From NCBI GenBank assembly GCA_040881855.1, contig JBBECM010000073.1:12515-76514 (forward strand): DNA of 64,000 nt. The letters are read 5' to 3'. Shown here piece after piece: positions 1 to 64,000 of the stretch. The notes under the pieces were generated by a model. It did not search any database. It saw only the letters and a program-made list of their open reading frames with translations, and was not told where the DNA came from. Both the position numbers and the translations under genes were made by a program. This stretch comes from Chthoniobacterales bacterium. Its GTDB lineage: Bacteria; Verrucomicrobiota; Verrucomicrobiia; Chthoniobacterales; JACTMZ01. Each line of letters begins with the position of its first letter. Positions within the stretch are counted from its first letter, which is position 1.

Positions 1-240
1 GCGCGCCTCGACCGGGCCGAGGTTGTTTTTCCCGTCGTGCCTGTCGCGGCCGGCGCGCTACTCCCCGCACCGGAGCCCGACCCCGCTTTGCGGGCGGGTC
101 TTGAAGGCAAGGGGCCACATCCGACGTGGTTCGAGGACTGGCGGGTCCTTGGTCCGGCCGGGGCGGCCGTTCTGCTCGGTCTCTACTCCTTGGCCACCAC
201 GGCGGCGCTGGTCCGCGGACGGCGGAAAGCCGAAGACTGA
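1..240 (+). CDS. 3' end of an unidentified CDS entering from upstream of the window (C-terminal hydrophobic helix plus basic tail)
   Basis: Frame 1 is open from base 1 to the TGA at 238-240. The translation ...WFEDWRVLGPAGAAVLLGLYSLATTAALVRGRRKAED has a natural composition and a terminal TM-like helix, whereas the competing frames are R/S/P-rich. No family recognised. Confidence 0.3.
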   Translation, partial: ARLDRAEVVFPVVPVAAGALLPAPEPDPALRAGLEGKGPHPTWFEDWRVLGPAGAAVLLGLYSLATTAALVRGRRKAED

Positions 241-249
241 GGTACGATT

Positions 250-792
250 CTAGAAGCCCGCGGCGGTTTTCACCGCGGCCTCGCGCAGGGTCTGTTCGTA
301 TTCCGGTTGGAGTTCGTTGCTGAAGAGCAAGAGCTTCCCCTCGCCCGTGGCCCCGTCGACCAGCATCTGCGCACTGACCGACTCGCCGGGCCAGACGAGC
401 GAGCGTCCGCCGGCGTCCGCGTGTGGCGCCGCCCCGTATCCGAGTTCGAGCGCTTCGCGCAGAATCGTGGTCTGGCGGTTGTCCGGCGTGGAAAATACCA
501 CCGCGTAGAAGCGCCCGCGCAGAAAATAATAGATCACCTCGCGGACCCGCACGCCGCCGAAGATGTGCGACTCTTCCTCGCGCAGGTAGACCTGCACCGG
601 GTCGTCCGGCACCGAAGCGCCGTCGACCTCTTCGAGTTGCCAGTGCTGCCGCGCCTCGTCGAGCGTGGCCCCGAAGGGAACCCCGGAAAACCTCTTGCTC
701 ACGTCCGGGAAAGTAACCGCGCCCGATTGCCCGGTGACTGTCCCGGTGGCAACCGGCAGAAAAAGGAGGGCGAGAAGAAGGGGGGCGCGCAT
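250..792 (-). CDS. secreted hypothetical protein
   Basis: Track ORF 250..966 trimmed to the internal ATG at 792, which opens a classic signal peptide (MRAPLLLALLFLPVATG). This start overlaps the stop of the upstream CDGSH gene by 1 nt (TGATG on the minus strand). No family recognised. Confidence 0.7.
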   Translation of the reverse strand: MRAPLLLALLFLPVATGTVTGQSGAVTFPDVSKRFSGVPFGATLDEARQHWQLEEVDGASVPDDPVQVYLREEESHIFGGVRVREVIYYFLRGRFYAVVFSTPDNRQTTILREALELGYGAAPHADAGGRSLVWPGESVSAQMLVDGATGEGKLLLFSNELQPEYEQTLREAAVKTAAGF

Positions 793-1043
793 CAGGAGAG
801 CTTGGCGTGCGAACCGTCGCAGAACGGCGGATTGGACGTGTGCTTGCAAAGGCACCAGGCGACTTTTTTCTTTTCCGTGATTTCCACCTTGAGCGGTTTG
901 AAACCTTTGTCCTTGTGGGCGCCGTCGCAGAAGGGCTGCGTGGAGGAGAATCCGCAGGAGCACCACCAGTAGGTGCCGGGTTCCATTTCCATCACCTCGG
1001 GGGTCTTCGCGCAGATCTTGGGAGAAGACATATCGGGCATCAT
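792..1043 (-). CDS. CDGSH-type iron-sulfur domain protein (two CDGSH motifs)
   Basis: Two copies of the CDGSH 2Fe-2S signature: CSCGFSSTQPFCDGAH and CLCKHTSNPPFCDGSH. Confidence 0.85.
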   Translation of the reverse strand: MMPDMSSPKICAKTPEVMEMEPGTYWWCSCGFSSTQPFCDGAHKDKGFKPLKVEITEKKKVAWCLCKHTSNPPFCDGSHAKLS

Positions 1044-1104
1044 GGACGAGCGGGGGGCGATTTGGCCAGACGGAAGGAGGCCGGCCGCGCGGCGGGCACG
1101 ACGG

Positions 1105-2352
1105 TCAGAACTCGATGACGTAAAAAAGCCCCTGGCTGACGGCCGCTGCTTCCTCGACGGTCATCCATCGTTCCTCGAAGCCCGGGCCGTAGGAGTCGGA
1201 GATGGCCAGTTCGCCGGTGGTCTCGTTGTAGCCGGTGATCATGCAGAGATGCGCGGACTCCGGGTCCTTGGCCAACTGCTTCCCCGCGGCACGCGCCGCT
1301 TCCAGCGAGGCCGACCAGGCAAGGGGATCGGTCATTTCCCGGCGCGACGCAAGGCGTCCATCCACGGCACGGTTAAAATCCGGCGTGCTGAACATCGCCC
1401 ACATGACCGGCAGTCCCCGGTCGATGAATTTGGCCGCGGCGGACGGCACAAGTTTGAGCGAAGGACTGTCGAGGCGCCGTCCCGCGCGCGTCACGGCATC
1501 GCGCGCGCCCCACATGATGTCTTGACCCGAGGTGCCGCCGCCAGCCTCCGTGTTCCCGGCCATGGCCAGAACATACATGTCGGCCGGCACGCCCATCCAG
1601 CGCATGGCCCGCTCCCAGGTCGCCGGGACGCAGTAACCCTTCGGGCCCTGATTGACCATGGGCAAGGCGGAGAGGATCACATCGCCGTTGGCCCGCCGCT
1701 CCACGCCCGCGGCGGCGCGCTCGCGGATGACATCGTCGGCCAATCTCGATTTTCCGCCGCTGTCCGCCTCGACCGACGGCAGGATGCGCAGTGTGACATA
1801 TTCGCCGCGCGGCGCGGAAAGCAGGAAAGCGTGCCCGCGCCAATCCCAGCGCTGCATGGTTTCACGCGTCCGGCTGCCTTGTCCGAAACGCGCGGTGGCG
1901 GGTTCCCCGAAAAGCGATCCGAGGGCCGCGGCCAACGTCTTCTCGTCCTCCTCGATAGCCTTGCGGTTCCCGCGCAGTTCGGCGCGCCGCTGGCGCAGAT
2001 CGCGGTTGTCGGTCGGACCGATGGCGGTGGCCACGGCATCCCCTTTGTTGGCGAAGACGAGCGAAAGCGCGGCGACGCGTCCGTCCTCCCCGTAAAGCGC
2101 TTGCGAGTAAGGACGCGCCCCGAGGAACCGCGAGGACGCAGCGGGATAAAGACGGTAACTCGAGTTGACGGGTGTCTCGGACTCCCGAGGCCAGCCGAGC
2201 CGTTGCGCCACGGTGCCCGCTTGATCATCCCAGAGATTGTCGTCCGCAAAGAGCAGCGCACCGCAGGCCGTGTTGATCTCCGCGAAATCCGGTCCGGCCG
2301 CCCGGGCCGTGGCCGCGAGGAGGAGCACGGGCAGGATCAGGCGCGGGATCAT
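1105..2352 (-). CDS. secreted protein with a putative papain/C39-like cysteine peptidase domain
   Basis: Signal peptide MIPRLILPVLLLAATARAAG. The C-terminal ~200 aa shows a Gln/Cys (VNQGPKGYCVPAT), His (SAHLCMITGYN), Asp (ISDSYG) order typical of papain-like folds. The family assignment rests on this pattern only. Confidence 0.7.
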   Translation of the reverse strand: MIPRLILPVLLLAATARAAGPDFAEINTACGALLFADDNLWDDQAGTVAQRLGWPRESETPVNSSYRLYPAASSRFLGARPYSQALYGEDGRVAALSLVFANKGDAVATAIGPTDNRDLRQRRAELRGNRKAIEEDEKTLAAALGSLFGEPATARFGQGSRTRETMQRWDWRGHAFLLSAPRGEYVTLRILPSVEADSGGKSRLADDVIRERAAAGVERRANGDVILSALPMVNQGPKGYCVPATWERAMRWMGVPADMYVLAMAGNTEAGGGTSGQDIMWGARDAVTRAGRRLDSPSLKLVPSAAAKFIDRGLPVMWAMFSTPDFNRAVDGRLASRREMTDPLAWSASLEAARAAGKQLAKDPESAHLCMITGYNETTGELAISDSYGPGFEERWMTVEEAAAVSQGLFYVIEF

Positions 2353-2363
2353 TCGGCTGGGCG

Positions 2364-3476
2364 CTATTTTTTCGTCTCCGGATTGAGCGACTTCAGCTCC
2401 GGCGGCACAAAGATGCCATCTTTGCGGATGAGTTTGCCATCAAAGCAAACCTCGCCGCCGCCGTAGTCGGCGCGCTGGATGCAGACCATGTCCCAGTGGA
2501 CCTGGCTGCGGTTGCCGTTACCACCGACTTCGTAGGCTTGTCCGGGGGTGAAGTGGAAAGAACCGGCAATTTTCTCGTCGAAAAGGATATCGCGGATGGG
2601 ATGGAGGATGTGCGGGTTGAAGCCGAGCGAGAATTCGCCGATGAAGCGGGCACCGGCATCGGCATCGAGGATCGCGTCGAGCTTGGCCGTCTGGCGTCCA
2701 CCCTCGGCGCGGATAATGCGGCCCTGTTTGAATTCGAGCACCACGTCCTCGAAAGCGGTCCCGTGGTAAATGCTGGGCACATTGAAGTGCACGCGGCCTT
2801 CGACGCTGCGTTTGACCGGCGCGGTGAAGACCTCGCCATCCGGGATATTGCGGTCGCCACCGCAGATGACCGAGCCGATGCCCTTGATGCTGAAACGCAG
2901 GTCCGTGCCGGGTCCTTTGATCTGCACCTGATCGGTGGTGTCCATGAGCGCCTTGAGCGTTTCCATGCCTTGGCGCAATTTCCCGTAGTCCGTCGTGCAG
3001 ACACGGAAGTAGTAATCCTCGAAAGCCTCCGTGCTCATGCCGGCCTGCTGGGCCATGGACGGGGTGGGCCAGCGCAGGACAACCCAGCGGGTTTTGTTGA
3101 TCCGGTGGTTCATGACTGGACGCATGGTGGCGGCGATCATTTTCATGTTCCCGGGCGAAACATCGCTCATTTCGGTCACATTTTCGCTGCCGCGGATGGC
3201 GATGTAGGCGTCCATCTTTTTCATGCGGGCCATTTCGATCTCCGAGGCGACCGACAGCTGTTCCTTTGTGGCGTGCAACGCCATTTCGCGCGCGATGCGT
3301 CCGTGCTGGAGTTGGACGAACGGCAGGGCTTGGGCTGCACGGATGGCGCGCACGAGGGCGACGACCATGGCATCGGGAACATCGGAAACCTCGACCAGCA
3401 CCTTGTCGCCGGGTTGCAAGGCGGTGGAATGTCTGGTCAGAACCCCGGCCAGCTGGTCGTAACGTGCATCGGTCAT
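2364..3476 (-). CDS. aminopeptidase, M29 (AmpS/PepS/aminopeptidase T) family
   Basis: Length (370 aa) and full-length resemblance to M29 aminopeptidases, including the conserved C-terminal block [25 protein letters not shown] start. Confidence 0.88.
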
Positions 3477-3518
3477 GGGAAAGATATGCCCGAGGCCGCG
3501 GGCCCGGGCAACGCAGGA

Positions 3519-4394
3519 CTAGCGGACTTTTTCCATCGAATCCAAGGACACGCGGTAGAGTTGGCCGCCCTCGTTGGCGATGACGACCGAATGGTTGCCG
3601 TCGAATGCGGCCGCCTCGGCTTGCCAGGCGAAGACCGGCGTCCAGCGCGCACCGCGGCGGAAAATACTGCCCGAAGCCGGGTCATATTCGAAGACCCAGA
3701 GGGAGGTGTAGGTCAGGACGGCCACCAGCTTGCCATCTGGCGAGGCGTCCGCCGCGGTGACCATGCCGCCGATTTCGAAAGAGTCGACCAGCCGCAGCGG
3801 GTTGGATTTGTCCGGCGACTCCCCTTCCAGCCGGTAAAGGCGCGTGCGCTTGTCGCTCCGGTGCTTGGTCAGGAAGTAGATGCGGTCACCGGCAGAGAAG
3901 ACCGCCTCGCAATCATAGTCGGGCGAAGCCTCCCGCTGGTCCTCGTAATGCACGCGCAGCGTGCGCGCGGGCCGGGTACTCGTCGTGCCGGGCCGCGGCT
4001 CCCCGACGAAATGCAGCATCAACTGCTTGCGGCGCCCGAGATTGTTGCCCACATCGGCAATGATGAGGTTCCCCTTGCCGTCAAGGGCGAGGTCTTCCCA
4101 ATCGAAATTCCGGACCCCTTCGATCCGCACCGGACCCGACCATCCCGGGGCCAGCTGGCCATCGGCGGTCACGGCCACGACCACGGAAGCGTTGCCGGAA
4201 TCGCCCAAAGCCCAGAAAATGCCGCGGTAACGCAGGCTTTGGGCCAAGCCGGAGCACTCGGTGACGAGGGCAGGATCGATTTTCCCGGCGGGCTGGAGAA
4301 AACGGAAAGCCTGCCAGGGAAACTGCGCTGGAGCCGGAGTGGCGAGGACCAACAAGAGCAGAAGGTAGAAAACCGCAGAGAGCACGGAGGTCAT
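3519..4394 (-). CDS. exported beta-propeller-like hypothetical protein
   Basis: Track ORF 3519..4547 trimmed to the ATG at 4394, which has a GAGGGGGA Shine-Dalgarno-like run ~9 nt upstream. This gives the signal/anchor MTSVLSAVFYLLLLLVLATPAPAQ. The body is beta-rich and repetitive, with a SdiA-regulated/phytase-like flavour. An alternative ATG at 4445 cannot be excluded. Confidence 0.7.
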   Translation of the reverse strand: MTSVLSAVFYLLLLLVLATPAPAQFPWQAFRFLQPAGKIDPALVTECSGLAQSLRYRGIFWALGDSGNASVVVAVTADGQLAPGWSGPVRIEGVRNFDWEDLALDGKGNLIIADVGNNLGRRKQLMLHFVGEPRPGTTSTRPARTLRVHYEDQREASPDYDCEAVFSAGDRIYFLTKHRSDKRTRLYRLEGESPDKSNPLRLVDSFEIGGMVTAADASPDGKLVAVLTYTSLWVFEYDPASGSIFRRGARWTPVFAWQAEAAAFDGNHSVVIANEGGQLYRVSLDSMEKVR

Positions 4395-4464
4395 AAAGGG
4401 CAGTCCCCCTCTACGTTTTCCGAGTCCTCTGCGGTTTTTGTCCATCGAAAGTCCGATGGACCGC

Positions 4465-5979
4465 TCAATACGACTTGGCGAAGACCACGCGGCGGGCGCT
4501 GGGTTTTCCGGTGAAAGGACAAACCCCCGGTTCGGCATCCCCGTCACGCGGGATGCAGCGGATGGTCACTTTGAGTTCTTCTTTGATCTTTTCCTCCGTT
4601 TCGCGCGTGCCGTCCCAGTGCGCGAGAGCAAAGCCGCCGTGGATTTCCGGCTGGGCGGCGTTTTTCGGGGTGAAAAAAGCGCGGAAGTCGTCCGCGGAGT
4701 CGATGACCTTGGTGTGTTCCTCGCGGAACTTGGTGGCCCGATCAAGCAGGCCGGATTGGATCGACTCGAGCAGGGCGCCGGCGCCGGCGACGAATTCCGC
4801 GGCGGCGGGAAATTCTTTTTCCTTCGGCCCCCGGTCGCGACGACTGACCGCAACCGAGCCTTTATCCAAATCGCGCGGACCAATCTCGACGCGGAGCGGA
4901 ACGCCTTTCTTGATCCACTCCCAATTTTTCGTTCCCCCGCCGGCATCGCGGAGGTCGATCTCGACCCGGACCGGTTCGCCGAAGGCGGTTTGTCCGCGCA
5001 ACTGCACCGCCAGCTTCTCCGCCGCTTCGAGCACGGCGGACCGGGACTCCTCCTTGGTCAGGACCGGGAGAATGACAATCTGCGAGGGGGCAACGCGCGG
5101 CGGCAAAACAAGACCGTCGTCGTCGGAATGCGCCATGATCAGCGTCCCGATGAGTCGCGTGCTCACGCCCCAGCTGGTCGTCCAGGCGAGTTGGCGGCTG
5201 CCATCGCGCGCCGCGAACTCGATGCCGGAGGCGCGGGAAAAGTTTTGTCCGAGAAAGTGCGAAGTCCCGGCCTGGATGGCCTTGCGGTCCTGCACCATAG
5301 CTTCGATGCAGAGGGTGCTGACCGCGCCGGGAAAACGTTCGCTTTCGGATTTCTCCCCGGTGAAAACGGGCAGCGCGAGATGCTCGCGGGCGAACTTTTC
5401 ATAAACGCCGAGCATTTGCCCGGTCTCGGCCACGGCTTCCTCCATCGTCTCGTGCGCGGTGTGGCCTTCCTGCCAGAGGAATTCGGAGGTGCGCAGGAAA
5501 AGGCGCGGACGCATTTCCCAGCGGACCACATTGGCCCACTGGTTGATGAGCAGCGGGAGGTCGCGGTAGCTCTGCACCCAGCGGGCATAGGCGGCCCCGA
5601 TGATCGTTTCGGACGTCGGGCGGACGATGAGCGGTTCGTTCAATTCGCCGGCCGGCACAAGCTTGCCGTCTTTTTCCTCCAACCGGTGGTGCGTGACCAC
5701 GGCGCATTCTTTGGCAAAGCCTTCGACATGCGCGGCTTCTTTCTCGAGGAAGCTCAGCGGGATGAAGAGCGGGAAGTAGGCGTTGACGTGGCCGGTCGCC
5801 TTGAACATGGCGTCGAGCTGACGCTGCATGTTCTCCCAAATTCCCCACCCCCACGGCTTGATGATCATGCAGCCGCGCACATCGGAATTTTCCGCGAGGT
5901 CGGCGGCTTTGATGACCTGCTGATACCACTCGGGAAAATTGTCCGGCCGGGTCGGGGAGATTGCGGTCTGGTTACTCAT
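4465..5979 (-). CDS. proS: proline--tRNA ligase (archaeal/eukaryote-like type, no insertion editing domain)
   Basis: Class II aaRS blocks (FPLFIPLSFL, RPTSETIIG, LLINQWANVVRWE, AGTSHFLGQNFS), an anticodon-binding region, and a C-terminal extension ending in the conserved terminal Tyr (...FAKSY). Confidence 0.95.
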   Translation of the reverse strand: MSNQTAISPTRPDNFPEWYQQVIKAADLAENSDVRGCMIIKPWGWGIWENMQRQLDAMFKATGHVNAYFPLFIPLSFLEKEAAHVEGFAKECAVVTHHRLEEKDGKLVPAGELNEPLIVRPTSETIIGAAYARWVQSYRDLPLLINQWANVVRWEMRPRLFLRTSEFLWQEGHTAHETMEEAVAETGQMLGVYEKFAREHLALPVFTGEKSESERFPGAVSTLCIEAMVQDRKAIQAGTSHFLGQNFSRASGIEFAARDGSRQLAWTTSWGVSTRLIGTLIMAHSDDDGLVLPPRVAPSQIVILPVLTKEESRSAVLEAAEKLAVQLRGQTAFGEPVRVEIDLRDAGGGTKNWEWIKKGVPLRVEIGPRDLDKGSVAVSRRDRGPKEKEFPAAAEFVAGAGALLESIQSGLLDRATKFREEHTKVIDSADDFRAFFTPKNAAQPEIHGGFALAHWDGTRETEEKIKEELKVTIRCIPRDGDAEPGVCPFTGKPSARRVVFAKSY

Positions 5980-5994
5980 GAAGAAAACCGGATC

Positions 5995-7122
5995 CTAACC
6001 GGCCTGCAGGCTGGCGAGAAACCTTTTGAAAAAATCAACGCCGGCTTTGAGATCATCCACCGCGATGAATTCGTTTTCGGTGTGGGCCTGCGCGATGGAA
6101 CCGGGTCCGACAGCCACGGCCGGCGTGCCGCGGGAGGAAAAGATGGCCGCGTCGCAGAACCACGCGGCGCCGGCGGGCCGCCCGCCCGCTTCGATCAATT
6201 GGCCGACCAGCGGGTGCGAGGGGTCGGTGTCGAGCGCCTCGGATCCGGCGATGCGGCTCACGGCCAGGCCCGGGCAGGCGGCGCGCATGACTGCGAAAAC
6301 GGATTCCGCCTCGCGGTCCTTCCACTGAGCGGGGAGCAAACGCAGATCGACCACCGCCTCGGCGTGGTCGGGCACGATGTTGAATTTCGTTCCGCCGCGG
6401 ATGGTGCCGATGCTGAAGGTCGGATGGCCCAGGACGGGATCGTCGATCGCGGCGAAAGACGCGGCCAGAGCTTCCTGCAAGGAGAGCAATCCCGCGGCGA
6501 GCTTGATGATCGCGTTCTCACCGCGTTCGGGACACGAACTGTGCGCCGAGCGGCCCGTCGCGGTGATCCGCGCGGTCACATCGACTTTGTGTTTGTAGAC
6601 GACCTCCAGACCCGTGGGTTCGCCCACCACGACAAAAGCAAACTCCTCCTCCGCGGCCAGCGCCTTGGCCCCGTCCTGCCCGGCCTCCTCGCCCATCAGC
6701 CCGGCGAACCAGATTTCGTGGGTGAGGCGCGGCAGAAGATCGCGAGTCTCGTGCAGGGCCCAGAGCATGGCGGCCATCGGCCCCTTGGTGTCGCTGGCCC
6801 CGCGCCCGTAAATTTTCCCGTCGCGCAACTCCCCGCCGAACGGATCGATGGTCATGCCCGCCACGCTGACCGTGTCCGTATGCGGGGCAAGGAGCAGACG
6901 CGGTTTGCCCGGGGCGGGGAAGCGTCCGACCACGTTGGGGCGTCCGGGCTCGACCGGACGCAGCCCCGCCTCCGCCCCGAGGGAGCGGAGAAATTCCGCG
7001 ACGAATTCCGCGCAAGCCTCTTCGCCGGTGCGGTCGGTGCCGGGGTCGCCGTCGGGATTGACGCTGGGAATGCGGATCAGCGCCTGCGCCAGTTCCACGA
7101 CGGAAGCGGGCGCCGCGCTCAT
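5995..7122 (-). CDS. M20 family metallopeptidase (ArgE/DapE-type deacylase)
   Basis: Motifs LLLAPHTDTV, GRGASDTKG and GLMGEEAG (metal ligands). Track ORF trimmed to the ATG at 7122 (MSAAPASVVELAQALIRIPS), which overlaps the upstream stop as ATGA. Confidence 0.85.
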   Translation of the reverse strand: MSAAPASVVELAQALIRIPSVNPDGDPGTDRTGEEACAEFVAEFLRSLGAEAGLRPVEPGRPNVVGRFPAPGKPRLLLAPHTDTVSVAGMTIDPFGGELRDGKIYGRGASDTKGPMAAMLWALHETRDLLPRLTHEIWFAGLMGEEAGQDGAKALAAEEEFAFVVVGEPTGLEVVYKHKVDVTARITATGRSAHSSCPERGENAIIKLAAGLLSLQEALAASFAAIDDPVLGHPTFSIGTIRGGTKFNIVPDHAEAVVDLRLLPAQWKDREAESVFAVMRAACPGLAVSRIAGSEALDTDPSHPLVGQLIEAGGRPAGAAWFCDAAIFSSRGTPAVAVGPGSIAQAHTENEFIAVDDLKAGVDFFKRFLASLQAG

Positions 7123-8069
7123 GCCGCAGTGGAACGGAACCACTCGACGAATTTCGGGATGCCCTCGGCGATTTTGGTCCGCGGCTGGTAACCCAGCAGC
7201 AAGCGCGCCTTGGAGATGTCCGCCCACGTGGCCGGCATGTCCCCTGGTTGGTCGGGTTGGCGGTCGATGACCGCTTTTTCGCCCGTCGCATCTTCGATGG
7301 CCGCGATCAATTCGCGCAGCGAGGTGGTTTCCGACTCGCCGATGTTGAAGATATCGAAGTCGGCACGCCCGTAGTCGGCGGCCCCGCGGATGCCTTGCAC
7401 AACGTCATCCACGTAGGTGTAGTCACGGCGACTGGTGCCGTCGCCGTATTGGGTGATGGGACGTGCCTCATGGATGGCACGGGTGAATTTATGGATGGCG
7501 AGATCGGGGCGCTGGCCGGGGCCGTAAACGGTGAAGAAGCGCAGGACGACGACCGGCAGGCCGTGGAGGTGGGAATAGGTGGAACACAGTTGCTCGCCGG
7601 CCACCTTGGTCGCGGCGTAGGGACTGTAAGTGCGGCGCAGAGCGGCGCTCTCGCGGAAGGGGACCTCGTCGGTCGCCCCGTAGACGGACGAGCTGCTGGC
7701 GAAGAGGAATTTCCCCGTGCCGCCCCGCACCGCCGCGTCGAGGACATTCACCGTGCCGAGCACATTGGTCCGAGCGTAGAGGGAGGGTTGTTCGATGGAC
7801 GGACGGACGCCGGCGCGGGCGGCGAGGTGGAGGACAACGTCCCAGCCGGGGGCGAAAGCCCGGGCGACCGCCTCGGGGTCGCAGATATCGCCTTCGAAGA
7901 GTTCCGCTTCGGCCAGACCGGCCATGTTGCAGCGCTTGACCTGCGGGTCGTAAAAGCTGTTGAAATTGTCAAGGACCCCCACTTTCCAACCTTCCCGCAG
8001 AAAAAGGGCGGCCGCATGGGAGCCGACAAAGCCGGCGCCGCCGGTGATAAGGATACTGCGTCGGGACAT
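7119..8069 (-). CDS. NAD-dependent nucleotide-sugar epimerase/dehydratase (SDR, extended)
   Basis: Rossmann motif ITGGAGFVGSH, catalytic YSPYAATK (YxxxK), and RFFTVYGPGQRPD typical of UDP-sugar 4-epimerases. Confidence 0.9.
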   Translation of the reverse strand: MSRRSILITGGAGFVGSHAAALFLREGWKVGVLDNFNSFYDPQVKRCNMAGLAEAELFEGDICDPEAVARAFAPGWDVVLHLAARAGVRPSIEQPSLYARTNVLGTVNVLDAAVRGGTGKFLFASSSSVYGATDEVPFRESAALRRTYSPYAATKVAGEQLCSTYSHLHGLPVVVLRFFTVYGPGQRPDLAIHKFTRAIHEARPITQYGDGTSRRDYTYVDDVVQGIRGAADYGRADFDIFNIGESETTSLRELIAAIEDATGEKAVIDRQPDQPGDMPATWADISKARLLLGYQPRTKIAEGIPKFVEWFRSTAA

Positions 8070-8113
8070 TGGGATATTTCAGCGGCTCGGCGCACGGGCG
8101 AGAAGCCCGAAAA

Positions 8114-9124
8114 TCACGCGGCGAGATTAGCGGGCTGTCCGGACAAGCGGTCGGCGACCAGTTGCGCGAGCGAACGCGCACCGCGGTCGAAAAGAAAACG
8201 CGCCTCGGCACCTTCCTCCGGCCAGGCGAGAACAAGGACATCGGCGAGGAATTTGTGTTCGAGGCGCGCCAGCGAAGGCGCGCCGGGAGGCAGGGCGCGC
8301 GGACGGCGCGGGTGCGCCCGCGGGACAAAATAGAGCATCTGCGCGGCGCCATCGGCCGAGACCAGCCAACCGAAACGGTTGCGCGGGTAGCCGGGGCCGC
8401 TCCCGCTGATGCACGGCACGGCCCATTCGACGCGCCAACCGGGTCCGGCCTGCGCTTCCACCGCCGCGCGGGCGGCGGAGGGCAGATCGTCCGGCAAATC
8501 GGCAACCGGCAACTCGTCGGGCGCGAGCCGCAATTTGCGTCCACACAGCCAGAGCTTGACCCCCGTGGCGCGCAGCATGCGGGGGACGAAAAACCAGATG
8601 GCGGCGAGGAGGAAAATGGCCAGCACGAGGGCCACGATCGGGTAGGTAAAAATGAGTCCGAGTCCGAGGACCACGGTGGCGTCCTCGGCCACGCTCAAGG
8701 CGATGTTGGAGACCGGCTCGGGCGAGGCATTGGCCTGCAAGCGGGCGGTCGACTTCAACGCGTGGGTGGTGAAGCCGAGCCAGGCGGCGAGCAGTCCGAC
8801 CACGACATTGAAGACGGCATTGCTTTCGCCCAGCACCATGATGGCGAGCAACGCGGCGCCGACCGGACGGATGGCGGTATGGACGGCATCCCAGGCCGAA
8901 TCGACCCAGGGAATTTTATCGGCCAGAAATTCCATGGCGAAAAGCACGCCCGCGACGGCCAGAACGAGCGGGTCGGCCAAGACTTCGAGGCGCTGGTAGG
9001 CGGGCGAGAGATCGATCCAGTCGAATCGCACCGCGAGGCCGGTAAGAAAAACGGTCAGGTAAAGGTTGAGGCCGGCCAGCGAGGCCAAGCCGACGGCGAC
9101 ACCGAGGAGTTGGAGGATTTCCAT
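8114..9124 (-). CDS. DUF4126-like integral membrane protein with a C-terminal soluble extension
   Basis: N-terminal ~190 aa form multiple TM helices (LGVAVGLASLAGLNLYLTVFLTGL ... FLADKIPWVDSAWD) characteristic of DUF4126. The C-terminal ~140 aa are soluble. Confidence 0.78.
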   Translation of the reverse strand: MEILQLLGVAVGLASLAGLNLYLTVFLTGLAVRFDWIDLSPAYQRLEVLADPLVLAVAGVLFAMEFLADKIPWVDSAWDAVHTAIRPVGAALLAIMVLGESNAVFNVVVGLLAAWLGFTTHALKSTARLQANASPEPVSNIALSVAEDATVVLGLGLIFTYPIVALVLAIFLLAAIWFFVPRMLRATGVKLWLCGRKLRLAPDELPVADLPDDLPSAARAAVEAQAGPGWRVEWAVPCISGSGPGYPRNRFGWLVSADGAAQMLYFVPRAHPRRPRALPPGAPSLARLEHKFLADVLVLAWPEEGAEARFLFDRGARSLAQLVADRLSGQPANLAA

Positions 9125-9172
9125 GGGACGGGCGGAAGATAATCTATTCCGCGGTCAATGCCAGTCCGGGCC

Positions 9173-9206
9173 AAAAAAAACCCCCTCCGACCGGAGCCGG
9201 AGGGGA
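9173..9206 (-). terminator. rho-independent terminator downstream of the porin-like gene
   Basis: Minus strand reads CCCCTCCG-(8 nt loop)-CGGAGGGG followed directly by T8. It lies 20 nt after the stop at 9226. Confidence 0.65.
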
Positions 9207-9225
9207 TTTGTAAGTGGAGGCTGCT

Positions 9226-10161
9226 TTAGAACGAGAAGTTGGCGCTCACGCCGGCCCACCAGGTGTCGGTGTCGGTGCCGACGATATCCTGCCACTGGTA
9301 GGAGTAGGCAATATAGGGCGAAATCCCGAACCAGCTGGTCACCGAGATCGGCAGAGCCAAACCGAGTTGGAGGTTGTTGCCGCCGTCGAAGAGGTTCCCG
9401 TTGTTGTTGGCGTTGAACCCGAAATTGATGCCGTAGGCAACATAGGGATCGACCGCGAGCCAATCGGTGACGGGCACGCTGGCGTCAATCTGCAGCAGCA
9501 GGTAAGAGGCGCCGGGCTCGGTCCAACCTCCGTTGCCGGCGTGCGGGCCGACGTTGAGGAAGTAGGTGGCGTTCGGGGTGATCGTCACCGATCCGACTTC
9601 GACATTGTAGGCGAGTGCCCAGTAGAGCTCGTTCTGGCTCAGGTTGTCACCACCGAGGCCGAAGTTGTTCGGATAATAATAGTAGATCCAGCCGAACGAC
9701 GCGTCGAGCGGGCCGAAGCTATGGGTGTAGTCGAGGAAGACATCGAGCTCCTGATACTGGCGACTGGTCGATGAGCTGACGCCGTACCAAACCCCCGCGG
9801 TGAAAGCACCGTTCTCCCAAGGTGTGATCCCGATGTCGCCGCCGAGCCAATAAAGGCCGCGGCCGTTACCGAGCAAGTTGGCTCCGCGGAACATGTAGAG
9901 GCTGTCCCATCCGGTGGCGGCGTTGACCGACCACCATTTGTCTTCTTCTTCAATGACGACGACTTCCTTGTTCATCGACTTGCCGTCGACGACGCTGACC
10001 GTGGTGACGGTGGCTTCGGTCGTCGGGCCGCCGGCACTGATCGGGGCCGAACGGGCGCGTCCCAAGGTTTGGGCTCCGGCCGAAGAACCAGTTTCAGTTT
10101 GAGCCTGCGCCAGCGGGGCGGCCAGCAGCAAGGTTGCTATTAACGCGAGGAGTTTTTTCAT
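9226..10161 (-). CDS. outer-membrane beta-barrel (porin-like) protein
   Basis: Track ORF trimmed to the ATG at 10161, which gives the signal peptide MKKLLALIATLLLAAPLAQAQ. Alternating aromatic/Gly-rich beta-strand pattern and a terminal ...SANFSF (C-terminal Phe typical of OMPs). Confidence 0.8.
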   Translation of the reverse strand: MKKLLALIATLLLAAPLAQAQTETGSSAGAQTLGRARSAPISAGGPTTEATVTTVSVVDGKSMNKEVVVIEEEDKWWSVNAATGWDSLYMFRGANLLGNGRGLYWLGGDIGITPWENGAFTAGVWYGVSSSTSRQYQELDVFLDYTHSFGPLDASFGWIYYYYPNNFGLGGDNLSQNELYWALAYNVEVGSVTITPNATYFLNVGPHAGNGGWTEPGASYLLLQIDASVPVTDWLAVDPYVAYGINFGFNANNNGNLFDGGNNLQLGLALPISVTSWFGISPYIAYSYQWQDIVGTDTDTWWAGVSANFSF

Positions 10162-10229
10162 GGTTTTAGTGGGTTTGGTTTTTTGGAGACTGTCCCGCAG
10201 GGAGACGATGTATCGAACAAATCCTTTGA

Positions 10230-10245
10230 AGCACAAGCCGTGCCA
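10230..10245 (-). promoter_or_regulatory. candidate sigma-54 (-24/-12) promoter for the porin-like gene
   Basis: Minus strand reads TGGCACGGCTTGTGCT against the consensus TGGCACG-N4-TTGCW. GG and GC are at the correct spacing, with one mismatch in the -12 box. It sits in an unusually AT-rich 175-bp gap, ~70 nt upstream of the ATG at 10161. Confidence 0.3.
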
Positions 10246-10335
10246 AAGGACAAACCTTTTATTTTGTCTCTGTCGAACCCTGATTTCCGGTCCTTGGTCT
10301 CACCAAGTCTGGCCAAAAAGCGCCATACCGGACGG

Positions 10336-11439
10336 TCAAACCGCGACTGGGGAGTCCTCGCGGACGAGCAGGCTGACGTCGTTGGGGTGGATGAGGCACC
10401 AGACGTGCTCGCCCTCGTGGAAATCGAGGCCGGTCTCCCCGGCATTGGCCAGCAGGGCGCTGAGTTCGAGGCCGCCCTCGGTCACGATGGTCATGTCGTC
10501 CACCGCCCCCTTGAAGACCTCGCTGCTCACCCGGCTGGAAAAAACATTGCGGTCTCCCTCGGGCCGCTCGCGGTGCAGGCGGATTTTTTCCGGGCGGACC
10601 GAAACCAGCATCTTGCTGCCGACCGCGCTGCTCTCGCCGCTTTTGATCCAGAGTTCGAGGCCGCCTTCGAGACGGCAGAAAGCGAGTCCGTCCTCGCGCC
10701 GGAGCACCTCGGCTTGCATGATGTTCGTTTCGCCGATGAAGCCGGCCACGAATTCGGTGCGCGGATGGTGGTAGATTTCCGCCGCGGTGCCGACCTGCTC
10801 GACGCGGCCCTTGTTCATGACCGCGATGCGGTCGGACATGCTGAGTGCTTCCTCCTGGTCGTGGGTGACAAAGATGAAGGTGATGCCGAGGCGCTTCTGC
10901 AGGTTTTTCAGCTCGGTGCGCATCTGCGTGCGCAGCTTGGCGTCGAGGGCGGAGAGCGGTTCGTCGAGGAGGAGGACCTGCGGTTCGCAGACGATGGCGC
11001 GCGCCAGGGCGACACGCTGGCGTTGCCCGCCGGAAAGCTGCGCCGGCTTGCGGTCCTCCATGCCCTGCAGCGACGTCATGGCGATGGCCCAATCGGTTTT
11101 TTCCTTGATGGCCTCCGGCGGCAATTTTTTCATGCGCAGCCCGAAGGTGATGTTCTCGCGCACGGAAAGGTGCGGGAAGAGGGCGTAGCTCTGGAAGACC
11201 TGGTTGACATTGCGCTTGTAGGGCGGGTCGTTCGAGACGTCCTGCCCGGCGATGAGAATCTGTCCCGTCGTCGGCTGCTCGAAACCGCTGATCATGCGCA
11301 GGCAGGTCGTCTTGCCGCAGCCTGACGGACCGAGGAACGTCATGAACTCCCCCTCGGCGATGTCGAGGCTCACGTGGTCCAGGGCCGTGAAATCCCCGAA
11401 TCGCTTCGTCACATCGCGGACTTCGACCATCGGGTTCAT
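10336..11439 (-). CDS. ABC transporter ATP-binding protein, PotA/CysA-like importer ATPase with C-terminal TOBE-type domain
   Basis: Walker A GPSGCGKTT, signature LSGGQRQRVALARA, Walker B LLLDEPLSALD, H-loop FVTHDQ. No permease or binding-protein gene is adjacent. Confidence 0.9.
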   Translation of the reverse strand: MNPMVEVRDVTKRFGDFTALDHVSLDIAEGEFMTFLGPSGCGKTTCLRMISGFEQPTTGQILIAGQDVSNDPPYKRNVNQVFQSYALFPHLSVRENITFGLRMKKLPPEAIKEKTDWAIAMTSLQGMEDRKPAQLSGGQRQRVALARAIVCEPQVLLLDEPLSALDAKLRTQMRTELKNLQKRLGITFIFVTHDQEEALSMSDRIAVMNKGRVEQVGTAAEIYHHPRTEFVAGFIGETNIMQAEVLRREDGLAFCRLEGGLELWIKSGESSAVGSKMLVSVRPEKIRLHRERPEGDRNVFSSRVSSEVFKGAVDDMTIVTEGGLELSALLANAGETGLDFHEGEHVWCLIHPNDVSLLVREDSPVAV

Positions 11440-11443
11440 CAGA

Positions 11444-12922
11444 TCAAAGATTCTTGAACCAACCGATGCGGCCGGGCGCGAGGTTGATGTTGATCTGTTT
11501 GACCTCGGTGTAGGCCTCGAGGCCGTAGGTGCCGAGTTCGCGGCCGATGCCGGACTGCTTGTAACCGCCCCACGGGGCCTCGTTGAAGGTCGGATGATAC
11601 GTGTTGATCCACGTGATGCCGGCCCGCAGCTGCTTGATCACGCGCTGGGCTTTGGCGCCGTCGGAGGTGAAAACCGCGCCGGCCAAGCCGTAAACGGTGT
11701 CATTGGCTTTGCGGATGGCTTCTTCCTCGGTGTCGAAAAGCTCGACCACGAGCACGGGGCCGAAAATTTCCTCCTTCAAGATTCTCGCGTCCGGCGGGAC
11801 ATCGACGAAAACGGTCGGTTCGACGAAATTTCCTTGGGCCATGGCGCCCTTGGTCATGCGCTTGCCACCGCAGAGCAGTTTGGCCCCCTCGTCGAGACCG
11901 GACTTGATGTAGCCGAGGACTTTTTCCAGGTGGGCTGGCGAGATGAGCGGACCCATCTCGGTTTTTTTGGCCGAGCCGTCGCCCACCACGATTTTCCGGC
12001 AGGCCTCAGCGAGGCGCGGGAGGAACTTTTTGGCCATCTTGCGCTCGAGGATCAGGCGCGAGCCCGCGCTGCAAACTTCGCCCTGCCCGGCAAAGATGCC
12101 GAACATGGCGAATTCGAGCGCCGCCTCGAAATCGGCATCGGCAAAAACGATGTTCGGGCTCTTGCCGCCGAGTTCGAGGGTGACTTTCTTCAAGTTGCCC
12201 GTGGCGGCGGTCATGATTTTGCGTCCGGTCACTCCGCCGCCGGTGAAAGCGACTTTGTCCACCCGGTCGCTGGCCGCGAGGGTCGATCCGACCGGGTCGC
12301 CGGGCCCGAGGATGAGGTTGGCTGCGCCGGGGGGGAAACCGGCTTCTTTGATCAGTTCGAAAAGTTTCACCGCCGAAACGGGGGTCATTTCCGACGGCTT
12401 CAGAATGCACGCGTTGCCCGCGGCGAGGCCGGGGGCGAGTTTCCACACGGCCATGAGGAGCGGATAATTCCACGGGATGATCTGCGCGCACACGCCGATC
12501 GGTTCGCGCACGGTCATGCAGACCATGTTCGGATCGCTCACACTGTAGGTCTGGCCCTGCGGTTTGCTGGCCAAGCCGGCATAGTAGCGGAAGCAGCCCG
12601 CGGCATCGGCCGCGTCATAGCCGGCCTCGCGCAGCGGCTTGCCGTTGTTCTCGGTGTCGATTTTCGCGAACTCCGCCGCGTGCTTCTCGACGAGGTTGGC
12701 CAGGGCGAAAAGTTTCTCCGCGCGCTCGGGCCCGGTGCTCTTGCCCCACGGTCCGTGGTCGAAGGCCTCCCGCGCCGCACTGATGGCCTTTTCGGCATCG
12801 GCTGCGCCGCTCTCGGTCGCTTTGGCCATCACCTTGTTGTCCGCCGGATTGAGAATGTCGCGCGTGGCGCCGCTCTTGGCCGGGACCCACCGGCCGTTGA
12901 TATGGTTGAGGAGGGTTTTCAT
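11444..12922 (-). CDS. NAD(P)-dependent aldehyde dehydrogenase (betaine/aminobutyraldehyde dehydrogenase-like)
   Basis: ALDH motifs VTLELGGKSP, catalytic Cys in GQGEVCSAGSR, and EEIFGPV. 492 aa. Confidence 0.92.
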   Translation of the reverse strand: MKTLLNHINGRWVPAKSGATRDILNPADNKVMAKATESGAADAEKAISAAREAFDHGPWGKSTGPERAEKLFALANLVEKHAAEFAKIDTENNGKPLREAGYDAADAAGCFRYYAGLASKPQGQTYSVSDPNMVCMTVREPIGVCAQIIPWNYPLLMAVWKLAPGLAAGNACILKPSEMTPVSAVKLFELIKEAGFPPGAANLILGPGDPVGSTLAASDRVDKVAFTGGGVTGRKIMTAATGNLKKVTLELGGKSPNIVFADADFEAALEFAMFGIFAGQGEVCSAGSRLILERKMAKKFLPRLAEACRKIVVGDGSAKKTEMGPLISPAHLEKVLGYIKSGLDEGAKLLCGGKRMTKGAMAQGNFVEPTVFVDVPPDARILKEEIFGPVLVVELFDTEEEAIRKANDTVYGLAGAVFTSDGAKAQRVIKQLRAGITWINTYHPTFNEAPWGGYKQSGIGRELGTYGLEAYTEVKQININLAPGRIGWFKNL

Positions 12923-12941
12923 ACCGGAAGATTAATCCATT

Positions 12942-13154
12942 TCACCGCGGTTTCCACAATGCCGCATTCAGACAGGACCAGAGGTGCATGATCCAGCCGA
13001 GGGTGCCGATGCTGACAACCCAGAGGACGGCGGCGCCGGTGAAAAAGAGCACCGCGGCCAGAAAGCGGCCCTGCAGCAGTTGTCCGAGGCCCGGAACGAA
13101 AAGGCTGCCCAGAGCGGCAATCACATTGCCCGCCGAGCCTTGTCCGACCGTCAT
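12942..13154 (-). CDS. small two-helix membrane protein
   Basis: Track ORF 12942..13367 trimmed to the ATG at 13154 (the upstream part would overlap purN). MTVGQGSAGNVIAALGSLFVPGLGQLLQGRFLAAVLFFTGAAVLWVVSIG has two hydrophobic helices and a PGLGQ motif. It sits 20 nt upstream of the ALDH gene start. Confidence 0.5.
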   Translation of the reverse strand: MTVGQGSAGNVIAALGSLFVPGLGQLLQGRFLAAVLFFTGAAVLWVVSIGTLGWIMHLWSCLNAALWKPR

Positions 13155-13186
13155 GAAGTCACTAAACGCCGCCGCCGCCCCGATGT

Positions 13187-13789
13187 CTACCCCGCAAAAG
13201 GACGTTCGCGCGCGAAAAATTCCACCACGGCGGGGAAGAGAAGGTTTTCCGCCCGGCGGATGCGGTCGCGCAAAATTTCGGGCGTGTCGCCAGGCAGGAT
13301 GTCGGCCTCGGCTTGCGCCACGATCTCGCCGAAACCGCCATCGCCGCCGACGCGGTAGACCGTGCAACCGGCCACCGTGTCGCCCGCGGTCAGGGCGTCC
13401 TCCCAGGGCCGGGGACCCGGATGAGCGGGCAGGAGCGAAGGGTGGACGGCGAGGATCCGGCCCGGGAAGGAGCCGAGCAAATCGGGACCGGGAGCCCGAA
13501 AGAAGTTGAGCAGAAGGATGAGTTCCGCGTGCTGGTGCTGGAGGGCGTTGACGATGTTGTGCTCGCTGGCCGGGTCGAGCACGCCTTCGGCCTCCCCGGG
13601 GTAGACATATTTCGTCTGCACGCGGTGGGCGCGACCGACGTGCAAAATGCCGGCATCGCGCACGTCGGAGACGACCACTTTGATTTCCGCGGGCAGCATG
13701 CTGTCGTGGATGGCGCGAAAAATCGCATCGAGGTTCGTGCCCGCCCCCGAACCGAGGACGCCGATGCGCAATTTATCTCCCGCGCTCAC
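13187..13789 (-). CDS. purN: phosphoribosylglycinamide formyltransferase
   Basis: LRIGVLGSGAGTNL N-terminus and the HPSLLP motif (AVHPSLLPAHPG). A GTG start at 13789 overlaps the upstream stop (GTGA). The longer track ORF (to 14176) is an R-rich artefact. Confidence 0.85.
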   Translation of the reverse strand: MSAGDKLRIGVLGSGAGTNLDAIFRAIHDSMLPAEIKVVVSDVRDAGILHVGRAHRVQTKYVYPGEAEGVLDPASEHNIVNALQHQHAELILLLNFFRAPGPDLLGSFPGRILAVHPSLLPAHPGPRPWEDALTAGDTVAGCTVYRVGGDGGFGEIVAQAEADILPGDTPEILRDRIRRAENLLFPAVVEFFARERPFAG

Positions 13790-14268
13790 CGGTCGTGCCT
13801 CCTTTCCAGCAACGCCGTGGTGGAACGGCCCGGCACCAGCGGGAGAATCCGGATTTCCGCCCCGGCGTCGTGCAGGGCGGCCTGTTCCCCGGCATCGAGC
13901 GACTCCGCGGTGTAGTCGCCGCCTTTGGCGTAAATGTGCGGTCGCACCGCGCGCAGGACCGAGGTTGCCCGTTTGTCGTCGAAAACAACCACGTAATCCA
14001 CGCAACCGAGCGCGGAGAGCACTTCGGCCCGGTCGGCCTGCGGGTTGAGCGGACGGCCGGGGCCCTTCAACTCGCGCACGGAGCGGTCGCTGTTCAGGCC
14101 GACGGCCAAAGCATCGCCGAGGGCGCGCGCCTCGCGCAGATAACGCACGTGGCCGGCGTGGAGAAGATCGAAACATCCGTTGGTGAAAACCAAACGGCGT
14201 CCGGCGGCATCCATGGCATCGCGCTCCCGCGCCAGGTCGCCCGCTTCCACCACGCGTCCCTCGTGCAT
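13786..14268 (-). CDS. D-glycero-beta-D-manno-heptose 1-phosphate adenylyltransferase (stand-alone RfaE/HldE domain II)
   Basis: Cytidylyltransferase signature FTNGCFDLLHAGHVRYL, then VGLNSD and ILPLVPGRSTT. Only the last 160 codons of the 543-aa track ORF look real. ATG at 14268. Confidence 0.85.
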   Translation of the reverse strand: MHEGRVVEAGDLARERDAMDAAGRRLVFTNGCFDLLHAGHVRYLREARALGDALAVGLNSDRSVRELKGPGRPLNPQADRAEVLSALGCVDYVVVFDDKRATSVLRAVRPHIYAKGGDYTAESLDAGEQAALHDAGAEIRILPLVPGRSTTALLERRHDR

Positions 14269-14331
14269 GCGCCGAGTATTCCCACCACAGCCGTCATTGC
14301 GCAAGACCTTCGGCACGCCTACAAAGTCCCC

Positions 14332-15138
14332 ATGCGCATCGCGCGAATCGCCGACGAGTCCGGGGCCGTCCTGCACGGCCGCCCCACGGAAGAAACCGGT
14401 CTCTACGAGGAACTCACGGGGTCCTGGGGATCGGGGTTCTGCGGCACCGGGCGCACCGTCCGCGCCGCCCGCCTGCTCGCCCCCCTTGATCCGTCCGCGG
14501 TTTACGCCATCGGTCTGAATTACCGCGACCATGCCGCGGAGACCGGGTCGCCCGTTCCGGCCTATCCCGTGCTTTTCATGAAAAACCTGCGCGCGGTCAC
14601 CGGGCCCGGCGCGCCGGTCCTTTTGCCGCGGCGCCTGCGCAGCGACGAGGTCGATTACGAGGCCGAGTTGGCCGTGGTGCTGGCCCGCGACTGCCGCAAC
14701 ACGACGCGCGCCGGGGCCATGGATCACGTAGCCGGCTTCACCTGCGCCAACGATGTCAGCGCGCGCGACTGGCAACGGCAACGTTCGGGACACCAGTGGT
14801 GCCGCGCCAAATCGTTCGACACTTTCTGTCCGCTCGGTCCTGAGGTGGTCACCCCGGATGAACTGCCCGATCCGCTGCACGTGCGCATCGCCTCGCGGTT
14901 GAACGGCAAAATCATGCAGGAAAGCAACACGTCGCAGATGATCTTCGATGTGCCCGCACTCTTGGAGTTTCTCAGTGCCGACACCACCCTGCCGGCCGGC
15001 GCAGTCATCCTCACCGGCACCCCGCACGGGGTCGGCATGGCGCGCCAACCGCCGGTCTGGCTGCAGCCCGGCGACACCATCGCCGTCGACATCGCCGGCA
15101 TCGGCACCTTGGAAAACCCGGTGGCGGAAGGGGACTGA
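14332..15138 (+). CDS. fumarylacetoacetate hydrolase (FAH) family protein
   Basis: Blocks IGLNYRDHAAE, DYEAELAVVL, ANDVSARDWQ, KSFDTFCPLGP and ILTGTPHGVG are typical of FAH/2-keto-4-pentenoate hydratase family enzymes. ATG at 14332. Confidence 0.88.
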   Translation: MRIARIADESGAVLHGRPTEETGLYEELTGSWGSGFCGTGRTVRAARLLAPLDPSAVYAIGLNYRDHAAETGSPVPAYPVLFMKNLRAVTGPGAPVLLPRRLRSDEVDYEAELAVVLARDCRNTTRAGAMDHVAGFTCANDVSARDWQRQRSGHQWCRAKSFDTFCPLGPEVVTPDELPDPLHVRIASRLNGKIMQESNTSQMIFDVPALLEFLSADTTLPAGAVILTGTPHGVGMARQPPVWLQPGDTIAVDIAGIGTLENPVAEGD

Positions 15139-17448
15139 ATGACCTCCTTTCCGGTGGTCTTGCCCCGCGGCGCCGCCGAACCGCGCACGCCCCCGCCCTG
15201 CCCGATCGCCCGGCTGGCCGCGTTGCTGGCCGAAGAACCGCGACTGGAAGCCGTCGCTTTCAACCCGGCCACGCGACGGCTTTCCATCGCCACGCTCGGC
15301 GGCGACAAGGACGGACGCCTCGCGCAGCGCGTCACCGCAACCATGCTGGCGAGCCACGAACCGTGTCCGCACTTCCGGCCGGAAAAATGCCAAGTCTGCG
15401 GGGTCAGCGCGGAACACCTCCCCGGCACCTCGCGCATCCTCGTTTCAGAAAAACTCGGCACGACGCTGGTGCGCAAGGCGACCTGCGTGACCGCTCTCTC
15501 GCTGTGGCAGTGGGTCAAACTGGTCTGGCCCGCCTACGCCCCGCGGCAGAAGGGCACGATCGAGGAACACGGCGAGACGGAATGGAAATCCATGGCCGCC
15601 TTGGCGGCGGGATGTGCGGTTTTCGGCCTCGCGGGCTGGGCCCTCGACCTGGCGCACGCGCCGGCGTGGGCGCCGCTGGCGGCCTACCTTCTCGCCTACC
15701 TGGGCGGCGGCTGGGATGCCGCGGGTGATGCCTGGGAGCGACTCAAAGCGGGGCAACTCGACATCCATTTCCTCATGCTGGCCGTCGCCGCCGGCGCCGC
15801 GTTGATCGGCGCATGGCGCGAAGGCGCTCTGCTCCTCTTCCTTTTCTCCGCCTCCGGGGCGATGGAGCACTACGCGATGGGCCGGACCCGGCGGGAGATC
15901 GGCGCCTTGCTGCGCGGCGCGCCGAAAACGGCGCTCGTCGTCGACGGCGGCCCCGAACGCGAGGTGCCGGTCGACGACCTCCGGCCGGGCATGACCGTAC
16001 GCGTGGTGGCCGGCGGACAGATCCCCGTCGACCTGACCATCACGCGCGGAAGGTCGGAATGCGACGAGTCGAATCTCACCGGCGAATCCGTCCCCGTGCC
16101 CAAGGGCCCCGGCGACACCGCCCTGGCTGGCACGATCAACTTGAGCGGGGTGCTCGAGGGGTCCGTGCTGCGTCCGGCCTCGGAAAGCTCGCTGCAGCGC
16201 ATCATCCGCCTGATCCGCGAGGCGCAGGGCCTGCGCGCGCCGTCACAGACCTTCACCGACCGTTTCGGCACAACCTACACGTGGACCATCCTCACCGTTT
16301 GCACGGTCATGTTCTTCGTCTGGTGGCTCGGCTTCGGCTTGCCGCCGTTCGCCGGCGCGGGGGAGACGCGCAGCGCTTTCTACAGGGCTATGACATTATT
16401 GGTCGTGGCCTCGCCCTGCGCTCTCGTCCTTTCCGTTCCCTCGGCCATCCTCTCCGCCATCGCGGCGGGCGCCCGGCGGGGCATTCTCTTCCGCGGCGGG
16501 GCGCCGATCGAAAATCTCGCGCTGGTCGACGTGGTCGCCCTGGACAAAACGGGCACCCTTACCTCGGGGCAGTTGACTCTGGCCGGCATCGAAATGGTGC
16601 AGGGCAGCGAAGGCAAACTGCTCGAAGTCGCACACGCCCTGGCCCGGCATTCCGCGCACCCCCTTTCGCGCGCGATCCGCCGGTTGGCCCTGCAACGCGG
16701 CGTGGCGGATCACGGCGCGCAGTCGCACGAAACCGTGCCCGGCGGCGGGGTTCGGGCCGGGATCAGCGGCGAACAATGCGTGCTGGGCAGCCGCGCTTTT
16801 GTCGAATCCGATACCGGCCTCGTCCTCCCCGCGGAAACGCGCGCCGCGGACGCCGCCGAAGTCTGGGTCGCCGGGAATGGTGCCGTCGGCTGCCTGCGCT
16901 TCCGCGACGAGGTTCGCCCGCAAAGCCGCGAACTTCTCGGCCTCCTGCACGCGCGCGGCATCCGCACCGTGATGCTGACCGGGGACCGTCCGGGACCGGC
17001 GGAAGCCATGGGTCGCGCGGCCGGGCTCGATGAAATCCGGTCCGGCCTGCTGCCCGCGGGCAAAGTCGCGGCCGTCGAGGAGTTGAAGGACGGAGGCCGG
17101 CGTCGCGTGGCCATGATCGGCGACGGGGTCAACGACGCGCCGTGCCTCGCCGCGGCCGACATCGGCGTGGCCATGGGCGCGCGCGGTTCCGACGCCGCGC
17201 TCGAACAGGCCGAGGTCGTGCTGATGAACGACCGCCTGGAAAATTTCCTGCTCGCGCTCGACCTGAGCACCGCGGCCCGGCGCGTCATCCGGCAAAACAT
17301 GGCCATCTCCCTCGGAACCGTGGCGATCATGGTGCTGGCCACCTTCATCATACCCGTGCCCCTCGCCCTCGGCGTGGCCGCGCACGAGGGCAGCACGGTT
17401 GTCGTGGTGCTCAACAGCCTGCGCCTCCTCTTCACGCGCCGCACCTGA
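15139..17448 (+). CDS. heavy-metal translocating P1B-type ATPase (SPC motif)
   Basis: LTGESVPV (A domain), SPC in TM (VVASPCALVLS), DKTGTLT, MLTGD, GDGVNDAP, HEGSTVVVVLNSLRLL. The ATG directly abuts the FAH stop codon. Confidence 0.92.
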   Translation: MTSFPVVLPRGAAEPRTPPPCPIARLAALLAEEPRLEAVAFNPATRRLSIATLGGDKDGRLAQRVTATMLASHEPCPHFRPEKCQVCGVSAEHLPGTSRILVSEKLGTTLVRKATCVTALSLWQWVKLVWPAYAPRQKGTIEEHGETEWKSMAALAAGCAVFGLAGWALDLAHAPAWAPLAAYLLAYLGGGWDAAGDAWERLKAGQLDIHFLMLAVAAGAALIGAWREGALLLFLFSASGAMEHYAMGRTRREIGALLRGAPKTALVVDGGPEREVPVDDLRPGMTVRVVAGGQIPVDLTITRGRSECDESNLTGESVPVPKGPGDTALAGTINLSGVLEGSVLRPASESSLQRIIRLIREAQGLRAPSQTFTDRFGTTYTWTILTVCTVMFFVWWLGFGLPPFAGAGETRSAFYRAMTLLVVASPCALVLSVPSAILSAIAAGARRGILFRGGAPIENLALVDVVALDKTGTLTSGQLTLAGIEMVQGSEGKLLEVAHALARHSAHPLSRAIRRLALQRGVADHGAQSHETVPGGGVRAGISGEQCVLGSRAFVESDTGLVLPAETRAADAAEVWVAGNGAVGCLRFRDEVRPQSRELLGLLHARGIRTVMLTGDRPGPAEAMGRAAGLDEIRSGLLPAGKVAAVEELKDGGRRRVAMIGDGVNDAPCLAAADIGVAMGARGSDAALEQAEVVLMNDRLENFLLALDLSTAARRVIRQNMAISLGTVAIMVLATFIIPVPLALGVAAHEGSTVVVVLNSLRLLFTRRT

Positions 17449-17482
17449 CAAACCCCCGCGCGCGGGTTTACCCTGAGGCCTC

Positions 17483-19909
17483 ATGTTCTGGCGCGCCCTG
17501 ACCCATCATTCGCTGAAGACGGTGGCCCGTCTCCTGCAACTGATCGTTTTCGTCGTCGTGCCGGGCGCCCTCCTCTGGCTGCATTTCGCCGGTCTGCCGC
17601 GCGCACTGCACGCGCCTTTGGTCGAGGCCGCGCGCCGCGAAGGCCTCGACATCGATTTCACGCGGATACGCCTTAGTTTCCTCCAGGGCTTGGTGCTCGA
17701 CCGCGTGGAGTTGCGCGCCGAGCGCCTGCCGGAAGCGCCGGACGTGGCGGTGGACCGCGCGGCCATCGCGCTCAATTGGCGCGAACTGCTCCGGGGGCGG
17801 GTCGAACTGACCTCGCTCGACCTGCGCGGCGCCCAACTCTTCCTGCCGGTTGTCTCGGCCGAGGGGGTGACGCGCACGCTGCGGCTGACCAAGGCACGGG
17901 CCCGCTTGATGCTGGCCGACGGCGTGGTCAGCGTGCCGCTGGCCCGTTTCAACCTGCAGGGCATCGATGTCACCGCGACGGGCCAGATCGCCTTGGCCCG
18001 GGACGCGGTCCCGGCCGCACCCGCCGGTCTCGTGCCGCCCGAAGTGAGCCATGCCCTCGAGGTGCTCGAATCGCTCGACTTCGGCACAACCCCGCCGCGT
18101 CTGGAAGTGGAATTCGCCGCCCAATCCGGCAACGCCGCCGCGCTGCGCCTGCCGCGCATCTCCCTGGAGGCTCCGCAGGCGTCCTACGGACGCGCCGGCT
18201 TGCGCGACATCCGCGTGCAGGCATCCTACGGGGAGCACGGGCTGGAAGTCGCGCAGTTCACCGCGCGCGATGCCAAGGGCGGGCAACTCGATGTCTCGGG
18301 CACGTGGAACCTGACCGGCGGCGGCGCGCAGGCGGAGGTGGAATCGACCCTCGACCCGGCCCCGTGGCTCGCGGAACTGCGTCCGGAAGGTCCGTGGCGT
18401 TCCTTGAGCTTCGGTGCTCCGCCCGCCGTGCAAGCCTCGCTCGAAATCGAGCCGGACCGCCAACCCCGGATGCGAGTCATTGGAACCTTGGACGCCCGGG
18501 CCCTGTCCTTCCGGGGCGCGGACTTGCGCGGCTTGTCCTGCGGGTTCGCCTGGCGCGACGGGGAACTCTACGCGAACGACATTCTGCTCAAGCCGGCCAC
18601 GGGCGAAATCCGGGCGGACTTCATGATGCGGCCGGAGGAGGTCAAAATCCGTGTCATCAGCCGCACCGATCCCCTGCAACTGCTGCCGCTGTTGCCCGAG
18701 AAGGCACGCGAGAATGTGGGCAAAATGGAACTGGCCTTCACCGACCCGCCGGAGATCCGGTTTGAAGCATCGGGGCCCTCGCTGGACGCGGCCTCGTTGT
18801 CCGCACGCGGACGCCTCAAACTCGGGCGGACGTCGATCCACGGTTCCCCGCTGGACGGGGCCACGGCCGATGTGGCGTTCGAGAACCTCGCGCTCCTTTT
18901 CACCAACTTGCAGGTCACCCGGCCGGAGGGCGAGGGCAGCGGGAGCTTTGTTTATGACTTCGGACAAAACCAAGTGCGGCTGACCGGCATCCGCAGCACG
19001 ATGAATCCGTTCAATGTCCTGCAATGGGCCGACCCGAAGGTGGCGCGCGAGACGGAACCCTACCGCTTCAAAGCCCCGCCCACCGTCACGGTCGACGGCG
19101 TCATCGGGCTGAAGAATCCCGAGCTGACCCGGTTGACCGCCGCGTTCACCGCGCCGCGGGGTCTGGACTACGACCTGCTCGACCGCACGCTGAATTTCGG
19201 CGAGACCCGCGGCACGCTGCAATTCGCCGGGCGCCGCATCGCGGTCGACATCCCGGCGGCACGGTTGTTCGGCGGCACCGCGCGCCTCACCGCCAACATC
19301 ACGGCCGGCGAAGCCGGCGCGCGGCAGCGGATGAGCGTGGTATTGGATAATGTGGACTTCGAAACGGTGACGCGGCTGTATTTCGACTACAAGGATTCAA
19401 AAGGTGTTCTCGATGCGGACTACGATTTCACCTTTGTGCCCGGCCGGCCCAAACTCATGCGCGGCCGGGGGCGCTTGCTCGTGGCCAACGGCAATGTTTT
19501 CGCCATCCCGGTGCTCGGTCCGCTCTCCGTCCTGCTCGACGCGGTCATTCCCGGCACCGGCTACCAGACCGCGCGCAAAGCGACCTGCGATTTCCGGGTG
19601 GCCGACGGCGTGATCCGCACCGACAACCTCGACGTCGAGGGCCAGGGCTTCAGTATGATCGGCAAAGGCGACCTCCTCTTCGTCGAGGACCGCATGGATT
19701 TCACCGTGCGGGTCAACGCCCAAGGCGTGCCGGGCCTGCTGCTCTATCCGGTGAGCAAACTCTTCGAGTATGTTTCGGACGGAAAACTGTCCGAACCGAA
19801 GTGGCGACCGCGCGTCCTGCCCAAGGGGGCGGACCGCGACCGCGCGCCCGCGGAAAAGGAACAACCCGCGGAGCCTAGCGCAAAAGCAAAACGGCCCGGG
19901 CGCGCTTGA
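17483..19909 (+). CDS. AsmA/TamB-like large envelope protein (N-terminal membrane anchor)
   Basis: N-terminal TM ([17 protein letters not shown]) followed by ~770 aa of beta-rich sequence with repeated 'L.L....' strand patterns typical of the AsmA-like/DUF3971 families. Composition is far more natural than that of the antisense 584-aa ORF. Confidence 0.72.
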
Positions 19910-20114
19910 TGGCGCGGGTGATGCGGCGGTGCAGGTGGGCCGGCACGCCGGTCAACCGGCGCGGGATGATTTTCCCGCTTTCGGTGACGAAGCGCTTGAG
20001 CAATTCGGGGTTTTTGTAGTCGATGGCGTCAACCGCCAGGTCGATGCGGCGGCGCGGCATCGGGCGGTTGGCGCGGCGCATGGCAGCGCGGCGTTTGGGT
20101 GTCTTGGGTTGCAT
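19875..20114 (-). CDS. rpsR: 30S ribosomal protein S18
   Basis: [27 protein letters not shown]...[19 protein letters not shown] is the conserved S18 core. Confidence 0.92.
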
Positions 20115-20120
20115 GGCGTG

Positions 20121-20294
20121 TTATTTGGTCTCCCGATGCAGCGTGTGGCGCCGCAGATGCGGATTGTATTTCTTTTTCTCGAGTCGCCCGGGCGTGCGCA
20201 GGCTCTTCTTGTTGCGGGTGCTCGTGTAGCGGGAGACCGGCTTTCCTTCGGCCGCGGCCTCCGTGCATTCGAGGGTGATAATTTCCTGTGGCAT
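20121..20294 (-). CDS. rpmG: 50S ribosomal protein L33
   Basis: Translated by hand, since it is shorter than the entries listed in the track: [57 protein letters not shown] (57 aa). It has the L33 pattern (...Y.T.KNK...P.RLE.KKY.P..R.H..H.E.K). Lies 6 nt upstream of rpsR. Confidence 0.88.
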
Positions 20295-20298
20295 GTTT

Positions 20299-20982
20299 TT
20301 ATTCCTTGCTGTCGGCCGCGGTTTCTTCGTCGGAGTCCTCGCCGGACTCCTCGTCGAGGGAGTCGAAGAGGCGCCCGACGGGCGGGCGAAGGCGGCTGAA
20401 ACGGTTTTTCTTCTCGATCTCGTTTTGGCACTCGACGGTGAAGCGCGCGAACGGGCGCGCCTCGAGACGTGCCTTGGGGATCGGCTTGCCGCTCATCTCG
20501 CAGGTGCCGTAGGTGCCTTTGGCCACGCGCTTGAGGGCCTCGTCGATCTCGAAAAGCGCATCCTGCTCCTGCGAGAGGAGATTGAGCGCGAAATCGCGGT
20601 CGTAGGCATCGCTCCCGGCATCGGCCTGGTGCAGACCGTGGGCCGACACCTCGTGGGAGTCATGACCGGTGCGCAGGTTGTCGCGGGCCACCCCGGTCAT
20701 GGAATCGAGCAGGGTGTCTTTGAGGGCAAGCAGACGCAGTTGCTGCTTCTTGAGCCATGGATTGAGACGGCGGCTTTTGTCCACCGGTTGGCCGAAAGCG
20801 AGCATTTCGCGCGTGCCGACCAACGGGGCCTTGCTCGCTCGGGCGGGCCGTTTGACCGGCGCCGCGGACGACTTTTTCGCCGCGGGTTTGTTCGCCGCGG
20901 GAGGTTTTTTGGCCGCCGGTTTCTTCTTGGCCGCCGGCTTTGGCGCCGGCTTGGCCTTGGGTGTTTTCTTGGTCGCAGGCAT
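20299..20982 (-). CDS. DksA/TraR-family protein with Lys/Ala/Pro-rich N-terminal tail and acidic C-terminal tail
   Basis: The core aligns to DksA (acidic coiled-coil tip ...[12 protein letters not shown]..., then [31 protein letters not shown], compare FGYCESCG..I...RLEARP.A..CI.C). The N-terminal ~55 aa are PAKK repeats. The C-terminus is [14 protein letters not shown]. Confidence 0.8.
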
Positions 20983-21048
20983 GGAAAGTTCTCTTTAAGG
21001 GGCGGGGAAACTAACGGTCCACCGCCGACCGCGCAAGGCTTTTCGGCC

Positions 21049-21945
21049 TCACGAACCGGGCAGCGGCACGGGGCGATCACCTATCTTGTCGGCCTCCATC
21101 TGCGCCTTTTCTTCCTCGCCCGGGGTGTAAGGCCGGCCGCCGGAGACGACCACTGTGCCGCCGGATTGCTTGATCAGCCGCGGCCGGGTCCCCGCCTCGA
21201 CGTAAAACTGGCGGTCGATCACTTTTCCGTCCAGATCGAGGTGCGTGTAAAGGAACTGCTTGGGCGCGTTGTTCTGCAGGATGTGGATCTCGTTGCGCGT
21301 GTCGAGGATGACACTCGGCCGGCCGAAGGTGAGAAAAGGTCCGAGCTGGTGCGTGGCGTAAATGCGCCCGTTCTCGCGGTCCTCGATACGCGCGTAAAGG
21401 CGCGTGCTGCGTGACAATTTGTGCGAAAGCAGCGTGATGGTGCGCAACTCGGGCCGCCCGTCGCCGCCGGGGACACCGACGACTTCCTGCCAGATGGGCC
21501 GGCCCTCGGTAATCTCCACGGCCAGCGGCGGCGAACTGAAGAACCTTCCGAATTCGGCGACATAGACCGAAGCCCGGACGCGGTAGAGACCGAACTCCTG
21601 CAAGGGAAACAAGGGCGTGAGGTTGAACGCGGCGGGCAGTTTCTCGCCGGCCTCGACCGCCGCAGGCGGGAAAGAGTAGTCGGGGTCGACCGGGGGAATG
21701 ATCCGCCCGTCGGCCGCCTCGATGTTGAAACTCAGCCAGCGATGGTCGGCCGTGTTGTCGAGCAGGAGTTGGCGCCCGCTCAGGTTGTGCACGGTCACCG
21801 CGGCGATGAGCGGCTCATACATCACGTAGAGCTTCCGCTTGAAGCTGATGTCCACGCGTACCTGCGCCGCCGCCTGCTCGGCCGCGCCGGCCAACAGCAA
21901 CAAACCCGCGACAAGCGCGAATCGGGATGGAATTCGGAGGATCAT
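21049..21945 (-). CDS. secreted hypothetical protein (all-beta)
   Basis: Signal peptide MILRIPSRFALVAGLLLLAGAAEQAAAQ. The start overlaps the upstream stop (ATGA). No family recognised. Confidence 0.7.
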   Translation of the reverse strand: MILRIPSRFALVAGLLLLAGAAEQAAAQVRVDISFKRKLYVMYEPLIAAVTVHNLSGRQLLLDNTADHRWLSFNIEAADGRIIPPVDPDYSFPPAAVEAGEKLPAAFNLTPLFPLQEFGLYRVRASVYVAEFGRFFSSPPLAVEITEGRPIWQEVVGVPGGDGRPELRTITLLSHKLSRSTRLYARIEDRENGRIYATHQLGPFLTFGRPSVILDTRNEIHILQNNAPKQFLYTHLDLDGKVIDRQFYVEAGTRPRLIKQSGGTVVVSGGRPYTPGEEEKAQMEADKIGDRPVPLPGS

Positions 21946-23867
21946 TGCGGGGGCGTGTCAGACACGGTGCGAAATCCCAGTGTATCCTGCTGTTGCAAAG
22001 GGTCCAGTATAGCCCGCCGGCGCGTGACGTGGTGTTCGGGGTTGCCCCAGTTGCCGCCGCGCACGACCGGCACCTCGTCGCCCAGGCCCTCCTCGTGGGG
22101 AGCGAACGTGGCCGTCCATTCCGAAACATTGCCGCCCAAACCCCGCACGCCGTAGGGACTGACGTCGCCGGCCGGCTGGTTGACCGGTGACCAGCGCTTG
22201 TAGCCGTCGAGATCCCCGCCTTTCTTCGGGTCGGGGTCGTAATCGTGGCCCGTGCCCGCCCGCGCCGGATCCTCTTCATTGCCCCAGGGGTATTTGCGGG
22301 CATCGGTGCCGCGCGCGGCTTTTTCCCACTCCTGCTCGGTCGGAAGGCGGCGGCCTCTCCACTTGGCGTAAGCATAGGCGTCGAACCAGTCGACATTGAA
22401 GACCGGGGAGTCGACTTCGAGCGCGGCCTCCTTGAATTGCTTCCAGCGCACCGCGCGCGTGTAGTAACCGGGCATCGGCGGGGTCAAAGCATTGTTGTCG
22501 GCCCAGTCGAGCGGCACGTGCCATTTTCCCTCAGGCATGTCGGGGTGCGCGAAATTTTTCGCCTCGTCGGGATTGGCCTCGAGAAAATCAAGGAACTCTT
22601 TGTAGTCCGCGATGGTCACCTCGTGCTCGTCGATCCAGAAGGCGGGCAAAGCAATGCTCTCCCCGTCCTGGTAGACAAACTCGCCGGCGGGAATTTCGAT
22701 CATTTTCGTCACCACCGTGCGCGTGCCGCCGGCGAAGAAACGCAACAAAGCGAGCACCCCGACCAGCAGGAGGAGCATGGAGAGAGCGGCGGTGATCAGG
22801 AGACGCTTCTTCTGCTGTCGCTTGGATTGCTCGACGAGTTCCTTGGATTTCGCGGCGCGCGCGCCGAGGCGTCCGGCGTCTTTGGGTGCGGACACCGGCT
22901 GCGCCGCGTTCGCCGTTTGCAGGGCCAGCGCCCAGTCCGGCCGGTCCGCCTCCTGCAAGGTCGCGGCCGCACCCGCCGCCGCGCCTCCCGGGGCGGCGAG
23001 CTGCCCGATCACCGCGGCGAATGCGCGCACTTCCGAGCCCTCGTCCGGCGGGGTGACCACCCCCGACTGCGCGAGATTGGCCAGACGCGGGCGCAGCGAG
23101 CCATCGAGCAGCACATCACCGGGCTCCAACCGGCGGCGCCCGAGACCCTGCTGCCCGAAGTGCCCGGACACCTCGGCTGCCGTGCGCATGGCCGCGAGCA
23201 AAACCCGGTCGTCAAGTTGGTGACCGGCCGCGGCGTAAGCAGCGAGGGTGTAACCGGGGACAAAATCCGAACTGTAAAAATAGTGGCCGTCCGCCTCCCC
23301 CGCTTCGTGCACGGCGAGGAGGTAAGGATGGGTCACCGCGGCCTTGGCCCGGGCATCGGCGAGGAATTTTTCGACCGCCGCCGGCTCCGCGGCTGCTTCG
23401 GCGGAAAGCGCGTGGAGGAGGACATGGCGGGACATCGACGCCTGCCACGCAAGGTAGTCCACCGTTCCCGCCCCCTCCCCGGCCGGCTCCTGCAGGTAAT
23501 ACGCGCCCAAGTTCATCCCCGGGGCGAGCCCCTGCGGGGCAGCGAGCACGGCAACCAGTTGCTCGCGTGTCACCGGCTTGGCCAGCACCGGGGCGCCCGC
23601 GGTCCGGTCGGCGTGGCCGGAAAGGTCGTAACCGCTGAGAAAAACCGTCCGCATGCGCGGGAACTCGGCCGCCAGCATGTCGCGGAGGCGGAATCCATCC
23701 ATCGGTTCCATGACCACATCGGTCACCAGCACATCGGGTCCGCCCCAAGCACGGGCCGCTTTGAGCGCGTCGCCGCCGGTCGAAGCGGTGCGCAGTTCGA
23801 ACCCGTCGAGTAAAGCGCGCCAGGCGTCGAGGACATGTTCCTCGTCGTCGACCAGCAGGATTTTCAT
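21942..23867 (-). CDS. multidomain protein: response-regulator receiver + degenerate Ser/Thr kinase-like (pseudokinase) + TM helix + FGE/SUMF1-type domain
   Basis: REC: MKILLVDDE, LVTDVVMEPMDG, FLSGY, LAKP. Kinase-like: GEGAGTVDY...VLLHAL (no Lys), HPYLLAVHEAGEADGHYFYSSDFVPGYTL, RRRLEPGDVLLD (no HRD Asp), ANLAQSG (no DFG). TM: LLITAALSMLLLLVGVLALL. FGE: WIDEHEVTIADYKEF, RLPTEQEWEKAARG, GNVSEWT, RGGNW, GFR. Confidence 0.85.
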   Translation of the reverse strand: MKILLVDDEEHVLDAWRALLDGFELRTASTGGDALKAARAWGGPDVLVTDVVMEPMDGFRLRDMLAAEFPRMRTVFLSGYDLSGHADRTAGAPVLAKPVTREQLVAVLAAPQGLAPGMNLGAYYLQEPAGEGAGTVDYLAWQASMSRHVLLHALSAEAAAEPAAVEKFLADARAKAAVTHPYLLAVHEAGEADGHYFYSSDFVPGYTLAAYAAAGHQLDDRVLLAAMRTAAEVSGHFGQQGLGRRRLEPGDVLLDGSLRPRLANLAQSGVVTPPDEGSEVRAFAAVIGQLAAPGGAAAGAAATLQEADRPDWALALQTANAAQPVSAPKDAGRLGARAAKSKELVEQSKRQQKKRLLITAALSMLLLLVGVLALLRFFAGGTRTVVTKMIEIPAGEFVYQDGESIALPAFWIDEHEVTIADYKEFLDFLEANPDEAKNFAHPDMPEGKWHVPLDWADNNALTPPMPGYYTRAVRWKQFKEAALEVDSPVFNVDWFDAYAYAKWRGRRLPTEQEWEKAARGTDARKYPWGNEEDPARAGTGHDYDPDPKKGGDLDGYKRWSPVNQPAGDVSPYGVRGLGGNVSEWTATFAPHEEGLGDEVPVVRGGNWGNPEHHVTRRRAILDPLQQQDTLGFRTVSDTPPQ

Positions 23868-24865
23868 GGAGCCTCGCCGGCGGGGAGGGTCGCGTCTGCA
23901 GCCGGCAATTCGCTCAAGGGAGGCGGGAACAATTCCTGCAGATCAACCGGTTCGGCCCGCGTTTCCTGCAACTGGCCGCGATGGTAGATGTTGACCACGT
24001 AGCCGTAGTATTCCGGCGCCGGACCGCCGTCGGGTCCGAGACGCGGGACCTCGTATTTGACCTCGAGAATTTCAATGCCCTCGTCTTTCCAGTCGACCGG
24101 GGTGGTGAACCACATTGACTGCACGCGGCTCCCCGTCGGGACGATTTCGCCGTTGAGCATTTCGTAGAAAGTCACGTTGATGCGCACATCACGGCCGTCG
24201 ACCGTCTCGCCGGGACGCGCTTTGACCGCCAGACGCAAATCCTTGGTCTCGGCCCCGCCTTGGTTGTTGTCGTTCAGCTTCAAGTCGACCACCCCGAGCA
24301 AAGATCCCGGTTGCAGGCCGACTTGGTCGCGCAACTCAAGGGCACCCGCCGCGGCCGTTTCGGTCGCTTCGGCCGGCGCGGCCTCCGGCTGGAGCAGGCG
24401 CAGGCGGATTTCCGCAACCTCGAGGAAACGCCCCGCGTCCGGCCCGAGGGAAATGAGCTCCTGCCATGCCGTCTCGGCCAACTCGGTCTGCCCAAGGCGC
24501 TCGTGCAGTCCGGCCAGACGCGACAGAACCTCCGCATTGCGCGGCTGCAGCATCTGGGCTTCCTCGAGCGGAACCAAAGCGTCCCCGGGGGAAGTTCCGC
24601 CCCCGAGTTTCTCCGCTTCGGCCAGCAATTCCGCCACCCGCGCCGCGACCTGCGCGTCGTCCTCGGCGGGTGCCGGCGGAGGGCTCTGGGGAGCCGGCTC
24701 GGCCGGGGCGGACGGCGCTTCGTCGGCGGGCGGAGCGGAAGCGGCCACCGTTGTCGCCCTGAGCCCGGGACCGAAATAAACCAGCACGGCCACCAATTGG
24801 GCCAAAGCCGCAAGACCGAGGATGGCCGCGGCCACCAGGAATGTTTTTCCGACCGGAGAATTCAT
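23864..24865 (-). CDS. membrane-anchored hypothetical protein (Pro/Ala linker, helical TPR-like segment, C-terminal beta domain)
   Basis: ATG at 24865 gives MNSPVGKTFLVAAAILGLAALAQLVAVLVYF (TM anchor). The stop overlaps the next gene's start (ATGA). The TTG-extended track start at 24904 is less likely. Confidence 0.7.
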   Translation of the reverse strand: MNSPVGKTFLVAAAILGLAALAQLVAVLVYFGPGLRATTVAASAPPADEAPSAPAEPAPQSPPPAPAEDDAQVAARVAELLAEAEKLGGGTSPGDALVPLEEAQMLQPRNAEVLSRLAGLHERLGQTELAETAWQELISLGPDAGRFLEVAEIRLRLLQPEAAPAEATETAAAGALELRDQVGLQPGSLLGVVDLKLNDNNQGGAETKDLRLAVKARPGETVDGRDVRINVTFYEMLNGEIVPTGSRVQSMWFTTPVDWKDEGIEILEVKYEVPRLGPDGGPAPEYYGYVVNIYHRGQLQETRAEPVDLQELFPPPLSELPAADATLPAGEAP

Positions 24866-24923
24866 CAGAGAGTCAGCATGCCGAGGCGGGGGCGGACAAG
24901 TCAACGGCGGTCGGTCCGCCGCC

Positions 24924-26447
24924 TCAAGGCGTGATCACCTCGAAGGATCGTACCCGCCCGCGGGCGAGCAGAAGCATGGCGGCTTCATCGGCGGCCAGCG
25001 CCTCGGCCGCTGCCGCAAACTCGCCGGGCGTGGCCACCGGCGTGTCGTTGATCTGTTCGATGACGTCGCCCGGACGCAACCGCCCACGGGCCGGCGATTC
25101 GGGGGCCACCTCGCGCACAAGGACGCCGGTGATGTTTTCCGGCAGGCGGTAGCGCGCCACCAAGTCCGGGCTCAGGCCGGTCACCTCGACTCCGGTGAGG
25201 GCGCCCGCGGTCCCGGCGGGAGCGGGGCTGGGAGCGGACGGCGGCAACGGTTGCGGCACGACGCCCGCAGGCGGCGGGGCGGGCAAGGCTGCCATGCGAG
25301 CGCGCTGCGGCGCCTCAAGGATGATGATCGAAAGGTCGAGCGGCTGGCCATTGCGCAGCACCTCGGCCTTCACCGTGCTGTCGATTTTCGCCGCGGCCAC
25401 ACGCTTGCGCAGGTCGTTGAAATCACGCACCTCGCGGCCGTCGAATTTCTTTATGACATCGCCGGGTTGCAACCCGGCCTTGGCCGCCGGCGATTCGGCC
25501 TGCACAGCGCCGATGAGGGCGCCGCGCGTGTCCGGCAGGCCGAGACGGGTAGCCGTCCCCGGATCCAGGGGCTTGAGGACCACGCCGAGCTGCGGACGCA
25601 GGACGCGACCATGCTCGAGGATCTGGTCGAGCACGCGGCGCACGGTGTTCGAAGGGATGGAAAAACCGATGCCCTGGCTGCCGCCAGATTGGGAAAAGAT
25701 GAAATTGTTGATGCCGACGATCTCCCCGCGGATGTTGATGAGCGGACCGCCCGAGTTTCCGGGGTTGATCGCCGCATCGGTCTGGAAAAAATCGTTGGCC
25801 ACCTCGCTGGAGAACAAGCGCTCGCGTGCGCTGATGATACCCTGCGTGATCGTTTCCTGCAGGCCGAAGGGATTGCCCACCGCGAAGACAAGCTGGCCGA
25901 CGCGCACCGCGTCGGAATCGGCGAAGCCCAGCGGACGCAACCCCTCGGCCTCGATCTTCAGGATGGCGAGGTCGGAAGACGTGTCGGCGCCGAGCAACTC
26001 GGCCGGCAAGCGGCGTCCGTCACCCAGGCTGACCAGGATCTCCTCCGCGCCTTCGATGACATGCACATTGGTCACCACATGACCTTCCTTGGAAACAATG
26101 GCCCCGGAACCCTGCGGCACCGACTCCGGACGCGCCGAGGGCGGCAGGCCGAAAAACTGGCGCAATAACTCCTCGCGCGGGTCGACCGCGGCGCCGCGGC
26201 GCGAAGTGATGCTGACCACCGACGGGATGACCGCTTCGGCCACCCGCGTGAATTCCTCGTCCAAAGCGGCCAGCCCCGGAACCGATCCGCGACCGATGGC
26301 CGGCTTGACGTCCGGCAAGGCGTTCGACTCGCGGACCGGCTCCGGCCCCGCCGCGCGGTCGAACTGTCCGCTCTTCCACGCGTAGAGCCCGGCCAAGGCC
26401 AGAGTGATGACCAAGACAAAAAGGAGAAATTGCAGGAAGCTTTTCAT
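24924..26447 (-). CDS. HtrA/DegP-family periplasmic serine endoprotease with two PDZ domains
   Basis: Catalytic triad context HVVTNVHVI / SDLAILKI / GNSGGPLIN. Two PDZ-like segments (GLQPGDVIKKFDG and RLRPGDVIEQINDT). N-terminal anchor. Confidence 0.92.
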   Translation of the reverse strand: MKSFLQFLLFVLVITLALAGLYAWKSGQFDRAAGPEPVRESNALPDVKPAIGRGSVPGLAALDEEFTRVAEAVIPSVVSITSRRGAAVDPREELLRQFFGLPPSARPESVPQGSGAIVSKEGHVVTNVHVIEGAEEILVSLGDGRRLPAELLGADTSSDLAILKIEAEGLRPLGFADSDAVRVGQLVFAVGNPFGLQETITQGIISARERLFSSEVANDFFQTDAAINPGNSGGPLINIRGEIVGINNFIFSQSGGSQGIGFSIPSNTVRRVLDQILEHGRVLRPQLGVVLKPLDPGTATRLGLPDTRGALIGAVQAESPAAKAGLQPGDVIKKFDGREVRDFNDLRKRVAAAKIDSTVKAEVLRNGQPLDLSIIILEAPQRARMAALPAPPPAGVVPQPLPPSAPSPAPAGTAGALTGVEVTGLSPDLVARYRLPENITGVLVREVAPESPARGRLRPGDVIEQINDTPVATPGEFAAAAEALAADEAAMLLLARGRVRSFEVITP

Positions 26448-26466
26448 GGCAAGGGGACAAATTGCC

Positions 26467-28428
26467 TCAAGCCGACCCGCGGCGCAACGCGTCCGCGTGC
26501 AGCCAGTCCCAGAGACGGTCGATCGAGCCTTGCACCCGCACCCGGGCCGCCGCCACCTCGTCCGCGGTCATCTTCCGCCCGGGCGGCTTTTCCACCCCGA
26601 AAATATAATATTTGATCTTCGGCTCGGTGCCGCTCGGACGAACGGCACAACGGCGCCCACCGGCTAGCGTGAAAATGATCATGCCCTCGGCCGGGATACG
26701 CTCGCCCTCCACATCGTGGATAATATCCACGGCGAAATTTTCCACCTTCACCACCTGGACGCCATCCATCACGGACGGCGGATCCTCCGCGTAAGACGCC
26801 GCCAACTTCGCGATTTGCGCCGCACCCTCCGCACCTTCAAAGACAAGCGACTCGCCGCGTTCGAGGTAAACACCGAGCGTGGCGAAAATATCGTCGAGAT
26901 ACTCCATCGCGGTCATCCCCTTCGAGCGGGCGGAGGCCACCACCTCGGCGAAACCGGCCACCGCCGCATTGGCATCTTTGTCGCGGGCGAAATCCGACAA
27001 GGTGTAGCCGTAGCTTTCCTCGCCACCCATGACCATGAGCGAAGAATGGGCCAAGCGCAGCCGCAGCGTTTCGTCCTCCGGCAAATGCGGGTAATCCGCT
27101 CGCAGCTCGGCGGGAATGCCCTCCTCGTATTTGCGCAGCTTGGCCGCATTGTATTTGAAACCGGTCAACGTTTCCACGCAGCGCAAACCGAAGTGCTCCG
27201 CCACCGCTTTCTGCAGGTCGGTCGTGACATAAGTCTTGATGATGACCGCGCGCGATTTGTTCGACTCGTCGAGAATCCCCAGTTCGAACATCCGCGACGC
27301 CCGGTAGTAAGCCAGCATCGAGCCGATCTGGTTGCCGGTCAGGAGCTCCATCCGCCCCGCGCGGTTGCGCGCAGCCACACCCATGCGGTCGTCGTCCGGA
27401 TCGGTGGCCATGACCAAATCCGCGCCGATCTTGTCGGCCAGCGCGACGGCCATGGTCAGGGCTTCCGCATATTCCGGGTTCGGTGACTTGACCGTGGGGA
27501 ACCTGCTGTCCGGCACGAGCTGCTCGGGCACGGCCGTCGCGTCGAAGCCCAGCCGCTCGAGCAAAGGCATCACGATGGAAGCACCCACGCCGTGCAGCGG
27601 GGAGTAGACGATTTTCAGCCCGCGCTCGCGCGCGACAAGTTCGGGATCAAGCACCACACGCTCAAGACGGTCGAGGTAAGCCTCGTCCATTTCCGCACCG
27701 AGGGTCCGGCGCAGGCCCTGCTCGCCGGACGGCAGCGGGTCGAAATGCGCACTCTTCACCGCATCGACCTTGGCGATGATGCCCGAGGCATGCGGTTCGA
27801 CAACCTGGCCGCCGTCCTCGAAATAAACTTTGTAGCCGTTGTAAGCCGACGGGTTGTGGCTGGCCGTGATGTTGATGCCGGCCGCGGACCCCGTCTGCCG
27901 CACGGCGAAACTCAATTCCGGGGTCGGGCGCGGCTCGGCGAAAACCAGCGCGTCGCACCCCGACCCGGTGATCACCTTCGCCGCCAAGTCCGCGAACTCG
28001 CGGGAGAAAAAACGCGTGTCATAGCTGATGCAAATGCGCGGGCGGTGCGGGAGTTTTTCGCGGGCCGCCCATTCTTTGACATAAGCAACCAGCCCCTGAG
28101 TCGCCCGGCTGATGTTGAAGTCGTTCATCGCGTTGGTTCCCGTGCAGGGGAACTCCGGACGGTCGAGAGCCTGCGGCGTGCCCCGCTCCGCGGCAGTCAC
28201 CACGGCTCCGATCGTTTTGCCGCGCAGCCCGCCCGTGCCGAAGGCCAGGGTGCGGAAAAACCGGTTGTTCAACTCGGCCCAGTCGCCCGACTCCGCCAAC
28301 TCGGCGATGCTCGCCTTCTCCACCTCCTGCGGATGGCCGGCCAGCAGCGCCCGGATGTTTTCCAGGGACGACGCGAGCAGGGCTCCGCTTTGCGCGCCCT
28401 CTTCCAGCCGGCGGGACAAGTCACTCAT
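26467..28428 (-). CDS. phospho-sugar mutase (phosphoglucomutase/phosphomannomutase family)
   Basis: Active-site loop GINITASHNPSAYNGYKVY, metal loop ATDPDDDRMG, and GEESYG. Track ORF trimmed to the ATG at 28428 (MSDLSRRLEEG). Confidence 0.9.
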   Translation of the reverse strand: MSDLSRRLEEGAQSGALLASSLENIRALLAGHPQEVEKASIAELAESGDWAELNNRFFRTLAFGTGGLRGKTIGAVVTAAERGTPQALDRPEFPCTGTNAMNDFNISRATQGLVAYVKEWAAREKLPHRPRICISYDTRFFSREFADLAAKVITGSGCDALVFAEPRPTPELSFAVRQTGSAAGINITASHNPSAYNGYKVYFEDGGQVVEPHASGIIAKVDAVKSAHFDPLPSGEQGLRRTLGAEMDEAYLDRLERVVLDPELVARERGLKIVYSPLHGVGASIVMPLLERLGFDATAVPEQLVPDSRFPTVKSPNPEYAEALTMAVALADKIGADLVMATDPDDDRMGVAARNRAGRMELLTGNQIGSMLAYYRASRMFELGILDESNKSRAVIIKTYVTTDLQKAVAEHFGLRCVETLTGFKYNAAKLRKYEEGIPAELRADYPHLPEDETLRLRLAHSSLMVMGGEESYGYTLSDFARDKDANAAVAGFAEVVASARSKGMTAMEYLDDIFATLGVYLERGESLVFEGAEGAAQIAKLAASYAEDPPSVMDGVQVVKVENFAVDIIHDVEGERIPAEGMIIFTLAGGRRCAVRPSGTEPKIKYYIFGVEKPPGRKMTADEVAAARVRVQGSIDRLWDWLHADALRRGSA

Positions 28429-28517
28429 GGGGCGGGGAATATAGACATCGGCGCGGCGGGAGGGAAGCCCGAGCCCCGCGTTGCGGAGGCGGTGCTCCAC
28501 GCTTAGAGTCTCCGGCC

Positions 28518-31500
28518 ATGGGTCTTTCCTCGTGGAGCGTCAAAAACCGCGTCGCGGTCAACATCTTCACGTTGGTCATCATTTTCGCCGGCTATTACGC
28601 GGCCGGCACGCAGCTGCAGCGGGATCTTTTTCCCGACGTCAGCACGAACTTCATCCAGATCACAACCCTCGACCCGGAGACCGGCGCACCCGAGGACATC
28701 GAGCGCACCATCACCGTCCCCATCGAGGAGGAGTTGGGCAACGTCAACTACCTCGCCGAAATCCGCTCCATCTCGCAGGACAACTTTTCCAACATCTTCA
28801 TCGAAGTCGACCCCTCGATCGAGGACATCCAACCCGTCCTCAACGATGTCCGCCAAGCGGTGGACAAGGCCAAAGCCGACCTTCCCGCCTCGGCCGAACC
28901 GCCCGTCGTCGAGGAATTCGACATCCCCTTCCCCCTCGTCACCTTCACCGTCTCGTATCCTCCGGGTTTCGACATCCGGAAGATCCGACCCATCCTCGAC
29001 GAGATCGAGCGCCGCCTGAAACTCGTCCCCGGTGTCTCCAAGGTCCTCGTCGACGGCCTCGAGCGCCGCGAAGTCTGGGTCGAAGTCGACCCTTACCGGC
29101 TACGACTTGCCGGCTTGTCCTTCCGCGAAGTGGCCGAAGCGGTCGCGGCCAAGAACGTCAACGTGGTCGGCGGACGACTCGATGCCGCGGGCGGGCAGCG
29201 CATTGTCCGCCTCCTCGGCGAAATCACCGAGGCCGCGCAACTTGAAGACCTTCCCGTGGTCAAACGCCCCGACGGACGCACGGTGAAAATCCGCGACATC
29301 GGCACAGTCAAGGAAACGACGGAAAAAGCCCAGACCTACGGCCGCACCAACCTCCGCCCGGCCGTGACCTACACCTTGGTGAAAAAGAAAGGCACCGACG
29401 TCATCGAGTCCGTGCGCGAAGCGCGCCGCGTCTTCGCCGCCGAGGCCGCGCTCCTCCCGCCGGAGATCGAGACGCAGGTCGTCGGCGACACGACCAAATA
29501 CATCAACACGCGCATCGAGACCGTGATGCGCAACGGCATCCAGTCGCTCATCCTGGTCACCGTCCTGCTCCTTCTTTTCCTCGATTGGCGCCTCGCCCTC
29601 CTCGTCGCCTTCGGCATCCCGTTCTCCTTCGCCGGCACCTTTATCGTCCTCTACATCGGCGGCTTCACCATCAACATGCTCTCGCTCTTCGGCATGATCA
29701 TGGCGCTTGGCATGGTGGTGGACGACGCCATTGTCACCGGCGAAAACGTCTTCCGCCTCTACAGCAACGGCGAAAGCGCGGTCAACGCCGCCGTGCGCGG
29801 CGCCCACGAGGTCATGTGGCCCGTCTTCGGCAGCGTCAGCACCACCGTGGCCGCCTTTCTCCCGCTCATCTGGGGCGAGGGCATCATCGGCAAATTCCTC
29901 GCCGTCGTCCCCGTCGTGGTCATTTCGACCCTCGTCTTCTCGCTGGCCCAAGCCTTCCTCGTCCTGCCCTCGCACCTCGCCGATTGCATGCGCCCGCTGC
30001 GCTCCGCCGCCGCGCGCCGCGCGGCAGCCACCCTCGATCCGCCGCGCGGCTGGCGACGATTGCCTTACGAACTCGGACTGTCCTACGAGGAACTCCGCGA
30101 GGCGATCGACCGCGCGGTCAACCGCGCCGTCGAGGTCTACACCCACCTGCTCAATCTGGCCTTGCGCACCCGCTATGCCGTGGTCGGCGCTTTTCTTGCC
30201 GCGCTTGTCTTTGTCGGCGCGCTGGTTGCCGCCGGCGTTGTGCCCTTCCGCCTGTTCGCCACCGACTTCGCCGACACGATCAACATCAAGCTCGAACTTC
30301 CCGCCGATTACACCCTCGACCAGACGGCCGATGTGGCCGCGCGCGTCGAGCGGTCCGTGGTCGACACCCTCCCGGATACCGACCTCGTCGCCGTGACCAC
30401 GCGCATCGGCGCCATGTTCGATCCGACCGACCAGTTCCTCGAATACGGCAGCAACCTGGCCATGCTCGTCGTCGACGTCGACGAACAAAGCCCCAAGTGC
30501 CGCAAGCCCTCGGCCATCGAGCGCGACCTGCGCAATGTGGTCAATTCCTTCCCCGAGGTCATCACCGGCACGGCGAAAAAAGAAGAAGGCGGACCCCCGG
30601 TCGGACGCGCCGTCAACATCGAGATCCGTGGCGCCGATTTCGGCGAACTCCGGTCGGCCGCGGCAGAGATCCAGCAAAAACTCGGCGGGGTCCCCGGGCT
30701 GGTCAACGTGGGCAGCGACCTGCCCAAAGGAAAAACCGAATTCCGCGTGCGTCTCGACGAGGACCGCGCCGCCCGCGCGGGGCTGGATGCGGCGCAGGTC
30801 GGACGCGATCTGCTCGGTGCCTTCCGCGGGCTGGAGGCCTCGCGTCTGCGCTGGGGCAACGACGAAGTGATCGTCCGCGTCAAGATGGACGAACGCTACA
30901 GCCAAGACCCCGGCATGGTCGGCAACCTCATGATCAAGGGCCCGCAGGGTATGGTCGACCTCGACACCATCGCCACGCTCGAGCGCGTTAGTGGCATCCC
31001 GCGGGTCAAACGCCTCGACCAGGAACGCGTCATCACCGTTTCGTCCGACATCGACCCGCGCGTCACCACCTCGGGCCTGGCCAACGAGGAGATCAAAACA
31101 TGGCTGCCCGGGATTCTTTCCGCGCACCCCGCCCTGCAGATCGGCCTGACCGGAGAGAACGAGGATACCGAGCGCAGTCTCGAGGCCATGAAGTTTGCCG
31201 GCTTTGTCGCCATTTTCCTCATCTACGCCCTCATCGCCACGATCACCAATTCGTTCCTCCAACCTTTTGTCATCATGACCGTCGTGCCCTTCGGTATCGT
31301 CGGTGTCATTCTCGGACTTCTCTTCATGGGCGAACCGATGGGCCTGATGTCGGTCATGGGCACCATCGCCCTGGCCGGCATCGTGGTGAACAACTCGATC
31401 GTCTTCGTCGATTTCATCAACAATTACCGTCGCGAGCGCGACATCTCCCTTCCCCGCGTGCGCTGGCATTCCATCCTCGAAAGCGGGCGCACGCGCTTCC

Positions 31501-31748
31501 GCCCGATCCTGCTCACCACGGCCACCACCGTGGTCGGCCTTTTCAACCTCGCCTTTTTCAGCAAGGGCCAGGAACAATTCCTTGCCCCCATGGCGCAGGC
31601 CATCGTGTGGGGCCTGACCTTCGGCACCCTCATCACGCTCGTCCTCATCCCCTGTCTCTACGCGATGCTCGACGACCTCAACCTTGCCGTGGCCCGGCGG
31701 CGCACCGCCGTGCCGGCCGACCTCGGAGGCTTTCCCTCCCGGGCCTGA
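28518..31748 (+). CDS. RND superfamily efflux permease (AcrB/AcrD/AcrF-like)
   Basis: 1076 aa. N-terminus SVKNRVAVNIFTLVIIFAG, a 12-TM duplicated architecture with two large periplasmic loops, and MALGMVVDDAIV in TM4. Confidence 0.92.
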   Translation: MGLSSWSVKNRVAVNIFTLVIIFAGYYAAGTQLQRDLFPDVSTNFIQITTLDPETGAPEDIERTITVPIEEELGNVNYLAEIRSISQDNFSNIFIEVDPSIEDIQPVLNDVRQAVDKAKADLPASAEPPVVEEFDIPFPLVTFTVSYPPGFDIRKIRPILDEIERRLKLVPGVSKVLVDGLERREVWVEVDPYRLRLAGLSFREVAEAVAAKNVNVVGGRLDAAGGQRIVRLLGEITEAAQLEDLPVVKRPDGRTVKIRDIGTVKETTEKAQTYGRTNLRPAVTYTLVKKKGTDVIESVREARRVFAAEAALLPPEIETQVVGDTTKYINTRIETVMRNGIQSLILVTVLLLLFLDWRLALLVAFGIPFSFAGTFIVLYIGGFTINMLSLFGMIMALGMVVDDAIVTGENVFRLYSNGESAVNAAVRGAHEVMWPVFGSVSTTVAAFLPLIWGEGIIGKFLAVVPVVVISTLVFSLAQAFLVLPSHLADCMRPLRSAAARRAAATLDPPRGWRRLPYELGLSYEELREAIDRAVNRAVEVYTHLLNLALRTRYAVVGAFLAALVFVGALVAAGVVPFRLFATDFADTINIKLELPADYTLDQTADVAARVERSVVDTLPDTDLVAVTTRIGAMFDPTDQFLEYGSNLAMLVVDVDEQSPKCRKPSAIERDLRNVVNSFPEVITGTAKKEEGGPPVGRAVNIEIRGADFGELRSAAAEIQQKLGGVPGLVNVGSDLPKGKTEFRVRLDEDRAARAGLDAAQVGRDLLGAFRGLEASRLRWGNDEVIVRVKMDERYSQDPGMVGNLMIKGPQGMVDLDTIATLERVSGIPRVKRLDQERVITVSSDIDPRVTTSGLANEEIKTWLPGILSAHPALQIGLTGENEDTERSLEAMKFAGFVAIFLIYALIATITNSFLQPFVIMTVVPFGIVGVILGLLFMGEPMGLMSVMGTIALAGIVVNNSIVFVDFINNYRRERDISLPRVRWHSILESGRTRFRPILLTTATTVVGLFNLAFFSKGQEQFLAPMAQAIVWGLTFGTLITLVLIPCLYAMLDDLNLAVARRRTAVPADLGGFPSRA

Positions 31749-31766
31749 TCGGCTAAATTCCGGGGC

Positions 31767-34700
31767 ATGAGTTTCTCCCGAGCCCTGCTTCTGGCGTCCC
31801 TCCTCACCGTCAGCGCCTCCGCCCAAGACGGGCCGCAACAAGCACTCGACGCGGCCAACAACGCTTACGTCGCCGGCGACTACCCCTCGGCCGTCGCCGC
31901 TTACGAAAAAGTCCTCGCCGATTATCCCACCTCGCCGGTCGTCGCCACCGCGCAGGTCCAGCTCGCCCTCTCCCACTACCTCACCGGGGAAAACCGGAAA
32001 GCCCTCGAGATACTGGGCAAATTTTTCTCCGGTCCGCCGGCCGGCGCGGAACTGACCGAACTCGCCGCCTTCCTCGAGCCCCAAGCCCTCTCCGGCCTCG
32101 CCGCCTCGCTCCCGCCGGATGACCCCGCGCGCCAGACGAACTACGCGGAAGCCGTGAAGAAGTATGCGGCTTTCATCGAGAAATACCCGCGCTCGACCGA
32201 AGTCGAGGCCGCCTCCTACGGCAGCGCCATCGCCTCGTTCCAGACCGGCGACTTCGCCGCGGCCAAGGCCGCCCTCGAGGCCAACCTCAAGCGCTTCCCC
32301 GACAGTCCCGGCATCCTCGACAGCCAGAACCTGCTCGCCCTCATCTTCGCCACCGAGGGCAGCAGTATGCTCTCGGGGGAAACACCCGACAAAGAAGCGG
32401 CTTTCGCGCTCTACGCCAAATCCGCCGGACTGCTCCGCGAGATCATCGCCCGGAAAACCGATCTGGCCCTGGTCAATGCCGCGCAATTCCAGCTCGGCGA
32501 AATTCTCCTCAGCGAAGCCGCCTTCGCCCCGGAGGACCGCAAAGCCGCCCTCCTCGAACAAGCCCGTGCCGCCTTCCGCGATGTCCTGCCCAAGGACAAG
32601 ATCGTCGCACTGCAGCAGGAAAAGATCGACGGCATCCCGGCCCTGCGCCGCGCCGCCCTCGCCGCACGCGACACCACCGAACTCAAACGTATCGACCGCC
32701 GGGCGGAACGCGACCGCCGCAAACTCGCCGAGTTGCAATCAAACCCCGACCAGACCGTCACCGCGCTGCAGAAAATCGGCGAGAGCTACTTCCAAGGCGG
32801 CCAATACGACGAGTCCCGTGTCGTCCTCGCGCATCTCGAACCGCTCCTGACCGGCAACGCGGACAAAAAACGCAACCTCTACTTCCTTGCCATGACCTAC
32901 GCGGTGCAAAACGCGGCCGATCCCGCCGTGGCGCGCTACGACGCCTTCCAGCGCGCGCACAAAGGCGACCCGCTCGCCGCCAACCTGCCCGTCGCCATGG
33001 GTAACCTTTTTCTCACCCACCCCGACCCGGATGTCCGCAATCCGGAAAAAGCGGCGCAATATTTCAGGGAGGCGGCGGAAATTTATCCCGAGAGCCCGCT
33101 CCTCGGCTTGTCCGTGGTCAATGAAGCCACCGCCCGCGCGCAGCAAGGCGATTTCGCAGGCGCGCTCAAAACTTACCGCGACTTCCTCGCGACCAATCCC
33201 CCGCCGGAAGTCGGCGCCGAGGCCCAGCTCGGCATCGGCCATGTCTTCAAGGAACAAGGCAAGTGGGACGAGGCCATCGCCGCTTACAAGGACGTCGTGA
33301 CCAAGTTCCCCCAAGCCGCCCAAGTCGAGGAAGCCGAATTCTGGATCGCCGTCGGCACCCAGCAGAAAGGCGACAACGAAGGATCTCTCCCGCTCATCGA
33401 CGCCTTCGTGCAGAAATACCCGCAGACCCAGCTGACGCCGGGTGCCATGTATTCCGCCGCCGCGGCCAAGCTCGCGCTCGGACGCAACGATGAAGCGGTC
33501 GCCACCATGGCCGCGATCGCCGAAAAATTCCCCCAAAGCCAGCCCGCGCCCTTCACCTACTTCCAGCGCGCCCAGCTGGCCGGCGCCGCCCAGAACGCGG
33601 ACGAGGTGATCCGCCTCATGACCGCATTCGTCGAAAAATATCCCGAGGATGACAAGGTCTTCTTCGCTTACGACCGCATCGGTCAGACCGAGACCAACCG
33701 GGGCAAGATTGAAGCCGCGGTCGCCGCCTACCAGACCTTCGCCGCGAAATACGCCACCGCGCCCAAGGCCCCCGAGGCCATGCTGAAAATCGCCGACCTC
33801 CACCGTGCCACGGCGGAAAAACTCGGACGCTACGGCGCGCTCACCGCCGGGGAGCAGGAACAATGGAAGACCGCCATGGCCGCCTCCATCGCCGCGGCGG
33901 AAAAAATGACCGCCACCTACCCGGATAGCGCCCAACTCGGGCTCGGACTCCGTTCCCTCCTCGCCGCCAAGCAGGCCGAGGCCACAGCCGGACTCCTCGA
34001 CGATGCAGCGGTGGAAAAGTATTTCCAGGACCTCGCCGCGTCCGCGCCCGAGGGCGCGAAAAACAAAGTTCTCTTCGCCCGCGCCGCCTTCATCAACGAA
34101 CAGGATCCGGCCCGCGCGCTCGCGGAGATGGACCAAGCCTACGATGCATCGCTCGTCTACGCGCCGTCCGATCTCGACCTCTACGGGCTCGCCCTGCTCG
34201 ACAACGGGAAGGCGGACCAAGCCAAGGCCGTCTTCGAAAAAATCGCCATGGATTACCCCAATCCCGACGGACAGCAACCCGCCCAAGCCCCGCCTGCCAT
34301 CCAGGAGGCCCAGGCCGTGTCGCTCTTCGGACTCGGCCGCGTTGCGCAGGAGCAAGGCGATGTGGCCGGCGCCGGCGCCCTCTTCGAAAAATTGAAGTCC
34401 CTCTACCCGTGGTCGCCCAAAGTGCTCGAAGCCAACTACGGCATTGCCGCCTCGCTTCGCGAGCAAGGCAAAGGTGATGAAGCCATCACCCTCCTCACCC
34501 AGATCATCCGCGCACCCAACGCCCCGACCGAACTCCGCGCCAATTCCATGCTTCTCGGCGGCTTCATCCAGAAAGACAAAAACGAGCGCGACGCCGCCAT
34601 CGACTACTTCATCAAGATCTCCGCCTTCTACCAAGGCGTGCCCGAGGCCGCCGCCACCGGATTGTGGGAAGGCGGACAACTCCTCGAGCTCCAAGTCGCC

Positions 34701-34844
34701 GAGCTGCAGTCGAGCGACCCGGACAAAGCGCAAAAGCAAAAAACCCAAGTCCTCCGCGCCTACAAAGAACTGGTCGAAAAATTCCCCGAGAGCGAATTCG
34801 CCCCCAAAGCCCAAGAGCGCCTCAACGCCCTCGGCCCCTCGTGA
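31767..34844 (+). CDS. large secreted tetratricopeptide-repeat protein (1025 aa)
   Basis: Signal peptide MSFSRALLLASLLTVSASAQ. Many YbgF-like TPR units occur throughout (A...Y..GDY..A...F..F...YP.S......A). Confidence 0.85.
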   Translation: MSFSRALLLASLLTVSASAQDGPQQALDAANNAYVAGDYPSAVAAYEKVLADYPTSPVVATAQVQLALSHYLTGENRKALEILGKFFSGPPAGAELTELAAFLEPQALSGLAASLPPDDPARQTNYAEAVKKYAAFIEKYPRSTEVEAASYGSAIASFQTGDFAAAKAALEANLKRFPDSPGILDSQNLLALIFATEGSSMLSGETPDKEAAFALYAKSAGLLREIIARKTDLALVNAAQFQLGEILLSEAAFAPEDRKAALLEQARAAFRDVLPKDKIVALQQEKIDGIPALRRAALAARDTTELKRIDRRAERDRRKLAELQSNPDQTVTALQKIGESYFQGGQYDESRVVLAHLEPLLTGNADKKRNLYFLAMTYAVQNAADPAVARYDAFQRAHKGDPLAANLPVAMGNLFLTHPDPDVRNPEKAAQYFREAAEIYPESPLLGLSVVNEATARAQQGDFAGALKTYRDFLATNPPPEVGAEAQLGIGHVFKEQGKWDEAIAAYKDVVTKFPQAAQVEEAEFWIAVGTQQKGDNEGSLPLIDAFVQKYPQTQLTPGAMYSAAAAKLALGRNDEAVATMAAIAEKFPQSQPAPFTYFQRAQLAGAAQNADEVIRLMTAFVEKYPEDDKVFFAYDRIGQTETNRGKIEAAVAAYQTFAAKYATAPKAPEAMLKIADLHRATAEKLGRYGALTAGEQEQWKTAMAASIAAAEKMTATYPDSAQLGLGLRSLLAAKQAEATAGLLDDAAVEKYFQDLAASAPEGAKNKVLFARAAFINEQDPARALAEMDQAYDASLVYAPSDLDLYGLALLDNGKADQAKAVFEKIAMDYPNPDGQQPAQAPPAIQEAQAVSLFGLGRVAQEQGDVAGAGALFEKLKSLYPWSPKVLEANYGIAASLREQGKGDEAITLLTQIIRAPNAPTELRANSMLLGGFIQKDKNERDAAIDYFIKISAFYQGVPEAAATGLWEGGQLLELQVAELQSSDPDKAQKQKTQVLRAYKELVEKFPESEFAPKAQERLNALGPS

Positions 34845-35569
34845 CGAAAAAGTCCCGTCACCCGTCAACTGCCACTCGCCACGCTCGCGCCAGCGAGCTT
34901 CTGCCCATCCTCCGCGCCACCTACCCCGACGCCCACTGCGAATTAAACCACGAAGGGGCCTTCCAACTTCTGGTTGCCACCATCCTCTCCGCGCAATGCA
35001 CCGACGTGCGCGTCAACATGGTGACACCGGCCCTCTTCAAAAAATACCCCGACGCTGGAACCCTTGCCGCCGCGAAGCAGGAGGATGTCGAAGACCTCAT
35101 CCGTTCCACCGGCTTCTTCCGCAACAAGGCGAAAAACCTCATCGCCGCCGCCCGGTCGCTCGTCCGAGAGCACGCCGGTGAAGTCCCCCGCGACCTCGAA
35201 ATGCTGACCGATCTTCCCGGCGTCGGACGCAAAACCGCCAACGTCGTCCTCGGCAACGCCTACCGCATCGAGGCCGGCATCGTGGTCGACACCCACGTGG
35301 CCCGTCTGAGTCAGCGCCTCGGGCTGACCAAGAACACCGACCCGGTCAAAATTGAAAAAGATCTGGTCAAAGTCATCCCGCAGGACGACTGGACCCTCTG
35401 GAGCCATCTCCTCATCTGGCACGGCCGGCGCCGTTGCCCGGCGCGCAAACCCGATTGCCCAGGATGCGAACTTCGTGACCTCTGTCCCTCCGCGGGTCAA
35501 TGTGCCGCGCCGGGCCCGGCGGCGCGGAGTCGTTCAGCGGTCCGGCGCCGGAGTCGCTCCGCGGCGTGA
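34841..35569 (+). CDS. nth: endonuclease III (DNA glycosylase/AP lyase)
   Basis: FQLLVATILSAQCTD, HhH-GPD LPGVGRKTANVVL, VDTHV, and the 4Fe-4S cluster CPARKPDCPGCELRDLC. The GTG start overlaps the TPR gene stop (GTGA). Confidence 0.88.
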   Translation: MTKKSRHPSTATRHARASELLPILRATYPDAHCELNHEGAFQLLVATILSAQCTDVRVNMVTPALFKKYPDAGTLAAAKQEDVEDLIRSTGFFRNKAKNLIAAARSLVREHAGEVPRDLEMLTDLPGVGRKTANVVLGNAYRIEAGIVVDTHVARLSQRLGLTKNTDPVKIEKDLVKVIPQDDWTLWSHLLIWHGRRRCPARKPDCPGCELRDLCPSAGQCAAPGPAARSRSAVRRRSRSAA

Positions 35570-36397
35570 GACGACCAGAGCAGCCAGGCGCGCCGCTTCC
35601 GGAGCGGCGCCACGCAAGGTTCCACCGCGATCCAGTCCGGCCGCCAGCACCGCGCAGAAGGCATCACCCGCCCCCACCGGATCGACCGCTTCGGCCGGCA
35701 CCGCGGGCTGGTGCGTGAGCACTCCGTCCTCGTGAATCCACGCGCCCTCGGCCCCCGCGGTCAGCACGCCGCACGGGATGGCGAACTCGCGGAGCAGGCC
35801 GGTGAACAAATCCTTCTCGTCCCCCGCCGCGCCGAGTAAACGTGAAATCCCGGCCAGCTCGTCGCGGTTCAACTTGAGGACACCGCAATGGCGCAGCGTC
35901 CAGAGCAGGATGTCATCGTCATGGAAAGGCGCCCGCAGATTGAGGTCGGCCAGCACCCGCGCCCCGCCGCGCCCGGCCACCGCGACCAGTTCACGGATGG
36001 CACCGCGCGACACCGGATGGCGTTGCGCCAGGGTGCCGATGACAAGCACCCGCGCGCGGTGCGCCAGATCCAGAGCCGCCGCATCGGCCACGGTGAAGTC
36101 CCATGCCGCCGAACCATCAATGTCATAGTGGGGCCCTCCGGCGGAGTCCGGGTCGACCGTCACCGCGCCGGTCGGCCGTGCGGGATCGGCGGGGCAATGA
36201 GCCATATCCACGCCGGCACCCCGCAGCCAGGACCGCAACCGCCGCCCCGCAGGATCGTCGCCGGTGCGCGAGATCAGAAAGGTTTCCGCACCCAGGCCGG
36301 CGGCATGGAAAGCCACATTGGCCGGGGCCCCGCCCGGAAACTCGTTGCCGTCCGGCCAGCGGTCGACCAGCACTTCTCCCGCGCAGACCACCGCCAT
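35534..36397 (-). CDS. PfkB-family carbohydrate kinase
   Basis: N-terminal GEVLVD...PGGAPANVA and C-terminal DPVGAGDAF (GAGD anion hole). 287 aa. Confidence 0.85.
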   Translation of the reverse strand: MAVVCAGEVLVDRWPDGNEFPGGAPANVAFHAAGLGAETFLISRTGDDPAGRRLRSWLRGAGVDMAHCPADPARPTGAVTVDPDSAGGPHYDIDGSAAWDFTVADAAALDLAHRARVLVIGTLAQRHPVSRGAIRELVAVAGRGGARVLADLNLRAPFHDDDILLWTLRHCGVLKLNRDELAGISRLLGAAGDEKDLFTGLLREFAIPCGVLTAGAEGAWIHEDGVLTHQPAVPAEAVDPVGAGDAFCAVLAAGLDRGGTLRGAAPEAARLAALVVSRRGATPAPDR

Positions 36398-36434
36398 GGT
36401 TCAGGGCGCCAGCGGACGGATCAAGGAACCCGCC

Positions 36435-37079
36435 TCAGGGGGCAGTCGCGGAGGTGCGCCGCGCCAGTTCGGCTTCCGCGATCATGGCGGCCGGCGTTCC
36501 CGGATGGAGCGAACCGATCGATTGGAGAACCGCGCGGGCTTCACCGGCGGAGCCGCGCGACTCGAGCAACTTGGCCTCGGCCAGCAAAGCGAGCGGTGCC
36601 GCGTAGGATGTGCGGTAAGCGGAGGAAGCGCGACGGTAGGCCTCCAGTGCCGCTTCGGGTTCGCCCTGCAACTGGCGCAACTCCCCGAGCATGAGGCACG
36701 CGGTGCCGGCCAGCGGATAGTCCGGCTGGGAGGAAAGCAACTGATCCAACTCCGCAGCGGCCGCGCCCGTGTCGCCCCCGGCCCGCAGAGCGGAAGCCAG
36801 TTGCAAGCGCGCATTGCCCGCCGGAACCGTGCCGGGAAATTTTTCCACCACCTCACGCCATCCGGCCTCGCCCGCGGCGGTGCTGTAAAGCGCCTCGGCC
36901 GCATAGCGCAGCTGAGCATCGCGGAATTTCCAGAAACCCACCGCGAGGATGAGCAAAACCAGACCGGCCAATCCCCAGACGAACTTCCGCCAGTGCGCCT
37001 GCCAGAAGAGGTCGCTGTCGGTCAGTTCCAAAGCCGGGTCGAGAACCGGACGGAGAATGGAGGAGCGGTCTTGGTCCAC
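36435..37079 (-). CDS. membrane-anchored TPR-like protein (YfgM-like layout)
   Basis: GTG start. One TM helix (FVWGLAGLVLLILAVGFW) followed by helical Ala/Leu-rich repeats. No firm family assignment. Confidence 0.65.
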   Translation of the reverse strand: MDQDRSSILRPVLDPALELTDSDLFWQAHWRKFVWGLAGLVLLILAVGFWKFRDAQLRYAAEALYSTAAGEAGWREVVEKFPGTVPAGNARLQLASALRAGGDTGAAAAELDQLLSSQPDYPLAGTACLMLGELRQLQGEPEAALEAYRRASSAYRTSYAAPLALLAEAKLLESRGSAGEARAVLQSIGSLHPGTPAAMIAEAELARRTSATAP

Positions 37080-37086
37080 AGTTTTG

Positions 37087-38052
37087 TCAGTTGGCCACGG
37101 CCGCGCGCGCTTCGTCGGCCAGCGCGGTGCTCAGGTAGCGCTCCCCGGTCGAACAGGCGATGGTCACGATGAGCTTGCCCTTGTTTTCGGGACGGCGGGC
37201 CAACTCCAGCGCAGCCTGCACATTGGCGCCGGAACTGATGCCTCCGAGGATACCTTCCTCCTTGGCCAAACGGCGCGCCATGGCGAAAGCGTCGTCGTTC
37301 GAAACGGTCAACACTTCGTCGACCACGTCGAGATGGAGGTTGTCCGGAACGAATCCCGCGCCCGTGCCCTGGATTTTGTGCGGACCGGGCTTCACCGGCT
37401 CGCCGGCGCGGGTCTGCGAAATGACCGGCGAATCCTTCGGCTCGACCGCGACAATTTTCACGCCGGGTTTGCGTTTCTTGAGCACCTCGCCCACGCCGGT
37501 GCAGGTGCCGCCGGTGCCGACCGCGGAAACAAAGATGTCGACCTTGCCGTCGGTGTCATCCCAAACCTCTTCCGCCGTGGTCTTGGCGTGGATGGCGGGA
37601 TTGGCCGCATTTTTGAATTGCTGCGGCATCCAGCCGTTCGGCGTCTTCTTGAGAATTTCCTCCGCCTTGGCGATCGCGCCTTTCATGCCCTCCGGTCCGG
37701 GCGTGAGGACCAACTCGGCCCCGAGCATGGCGAGCAAGGTGCGGCGTTCGACGCTCATCGTCTCGGGCATGGTGAGAATGAGTTTGTAGCCCTTGGCCGC
37801 CGCGACAAAGGCCAGAGCGATGCCCGTGTTGCCGCTGGTCGGCTCGACGATGACCGTGTCTTTTTTCAGGATCCCTTTCTTCTCGGCGTCCTCGATCATG
37901 GCCATGCCGATACGGTCCTTCACGCTGCCCAGCGGGTTGAAAAATTCGCACTTGAGGGCCACGGTAGCGCCGGCGCCGGCGGTCACTTTGTTCAATTTGA
38001 CCAACGGCGTGCGGCCGACGGTCTCGACGATGTTGTTGTAAAGTTTGCCCAT
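37087..38052 (-). CDS. cysK: cysteine synthase A (O-acetylserine sulfhydrylase)
   Basis: [24 protein letters not shown] lysine in [21 protein letters not shown], and GTGGT. Track ORF trimmed to the ATG at 38052. Confidence 0.93.
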
Positions 38053-38140
38053 GTCTGCGGATCCCACTCCGCAGCGGGTCTTTCTGCATACGGCCAACGC
38101 CCCGCGGAAGCAACGTCGGATTTACCCGCCCGGCGCGGCC

Positions 38141-40102
38141 TCAGAGGCCCCCGCGGACAACGCGAAAGACGTGCGCGACCCTCTCGGCGGGGTCCAGTTC
38201 CACATAGTTGCGCGACCCGTGCCAGGTCCAACGCTCGCCGGTGAGCAGATCCTCCACCACGTAGTCCGCATCCCAAGCCAGCCCGTATTCCCAAAGCGGC
38301 CACTCGACGGCGGCTGTCTGCCAGGTGGACGGGTCGAGATTGACCGCCACGAGCAGGAGGTTGCCGCCCGTCGCTTTGGCGAAAAAAAGGATCTGGTCGT
38401 TCTCCGCCGCGTGGAAGCGGAGGTTGGTCAGGTGCTGGAGGGCCGGATTGGCGCGGCGGATCGCGTTCAACCGCGCGACGAAGGCCTTGATGTTGCCCGG
38501 CGCGCTCCAATCGCGCTGCTTGAATTGGTATTTCTCGCTGTCGAGATACTCCTCGCGTCCGGGCAGAGCGGAATTCTCGCACAACTCGAAGCCGCTGTAG
38601 ATCCCGTAGAGCGGCGAGAGCGTGGCGGCCAGCACCGCGCGGATCATGAACGGTGCCCGGCCGTCCTGCTGCAGGAAGAACGGCAAAATGTCCGGCGTGT
38701 TGGTGAAGAAGTTCGGACGGAAATAATCGGCCGACCACGGTGCGCTCACTTCGGACAAGTATTCGGTCAGCTCCGACTTGGTGTTCCGCCAGGTGAAGTA
38801 GGTGTAGCTCTGCGAGAACCCGGCCTTGGCCAGCACGCGCATCATTTTCGGCTTGGTGAAAGCCTCGCTGAGGAACACCAGATCGGGAAACTTGGACCGT
38901 GTTTCCGCAATGAGCCATTCCCACATCGCCACCGGCTTGGTGTGCGGATTGTCGACGCGGAAGGTGCGCACGCCGCGCTTCGCCCACCACAAGATCACGT
39001 CGCGCAGTTCGTTCCACAGCTCCTGCCACGACGCGTTGTGGTAATCGAGCGGGTAGACGTCCTCGTATTTTTTGGGCGGATTCTCCGCGTATTTGATCGT
39101 CCCGTCCGGACGGTGGAAAAACCACTCGGGATGTGCAGCCACATAAGGATGGTCGGGCGAACAGTTGAGGGCGAAATCCAGCGCCACCTCGAGCCCGCGC
39201 TTTTTCGCCTCGCCGACCAGCCATTCGAAATCTTCCAGCGTCCCCAACTCCGGGGCAACATCGCGATGCCCGCCGCCGTGCGGACAACCCAGGTGCCGGT
39301 TGCCGATGGCGTAAGGAACGCCGGGATCACCCGGCGCGCATTCCAACGCGTTGTTGCGCCCCTTGCGCTTGGCCGTGCCGATCGGATGGACCGGCGGGAA
39401 ATACACCACGTCGAAACCCATCGCCTTGGCATCGTCGAGGCGGCCGAGGCAATCACGGAAAGTCGAACCGCGGTCACCGTGCCCCCCGGCCGAACGCGGG
39501 AAAAATTCATACCACGCGGCGAAGAGCGCCGCCTTGCGCTCGACCATGATGCGGCCGTAGGGAGGGAAGTCGCTCCCGATCGAGCGGTCGGGATATTTCG
39601 CCATGATCGCGGCCAAGTCGCGCCGGCCCGCGATGACACTGGCTGGCCCGCGGTCCGTTGCTTCGCGCAATTGCGCGGCCGCGCCGCGGAGGATGGCGGC
39701 GTCCGCTTTTTTCGCCCGCGAAGCCCCTTGTTCGAGGAGTTCCGCGCCTTCCAGCGCCTCCGAACCCAGATCTTGCTGGCCGCCCTGGTGTTTCCGCCGG
39801 AACTCGTCGCGCCATGTCTCGTAGGTGTCGAGCCAGGCCTCGACGGTGTATTCGCAGTCGCCGATTTCGGTCACGGTGAAGGAACCGGACCACACGTCGT
39901 TCTCGCCCGGCTTCATCGGCGCTTCCCGCCACGTCTTCGCGCCGGTCCTGCGCCATTTGACCACGGCGGCAATCACATCGTGGCCATCCTTGAAGATGTC
40001 GGCGGTGACGTGCACTGGATCGCCGACGAGGCGCTTGATGGCGTAGCGCCCGCAGTCGAGCAGCGGGCTCACGTTCTCGATGACGATGGCGGTCTTTTTC
40101 AT
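38141..40102 (-). CDS. glgE: alpha-1,4-glucan:maltose-1-phosphate maltosyltransferase
   Basis: GlgE-specific blocks: IENVSPLLDCGRYAIKR, YEFFPRS, VYFPPVHPIG, FRVDNPHTKP, FFRPNFFTNTPDIL. Track ORF trimmed to the ATG at 40102 (MKKTAIV), which overlaps the upstream stop (ATGA). Confidence 0.9.
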   Translation of the reverse strand: MKKTAIVIENVSPLLDCGRYAIKRLVGDPVHVTADIFKDGHDVIAAVVKWRRTGAKTWREAPMKPGENDVWSGSFTVTEIGDCEYTVEAWLDTYETWRDEFRRKHQGGQQDLGSEALEGAELLEQGASRAKKADAAILRGAAAQLREATDRGPASVIAGRRDLAAIMAKYPDRSIGSDFPPYGRIMVERKAALFAAWYEFFPRSAGGHGDRGSTFRDCLGRLDDAKAMGFDVVYFPPVHPIGTAKRKGRNNALECAPGDPGVPYAIGNRHLGCPHGGGHRDVAPELGTLEDFEWLVGEAKKRGLEVALDFALNCSPDHPYVAAHPEWFFHRPDGTIKYAENPPKKYEDVYPLDYHNASWQELWNELRDVILWWAKRGVRTFRVDNPHTKPVAMWEWLIAETRSKFPDLVFLSEAFTKPKMMRVLAKAGFSQSYTYFTWRNTKSELTEYLSEVSAPWSADYFRPNFFTNTPDILPFFLQQDGRAPFMIRAVLAATLSPLYGIYSGFELCENSALPGREEYLDSEKYQFKQRDWSAPGNIKAFVARLNAIRRANPALQHLTNLRFHAAENDQILFFAKATGGNLLLVAVNLDPSTWQTAAVEWPLWEYGLAWDADYVVEDLLTGERWTWHGSRNYVELDPAERVAHVFRVVRGGL

Positions 40103-41046
40103 TGCGCGGCGGCACGGATGGCGCCGGCCAGAGGTTGCCATGCGGCTTCGGCCTCGCAAAGCCCGGCCAATCGTTCGGCCGCCACCGGAATGTGGGCCAG
40201 GAACGCCGTCTTGCCCTTGGTTTTGCCGAGGAAGCCGTAGGCCCCGAGCGCCTGCATCAATCTCTGCCGCGCGCCGGCGTTCAGTTCCTGCTCCCAAGCG
40301 GCGCGGTCCGTGCGTCCGGCCAGGCCCGCATAAATCGCAGACAACTCTTCACGCTCCCCCGGCGTCATTTGCACATACGGGTCGTAGAGCAGCGACGCCA
40401 CGTCATAACCGGCCAGACCGGCACGCATGCCTTGGAAGTCGATCAAGGTGACCTCACCGTCGTGCACCATGACATTCTGCGACTGCAGGTCGCGGTGGAC
40501 AATCACGCGCGGGAGCGCAGCCAGACCCTCCGCCTGGGCCTCCAAGGGAACGGTGGCGCGCCAGTGCGCCGCTGTTCCGGCTCCGAGGAAATTCTCGAAA
40601 AAATAATCCTGCTCCCAGCGGTAAAGTGCGCCATCGAACGGCTCGCGCAAAACGTGCTCCGCCTCGGCCGGCGGCAAATCAAGAGCATGCATCCGCGCGG
40701 CCTCGCGCAATGCTTTGGTGTAGAGATCGCGCCGCACCGGCCACGGCTCCTCGCGGTGGGACCAGAGGTCCTCGGTGCCGGCGTCCTCCATGAGCAAGCG
40801 GCGCCACTCCGCGTCGTGGGCCAGCACGGCAGGCACGCGAAGACCATGACGGTGCAGGAAATCGGCGCAATGCGCGTAGCGGCTGTTCTCCGCTTTCTCC
40901 AGACCGTAGAAAACCGCGATCAAACCGGAGGCCGCGCCGCGGCCGCGCCAGAACTGACGGTCGGATCCCCCGTGGTTGACCGGCACCCACTGGCCGCCGG
41001 TCGCGGCGGGATGGACGGATTCGACCCAGGCGAAAAGTTCCTTCAT
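40099..41046 (-). CDS. APH-fold (aminoglycoside phosphotransferase-like) sugar kinase, AmgK/NahK/maltokinase-like
   Basis: Catalytic loop VIVHRDLQSQNVMV and metal-binding LIDFQGMRAGLAGYDVASLLYDPY, which closely resembles the anomeric sugar kinase pattern HRD.HS.N / IDFQD...YDL.SLL.D. ATG at 41046 overlaps the upstream stop. Confidence 0.8.
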   Translation of the reverse strand: MKELFAWVESVHPAATGGQWVPVNHGGSDRQFWRGRGAASGLIAVFYGLEKAENSRYAHCADFLHRHGLRVPAVLAHDAEWRRLLMEDAGTEDLWSHREEPWPVRRDLYTKALREAARMHALDLPPAEAEHVLREPFDGALYRWEQDYFFENFLGAGTAAHWRATVPLEAQAEGLAALPRVIVHRDLQSQNVMVHDGEVTLIDFQGMRAGLAGYDVASLLYDPYVQMTPGEREELSAIYAGLAGRTDRAAWEQELNAGARQRLMQALGAYGFLGKTKGKTAFLAHIPVAAERLAGLCEAEAAWQPLAGAIRAAAQ

Positions 41047-42020
41047 ACCACCGTGTCTTTGACTTCGCCGGCCGCGATCATGCCCTCGCGCACGACCGAC
41101 CCCTCGACGACCGCGCCCGGTTCGACGCGGCTGCCGGCCCAGAGGATCGAGTTCGTGACACGCGCACCCGCCCCGACATGGGAGTCCGGTCCGCACCAAT
41201 TCCATCCGCCCATCGCGGCATCCGCCGCCACTTCCGCGCCCGGCAGGCGCCAGACCGGCCAGCCGGACGGAGCCGTCGCGGGCGGGGTGACCTTCGCCGT
41301 TCCCGCCGCGAAGTCTGCATGCACGCGGAGGTATTCCGCGATGTTCCCGATGTCGCGCCAGATGCCGTCGTCGAGAACCACGCCGGCAATTTCCCCCCCC
41401 GAACGGAGCACCTCGAGCCACACCGGCACGAAGGAAACCGGTTGGCCGGAGGGAATCCGCGGCAGCAATTCCGGCGCAACCACGCACACGCCGGTGTAGA
41501 GAAAACGCGGATCGGTGGAACCCAACTCACCGCGAAAATCGGTGACCAAGCCGCGCGCCGCATCAAAGGCCACCCGCATCTCGTCCCCCGAAGACCGCAG
41601 CGCCAGCGTGCACAAGGCACCGCTCCCGGCGTGCGCGACGAAGAGCGCGGCAAGATCGACCTCGGCCAGAATGTCGCCGTTGTGCACCAGCACCGGTCCG
41701 GGCAGCAAAAGATCCTCCACGTTTTTCAATCCGCCCGCCGTTTCCAGCAGCACTTCCTCGTGGCGGAAATAGACCGGAACACCCGCATAGCGGGACGGAG
41801 CGGGGTATTCGGGAAACAACCGGATGAACTCGCCCGGAAGCCGGTGCGTGTTGATCACGATCCGCTCGACGCCCGCCGCGGCAATCCGCGCCAGGGCAAA
41901 CTCGCACAGCGGCACACCGCAGACGGGCACCAGCGGCTTCGGGATCTGGTTGGTCAGCGGCTGCAGACGCTCGCCCCAACCCGCACAGAGCACGAAGGCC
42001 GTCCGCGGCACCGCGCTCAC
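41043..42020 (-). CDS. sugar-1-phosphate nucleotidyltransferase with C-terminal left-handed beta-helix
   Basis: N-terminal VLCAGWGERLQPLTNQIPKPLVPV (G.G.R..PLT...PKP). The C-terminal hexapeptide-like repeats (VGAGARVTNSILWAGSRVEPGAVVEGSVV) resemble those of GlmU/GMPP-type enzymes. The GTG start overlaps the GNAT stop. Confidence 0.85.
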   Translation of the reverse strand: MSAVPRTAFVLCAGWGERLQPLTNQIPKPLVPVCGVPLCEFALARIAAAGVERIVINTHRLPGEFIRLFPEYPAPSRYAGVPVYFRHEEVLLETAGGLKNVEDLLLPGPVLVHNGDILAEVDLAALFVAHAGSGALCTLALRSSGDEMRVAFDAARGLVTDFRGELGSTDPRFLYTGVCVVAPELLPRIPSGQPVSFVPVWLEVLRSGGEIAGVVLDDGIWRDIGNIAEYLRVHADFAAGTAKVTPPATAPSGWPVWRLPGAEVAADAAMGGWNWCGPDSHVGAGARVTNSILWAGSRVEPGAVVEGSVVREGMIAAGEVKDTVV

Positions 42021-42493
42021 GAGGCCCCGCCGCCCCCCGGCTCGAGAAGAAGGCGCATCGTCACCATCTCGGACAGCTTGAAACCGTGCTTGCGGTAGAA
42101 CTCGACAAGGCTCCCGTCGCCGCGGTGCGTCAGGAGCGTGATGCGCAGGAAATTTTTCTTCTGCGCGAAATCGATGGCATGACGCAGGAGTCGCGCCCCG
42201 TGGCCCTGGCCGCGGTGATCGGCACGAATGACAAGATCCTCGAGCACGACGACAAATCCGCCTTCCGCCGTGCTGATGGTGAAGAGCAAATTGATCATCC
42301 CGATGATGCGGAGGCTGTCGCGCAACACGAAAATCCTTCCGCGGTTGGGTTGCTCGAGAATGAGGCGCAGGCCGCGCATCTGTTTGTCGTAATCCGGACG
42401 GAAATCCGGCTCGTGCGAGAACAAATCGGCCAGCAACTCCGCGAGCAAGGGCAAATCCTCGAGGGTGGCCGGTTCGATGCGCAGATCGGGCAT
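42017..42493 (-). CDS. GNAT-family N-acetyltransferase
   Basis: Acetyl-CoA motif A VIRADHRGQGHGARLL. 158 aa. Track ORF trimmed to the ATG at 42493. Confidence 0.85.
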   Translation of the reverse strand: MPDLRIEPATLEDLPLLAELLADLFSHEPDFRPDYDKQMRGLRLILEQPNRGRIFVLRDSLRIIGMINLLFTISTAEGGFVVVLEDLVIRADHRGQGHGARLLRHAIDFAQKKNFLRITLLTHRGDGSLVEFYRKHGFKLSEMVTMRLLLEPGGGGAS

Positions 42494-42545
42494 GGCCGAG
42501 TTGTAGCGGGGAGCCTCCCCCGCGCGCAAGGCGGCGCGCCCGGGC

Positions 42546-44288
42546 TCAGGCACGCCCGAATTTCCGGTCCAGTTCCCGCCAAGAAAACTGCAGCATGACC
42601 GGACGCCCGTCGGGGTCGCAGTAGGGCAGCTCGCAAGCCAGCAATTGCGCGACCAGCGCCCGTTGCTCGCGTTCGTCGCGCGCCCCCTCGCCGCCGACCG
42701 CCAGCCGCGCCACTGCCCGGCGCACCGCGTCCGCGGCGTCGGGCCCGCGCGGACGTCCGGCCGCCAGGCAGCCCGCCGCAAAGTCCTCCATCACCCGGCG
42801 GGGATCGCGCCCGGCGAGAAAATCGGGCAGGGCCTCGACCTTGAGCGAGCGGCCGCCGAAAACCTCCACACCGAAACCCGCCGAAGAGAGGACCCCGAGA
42901 TTCTCCGCCACGGTTTCATGATCGCGCGGGGGAAGTTCGAAAACCTCCGGCACGAGCAGGCGCTGGGCGGCCACCCCGCCTTTTTCCACCCCGCGCTGCA
43001 ACCTCTCGAAGAGCACCCGCTGGTGCGCCGCACGCTGATCGAGGAGGACAAGGCCCTCGGCACCCTCGAGGAGCAGGTAGCGGCGCGACAACGATCCGAC
43101 GAGACGGAATTCCAGCGGGGCCGCCGTGCGCGGCAGCGGGGTTTCCGTGGCGGTGGCGGTCGGGGAAGCAGCAGCCGGAAGGACGGGGCGCGGCAACTCC
43201 GGTTGGTGCACCGCCTCCGGGATCGGCGGCGGGACAGGCGCCGGCGACTGCAAACGCGCCGCCACATGCGTCCGCAGCGGTCGCATCCACTCGGCACGCG
43301 CCGCGCGCAACGCCCCCTCGACCGCCGTCCGCACCGCCTCCCGCACGGCAGCACCTTGGCGGAAGCGGACCTCGCGCTTGGCCGGGTGCACATTGCAGTC
43401 GACCGCGCGCGGATCCATGGCGAGATACAGGTAGACCGAGGGATGGCGCCCGGGTTCGAGCATCTGGCGGTAAGCCTCGCGCAGGCCGGATGACAGAAAA
43501 ACGCTCTCCACGGCGCGCCCGTTGACGAAAATAAATTGCCGCCCACGGTCGGCCCGCGTCACCCCGGGGCGCGAAACCAAACCGGCCACGCGCACGCCAT
43601 GCACCTCGGTTTCCGGCACCTCCAAAAGATCCTTGGCCTCTTCCGCACCATAAAGATCGGCCACCCGCGGCCCCGGTCCAAGGGCGGCGGCCGCGCGGAA
43701 TACAGTCCGCCCGTCGCGCACGTAGTGGAAAGCCGCATCCGGCCTGGCCAGCGCCGCCGTCTCCACCGCCCGGTCGAGGTGCGCCGTCTCGGTCGCGGCG
43801 CTGCGCAGGAATTTCCGCCGCGCCGGCACGTTGAAGAAAAGCGATTTCACCTCGACCGTCGTCCCCGGCGGGCAGCCCGCCTCGCGCACCGCGACCAGCT
43901 TCCCGCCCCGGACCACCGCCTCCGTGCCCGCGTCAGCCCCGGCCGGCCTCGTCCGCAAGGTCAATTCCGACACGCTCGCGATGCTCGGCACCGCCTCGCC
44001 GCGGAACCCCATCGTCCGCACATCGGCCAGATCCGCCGCCGTGGCGATTTTGCTCGTGGCGTGCCGTTCCAGCGCCAGGAGCGCATCTTCCCGGTCCATC
44101 CCCGCCCCATCGTCGGTCACCCGCAGTAAAACCGTGCCCGCACCGCGCACCTCGACCTCCAGCGCGACCGCGCCCGCATCGAGACTGTTTTCCAGCAACT
44201 CCTTGACCACGGAGGCCGGACGCTCCACCACCTCGCCGGCCGCCACCTGGCTGGCCACCTCGTCGGAGAGCACTCGTATTTTACCCAC
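42546..44288 (-). CDS. mutL: DNA mismatch repair protein MutL
   Basis: GHKL ATPase N-terminus (VAAGEVVERPASVVKELLENSLDAG, DDGAGM, GFRGEAVPSI) and a C-terminal dimerisation/endonuclease-type domain. GTG start. Confidence 0.92.
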   Translation of the reverse strand: MGKIRVLSDEVASQVAAGEVVERPASVVKELLENSLDAGAVALEVEVRGAGTVLLRVTDDGAGMDREDALLALERHATSKIATAADLADVRTMGFRGEAVPSIASVSELTLRTRPAGADAGTEAVVRGGKLVAVREAGCPPGTTVEVKSLFFNVPARRKFLRSAATETAHLDRAVETAALARPDAAFHYVRDGRTVFRAAAALGPGPRVADLYGAEEAKDLLEVPETEVHGVRVAGLVSRPGVTRADRGRQFIFVNGRAVESVFLSSGLREAYRQMLEPGRHPSVYLYLAMDPRAVDCNVHPAKREVRFRQGAAVREAVRTAVEGALRAARAEWMRPLRTHVAARLQSPAPVPPPIPEAVHQPELPRPVLPAAASPTATATETPLPRTAAPLEFRLVGSLSRRYLLLEGAEGLVLLDQRAAHQRVLFERLQRGVEKGGVAAQRLLVPEVFELPPRDHETVAENLGVLSSAGFGVEVFGGRSLKVEALPDFLAGRDPRRVMEDFAAGCLAAGRPRGPDAADAVRRAVARLAVGGEGARDEREQRALVAQLLACELPYCDPDGRPVMLQFSWRELDRKFGRA

Positions 44289-44399
44289 GGAAATCGCCTC
44301 CCGTTTGACTTGGACGCACCGCCTGATTTAGAGACACTCGGCTTTCTTACATGCGCCGACACCACGACTCAATGCCCGCGCGCCGGAGCCGCCGATCCC

Positions 44400-45806
44400 A
44401 TGCCTAAACGCACCTCCCTCGGGCAGGCGGGCGGCGACGGCAATCTTTTCGTCTGGACCGTCTTCATCATCCTCCTCGCCCTCGTCGCGGCGGCCTGCTG
44501 GATCGGCAGCTTCTATGTTTTCGGCCACCCCGAGAACGGCTTCAGCTACCGCGTCCTGCGTTCCCTCGGCAAGGTCGACCCGCCGAAACGCTTCAAACTG
44601 ACCGCCGCGCCGCGCGGCCAGTTTCTCGACGCGGATAAACTCCTCGAGCGCTACGGGGACCAGTCGCCCGCCCAACTCGACGCCGCCAGCGATCTCCTCC
44701 TGCGCAACTACCTGCGCAATTACTACCAGAGCAAAGACCGCGTCCCTTATGTCACGGGCTCCTTCAATATCATGGGCGTCTTCCGGCTCGGGCCGAACAA
44801 CTTCGTCACCAGCGGCGTGGTGGCCCTCGCCCGCTCGACCGACAACCCGTCGCTGCTGCTCGAGATCATTTTCCCCACCGAGGAGAAAAACGTGGGCAAC
44901 CTCGAACGCATGCTGCAAACCGGTCTCGACCTCACGCTCGCGCGCACCCTCGACCTCACCGCCGTGATCAATGCGTGCCGCCTCCCCGACGGCCGCCTCA
45001 ATCTCACCGCGGTGCCGCTCCTCTACGGCAGCTACACCTCGACCGACGACACCGGCACCTTCAACCTCGAACCCCCGGTCTCCCTCAACGTCTCGGCCGG
45101 CCTCCCCGTCCTCAACCGGGCCGCCGTGGAAAAAGCCGAAGAATACTACGCCGGATACCTCGAGCGCGCCGGCTTGGCGGACAAATCCTCCGCGCCCGCG
45201 CTGATGCGCGTGCAAAAAACCGAGGCGGCCAATCCGGAGGCCGCGCCCGTTCCCGCCACCCCGCCCGCGGGGACCACCGCAATGATCGACGGCGTGCCCG
45301 TCGCCCGGGCCGTGGCCGTGGACACCGCCGGCGAAGACGTGCCCGTGGCCCGGGCCGAACCCGCCGGAGGAGACGTGCCCGCGCCGACACCGGCTCCGGC
45401 CGCCGCGCTGGAACCCTTCACCGCCGCCACGCCGCCGGCCGCCGCGCCTTCGCCGGAAAGCGGGACGCGGAATTGGACCCTCTATGACGCGGGTCGCATG
45501 CCGCGCGGGCGGCTCCTCGATGCCAACGCCGCGCGCAACCTCGCGGGCCAAGGCGCCCCCGCCGACCCCGTCTACCTCTCCGGGGAGTTCAGCGTGGCCG
45601 GGACGGGAGGCGGACGCGCCATCCTCCGCGGGCGCAGGGCCCCGCGGAATGTGCGGATCATCGCCGACTTTCCGGCCGGCGCCACGCCGCCGGCCCAAGG
45701 ACAAACCTTCCGCCGCGACTCCTCGCGCCCCTTCCGGATCGACCGCGTCGAGGAGGGAGCCGATGGATTCGTCAACGTTTATGTCCGGGAAGTCACCCGG
45801 CCCTGA
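44400..45806 (+). CDS. membrane-anchored hypothetical protein with central Pro/Ala-rich linker
   Basis: ATG at 44400. TM helix LFVWTVFIILLALVAAACWIGSFYVF. Two globular parts separated by a P/A/T-rich stretch. Composition is much more natural than that of the antisense 514-aa ORF. Confidence 0.62.
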   Translation: MPKRTSLGQAGGDGNLFVWTVFIILLALVAAACWIGSFYVFGHPENGFSYRVLRSLGKVDPPKRFKLTAAPRGQFLDADKLLERYGDQSPAQLDAASDLLLRNYLRNYYQSKDRVPYVTGSFNIMGVFRLGPNNFVTSGVVALARSTDNPSLLLEIIFPTEEKNVGNLERMLQTGLDLTLARTLDLTAVINACRLPDGRLNLTAVPLLYGSYTSTDDTGTFNLEPPVSLNVSAGLPVLNRAAVEKAEEYYAGYLERAGLADKSSAPALMRVQKTEAANPEAAPVPATPPAGTTAMIDGVPVARAVAVDTAGEDVPVARAEPAGGDVPAPTPAPAAALEPFTAATPPAAAPSPESGTRNWTLYDAGRMPRGRLLDANAARNLAGQGAPADPVYLSGEFSVAGTGGGRAILRGRRAPRNVRIIADFPAGATPPAQGQTFRRDSSRPFRIDRVEEGADGFVNVYVREVTRP

Positions 45807-46902
45807 CGGACCCGCGGCCGAACTCCGCGACCGCATCGCGCGGCACGGACCCGTCGGCTTCGACGAATTCATGGCCGTCGCGCTCTACCACCCTCTCGGA
45901 GGGTATTACGTGTCGGACCAGCCGCGCACCGGGCAACGCGGGGACTTTTTCACCAGCGTGAGCGTCGGTCCGGTCTTCGGAAAACTTCTCGCCGCGCAAT
46001 TCCTCGAAATGCGGGAACAACTGGGGAACCCCGACGACTTCACGCTGGTCGAACAAGGGGCCGACAACGGGCAACTTCTCGCCGACATCCTCTCGGCTTG
46101 GAGCGGACCGTTGCCGCGCATCCTCGTCGTCGAACCCCTTCCCGGTCTGCGCATCCGCCAGCAACAAACCCTCGCCCCTTGGTCCGGTCACCTCACCCAC
46201 GTCGCGCACGAAGATGAATTGCCCGCGTTCAACGGCGTCTTCTTCGCCAACGAACTCCTCGACGCTTTCCCCGTCAAAATCCTCGTTCGCGAGCAAACCA
46301 TCTGGCGGGAGCGACGCGTCGACCATGACGGCACGAACTTTGTCTTCGTCGACGCACCCTGGTCCGGAGAAACGCCGCAGGTGCCCGGGGAGATTCCCCG
46401 TTTCGTGACCGAGGTTTGCCCGTCCCTCGCCCCCTGGCTGCAGGCAGTTGCCTCGCGACTGCAAAGCGGTTGGCTCCTGCTCGTCGATTACGGGCATCCC
46501 TCCGCCGTCCGCCACCAACCCGCCCGCGCGACCGGAACCCTTGCCGCTTACCGCGGGCACCAACGCCTCGATGATCCGCTGGCCGATCCCGGTTCGCAGG
46601 ACCTCACCGCGCATGTCGATTTCACCGCCGCGGCCCGCGCGGGCGAGCGGGCCGGACTGTCCCTCGCCGGTTTCACCGACCAGCACCACGCTCTCACCGC
46701 CCTCGCCGCGCAGGTCTTTCCGGCCATGCCCGGAAGCCAATTCACCAACGAAGCGGCCCGCGAAATGCGGGCTCTACGCCAGTTGCTCCATCCCGAAAGC
46801 ATGGGAACTTCCTTCAAATTTCTCGCACTGGCCAAAAGCCAGGCTGCACCCCTCGCCGCTTTCCGCTTCGCCCGCGACGCGCGGCATGAACTTTTCCCAT
46901 GA
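45781..46902 (+). CDS. MidA/NDUFAF7-family (DUF185) SAM-dependent methyltransferase
   Basis: LRDRIARHGPVGFDEFMAVALYHPLGGYY, DFFTSVSVGPVFG, LVEQGADNG, FANELLDAFPV and DLTAHVDF match the MidA family pattern. ATG at 45781 (26-nt overlap with the upstream gene). Confidence 0.8.
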   Translation: MSGKSPGPDGPAAELRDRIARHGPVGFDEFMAVALYHPLGGYYVSDQPRTGQRGDFFTSVSVGPVFGKLLAAQFLEMREQLGNPDDFTLVEQGADNGQLLADILSAWSGPLPRILVVEPLPGLRIRQQQTLAPWSGHLTHVAHEDELPAFNGVFFANELLDAFPVKILVREQTIWRERRVDHDGTNFVFVDAPWSGETPQVPGEIPRFVTEVCPSLAPWLQAVASRLQSGWLLLVDYGHPSAVRHQPARATGTLAAYRGHQRLDDPLADPGSQDLTAHVDFTAAARAGERAGLSLAGFTDQHHALTALAAQVFPAMPGSQFTNEAAREMRALRQLLHPESMGTSFKFLALAKSQAAPLAAFRFARDARHELFP

Positions 46903-47639
46903 CCCCGCCGACACCCGAACAACGCGAAGCCGCCCGCCGCCCCGCGCCGGCCCGCCGCGCCGTCATGCATCAGCGCTGGGAGCATCTTCTTTTTCTCCAC
47001 TGGTCCCTCGAACCCGATCTCGTCCAGCGCACTCTTCCGGCCGGACTCCACGCCGACACCTTCGACGGCCGCGCGTGGCTCGGCATCGTGCCCTTCGCCA
47101 TGCGCGCCGTGCGTCCCGCCGGGTTGCCCGCGGTAGGACCGCTCTCGAATTTTCTCGAACTCAATGTCCGCACGTACGTTCACGACGACCGCGGCGTGCC
47201 CGGCGTCTGGTTCTACTCGCTGGACTGCAACCAAGCACTGGCCGTCCTCATCGCGCAAAAAATTTTCCGCCTCCCTTACCGCCACGCGACGATGCGGGCC
47301 GACTTCGCGGACACCATCGACTATCGCTCCACCCGGCGCGGCACCGGTGCGGAATCACGTTACGTCTGGAGCCCGCACGGAGAGCAGCGCACGGCGGCGG
47401 AAGACAGCCTGGAGTTTTTTCTTCTCGAGCGATATCACCTTTACGCCGCGCGCGGCGACCGCCTCTACCGCGGCACGGTGGCCCACCCGCCTTACCGATT
47501 CCGCGAGGCCGGAGTCCGCGAACTCTCCACCACGCCGGCGACCCTCGATGGTTTTCCCGGGCTGGACCCGCAACCCCGGCACACCTGCCACGCCGATGGC
47601 GTCGATGTTCGCATCCTCGCCTTGGAAAAAGTCTCGTGA
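46899..47639 (+). CDS. DUF2071 (YqjF-like) family protein
   Basis: QRWEHLLFLHW...GRAWLGIVPF...ELNVRTYV are hallmark blocks of DUF2071. ATGA overlap with the MidA stop. Confidence 0.78.
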   Translation: MTPPTPEQREAARRPAPARRAVMHQRWEHLLFLHWSLEPDLVQRTLPAGLHADTFDGRAWLGIVPFAMRAVRPAGLPAVGPLSNFLELNVRTYVHDDRGVPGVWFYSLDCNQALAVLIAQKIFRLPYRHATMRADFADTIDYRSTRRGTGAESRYVWSPHGEQRTAAEDSLEFFLLERYHLYAARGDRLYRGTVAHPPYRFREAGVRELSTTPATLDGFPGLDPQPRHTCHADGVDVRILALEKVS

Positions 47640-48571
47640 AACTCCACGGCCTCCACCACGTCACCGCGATCACCGCGCGCGCCGGCGACAACCATGATTT
47701 TTACACGCGTACCCTCGGACTGCGTTTGGTCAAGAAGACGGTCAACCAGGATGACGTCTCGGCCTACCATCTTTTTTACGCCGATGCCGCCGGCACGCCG
47801 GGGACCGATCTGACTTTTTTCGATTGGCCCGCCGCACCCGAGCGCCGCGGCACACGCAGCGTGACCCGGACCGGACTGCGCGTCGGCAGCATCGCCACGC
47901 TCGAGTGGTGGCGCGATCGGCTGGGCTTGCCGGATTCGGTCACCGAGCGCAACGGGAGGCCGGTCTTGGATTTTGAGGACCCGGAAGGGCAACGCTTGAG
48001 CTTCGTCGTCGACGCGGAACCGGCGGCCGCGGTGTGGGACCGCAGTTCCGTTCCCGCCGGGCACCAGATCCGCGGTCTGGGTCCCCTGCTCCTCAGCGTG
48101 CCGACCTTCGAACCGACCGACCGCGTCTTTCGCGAAATCCTCCACCTGGAAAACACCGGCACTTACCCGATGGACGGACACAACGTGCACGTCTACCGGA
48201 CCGGCCCAAGCGCCGGTGCCGCCCGCGAACTTCATTTGCGAGTCGATCCGGACACTCCCGCCGCGCGCCAAGGCGCCGGCGGCGTGCATCATCTGGCCCT
48301 CCGCACCACGCAGGCCGACTACCACGCTTGGGCGCGACACTTGGCCGGGTCCGGCATGCCGAACAGCGGCCCGGTCGACCGGTATTGGTTCCGCAGCCTC
48401 TATTTTCGCGAGCCCAATGGCCTCCTTATCGAGATCGCCACGGACGAACCCGGCTTCACCGCCGACGAGCCGCTCGAAGCGCTCGGATCGGCACTTTCCC
48501 TACCGCCGTTCCTCGAGCCGTGCCGGAGCCACATCGAATCCGGCCTTGTGGCCTTGCCGGCCTCCGGCTGA
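47636..48571 (+). CDS. ring-cleaving dioxygenase / glyoxalase (VOC) family protein, two-domain (MhqO/YfiE-like)
   Basis: LHGLHHVTAITA...DFYTRTLGLRLVKKTVN, a second module GGVHHLALRT, and YFREPNGLLIEIATDEPGF. The GTG start overlaps the DUF2071 stop (GTGA). The 707-aa track ORF is real only in its last 311 codons. Confidence 0.85.
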   Translation: MKLHGLHHVTAITARAGDNHDFYTRTLGLRLVKKTVNQDDVSAYHLFYADAAGTPGTDLTFFDWPAAPERRGTRSVTRTGLRVGSIATLEWWRDRLGLPDSVTERNGRPVLDFEDPEGQRLSFVVDAEPAAAVWDRSSVPAGHQIRGLGPLLLSVPTFEPTDRVFREILHLENTGTYPMDGHNVHVYRTGPSAGAARELHLRVDPDTPAARQGAGGVHHLALRTTQADYHAWARHLAGSGMPNSGPVDRYWFRSLYFREPNGLLIEIATDEPGFTADEPLEALGSALSLPPFLEPCRSHIESGLVALPASG

Positions 48572-48590
48572 ACAACGCGCACGCGGCCGA

Positions 48591-49232
48591 TCAATAAAGC
48601 AACTGCCGCGACTCCTCGGTGAGGTGGAAAGTGGAATTGACCACGAGAAACCGCCACTGGTCCTCCGCCCACGCCGCCATGCTCACCGCGGCATTGTGGA
48701 AACGGAATGCGCGCGGGATGTGCTCGCGCGGCGCCGGATTGCCGTGCTCGAGCATGTGCGTGTGCAGCGCGTTGAGTGCCCCACCGTGACTGAACAACGC
48801 CACGTGCACCTGCGGTCCGGACGCAACCTCCTCCAGCACTTCCCGCGTCCGTTTCATCAAGGCGCGCCGCGACTCCCCGCCCGGCAGCACCGCGTCGAAA
48901 TCGCCGCTCCGCCAGCGCTCCACCGCCAACGGGTCGGTCAATTCGCACTCGGCCACGGTCTTTCCCTCGAGAATCCCGAAACCCAACTCGCGCAAACGCG
49001 CGTCCGGTTCGACCACCAGCCCGAGCGCCCCGCCCAACGGCTCCGCCGTCGCCACGGCACGCCCGAGATCGCTGCTCACAATGCGCTCGATCGGATAGCG
49101 CCGGAGGAATTCCGCCGTCTGGCGCGCCTGGGCGCGGCCGCGCGCGTTGAGCGGAATATCCATCTGCCCCATGGCCCGCCCCTCCGCATTGTGGTCGGTT
49201 TCTCCATGGCGGATGAGGTAGACGGTCTTCAT
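48591..49232 (-). CDS. histidine phosphatase family protein (GpmB/CobC-like)
   Basis: VYLIRHGETDHN (RHGE motif), RIVSSDLGRA, and FSHGGAL. Confidence 0.85.
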   Translation of the reverse strand: MKTVYLIRHGETDHNAEGRAMGQMDIPLNARGRAQARQTAEFLRRYPIERIVSSDLGRAVATAEPLGGALGLVVEPDARLRELGFGILEGKTVAECELTDPLAVERWRSGDFDAVLPGGESRRALMKRTREVLEEVASGPQVHVALFSHGGALNALHTHMLEHGNPAPREHIPRAFRFHNAAVSMAAWAEDQWRFLVVNSTFHLTEESRQLLY

Positions 49233-49312
49233 GTCCTTGCGTGCGCGCGAGCGATTCCGTATAGACGGCGACCGGCCAATTGCAACCCGCGCGGTTTGCG
49301 GCCGCTCACTTT

Positions 49313-50059
49313 ATGCACAAACTCGTATTGCTCAGGCACGGCGAAAGCACGTGGAACAAGGAGAACCGCTTCACCGGGTGGACCGATGTCGATCTGACCG
49401 AACAGGGCCGCGAGGAAGCCAAGGTGGCCGGGGAAGTCCTGAAAAAGGACGGATATTCGTTCGACCTCGCCTACTGCTCGGTGCTCAAGCGCGCCCTGCG
49501 CACCCTTTGGATCGTTCTCGACGAACTCGACGAACTTTGGATCCCGGTGGAAAAAACCTGGCGGCTCAACGAGCGGCACTACGGCGGGCTGCAGGGGCTG
49601 AACAAATCCGAGACCGCCGCCAAATACGGCGAGGATCAGGTGCTCGTCTGGCGCCGCAGCTATGACGTCCCGCCGCCGCCGCTGGAGAAATCCGACGAGC
49701 GTTATCCCGGTCACGACCCGCGCTACAAGGACGTCCCGGCCGCTGAACTTCCGCTCACCGAATGCCTCAAGGATACGGTCGACCGCTTTCTGCCCTACTG
49801 GCACGAGGTCATCGCCCCGCAGGTCAAAGCCGGCAAAAAGGTCGTCATCGCCGCCCACGGCAACTCGTTGCGCGCCCTGGTCAAATACCTCGACAATTTG
49901 TCCGAGGAAGAAGTTCTCAAGCTCAACATCCCCACCGGCGTGCCGCTTGTTTACCAACTCGAGGCCGACCTCAAACCGCTCAAGCACTACTACCTCGGCG
50001 ACCAGGAAGCCATCGCCGCCGCCATGGCCGCCGTCGCCTCGCAGGGCAAAGCCAAGTAG
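49313..50059 (+). CDS. gpmA: 2,3-bisphosphoglycerate-dependent phosphoglycerate mutase
   Basis: [57 protein letters not shown]. Track ORF trimmed to the ATG at 49313. Confidence 0.93.
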
Positions 50060-50069
50060 GCTCCCCCCC

Positions 50070-51632
50070 ATGAACCGTCCCGCACCGGAAAACTGGTCCA
50101 CCCGAATCGGCGTTATCCTCGCGGTGACCGGCAGCGCGGTCGGACTCGGCAACTTTCTCCGCTTCCCCGGCCTCGCCGCCAAATATGACGGCGGGGCCTT
50201 CATGATCCCCTACTTCGTCGCGCTCATTCTGCTCGGACTGCCTCTCGCCTGGGCCGAGTGGTCGATGGGGCGTTACGGTGGGACGCGCGGGCACCACTCC
50301 GCTCCGGGTATCTTCCGGCTCATCTGGAAAAACAAAGCCGCCCCCTACCTCGGCGTGCTCGGTCTCATCGTGCCCGTGGTCATCTACATGTATTATGTCT
50401 TCATCGAGTCGTGGTGCCTCGGCTACGCGTGGCATTATTTGACCGGGGCGATGGATCTCGGACGCGACCCCGAGGCCTACCAGAGCTTTTTCGCCGGCTA
50501 CACCGGGATGGAAGCCGATGCCTCCATCTTCGCCGGATTCCTCGGCACGCCGCTCGTTTTTCTCATCATCTGCATCGCCCTCAACTTCATCCTCATCAAC
50601 CGCGGACTGACCCGCGGCATCGAGCTTTTCTGCCTCTGGGCCATGCCCGCGCTCGCCGTCTGCGCCGTGCTGGTCCTCCTCCGCGTCCTCACCCTCGGCA
50701 CCCCCGACCCGTCCAAGCCGGAACTCAATGTCCTCGCCGGACTCGGCCAGATGTGGAACCTCGACGCCGGCGGCAAATCGATCTGGGAACAACTGGCCAA
50801 CGGCAAAATGTGGATGGAAGCCGCCGGGCAAATCTTCTTCTCCCTCTCGGTCGGCTTCGGCGTGATCATCACCTACGCCAGCTACATGCGGCACGATGAT
50901 GACATCGCCCTCAGCTCGACCACCGCGGTGGCCGGCAACGAATTTTTCGAAGTCTCCCTCGGCGGCATGATCACCATCCCCGCGGCCTTCGTCTTCCTCG
51001 GCGCGGCCGGCGCGGTCGGCGGCACCTTCGCCTTGGGCTTCAATACCCTGCCCCTCGTCTTCGAATCCATGCCGCTCGGACGCTGGGTCGGCTTCCTCTG
51101 GTTCTTTCTCCTCTTCCTCGCCGCCATCACCAGCTCGCTCTCCATGCTGCAACCGGCCATCGCCTTCCTGCAGGAGGGACTCGGACTGACCCGCACCCGC
51201 GCCGCCGCCGTCCTCTGCGGCGTCGGCACGGCAGGCACGCTGCTCGTTGTTTGGTTCAGCAAAAACCTCACCGCGATGGACACGCTCGACTTCTGGGTCG
51301 GCACTTTCTGCATCTACCTGCTGGCCTGTTTGCAGACTTTTCTCTTCGGCTGGGTCTTCACCCCGCAGCGCGGACTCGAAGAACTCGACCGCGGGGCCGA
51401 CCTGCGAGTCCCGCGCGTGTTCGGGTTTGTCATCAAATACATCTCACCCGTTTACCTGCTGGTCGTCTTTGCCGCCTGGGCCGTGCAAGACATGGGCAAC
51501 CGGGTGGAAGCCTTCGCCTCGGACCCCGCCGTGCGCTGGTCGATGCTCTTCCTCGTCGCCGTCTTCGCTCTTTTCCTCTGGTGGATCCGGATCGCGGTCA
51601 AACGCTGGAACATGGAGGAACAAGGCTCATGA
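50070..51632 (+). CDS. neurotransmitter:sodium symporter (NSS/SNF) family transporter
   Basis: WSTRIGVILAVTGSAVGLGNFLRFP (NSS TM1 signature). About 12 TM helices. ATG at 50070. Confidence 0.9.
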   Translation: MNRPAPENWSTRIGVILAVTGSAVGLGNFLRFPGLAAKYDGGAFMIPYFVALILLGLPLAWAEWSMGRYGGTRGHHSAPGIFRLIWKNKAAPYLGVLGLIVPVVIYMYYVFIESWCLGYAWHYLTGAMDLGRDPEAYQSFFAGYTGMEADASIFAGFLGTPLVFLIICIALNFILINRGLTRGIELFCLWAMPALAVCAVLVLLRVLTLGTPDPSKPELNVLAGLGQMWNLDAGGKSIWEQLANGKMWMEAAGQIFFSLSVGFGVIITYASYMRHDDDIALSSTTAVAGNEFFEVSLGGMITIPAAFVFLGAAGAVGGTFALGFNTLPLVFESMPLGRWVGFLWFFLLFLAAITSSLSMLQPAIAFLQEGLGLTRTRAAAVLCGVGTAGTLLVVWFSKNLTAMDTLDFWVGTFCIYLLACLQTFLFGWVFTPQRGLEELDRGADLRVPRVFGFVIKYISPVYLLVVFAAWAVQDMGNRVEAFASDPAVRWSMLFLVAVFALFLWWIRIAVKRWNMEEQGS

Positions 51633-51817
51633 CGACCAGCGGCTGGATCATCATGCTCCTCTCGGTCGGCGGCACCACGGGATTCTTCGTCTGGTGCATC
51701 CGCCGCGTGCTCGGTCCCCCGGACCGCACCCGCAAAATGCGCGGCGTCCTCGATACCGAACTCGAAATCGAGGAAGAGGAACGTCAACGCCGCCGCGAGG
51801 AACGCGGACACGAGTAA
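51629..51817 (+). CDS. putative NSS-transporter small subunit (MetS-like single-TM peptide with charged tail)
   Basis: The ATG overlaps the NSS stop (ATGA). MTTSGWIIMLLSVGGTTGFFVWCIRRV is one TM helix, followed by an E/R-rich tail. Position and size match the small subunits found after NSS genes. Confidence 0.55.
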   Translation: MTTSGWIIMLLSVGGTTGFFVWCIRRVLGPPDRTRKMRGVLDTELEIEEEERQRRREERGHE

Positions 51818-51825
51818 ACGGACAA

Positions 51826-51882
51826 GTGGCATCGGCATCCTGCCGATGAAACCGGCCTCCACGGGCAGGATGCCCGTGCCAC
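51826..51882. repeat. double-hairpin intergenic repeat, copy A (inverted relative to B/C)
   Basis: GTGGCATCGGCATCCTGCCGATG-N11-CACGGGCAGGATGCCCGTGCCAC. This is the reverse complement of the unit seen at 55099 and 60732. Confidence 0.85.
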
Positions 51883-51891
51883 TCTGCGCAG

Positions 51892-52374
51892 CTACACAAC
51901 TGGAGCGGCACCGTCCCCGGTGCCGAAACCGGGCGCCCGTAACACCGGCGCGCGCTCCGGACGCCACGGATTCACCGCAAATCCCGCCGCTTCCAACTCC
52001 CCCGCGGTGGCCACCGCCACTGTCACCACCTCCGCGACGATCACGCCCTCGTATTCCCCCGGCAGAGATCCGAACAACTCCGCCGACCGCCGGAACAAGC
52101 GCGCCGCCGGACGCAGCCGGCGTCCGTGAATCCGGTGGGAAGGCTCACGGTGATGGTGCTGCAAGTGCACGTAACCGCCGGCCAATTGGATCAGCGCCTT
52201 GTAAAAAAGATACCGTTCCCCGTCCGACCCCAGCCAGATGTGCTCCAGCACATCGTGCGCCTCGTAGTAAGATTGCGCGTTGAACAGCCGGAAATACTCG
52301 AGGTAGCACGGATGATACTCCCCCAGCCTCGCCAACCCCGCCACCCGCGCGGCGATCTCGTCATGCTTGCCCAT
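51892..52374 (-). CDS. DUF309 domain protein
   Basis: YFRLFNAQSYYEAHDVLEHIW...YKALIQLAGGYVHL is the DUF309 core. Confidence 0.75.
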   Translation of the reverse strand: MGKHDEIAARVAGLARLGEYHPCYLEYFRLFNAQSYYEAHDVLEHIWLGSDGERYLFYKALIQLAGGYVHLQHHHREPSHRIHGRRLRPAARLFRRSAELFGSLPGEYEGVIVAEVVTVAVATAGELEAAGFAVNPWRPERAPVLRAPGFGTGDGAAPVV

Positions 52375-52383
52375 GACCGGCCC

Positions 52384-53226
52384 TCAAGCCGCCCCAATGG
52401 CCGCGTGGTCGATCGTCTTCAGCCGCTTGTCCTTCGAACCAAGACGCGGGATACAATCGATCAAAGCCCGCGTGTAGGCGTGCTTCGGATCACGCAGAAT
52501 TTCCGCCGTCGGACCCTGTTCGACGATTCTTCCGCGATACATGACAAGCACGCGCGAGGCGAAGCCGGAAACGATGCCGAAATTGTGCGTGATGAGGATG
52601 ACCGACATGCCGAAGCGCTCTTTGAGCGACCCGAGCAGTTCCATGATCTGCGCCTGAATGGTCACATCGAGCGCGGTGGTCGGCTCGTCGGCCACGAGCA
52701 CATCGGGCTGACAAGCCAGCGCCATGGCGATCATGACGCGTTGCTGCATGCCGCCGCTCAACTGGTGCGGATAGTCATGCATGCGCGCCGCGGGATCGAC
52801 GATGCCCACCGCGTCGAGCCAGCGCACGATCTCGGCGTCGACATCGGTCACGTCCGGACGGTGCAATCGGACCGCTTCGCCGATCTGCGTGCGCACGGTG
52901 TAGACCGGATTGAGCGATGTGCTCGGCTCTTGGAAAATGTAGGCGATCTTGCCCCCGCGCAGTTTGCGCAACTGGGCCGCAGCCATCTTCATGACGTTCT
53001 CGCCTTGGAAAAGGATTTCGCCGCGTTTGATCCGCGCCGGCGGCACGGGCAGAAGGCGCGTCAAGGCCAGCGCCGTCACGCTCTTACCGCTGCCGCTCTC
53101 GCCCACGATGGCCAGCGTCTCGCCCGCGGCCAGTTCGAAGGATGCATCTTTCACCGCCTCGATCGTGCGGTCCTCGAGGATGAAATCGATGGAGAGATCG
53201 CGGACTTGGAGGATGGGTTGAATCAT
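52384..53226 (-). CDS. oligopeptide/dipeptide ABC transporter ATP-binding protein (DppD/OppD-like)
   Basis: Walker A GESGSGKS, signature LSGGMQQRVMIAMAL, Walker B LVADEPTTALD. Confidence 0.9.
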   Translation of the reverse strand: MIQPILQVRDLSIDFILEDRTIEAVKDASFELAAGETLAIVGESGSGKSVTALALTRLLPVPPARIKRGEILFQGENVMKMAAAQLRKLRGGKIAYIFQEPSTSLNPVYTVRTQIGEAVRLHRPDVTDVDAEIVRWLDAVGIVDPAARMHDYPHQLSGGMQQRVMIAMALACQPDVLVADEPTTALDVTIQAQIMELLGSLKERFGMSVILITHNFGIVSGFASRVLVMYRGRIVEQGPTAEILRDPKHAYTRALIDCIPRLGSKDKRLKTIDHAAIGAA

Positions 53227-54122
53227 TGTCTTTCCGACCGGGTTTCCACCGCTTGGCGCAATGCGTCACCCGTCAGGTAAAACGACAGTGCCGCGAGCAG
53301 AATGGCAAGCCCGGGAAATAAAATCAGCCACCAAGCATCGAGGATATAGGTCTTCCCGTCGGCAATGATATTGCCCCACGTGGCCTGGGGAGGTTGCACG
53401 CCGAAGCCGAGGAAGCTCAGTCCGGCCTCGGCCAGGATGGCCTCGGGGACACCGAGCACGGCGGTGACGAGGATCGGGGCGGCCGCATTGGGCAGGAGGT
53501 GGCGGAAGATGATTTTTGGGCCGCGCTGACCGAGCGCCCGCGCGGCTTGCACATAGGCGGATTCGCGCAGGGTGAGAAATTCCGCCCGCACCAGACGCGC
53601 TGTGCCGGTCCAACTGACCAGACCGATAACGATGATGATGTTGAAAATGCTCGGACCAACCAGCGCCACCGCGGTGAGAATCAAAAAGAACGTGGGGAAA
53701 CACATGATGGCATCAACCACGCGCATGATCAGATTGTCGACCCACTTGCCAAAATACCCCGCGACCGCACCGACGGTCACCCCGATGGAGAGCGAAACGA
53801 ACACTGCGACAAAACCGACGGTGAGTGAAATGTAGGCGCCGTTGAGCAGGCGGCTGAAGACATCGCGTCCGAGATTGTCCGTCCCGAGCCAGTTGACCGA
53901 ATCCGGCGGCATCAACTTGCGCTCGAGATTGGTCGCATTCGGATCCATCGGCCACGGGATGCCGAGACGGTCGAGAATGAAGAAAGTCAGCGCAACCACC
54001 CCGAGCAGGCAGACCATGCCTAGGGCGAACAAGCCGATCTTGTTCGCCTTGAAACGTCGCAAGGTCCGCGCGGCCGGACTGGCTGCGGCAGCAGGGAGAG
54101 GTTCCGGTGTCGTCGTGATCAC
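53223..54122 (-). CDS. peptide ABC transporter permease (DppC/OppC-like)
   Basis: WLGTDNLGRDVFSRLL, and the EAA loop ESAYVQAARALGQRGPKIIFRHLLPN. The GTG start at 54122 overlaps the upstream stop (GTGA). The track's N-terminal extension is R/G-rich artefact. Confidence 0.88.
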   Translation of the reverse strand: MITTTPEPLPAAAASPAARTLRRFKANKIGLFALGMVCLLGVVALTFFILDRLGIPWPMDPNATNLERKLMPPDSVNWLGTDNLGRDVFSRLLNGAYISLTVGFVAVFVSLSIGVTVGAVAGYFGKWVDNLIMRVVDAIMCFPTFFLILTAVALVGPSIFNIIIVIGLVSWTGTARLVRAEFLTLRESAYVQAARALGQRGPKIIFRHLLPNAAAPILVTAVLGVPEAILAEAGLSFLGFGVQPPQATWGNIIADGKTYILDAWWLILFPGLAILLAALSFYLTGDALRQAVETRSERQ

Positions 54123-55081
54123 TCCAGTCGCACCCTCGGATCGACCACCGCGTAGAGCACGTCGGCCAGCAAGTTGCCCAGCAGGACAAGCGCGGCGGTG
54201 ACGAAGTTGAGCGCCACCAGCGTGGGATAATCGCGCTCCAGCACCGCCTCGTAGCCCAGACGCCCCATCCCGGGGTAGGCGAAAATATTTTCGATGATCA
54301 CCGCCCCGCCGATCAGGGCGGGCAGGAGCATGCCGATGCCCGTGATGAGCGGACGGACCGAATTGCGCAGGGCGTGGCGGTAAAAGACCGCGTTCTCGTC
54401 GAGCCCCTTGGCCCGCGCCGTGCGGATGTAATCCTCGCGCAAGGTTTCGATCATGCTCGCCCGGATGAAACGCGACTGCACCGCGATGCCGCCGATGGCC
54501 AGAATGGAAGCCGGCAACATGACGTGCCACCAGCGGTCGAGAAAGACCTCGAGCCCGTTGGCAAAGGTCACCCCGATGGTGTGCGTGCCGAGGATGGGCA
54601 CGGCGGCATAGTTGACCAGCCCGATGGCCAGAAGATAGGAGACCCAGAAGCCCGGCAGGGCGATGAAAACAAAGGCCAAAACACTCGTGATCACGTCCGG
54701 CGGACGCCCGGCATAGCGCGCCCCGTAAACCCCGAGCATGAGACCGAAACTCAAGGAAAGCGCGAGTGCGCCGAGATTGAGGACCAGGGTGGCCGGAAGA
54801 CGTTCGGCGATTTTCTGCAAGACAGGACGCTCGTCCTTGATGCTGCGCAGCTCTCCCGTGAACAAGTCGCGCATGATGAAGCCGTATTGCTCGTGCAGCG
54901 GACGATCGAGGTGGAATTTCTCGCGGAAGATGCGCTTCACGTCCTCGGAAACTTTCGGGTTCAACTCACCCCACGGATACGGACTGCCGGGCGTCAGTGT
55001 GATGATGAAAAAAGAAATCAGGCTGATGAAAAACAGCAGCACGAGCGAGATGAGCAGGCGGCGGATGATGAACGCGGTCAT
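54119..55081 (-). CDS. peptide ABC transporter permease (DppB/OppB-like)
   Basis: MTAFIIRRLLISLVLLFFISLISFFI, and the EAA loop EDYIRTARAKGLDENAVFYRHALRN. ATG at 55081 was chosen because the longer start would run into the repeat. Confidence 0.88.
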   Translation of the reverse strand: MTAFIIRRLLISLVLLFFISLISFFIITLTPGSPYPWGELNPKVSEDVKRIFREKFHLDRPLHEQYGFIMRDLFTGELRSIKDERPVLQKIAERLPATLVLNLGALALSLSFGLMLGVYGARYAGRPPDVITSVLAFVFIALPGFWVSYLLAIGLVNYAAVPILGTHTIGVTFANGLEVFLDRWWHVMLPASILAIGGIAVQSRFIRASMIETLREDYIRTARAKGLDENAVFYRHALRNSVRPLITGIGMLLPALIGGAVIIENIFAYPGMGRLGYEAVLERDYPTLVALNFVTAALVLLGNLLADVLYAVVDPRVRLE

Positions 55082-55098
55082 GGGTTGTTCCTCTGAAA

Positions 55099-55156
55099 GT
55101 GGCACGGGCATCCTGCCCGTGATGTCCGCCAGTCATCGGCAGGATGCCGATGCCAC
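55099..55156. repeat. double-hairpin intergenic repeat, copy B
   Basis: GTGGCACGGGCATCCTGCCCGTG-N12-CATCGGCAGGATGCCGATGCCAC. It lies in the 100-bp gap between the binding-protein gene and the first permease gene. Confidence 0.85.
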
Positions 55157-55181
55157 TCCGATGCAGTGTGCGGGGATCTCA

Positions 55182-57260
55182 TCACGGCAAGTCCCCCGCG
55201 TATTCCGGACGGTAAAACCATTCAAGGTAATGGCTCCAGCCCGCCTTGCTCATGGTCACCGGTTCGTCGATCCACGTCTCGTCCGGACCCGGACGCTTCA
55301 CCCGGAAGGCGTCTTTCCACATGACCGAGGTTCCTTCCGGCACGAAGAGAAACAAATACGGTTGGTCGTTGTAAATCAACTGCTGCAACTCGCCGCACTG
55401 ACGGATGATTTCCTCGCGGTCGAATTCCTCGCGGATCGATTCGAGCAGACGGTCGGCTTCCTCGCTTTTGTAGCCGACCATGTTGAGCCGCTCGGGCTCG
55501 GTCTGCGTGGAATGCCAGATCTGGAACTGGTCGAACCCCTGCCCCAAGGCCCAGCCGAGCACCACGGCGTCGAATTCACCCTGGTTGACGAAGCGCTTGA
55601 GGAACACGGCCCATTCATACATCTCGACCGTGACCTCGATGCCGACCGCTCGGAGGTTTTCCTGGACCAAGGTGGCAATGTCGCTGCGAATGACATTGCC
55701 GTTGTTCGTGATCAGGGTGAAGGCGAAGCGCTGTCCGTCCTTGACCCGCACGCCATCCGGACCCGGCATCCAACCGGCCGCATCGAGCAATTGCTTGGCC
55801 TTTTCGGGATCGTAGGCCTGCGGTTGCACCCCCGGGTTGAAGAACCACATCTCGGGCGTGAAAATTCCCGTGCTTTGCGTGCCGTAACCGTAGAGCACGT
55901 AGCGGATCATCTGCTCGATATTGACCGCATGGGCCAGCGCCTGCCGCACCCGCAGGTCCTGGAACATGGGCCGCCGCAGGTTCCAGCCGACGTAGTTGTA
56001 GGAATTGCTCGGCGAAGTGAAGAGGGTGAAACGCGCATCCTCACGAAAACTCCCCACCGCCCACGGGTCGACCGACCAGAAATCGACCTGCCGCGTTTCA
56101 AAAGCGAGCCGCAGGGTCAGCGGATCGGGCAGCGAGCGGAAGACAATGCCATCCAAATGCGGACGCCCCTTGAAATAATCGTCATTGCGCGCCACGCGGA
56201 CGAATTGGTTCGTCTTCCACTCGGCGAACTTGAACGGACCCGTCCCGACCGGCGCGCGGTTGAAGGTCAGCGGCCACTGGTCGGGCGCGATGTCCGCCAG
56301 CAAGTGCGCCGGAAGCACACTCATCATCCAGCTTTCCAGCGCGGGGGAAAACGGACGCCGGTAGACCACCCGCACGGTCTGCTCGTCGGACGTGTCGACG
56401 GAGAGCACGAGCTCGTAGTCCGGTTTGCGCGGCGAAGCCACACGGTCATCCATGATCGCGTCGTAGGTGAATTCGACATCGCGCGAAGTGAACGGCGCGC
56501 CGTCGTGCCAGCGCACGTCTTTGTGCAGACGGAACGTCACCTCCGGCTCGGCCAGAAACTCCGGGGCGAGCACCGGCTCGATGAGCAACCCCTCCTCGCC
56601 GAAACGCTCGGCCAGCCAGACACGCAAACGCCCGAGCGTCGACTCCTCGTTGCCCAGAAAAACCAGCTCGCCGAGATTGCCCTTGGTCCAGACGCGCACT
56701 ACCTGCGCGGCCAGATCCTCCGCGGCGAACCTCGACAGCGCGTCATCCAGCGGCTTGGGCGCGGCGATGGACACCGTCCGGGTCGGCATGGCCGCCACGC
56801 CGAATTTTTCGGCCAGCTTGCGCGAATCGCCGACCCCGGGGAGCGACAACTCGAGCACCAGCCGCTTGTCCCCCACGGTGTAGCGCCGTAGATGCAAGGC
56901 CGCGCGGTCGACGATCCCCGCCTCCATGTTGGCCGCGGCCATGACCGCCTCTTCGTCCGTGGCGAAGAAAAACGTGCTCCGCTGGCTCAGGTCCCACGCC
57001 GCAGCCAGGTCGCCGACGATTTCCAGGTCGGCATTGTATTTGAGCAGTCCGTTGAAAACGACGCCCGTGACCGAGCTGGCGGCGGAATCGGCCGCCTGGA
57101 TCGGGTTGAGCGTGGTCGGTTCCCCGATGCTGCCGATATACATCTCGTTTTTCTTGTCCACCGCGACGCGGGCCACCGTCCAGAACGCAACGGCCGTGAC
57201 CGCCGCCAAGAGCAGCGGAATTCCGACAATCAAAGTTCGCACCCGGGGCATCCGGCGCAT
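55182..57260 (-). CDS. ABC transporter substrate-binding protein, family 5 (DppA/OppA-like) with a large N-lobe insertion
   Basis: Family-5 blocks: EPTTLNPIQA, GLLKYNADLEIVGDLAAAWDLS, FRLHKDVRWHDGAPFTSRDVEFTY, GTGPFKFAEW. Track ORF trimmed to the ATG at 57260 (MRRMPRVRTLIVGIPLLLAAV). Confidence 0.85.
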   Translation of the reverse strand: MRRMPRVRTLIVGIPLLLAAVTAVAFWTVARVAVDKKNEMYIGSIGEPTTLNPIQAADSAASSVTGVVFNGLLKYNADLEIVGDLAAAWDLSQRSTFFFATDEEAVMAAANMEAGIVDRAALHLRRYTVGDKRLVLELSLPGVGDSRKLAEKFGVAAMPTRTVSIAAPKPLDDALSRFAAEDLAAQVVRVWTKGNLGELVFLGNEESTLGRLRVWLAERFGEEGLLIEPVLAPEFLAEPEVTFRLHKDVRWHDGAPFTSRDVEFTYDAIMDDRVASPRKPDYELVLSVDTSDEQTVRVVYRRPFSPALESWMMSVLPAHLLADIAPDQWPLTFNRAPVGTGPFKFAEWKTNQFVRVARNDDYFKGRPHLDGIVFRSLPDPLTLRLAFETRQVDFWSVDPWAVGSFREDARFTLFTSPSNSYNYVGWNLRRPMFQDLRVRQALAHAVNIEQMIRYVLYGYGTQSTGIFTPEMWFFNPGVQPQAYDPEKAKQLLDAAGWMPGPDGVRVKDGQRFAFTLITNNGNVIRSDIATLVQENLRAVGIEVTVEMYEWAVFLKRFVNQGEFDAVVLGWALGQGFDQFQIWHSTQTEPERLNMVGYKSEEADRLLESIREEFDREEIIRQCGELQQLIYNDQPYLFLFVPEGTSVMWKDAFRVKRPGPDETWIDEPVTMSKAGWSHYLEWFYRPEYAGDLP

Positions 57261-57360
57261 TTTCCCCGTTAAGAACCTCTTCGCGAGCCAAAAGGGCGTT
57301 CGCCACAGCCTGTTTTCCCTTTGCAGGGCAGGCCCCCGCCGCATTAAGCTCGCTTTTCTG

Positions 57361-58401
57361 ATGGTCACGGCAGTCAAGGAAGAGACGGTGGCGCATAATG
57401 ACCTCGATCCCGCGCTCATCGTGCGAGCCTATCGCGTCATGCTTCTGGCTCGCGCGACGGAAGACAAACTCGCCAGCCTTTACCGTGCCGGGATGATCAA
57501 AGGCGGCGTCTTCCTCGGCAAAGGCCAGGAAGCGCTCAGCACCGCGTCGTCCATCTTCCTGAAAAAAGGCGACATCTTCGGTCCGCTCATCCGCGACCAA
57601 GCCGGACGCCTCGCTTTCGGCGACACCGTGCTCGACACCCTGCGCACCTATCTCGGCTCGGCCCAAGGACCCATGCGCGGACGCGACGGCAACATCCACC
57701 GCGGCCGCCCGCGCGACGGCTACTACGCCATGATCAGCCATCTGGGTGCGCTCGTGCCCGTGGTGGCCGGCGGACTCTACGCCCGTCGCCTGCGCGGCGA
57801 GACCGGCGTGGTCGGGGTCACTTCCATCGGCGACGGTGGCACCTCGACCGGCGCTTTCCACGAAGGCATCAACATGGCCGCGGTCGAACACCTCCCGCTC
57901 GTCGTCGTGGTGGCCAACAACCAATACGCTTACTCCACGCCGAACAACCGCCAGTTCGCCTGCGCCGACCTCCTCGACAAAGCCGCCGGCTACGGCATCG
58001 CCGGATTCAAATGCGACGGCACCGACCCCGCCGCCTGTCTCGAGACACTCCGCCTCGCCGTGCAGGCCGCACGGGAAGGGAACGGACCCCAACTCGTCGT
58101 AGCCAGCCTGCTTCGTCTCGTCGGTCACGGCGAACACGACGACGCCGGCTACGTCGACGCCGCCCTGCGTAAAGCCAACGTCGGCCGCGACTGCCTCGAG
58201 GTCGGGGCCAAACAATTGATCGACGCCGACCTCGCCACCGCCGGCGAAATCGCCGCCTGGACCAAAGAAGCCCAAGGCGAAGTCGAAGCCGCCCTCAACA
58301 AGGCCCAGCGCGAAAAAGGCCCCGATCCGGGCACCGAAGATTGGCGGGCCATCTCGACCGAACACCTCGTCGACGGACATTTCAACGCGGAGGACGAATG
58401 A
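57361..58401 (+). CDS. 2-oxoacid dehydrogenase E1 component, alpha subunit (TPP-dependent)
   Basis: TPP motif IGDGGTSTGAFHEGINMAAVEHLPLVVVVANNQYA. ATG at 57361. Confidence 0.9.
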   Translation: MVTAVKEETVAHNDLDPALIVRAYRVMLLARATEDKLASLYRAGMIKGGVFLGKGQEALSTASSIFLKKGDIFGPLIRDQAGRLAFGDTVLDTLRTYLGSAQGPMRGRDGNIHRGRPRDGYYAMISHLGALVPVVAGGLYARRLRGETGVVGVTSIGDGGTSTGAFHEGINMAAVEHLPLVVVVANNQYAYSTPNNRQFACADLLDKAAGYGIAGFKCDGTDPAACLETLRLAVQAAREGNGPQLVVASLLRLVGHGEHDDAGYVDAALRKANVGRDCLEVGAKQLIDADLATAGEIAAWTKEAQGEVEAALNKAQREKGPDPGTEDWRAISTEHLVDGHFNAEDE

Positions 58402-59363
58402 GCGTCACCTACCTCGAAGCCATCCGCGCCGCGCAAGAGAAAGCGCTGGCCGACGACCCGCGCGTTTTCATTTACGGACAAGACGTCGGCGCCTTCGGCG
58501 GCGCGTTCAAAGCCACGAAAAACCTCGCGGCCGAATTCCCCGGACGCGTCATGGACGCACCGCTGAGCGAAGACGCCATCGTCGGCTTGGCCATCGGTGC
58601 CGCCATCGAAGGCGCGCGCCCCATCGTCGAAATGCAATTTGCCGACTTCTCGACCGTCGGCTTCAACCAGATCGTCAACCAAGCCGCCACCCTCTACTAC
58701 CGCACCGACGTCCCCTGCCCGATCGTGGTGCGCCTGCCCAGCGGCGGCACGCTCGGCGCCGGCCCTTTCCACAGTCAGAGCATGGAGGCCATCTACTCGC
58801 ACTATCCCGGCCTCGTCGTTATGACACCCGCCACGGTGGAAGACGCTTACAGCATGATGCTCGAAGCCGTCTCGATCGACGACCCGGTCATTTTCTGCGA
58901 GCACAAACTTCTCTACTACCATCTCAAAGCCGACAAACTCCCCGATGTCGCGCAACCCGCCGGCAAAGCCCGCATCGCCCGCGCCGGACGCGACGCCACC
59001 ATCGTGACCTACAGCGCCATGCTCCACGAATCCCTGCAGGCCGCGGAAGACCTCGTCGAGGAAGGTTGGCAAATCGAAGTGATCGACCTGCGCACAGTCA
59101 AACCCCTCGACACCGACACCGTCCTCGCCTCCGTGGCCCGCACCGGACGCCTTCTCGTTGTGGGCGAAGCTTGGCCGTGGGGCGGCGTTACCGCCGAGGT
59201 CATCTCGCGCGTGGCCACCGATGGCTTCGGACTCCTCGACGCCGCGCCCATGCGCCTCAACGCCAAAGACACGCCCGTTCCCTACCATCCCGATCTGTGG
59301 GCCGCCCACCGCCCCACCGCCACCACCGTGGCCGCGCGCCTGCGCCAACTTCTCACCCAATAA
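58398..59363 (+). CDS. 2-oxoacid dehydrogenase E1 component, beta subunit
   Basis: RVMDAPLSEDAIVGLAIGAA, EMQFADF, GPFHSQS. ATGA overlap with the E1 alpha stop. Confidence 0.92.
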   Translation: MSVTYLEAIRAAQEKALADDPRVFIYGQDVGAFGGAFKATKNLAAEFPGRVMDAPLSEDAIVGLAIGAAIEGARPIVEMQFADFSTVGFNQIVNQAATLYYRTDVPCPIVVRLPSGGTLGAGPFHSQSMEAIYSHYPGLVVMTPATVEDAYSMMLEAVSIDDPVIFCEHKLLYYHLKADKLPDVAQPAGKARIARAGRDATIVTYSAMLHESLQAAEDLVEEGWQIEVIDLRTVKPLDTDTVLASVARTGRLLVVGEAWPWGGVTAEVISRVATDGFGLLDAAPMRLNAKDTPVPYHPDLWAAHRPTATTVAARLRQLLTQ

Positions 59364-59367
59364 TTTT

Positions 59368-60603
59368 ATGGCCCGCATCCCTCTCCTCATGCCGCAACTC
59401 GGCGAATCCATCGCCGAAGCCACCATCGTCCGCCTCCTGGCCAAACCCGGCGAGGATGTGGCCGGCGACAGCGATGTGATGGAGGTCGAGACGAACAAAG
59501 CAGTCATGGGCGTCGTCGCCCCGTGCCAGGGCAAACTGATCGAACTCCGCGCCGTCGAAGGCGAAAGCTACGCCGTCGGCGCGACGCTCGGTTACCTCGA
59601 AGTGGCGGACGCCGACGCCGAACGCATGGGCTACCTCGAACCGGAGGAAAACGGATCCAACGCTCAACCCACCGGTTCCATGCCGGCCGGCGCACCGGAA
59701 AAACCGAAGAAAAAACGCGTGGCCAAGCCCGAGATCAAGCAGTCGGACAAACCGGAACCGACGATCCGAGGTCTCCCTGTCCCCGCGCACGCCGGCGGTG
59801 CCGCCTATCTTTCGCCGCGCATGAAAGCGCGCATGACCGAACTCGGACTCAGCGCTGCCGACCTCGCCGGCGTGGCCGGGAGCGGGGCGGGCGGACGCGT
59901 CACCATCGAGGACTTCGAGCGTTTCATGGAAAACCTCGACCAGCATAAAGTCACCGAGGCTTCGTCCATGCGCGTCGCCGTGGCCGATGCCATGCGCCGC
60001 AGTTGGACGCGTCCGCTGGCCACCGTCGTCCTTCCCGTCGAACTCGACAAGATGCTGGCCCACCGCAAAGCCTCCGCCGAGAAAGCCGGCGTCTCGCTCT
60101 ACGCCTTGCGCGCCCTGGCCATGGCCCTGAGCGAGAACAGCGCCCCGGCCGGCCGCCTCATCGGCAATCAAGTCATCCACCCGGGCTCGATCGACATCGG
60201 TTTCGCCGTGGAAGCCGAAGACGGCGTGCTTGTCCCGGTCATCCGCGAAGCCGACAAACACACACTGAAAGACCTCGTTCCCATCTACACCCGCCTCGTC
60301 GAGTTGGCCCGCCAGCGCCGCCTCACCCCGAAAGACATGGGCCAATGCATTTCCACCGTGACGAACTACGGCACGTTCGGTCTCACCCTGGCCACCCCGA
60401 TCCCGCTGCCCGAACAAACCGTCCTTCTCGGCCTCGGCGCCGGCCGCATCGAGCCGAAGTGGGACAAAGACAAAGAACAATTCCTCCCCGTCACTGCCGC
60501 GTGCTTTACCTTGAGCTTCGACCACCGAGTCCTCGACGGAGGCGCCGCCGGCCGTCTTCTCCTGCGCATCGCCGAGTTGCTCAACAATCCGGAGCAGCTC
60601 TGA
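59368..60603 (+). CDS. 2-oxoacid dehydrogenase E2 (dihydrolipoamide acyltransferase)
   Basis: Lipoyl domain (MPQLGESIAEATIV...VMEVETNKAVMGV), a subunit-binding domain (GSGAGGRVTIEDFERF), and the catalytic SFDHRVLDGGAAGRLL. Confidence 0.9.
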   Translation: MARIPLLMPQLGESIAEATIVRLLAKPGEDVAGDSDVMEVETNKAVMGVVAPCQGKLIELRAVEGESYAVGATLGYLEVADADAERMGYLEPEENGSNAQPTGSMPAGAPEKPKKKRVAKPEIKQSDKPEPTIRGLPVPAHAGGAAYLSPRMKARMTELGLSAADLAGVAGSGAGGRVTIEDFERFMENLDQHKVTEASSMRVAVADAMRRSWTRPLATVVLPVELDKMLAHRKASAEKAGVSLYALRALAMALSENSAPAGRLIGNQVIHPGSIDIGFAVEAEDGVLVPVIREADKHTLKDLVPIYTRLVELARQRRLTPKDMGQCISTVTNYGTFGLTLATPIPLPEQTVLLGLGAGRIEPKWDKDKEQFLPVTAACFTLSFDHRVLDGGAAGRLLLRIAELLNNPEQL

Positions 60604-60731
60604 GCCCTCGATGTGCGGTAGGGCCCGCTGGCCCAGCGGGCCGCCGCTCTACGACAAAATAGAAGCGGCGTCCCCGCCGCTTAGAGCGTTTGTGGTTCGA
60701 CTCTTTGCACTATCTGGCGTTGCGCAAAAAA

Positions 60732-60789
60732 GTGGCACGGGCATCCTGCCCGTGACGAACAGCCACCATCGGCAGGATGCCGATGCCAC
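60732..60789. repeat. double-hairpin intergenic repeat, copy C
   Basis: GTGGCACGGGCATCCTGCCCGTG-N12-CATCGGCAGGATGCCGATGCCAC. Both arms are identical to copy B and only the spacer differs. Confidence 0.85.
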
Positions 60790-60878
60790 GAAAAAAACCT
60801 CTGACTCACAGCGTCAACAATTGAATCGAAAACGCTCTAACCTCAATCAACAAGCGGCAGGATGCCGTTTGCACTTTT

Positions 60879-61340
60879 TCAGGCAAACCCCTGCGCCACG
60901 CGCTGCAACTCCTGCTGGAAGGCCATGATGTCGCTTTCGCTCGGACGATACCCCGGCTTCGTCGGATTGAGTCCGAGCCGCCCTGTCTGATCGAGCATCC
61001 AGTCGGCCGTTTCGCCGTCCGAGAAGGTCACCTTTCCACTGGCCAGGGCCGAGGCCCGCGTCACCGCATCCACGCTGACGCGCACCCCGCCGGTCGGTGT
61101 TCCACCACCCTGCCTTTCGCTTTCCCCTTCCTGCTTGGCTGCAGCCAGGCGGTCCACTGCTTCGCTTTGTTTCGGTTGCTCCTTCAGTTGCAACTGCAAG
61201 TCATCGACGAGAAAACGCACGTCCATGTAGGTCAGGCCGAGACCATGCTCATCCTTCAAACGCCGTTGCACGTCGGCCAGCGTGGCCCCTTCGCCGATCC
61301 ATCGGGAGACGACGGCTGTTTGTTCTTCCGTTAATTTCAT
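60879..61340 (-). CDS. hypothetical protein (helical N-terminal module, Gln/Glu-rich linker, small C-terminal domain)
   Basis: ATG start, natural composition, 153 aa. No family recognised. Confidence 0.6.
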   Translation of the reverse strand: MKLTEEQTAVVSRWIGEGATLADVQRRLKDEHGLGLTYMDVRFLVDDLQLQLKEQPKQSEAVDRLAAAKQEGESERQGGGTPTGGVRVSVDAVTRASALASGKVTFSDGETADWMLDQTGRLGLNPTKPGYRPSESDIMAFQQELQRVAQGFA

Positions 61341-61437
61341 GCCGCCATCCTAGCCCACCGGCCGCCGCGTGCAAAGCCACCGCGAAAATCTGCGTTTGCG
61401 GACTTGCCAAGGCATCGGCTTTGCCTAATTAGGAATC

Positions 61438-61932
61438 ATGCAAACAGCTCTACGCTTCGTCGCCACCGTCGCCGTCTTGGGATCGCTTGCCACCGCGGGC
61501 TGCGAAAACATGACGGCCGGGGAAAACGCGCTCATCGCCGCGGGATTGGCCGGGGCCGCCACCGGCATCGCCCTCGGCACCACCGGCGTCCCGGTCGGCA
61601 CCACCCTGCCCGTTGCTCTCGGTGCCGCGGCCGGCGCGGGCGCCCTCGGTTACGGCATCTCCAAAATGCAGGTCAACAAAGACCAACGCAGCTTCGCCGA
61701 GATGCGCGGACAAGACCTCGTCATGCGCGCGCAGCAACGCGGCATGAACGACATCCCGCGTTACATCCTGGTCGATACCATCGCGGAAAAACCCTCGGGT
61801 GGTCGTCCGGTCATGATCTTCGACACCGCCACCGGACGCGTGGCGAGCAACCGCATTTACTACGTCAACATGCCCGCGGGCCCCTACGGGTTCGTGCCCG
61901 CGCCGCCCGGCATGCTCGGTGGCGGACGCTAA
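61438..61932 (+). CDS. putative lipoprotein with glycine-zipper segment
   Basis: Lipobox LGSLATAG-C after the signal peptide MQTALRFVATVAVLGS. Gly/Ala-zipper stretch AAGLAGAATGIALGTTG...GAAAGAGALGYG. AGGA lies 5 nt upstream of the ATG. Confidence 0.65.
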   Translation: MQTALRFVATVAVLGSLATAGCENMTAGENALIAAGLAGAATGIALGTTGVPVGTTLPVALGAAAGAGALGYGISKMQVNKDQRSFAEMRGQDLVMRAQQRGMNDIPRYILVDTIAEKPSGGRPVMIFDTATGRVASNRIYYVNMPAGPYGFVPAPPGMLGGGR

Positions 61933-61936
61933 CAAA

Positions 61937-62830
61937 ATGCCGTCCACGGCCGCCGTGCCGGGCCGCGAACTGCCGCCTTTCCAGATCCTCCCGCCGGAGC
62001 GGCGCGCCCGCATCTTCGGCCTGGATTACGCCATCGTCCCGCAATCCGACGGCGCGGATCTTTGGGTCAGCCGCCCGGCTTGGCACTGGCTCGATTACCT
62101 GCAACCCGAATGCTGGTGGAACCGCGACAACCTCGCCGTGCGGGGTGAACGCTTAACGGGCAGCACGGGCACGGTCTACCGCGCCCGCAGCGCGCCGCCC
62201 GGACGCGTGCCCCGCGATCTGGTGGTCAAATTTTCCCGCATCGCCCAGGACGTCCCGCTCTTCATTCCCGACGACTTCCTCGACTCCTTGCCGCGCACCG
62301 CGGTGGCCGACGCACGCTTTCTGGCTCCTTTCGCCGAGTTCGGACTGCTCTACGAACTGCGCGGCAACATCCTCAACCACGGACCCCACCGCCTGAGAAC
62401 GAAAATGCCCCTCGCCATCTATTCCCCGCCCGGAAAATACCCGCTTTGGCAAACGGGAAGGCATGCCGACATCTTCCGCTCGCACCAACAGGTTATGGCC
62501 CAGGACCAGTTCGAAAACGGATTGGCCGAGGTGCAACTCCAGATCGAGCGCGATTATCTCACACTCTTCGCGTGGGTCGACGGGATCGACGCCGAGGAAG
62601 CTTGCCACCGCGGGATGATCGTCCAGGACCTCCTCGTCCTCTTGACCCGCTCGAGCAACCACGCCCTTTCGAGGCTCGGCTACCACATCCTCGACAACAA
62701 ACCGCGGCATCTCATCGTCCGTCCGCAGTCCGACGGAAGCCTGCTGCAACGCAACGGCAAGGTCGTCTACACCATGATCGACTTCGAGTTGCTGCAGCGG
62801 CACGAGGACACGGCAGGAAGAAAGCAATAA
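61937..62830 (+). CDS. protein-kinase-like fold protein (Kdo/WaaP/RIO-like atypical kinase)
   Basis: GSTGTVYRA (G-loop), LVVKFSR (beta3 Lys), FAEFGLLYELR (alphaC Glu), GYHILDNKPRHLIV (catalytic loop), YTMIDFELL (DFG-equivalent). ATG at 61937 was chosen because it falls just after the upstream TAA. Confidence 0.62.
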   Translation: MPSTAAVPGRELPPFQILPPERRARIFGLDYAIVPQSDGADLWVSRPAWHWLDYLQPECWWNRDNLAVRGERLTGSTGTVYRARSAPPGRVPRDLVVKFSRIAQDVPLFIPDDFLDSLPRTAVADARFLAPFAEFGLLYELRGNILNHGPHRLRTKMPLAIYSPPGKYPLWQTGRHADIFRSHQQVMAQDQFENGLAEVQLQIERDYLTLFAWVDGIDAEEACHRGMIVQDLLVLLTRSSNHALSRLGYHILDNKPRHLIVRPQSDGSLLQRNGKVVYTMIDFELLQRHEDTAGRKQ

Positions 62831-62873
62831 ACGGAGCCGGGACGACGCACCCCGCCTGGCTTGGCACTGGAGG

Positions 62874-63563
62874 TCACCGCCGTGAACCCATGAACATGCG
62901 GAGCACATACCAGAACATCATGGCAATGCCGGCGAAGAGCTGGATTGACGCGGCCACATCGGCATTGGCCGGAAATCCACGCATGATATTCGAGGTCGTG
63001 TAGAGCACCGATCCGGAGGCCAGAACAATCATGGCCACGCTGAACCACGTGCCCGGATCGAATTTGAAGATCACGGCGCAAACGATGACGGCCAAACCGA
63101 ACAACCCGCCCCAGATCAGGAAGGACCGCAGGAAGGAAAAATCGCGGCCCGTGGTCACGACCACCGCGGTGAGCAGGAGAAAACCGCCGATGGTCACTTG
63201 GGCCGCACTGGCGATGACACCCGGGGCGGCGCTCTCCGCGGCGGCGAGCAGCGGGACCGTGATCAACGCTTGCAGCAGCACGTAGAGAAAAAATCCGGCG
63301 TATTGCAAGGGACGCGAAACCGATGGCACGGCAATCAGGGTCGCGACCCACGAGAGGAGCATGAATCCACCCAGAACCACGAGCCACGAGACGCCCGAAA
63401 AAACCCGCAGCACGGTCTCCGCGATGCCGCTGCGGAAGAACCAGACTTCCAAACCGACAAAAAGGAGGACCGCAAGCACGAGGTGCGCGTAAACGCGGGT
63501 GAGGAAAGAACTTTGGGCCGACGCGGCGAGATCGGCGACAGGGCTGGCGGAGAAGTTGCTCAT
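62874..63563 (-). CDS. Bax inhibitor-1/YccA family membrane protein
   Basis: FLTRVYAHLVLAVLLF, seven hydrophobic helices, and C-terminal LFAGIAMMFWYVLRMFMG, all typical of BI-1/YccA. Confidence 0.88.
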   Translation of the reverse strand: MSNFSASPVADLAASAQSSFLTRVYAHLVLAVLLFVGLEVWFFRSGIAETVLRVFSGVSWLVVLGGFMLLSWVATLIAVPSVSRPLQYAGFFLYVLLQALITVPLLAAAESAAPGVIASAAQVTIGGFLLLTAVVVTTGRDFSFLRSFLIWGGLFGLAVIVCAVIFKFDPGTWFSVAMIVLASGSVLYTTSNIMRGFPANADVAASIQLFAGIAMMFWYVLRMFMGSRR

Positions 63564-63601
63564 GACCGGAACATCGCCCAGCCGCCGCCGGGCGGCACGC
63601 T

Positions 63602-64000
63602 TTACTTTTTGGCCCGCGGGTGGAACTGACGGTGGGCTTTGTGCAAGCCGCGCGTGTCGACGTGCGTGTAAACCTGCGTCGTCGAAATATCGGCGTGACC
63701 GAGCATTTCCTGGATGACGCGCAAGTCCGCTCCCCCCTGCAGCAGGTGGGTGGCAAAAGAATGGCGGAGCATGTGCGGGTGCACCTTCTTCCCGATCCCC
63801 GCCCGCCCGGCCAACTCGCCGAGCAGTTGCCAGACGCGCTGGTTGGTCAATTTGCGTCCGCGCACCGACAAAAACACTTCGCCGCCGGTTTTTTTGCCGA
63901 CCAGTTCCGGGCGGCCGGACTGCAAGTATCGGCCGAGTGCCTTCCGTGCCCCGGAACCGACCGGAACCAAGCGTTGCTTGTTGCCCTTGCCGGTGACGCG
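63602..64000 (-). CDS. tyrosine site-specific recombinase, XerC/XerD type (3' part; 5' end lies beyond the window)
   Basis: The frame stays open to base 64000 (...RVTGKGNKQRLVPVGSG). Catalytic residues are present in HPHMLRHSFATHLL and LGHADISTTQVYTHV. Confidence 0.88.
   Translation of the reverse strand, partial: RVTGKGNKQRLVPVGSGARKALGRYLQSGRPELVGKKTGGEVFLSVRGRKLTNQRVWQLLGELAGRAGIGKKVHPHMLRHSFATHLLQGGADLRVIQEMLGHADISTTQVYTHVDTRGLHKAHRQFHPRAKK

Follow-up and report, generated by a model that had tools for sequence, protein, structure and literature searches.

Gene content of the locus

The locus lies in a metagenome-assembled genome of a freshwater Chthoniobacterales bacterium (Verrucomicrobia), not in the Opitutales as supposed in a preliminary description of this DNA. 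Within the 64,000-nucleotide stretch that was analysed (the window), direct reading of the sequence reveals a minus-strand string of four genes for a GNAT protein, an NTP-transferase with a left-handed beta-helix (LbH), an APH-fold kinase and GlgE, with consecutive overlaps of GTGA, ATGA and ATGA (Table 1). The gene identities and overlaps given in the preliminary description are borne out in coordinates, domains and junctions by sequence and Pfam, and both kinase motifs that it quoted, HRDLQSQNVMV and IDFQGMRAGLAGYDVASLLYD, are found in the kinase. Homologue lengths agree with these gene calls, at 158 (GNAT), 323-325 (nucleotidyltransferase, NTase), 315-317 (kinase) and 649-666 aa (GlgE). The co-directional string extends beyond the four genes: mutL precedes them at a distance of 52 nt, and cysK comes 43 nt after GlgE, an order of GlgE and cysK found in some close relatives only. 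Overlaps of 4 nt occur at about nine of the window's 51 junctions (heuristic gene calls) and are common in this compact genome, so by themselves they are weak evidence. Neither tblastn with Bosea proteins nor Pfam on the ten largest other ORFs recovers a TreS, Mak or GlgB homologue from the window, as the preliminary description had it. A PGM/PMM-family mutase lies 10 kb from the cluster, also inside the window.

Table 1. Coordinates of the four genes, their overlaps and the flanking genes
Feature	Length (aa)	Position (strand)	Start and stop	Support
GNAT-family N-acetyltransferase	158	42017..42493 (-)	ATG 42493, TGA 42019-42017	Pfam Acetyltransf_1 6.8e-15
Predicted sugar-1-phosphate nucleotidyltransferase, MurU/GMPP-like	325	41043..42020 (-)	GTG 42020, stop 41045-41043	Pfam NTP_transferase
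Predicted AmgK-family anomeric sugar kinase, APH/protein-kinase-like fold	315	40099..41046 (-)	ATG 41046, stop 40101-40099	Pfam APH
GlgE, predicted alpha-1,4-glucan:maltose-1-phosphate maltosyltransferase	653	38141..40102 (-)	ATG 40102, stop 38143-38141	Pfam GlgE_dom_N_S + GLGE_C
GTGA overlap, GNAT stop/NTase start		42017..42020 (-)		direct sequence reading
ATGA overlap, NTase stop/kinase start		41043..41046 (-)		direct sequence reading
ATGA overlap, kinase stop/GlgE start		40099..40102 (-)		direct sequence reading
mutL, upstream context outside the functional unit		42546..44288 (-)		TIGR00585 495 bits
cysK, downstream context		37087..38097 (-)		TIGR01139 467 bits

The encoded proteins

GlgE aligns with its Streptomyces coelicolor counterpart at 631 bits over residues 8-650 and conserves the motifs RVDNPHTKP, SEAFT, NTPDIL and ENPPKKYEDVYP; it is predicted to be a canonical maltose-1-phosphate-dependent maltosyltransferase. 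Among some 30 loci sampled from metagenomes for the clade of this GlgE (57-62% identity to it), none has TreS-Mak beside GlgE; among more distant GlgEs, by contrast, most have TreS, usually with Mak, immediately after them. TreS, Mak and GlgB were not found in any kinase locus examined, and none of GlgM/GT4, GlgA, OtsA and TreS lies consistently near the cluster in the loci inspected; a single weak, divergent GT1-type gene occurs near it, in L077 only. In a large soil clade GlgE is located elsewhere, in an HTH-GlgE-ExbBD arrangement.

The kinase had been thought closer to AmgK than to Mak, a view that family-profile scores, a PDB profile search and Foldseek all uphold. Its family profile scores 172 bits on the AmgK-type kinase of P. 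distasonis, 120 bits on AmgK of X. sacchari and 4.5 bits on the TreS-Mak of Bosea, with E-values of 4e-38 and 4e-54 on AmgK-type kinases from two other phyla. The X. sacchari amgK gene adjoins a PGAP-annotated murU. Neither Mak nor NahK is among the 60 PDB profile matches listed, of which the best is 3csv (E 8e-38), or among the top 50 fold matches listed by Foldseek for the AF2 model (pLDDT 96.7), where 3csv again ranks first (TM 0.80). By sequence and fold, this structural-genomics 'aminoglycoside phosphotransferase' from Silicibacter (Ruegeria) sp. TM1040 is the only strong and close solved relative among the matches listed, at a structural alignment identity of just 18%; having no assigned substrate, it is uninformative on specificity. 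Both kinase and NTase fall far under the NCBIfam AmgK and MurU cut-offs. The AmgK model gives 82-96 bits on other Chthoniobacterales kinases versus 71 bits on a Bacteroidales AmgK-type kinase. Judged by these comparisons, the kinase is a member of the AmgK family and not a Mak.

The NTase combines an N-terminal NTP_transferase domain with a C-terminal LbH tail of the GMPPB_C type, and GMPPB_C is annotated on its orthologues. Against NCBIfam it reaches 168 bits on man1P_GTase_Rv and 104 bits on MurU, each under its cut-off, and 39-47 bits on glgC models with cut-offs of 425-470. The NTase family profile matches PDB entry 8x7s at 151 bits, GMPPB at 137 and MurU (4y7t) at 127, while the N-terminal domain resembles X. 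sacchari MurU (39% across 121 aa) and, at 31% across 192 aa, the P. distasonis NTase. On sequence grounds, this NTase differs from a minimal MurU in its LbH tail and in a similarity to hexose-1-phosphate NTases that is at least as high.

The preliminary description had likened the two genes to AmgK-MurU, which is supported in that both proteins are homologous to AmgK and MurU and, in most relatives, are encoded side by side or as one fused protein. In 63 of 75 related species-level genomes the NTase gene directly precedes the kinase. Fusions are frequent: 36 of 150 representative homologues are at least 540 aa long, and six of the ten checked are NTP_transferase+APH proteins. In 49 genomes the pair is present with no GlgE closer than 3 kb, so it has a function independent of GlgE. 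One fused homologue follows SpoIID/LytB and a muropeptide transporter of the AmpG family, and in L073 and L174 the cluster lies 2-3 kb from dcw genes.

The GNAT protein, by contrast, does not sustain the role in a functional trio that it had been given. It is limited to close relatives (L001-L011) plus L102, L115 and L116, and in all of these it keeps its place beside mutL (in L004 via Pfam). In L102 and L116 one gene, larB by NCBIfam in L116, separates it from the NTase. It has only generic matches in NCBIfam and PDB, and the proteins closest to it are generic, polyamine or thialysine acetyltransferases rather than N-acetyltransferases of sugars. It is a peripheral, lineage-specific upstream member of the string.

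Conservation of the kinase-GlgE junction

The gene that comes after the kinase is glgE in 33 loci from several Chthoniobacterales lineages, on at least five separate branches of the kinase tree. At least 15 of 31 such loci share the 4-nt overlap, the distant L073, L077, L078, L082, L086 and L115 among them, as do L173 and L174; the corresponding NTase-kinase junction is present in most close relatives. At species level the kinase-GlgE junction occurs in 13 of 80 genomes, in addition to independent metagenome contigs, and it still holds where identity has fallen to about 45% for the kinase and 52% for GlgE. The NTase apart, these lineages have few flanking gene families in common. GlgE stays with the kinase where the NTase is gone (L073, L077, L078) and behind fused NTase-kinase genes (L086, L087).

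The preliminary description had named loss of the glgE junction in relatives as grounds for rejecting the coupling; the junction is instead conserved, which raises the finding above chance. The explanation that the genes adjoin by chance, the genome being compact and the 4-nt overlaps a reflection of gene packing, could appeal to the frequency of such overlaps in the window and to the unrelated mutL and cysK in the same string. That explanation is very improbable and already largely refuted by conservation, given that the junction persists at distances where few or no other neighbours are common, that it recurs in separate genomes and contigs and that the kinase tree does not place the GlgE-linked loci in one recent lineage. 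The kinase-GlgE junction is not a chance occurrence, and the link of kinase and NTase to glgE is kept across the whole order Chthoniobacterales. In the literature searched we found neither a description of this coupling nor GlgE and AmgK mentioned together. The link could be a sign that GlgE obtains its substrate from a new source.

Possible functions of the operon

We tentatively favour an AmgK/MurU-type salvage pair, leading from sugar-1-phosphate to NDP-sugar, that shares one inherited operon with an independent, canonical GlgE. The kinase would phosphorylate a free sugar at its anomeric hydroxyl to give a sugar-alpha-1-phosphate, from which the NTase with an NTP would make an NDP-sugar; MurNAc or GlcNAc from cell-wall turnover is the most probable sugar, which would yield UDP-MurNAc or UDP-GlcNAc. 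GlgE would draw on maltose-1-phosphate (M1P) from another source in the cell. NTase, kinase and GlgE would be co-transcribed and translationally coupled because, as we propose, their order is ancestral to the Chthoniobacterales, and the operon would be maintained for co-expression, with no metabolite handed from kinase to GlgE. GNAT would be a later addition following mutL rather than a pathway step. Homology to AmgK and MurU, NTase-kinase adjacency and fusion, the 49 genomes with a pair away from GlgE, cell-wall context and the canonical GlgE all speak for a salvage pair. It leaves unexplained the tight retention of kinase with GlgE, and the kinase-GlgE loci that lack the NTase, the missing TreS-Mak neighbours in the clade, the LbH tail, the at least equal similarity to Glc-1-P and Man-1-P NTases and the scores far under the AmgK and MurU cut-offs count against it.

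The preliminary description had offered two readings, of which an amino-sugar salvage module coupled to alpha-glucan synthesis is the better homology fit; a non-canonical maltokinase is its main rival, possible but doubtful. Here the AmgK-family kinase would, solely or additionally, supply M1P to GlgE as a non-orthologous replacement of TreS-Mak and GlgC-GlgM, and the NTase would take the same or a second sugar-1-phosphate from it. AmgK-type enzymes yield alpha-anomeric 1-phosphates and M1P accumulation is toxic, so that tight coupling of a producer to GlgE would be favoured. The recurrent, overlapping kinase-GlgE junction is as expected for such a producer, as are its persistence without the NTase and behind fusions, the lack of TreS-Mak beside the clade's GlgEs and the failure to find TreS, Mak or GlgB in the window or any kinase locus; only two M1P routes are known according to a 2024 review (PMC11046441). 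Yet the kinase shows no likeness to Mak in sequence and no special likeness in fold, the known AmgK substrates are 2-acetamido sugars, and fusion to the NTase implies that the sugar-1-phosphate proceeds to NDP-sugar. Moreover, the orthologous kinase with identical conserved residues occurs in the 49 genomes without nearby GlgE, the large soil clade has GlgE elsewhere, and a canonical mak may sit elsewhere in these genomes. It is unlikely that the pair recovers a neutral hexose, for example glucose or mannose, as an NDP-hexose feeding trehalose/alpha-glucan metabolism upstream of GlgE, a GlgC-like supply: the full-length NTase, tail included, is nearest to 8x7s (deposited as a UTP-glucose-1-P uridylyltransferase), GDP-mannose pyrophosphorylases and the Rv3264c-type model, and a PGM/PMM-family mutase is in the window, but the kinase is of the AmgK family, the partner enzymes are not consistently nearby, the glgC scores are low and kinase-GlgE pairs without the NTase are unexplained. 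More improbable still is a single four-gene amino-sugar pathway, a split GlmU in which GlcN-1-P from the kinase is acetylated by GNAT and then converted to UDP-GlcNAc by the NTase. The GNAT/NTase GTGA overlap and the retention of GNAT in the close clade and L102, L115 and L116 agree with this, but most NTase-kinase loci lack GNAT, which stays by mutL when parted from the NTase and lacks sugar-specific relatives.

Comparison with known systems

Like the mycobacterial GlgC-GlgM route to M1P, the locus links an NTP_transferase+LbH enzyme (the GlgC architecture) to GlgE; it differs in the low scores of the NTase on glgC models and in having no GT4 GlgM consistently nearby, the L077 gene excepted. 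LbH-tailed GDP-mannose pyrophosphorylase/UGPase-type NTases (GMPPB, Rv3264c-type, 8x7s) share both domains and full-length similarity of 137-168 bits with the NTase, which remains under the family cut-off (168 versus 440). NTases of that type are not known to have an AmgK-type kinase as partner, whereas the NTase here always has one.

Canonical glgE-treS/mak(pep2)-glgB operons, as in Bosea, Pseudomonas, Chlamydiae and actinomycetes, also set a bona fide GlgE beside a gene for an anomeric kinase of protein-kinase-like fold, and thus tightly link a possible donor-making enzyme to GlgE. Here, however, the kinase is non-homologous to Mak beyond the catalytic loop, TreS and GlgB are absent, and the kinase gene precedes GlgE instead of following it as a fusion with TreS.

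The AmgK-MurU salvage of peptidoglycan sugars in Pseudomonas putida, P. aeruginosa and Tannerella forsythia likewise joins an APH-fold anomeric kinase to a sugar-1-phosphate nucleotidyltransferase. Unlike in Xanthomonas and Parabacteroides, where the kinase precedes murU, the NTase comes first here; it carries an LbH (GMPPB_C) tail of about 90 aa that MurU lacks, is often fused with the kinase into one protein of 590-690 aa, and scores, like the kinase, far below the curated cut-offs. Coupling to GlgE, absent from the two AmgK-murU loci inspected, sets the present locus apart, while the homology of both proteins, their adjacent, overlapping genes and the AmpG-like transporter beside one homologue of the pair are the points of likeness.

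The overlapping gene string

Four minus-strand ORFs, running from 42493 to 38141 and encoding a GNAT, an NTase, an APH-fold kinase and GlgE, are joined by a 4-nt overlap at each stop/start junction, and both this arrangement and the domain content claimed for it in the preliminary description are borne out by reading of the sequence and by domain searches. All four proteins have the lengths of their homologs. The end of mutL lies 52 nt upstream and the start of cysK 43 nt downstream, all co-directional; with gaps this short on both flanks, the co-directional string extends beyond the four genes. About 9 of the 51 junctions in the 64-kb window (own heuristic gene calls) are 4-nt overlaps, so that the overlaps by themselves are ordinary for a compact genome. 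A promoter and terminator scan gave a site count not above that of shuffled sequence. A homolog search of the 64-kb window found no TreS, Mak or GlgB, confirming that the corresponding genes are missing from it, as was first noted. An original placement of the source in the Opitutales does not hold. A Chthoniobacterales MAG protein at NCBI shares 100% identity with the kinase, which assigns the source to Verrucomicrobiota, class Spartobacteria, and the relatives are from Chthoniobacterales too.

Coordinates of the overlapping genes and of other features observed in the window
Feature	Coordinates	Strand	Remarks
GNAT	42493-42017	minus	GTGA overlap with NTase
NTase	42020-41043	minus	ATGA overlap with kinase
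Kinase	41046-40099	minus	ATGA overlap with GlgE
GlgE	40102-38141	minus	Last of the four overlapping ORFs
PGM/PMM-family phosphohexomutase	26467-28500	minus	10 kb from the cluster; top NCBIfam match archaeal-type GlmM (129 bits, below cut-off); predicted, could make hexose-1-P or hexosamine-1-P
Receiver/FGE-sulfatase fusion	21942-23867	minus	Response-regulator receiver domain fused to FGE-sulfatase (sulfatase-modifying-factor-like) domain; 4-nt overlap with both neighbors
ORF, 857 aa	4618-7191	plus	No Pfam match at E<=1e-5
ORF, 808 aa	17483-19909	plus	No Pfam match at E<=1e-5

The GNAT had been viewed as one of a functional trio with the NTase and kinase, a view that its distribution does not support. 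It is restricted to the close clade plus three further homologous loci (L102, L115 and L116). In L102 and L116, the GNAT adjoins mutL, and another gene stands between it and the NTase. This gene is larB in L116 (4136-4846; nickel-pincer cofactor; NCBIfam NF033503, 282 bits) and a member of the same blastp cluster in L102 (4521-4949), so the GNAT-NTase junction of the window is broken in both. The relatives of the GNAT are generic GNATs. Given this narrow distribution, the mutL-side position, the split from the NTase and the generic relatives, the GNAT was not counted as a pathway member.

An AmgK-like kinase and its paired nucleotidyltransferase

The only Pfam match of the kinase is APH (9e-24), and the protein carries the HRDLQSQN catalytic loop and IDFQG metal-binding motif looked for in an AmgK. 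Its AF2 model (pLDDT 96.7) has the APH fold. By Foldseek, this AlphaFold model matches 3csv, a structural-genomics 'aminoglycoside phosphotransferase', at TM 0.80. No other chain exceeds 0.66, and no Mak chain is among the top 50 matches. A search of PDB sequences with the kinase family profile (A1) returned 3csv as the single strong relative (E 8e-38), and neither Mak nor NahK is among the 60 matches listed. The same profile scores 172 bits on an AmgK-type kinase from Parabacteroides distasonis and 120 bits on AmgK of X. sacchari, versus 4.5 bits on a canonical TreS-Mak from Bosea, where the match is confined to the catalytic loop; the initial call of AmgK rather than Mak is thereby sustained. 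Mak homology was rejected on that low score and on the lack of any Mak among the listed PDB and Foldseek matches. Use of the Tannerellaceae homolog as an AmgK-type reference is supported by AmgK and MurU of T. forsythia, which work when expressed in E. coli (PMC13041923). The family has 66 conserved columns, 22 of them common to both AmgK-type references and another 29 to one. The best NCBIfam matches of the window kinase are the AmgK models, though at 42 bits each it falls below their cut-offs (550 for NF045759, 500 for NF045698). These models are narrow, since they give just 259 bits to an X. sacchari kinase encoded beside a PGAP-annotated murU, 71 to that of P. distasonis and 82-96 to further family members from Chthoniobacterales. 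Taken together, the model, profile, PDB and AlphaFold/3csv results predict an AmgK-family anomeric kinase that is no relative of Mak/Pep2.

The P. distasonis protein (L092:4923-6353, NZ_OY725790.1) is annotated as 'RNase adapter RapZ', which masks an AmgK-type kinase domain (residues ~30-328) ahead of a RapZ-like C-terminus (NCBIfam RapZ, 106 bits, residues 330-465). The gene for this fusion is followed by one for a MurU-like NTase.

The NTase of the window matches Pfam NTP_transferase and contains LCAGWGERLQPLT, the GxGxRxxPLT signature that is invariant across the NTase family alignment (A2). An LbH tail makes up the last ~90 residues, and GMPPB_C is annotated on its orthologs. At 325 aa, it differs in architecture from a minimal MurU, a single domain of ~225-245 aa, and MurU structures cover positions 2-236 only of the A2 profile. 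Against the MurU models, it scores 104 and 73 bits, below cut-offs of 250 (NF045761) and 370 (NF045697), where X. sacchari MurU reaches 265 bits. The top curated model is that of Rv3264c-type mannose-1-P guanylyltransferase (168 bits, cut-off 440), and the GlgC models are matched at only 39 bits versus 425 (TIGR02091) and 47 versus 458 (NF002023). Scores of the A2 profile are 151 bits for 8x7s, deposited as a UTP-glucose-1-P uridylyltransferase, 137 for GMPPB and 127 for MurU, the last over the N-domain alone. The NTase is thus best described, from these comparisons, as a predicted MurU/GMPP-like enzyme, yet no minimal MurU. No informative literature turned up for PDB entries 8X7S and 7WHR, and a paper on PaAmgK/PaMurU inhibitors offered no usable substrate-site residues.

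The kinase profile recovered 80 species-level genomes, nearly all of them Chthoniobacterales MAGs. In 63 of the 75 loci with enough sequence, the NTase lies directly upstream of the kinase. Among the best 150 kinase representatives at 50% identity, 36 are long (at least 540 aa), and six of ten long ones checked are NTP_transferase-APH fusions. This is the pairing with a MurU-type NTase looked for in an AmgK, and the adjacency, the fusions and the homology all uphold the AmgK-MurU resemblance remarked on in the preliminary description. NTase and kinase make up a functional pair of long standing, which occurs without GlgE inside 3 kb in 49 genomes. Two contexts point to the cell wall. L088:5262-9890 is the locus where a link of the family to peptidoglycan recycling shows most clearly: a SpoIID/LytB-domain protein and then an AmpG-family MFS muropeptide transporter (TIGR00901, 179 bits) precede a fused NTase-APH protein, with no GlgE near the fused gene. 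At two unrelated loci, the cluster lies 2-3 kb from dcw, following murC/murB-ddl-ftsQ-ftsA-ftsZ in L174 (1-5718) and preceding ftsI-murE in L073 (10053-15775). Their homology, adjacency, fusions and genomic context together mark the two proteins as a variant salvage pair of the AmgK/MurU type.

GlgE and its neighbors

GlgE aligns with the Streptomyces coelicolor enzyme at 631 bits over residues 8-650 and keeps RVDNPHTKP, SEAFT, NTPDIL and ENPPKKYEDVYP, presumably the catalytic and donor-site motifs after that enzyme. Matches to PF11896 (184 bits) and PF21702 (90 bits) accompany an N/S, GH13 and GLGE_C architecture, and the protein is predicted to be a bona fide maltose-1-phosphate maltosyltransferase. 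The usual partners, treS-mak and glgB, are missing here and from every locus sampled for this GlgE clade, and adjoin most of the more distant GlgEs. For a reciprocal view from the GlgE side, 80 metagenomic GlgE loci were fetched. Behind most GlgEs 47-54% identical to that of the window comes TreS, usually together with Mak and in many cases GlgB, as in Bosea. Near GlgEs 57-62% identical (~30 Chthoniobacterales-type loci), no TreS or Mak was found; an AmgK-like kinase lies upstream in seven of these loci, five of which have the NTase as well. Some 18 soil metagenome contigs (among L093-L113, such as L105:6266-12704; GC ~0.55) conserve the order HTH, GlgE, ExbB, ExbD and a large TPR gene, and have neither an AmgK-like kinase nor TreS-Mak.

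GlgE directly follows the kinase in all close relatives (L001-L011, kinase 63-87% identical) and lies 2.6 kb from it in L012. Beyond the close clade, it directly follows in L052, L068, L070, L073, L077, L078 and L082, and a distance of 1.1-1.7 kb separates the two in L018, L039 and L065. On a neighbor-joining kinase tree, these loci fall into no fewer than five distinct branches, and they have few or no other neighboring gene families in common. In L073, L077 and L078, the kinase-GlgE pair is intact with no NTase upstream, the genes upstream of the kinase being rsmE, a divergent GT1-type gene and ham1. The glycosyltransferase of L077 (6685-7821, minus strand; Glyco_trans_1_4 E 4e-7, no NCBIfam match), transcribed divergently from the pair, is about the size of GlgM. 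Fused NTase-kinase genes are followed by GlgE in two of four cases examined, and two more GlgEs (63% identity) on long contigs (L173, L174) stand in the order FG-GAP, NTase, kinase, GlgE with 4-nt overlap. A gene of ~600 aa with FG-GAP/VCBS repeats precedes NTase-kinase-GlgE in L173, L174, L087, L070 and L082, a Terrimicrobiaceae-like lineage, with a 4-nt overlap at the start of the NTase in the first three.

In total, the kinase is directly upstream of GlgE in 33 loci, with a 4-nt overlap in at least 15. The kinase therefore shows the genomic linkage to GlgE looked for in a Mak-type enzyme. TreS was found beside the kinase, as it would be for Mak/Pep2, neither in the window nor in ~90 kinase loci, and neither the 120 nearest GlgE clusters nor the 282 fetched kinase homologs include a GlgE-kinase fusion of the Rosetta stone kind.

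Discussion

Only two sources of maltose-1-phosphate, the GlgE donor, have been described, namely TreS-Mak and GlgC-GlgM (PMC11046441). Our literature search found no paper naming both GlgE and AmgK. Chance adjacency of kinase and glgE deserves little weight: the preliminary description had made it hinge on the junction not being conserved, and it is conserved in 33 loci. A four-gene amino-sugar pathway receives similarly little, the GNAT being confined to so few loci. The reading toward which we lean, tentatively, is that the salvage pair and GlgE have independent functions and are kept in one ancestral co-expressed operon; the pair is found in many genomes with no GlgE close by.

It is rather unlikely, and still worth stating, that the AmgK-family kinase supplies alpha-maltose-1-phosphate in Chthoniobacterales, possibly beside amino-sugar salvage. 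This would constitute a third donor route, independent of TreS-Mak and GlgC-GlgM, in which translational coupling ties the producer to the consumer. Chemically, such a synthesis would come naturally to an anomeric kinase, and the proposal fits both the missing TreS-Mak neighbors of Chthoniobacterales-type GlgE and the kinase-GlgE pairs that have no NTase; the kinase itself is of predicted AmgK, not Mak, descent. That kinase and NTase convert a neutral hexose to an NDP-hexose supply seems improbable; the guanylyltransferase and uridylyltransferase scores of the NTase stand beside the AmgK affinity of the kinase.

Both GlgE and AmgK/MurU have been studied as drug targets and metabolic-labeling tools. 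An order-wide AmgK/MurU-GlgE operon without adjoining TreS-Mak would have one of two meanings. It could reveal an unrecognized maltokinase family, in which case the range of AmgK-type kinases would extend beyond amino sugars, or else cell-wall sugar recycling and the storage of alpha-glucan would be co-regulated in Verrucomicrobia that abound in soil and freshwater. AmgK/MurU-like pairs, in any event, exist outside Proteobacteria and Bacteroidota. The Chthoniobacterales pair matches the AmgK-MurU logic of sugar to sugar-1-P to NDP-sugar and is a variant of it with an LbH-tailed NTase and frequent fusion, the gene order here being NTase-kinase, whereas that of Xanthomonas and Parabacteroides is the reverse.
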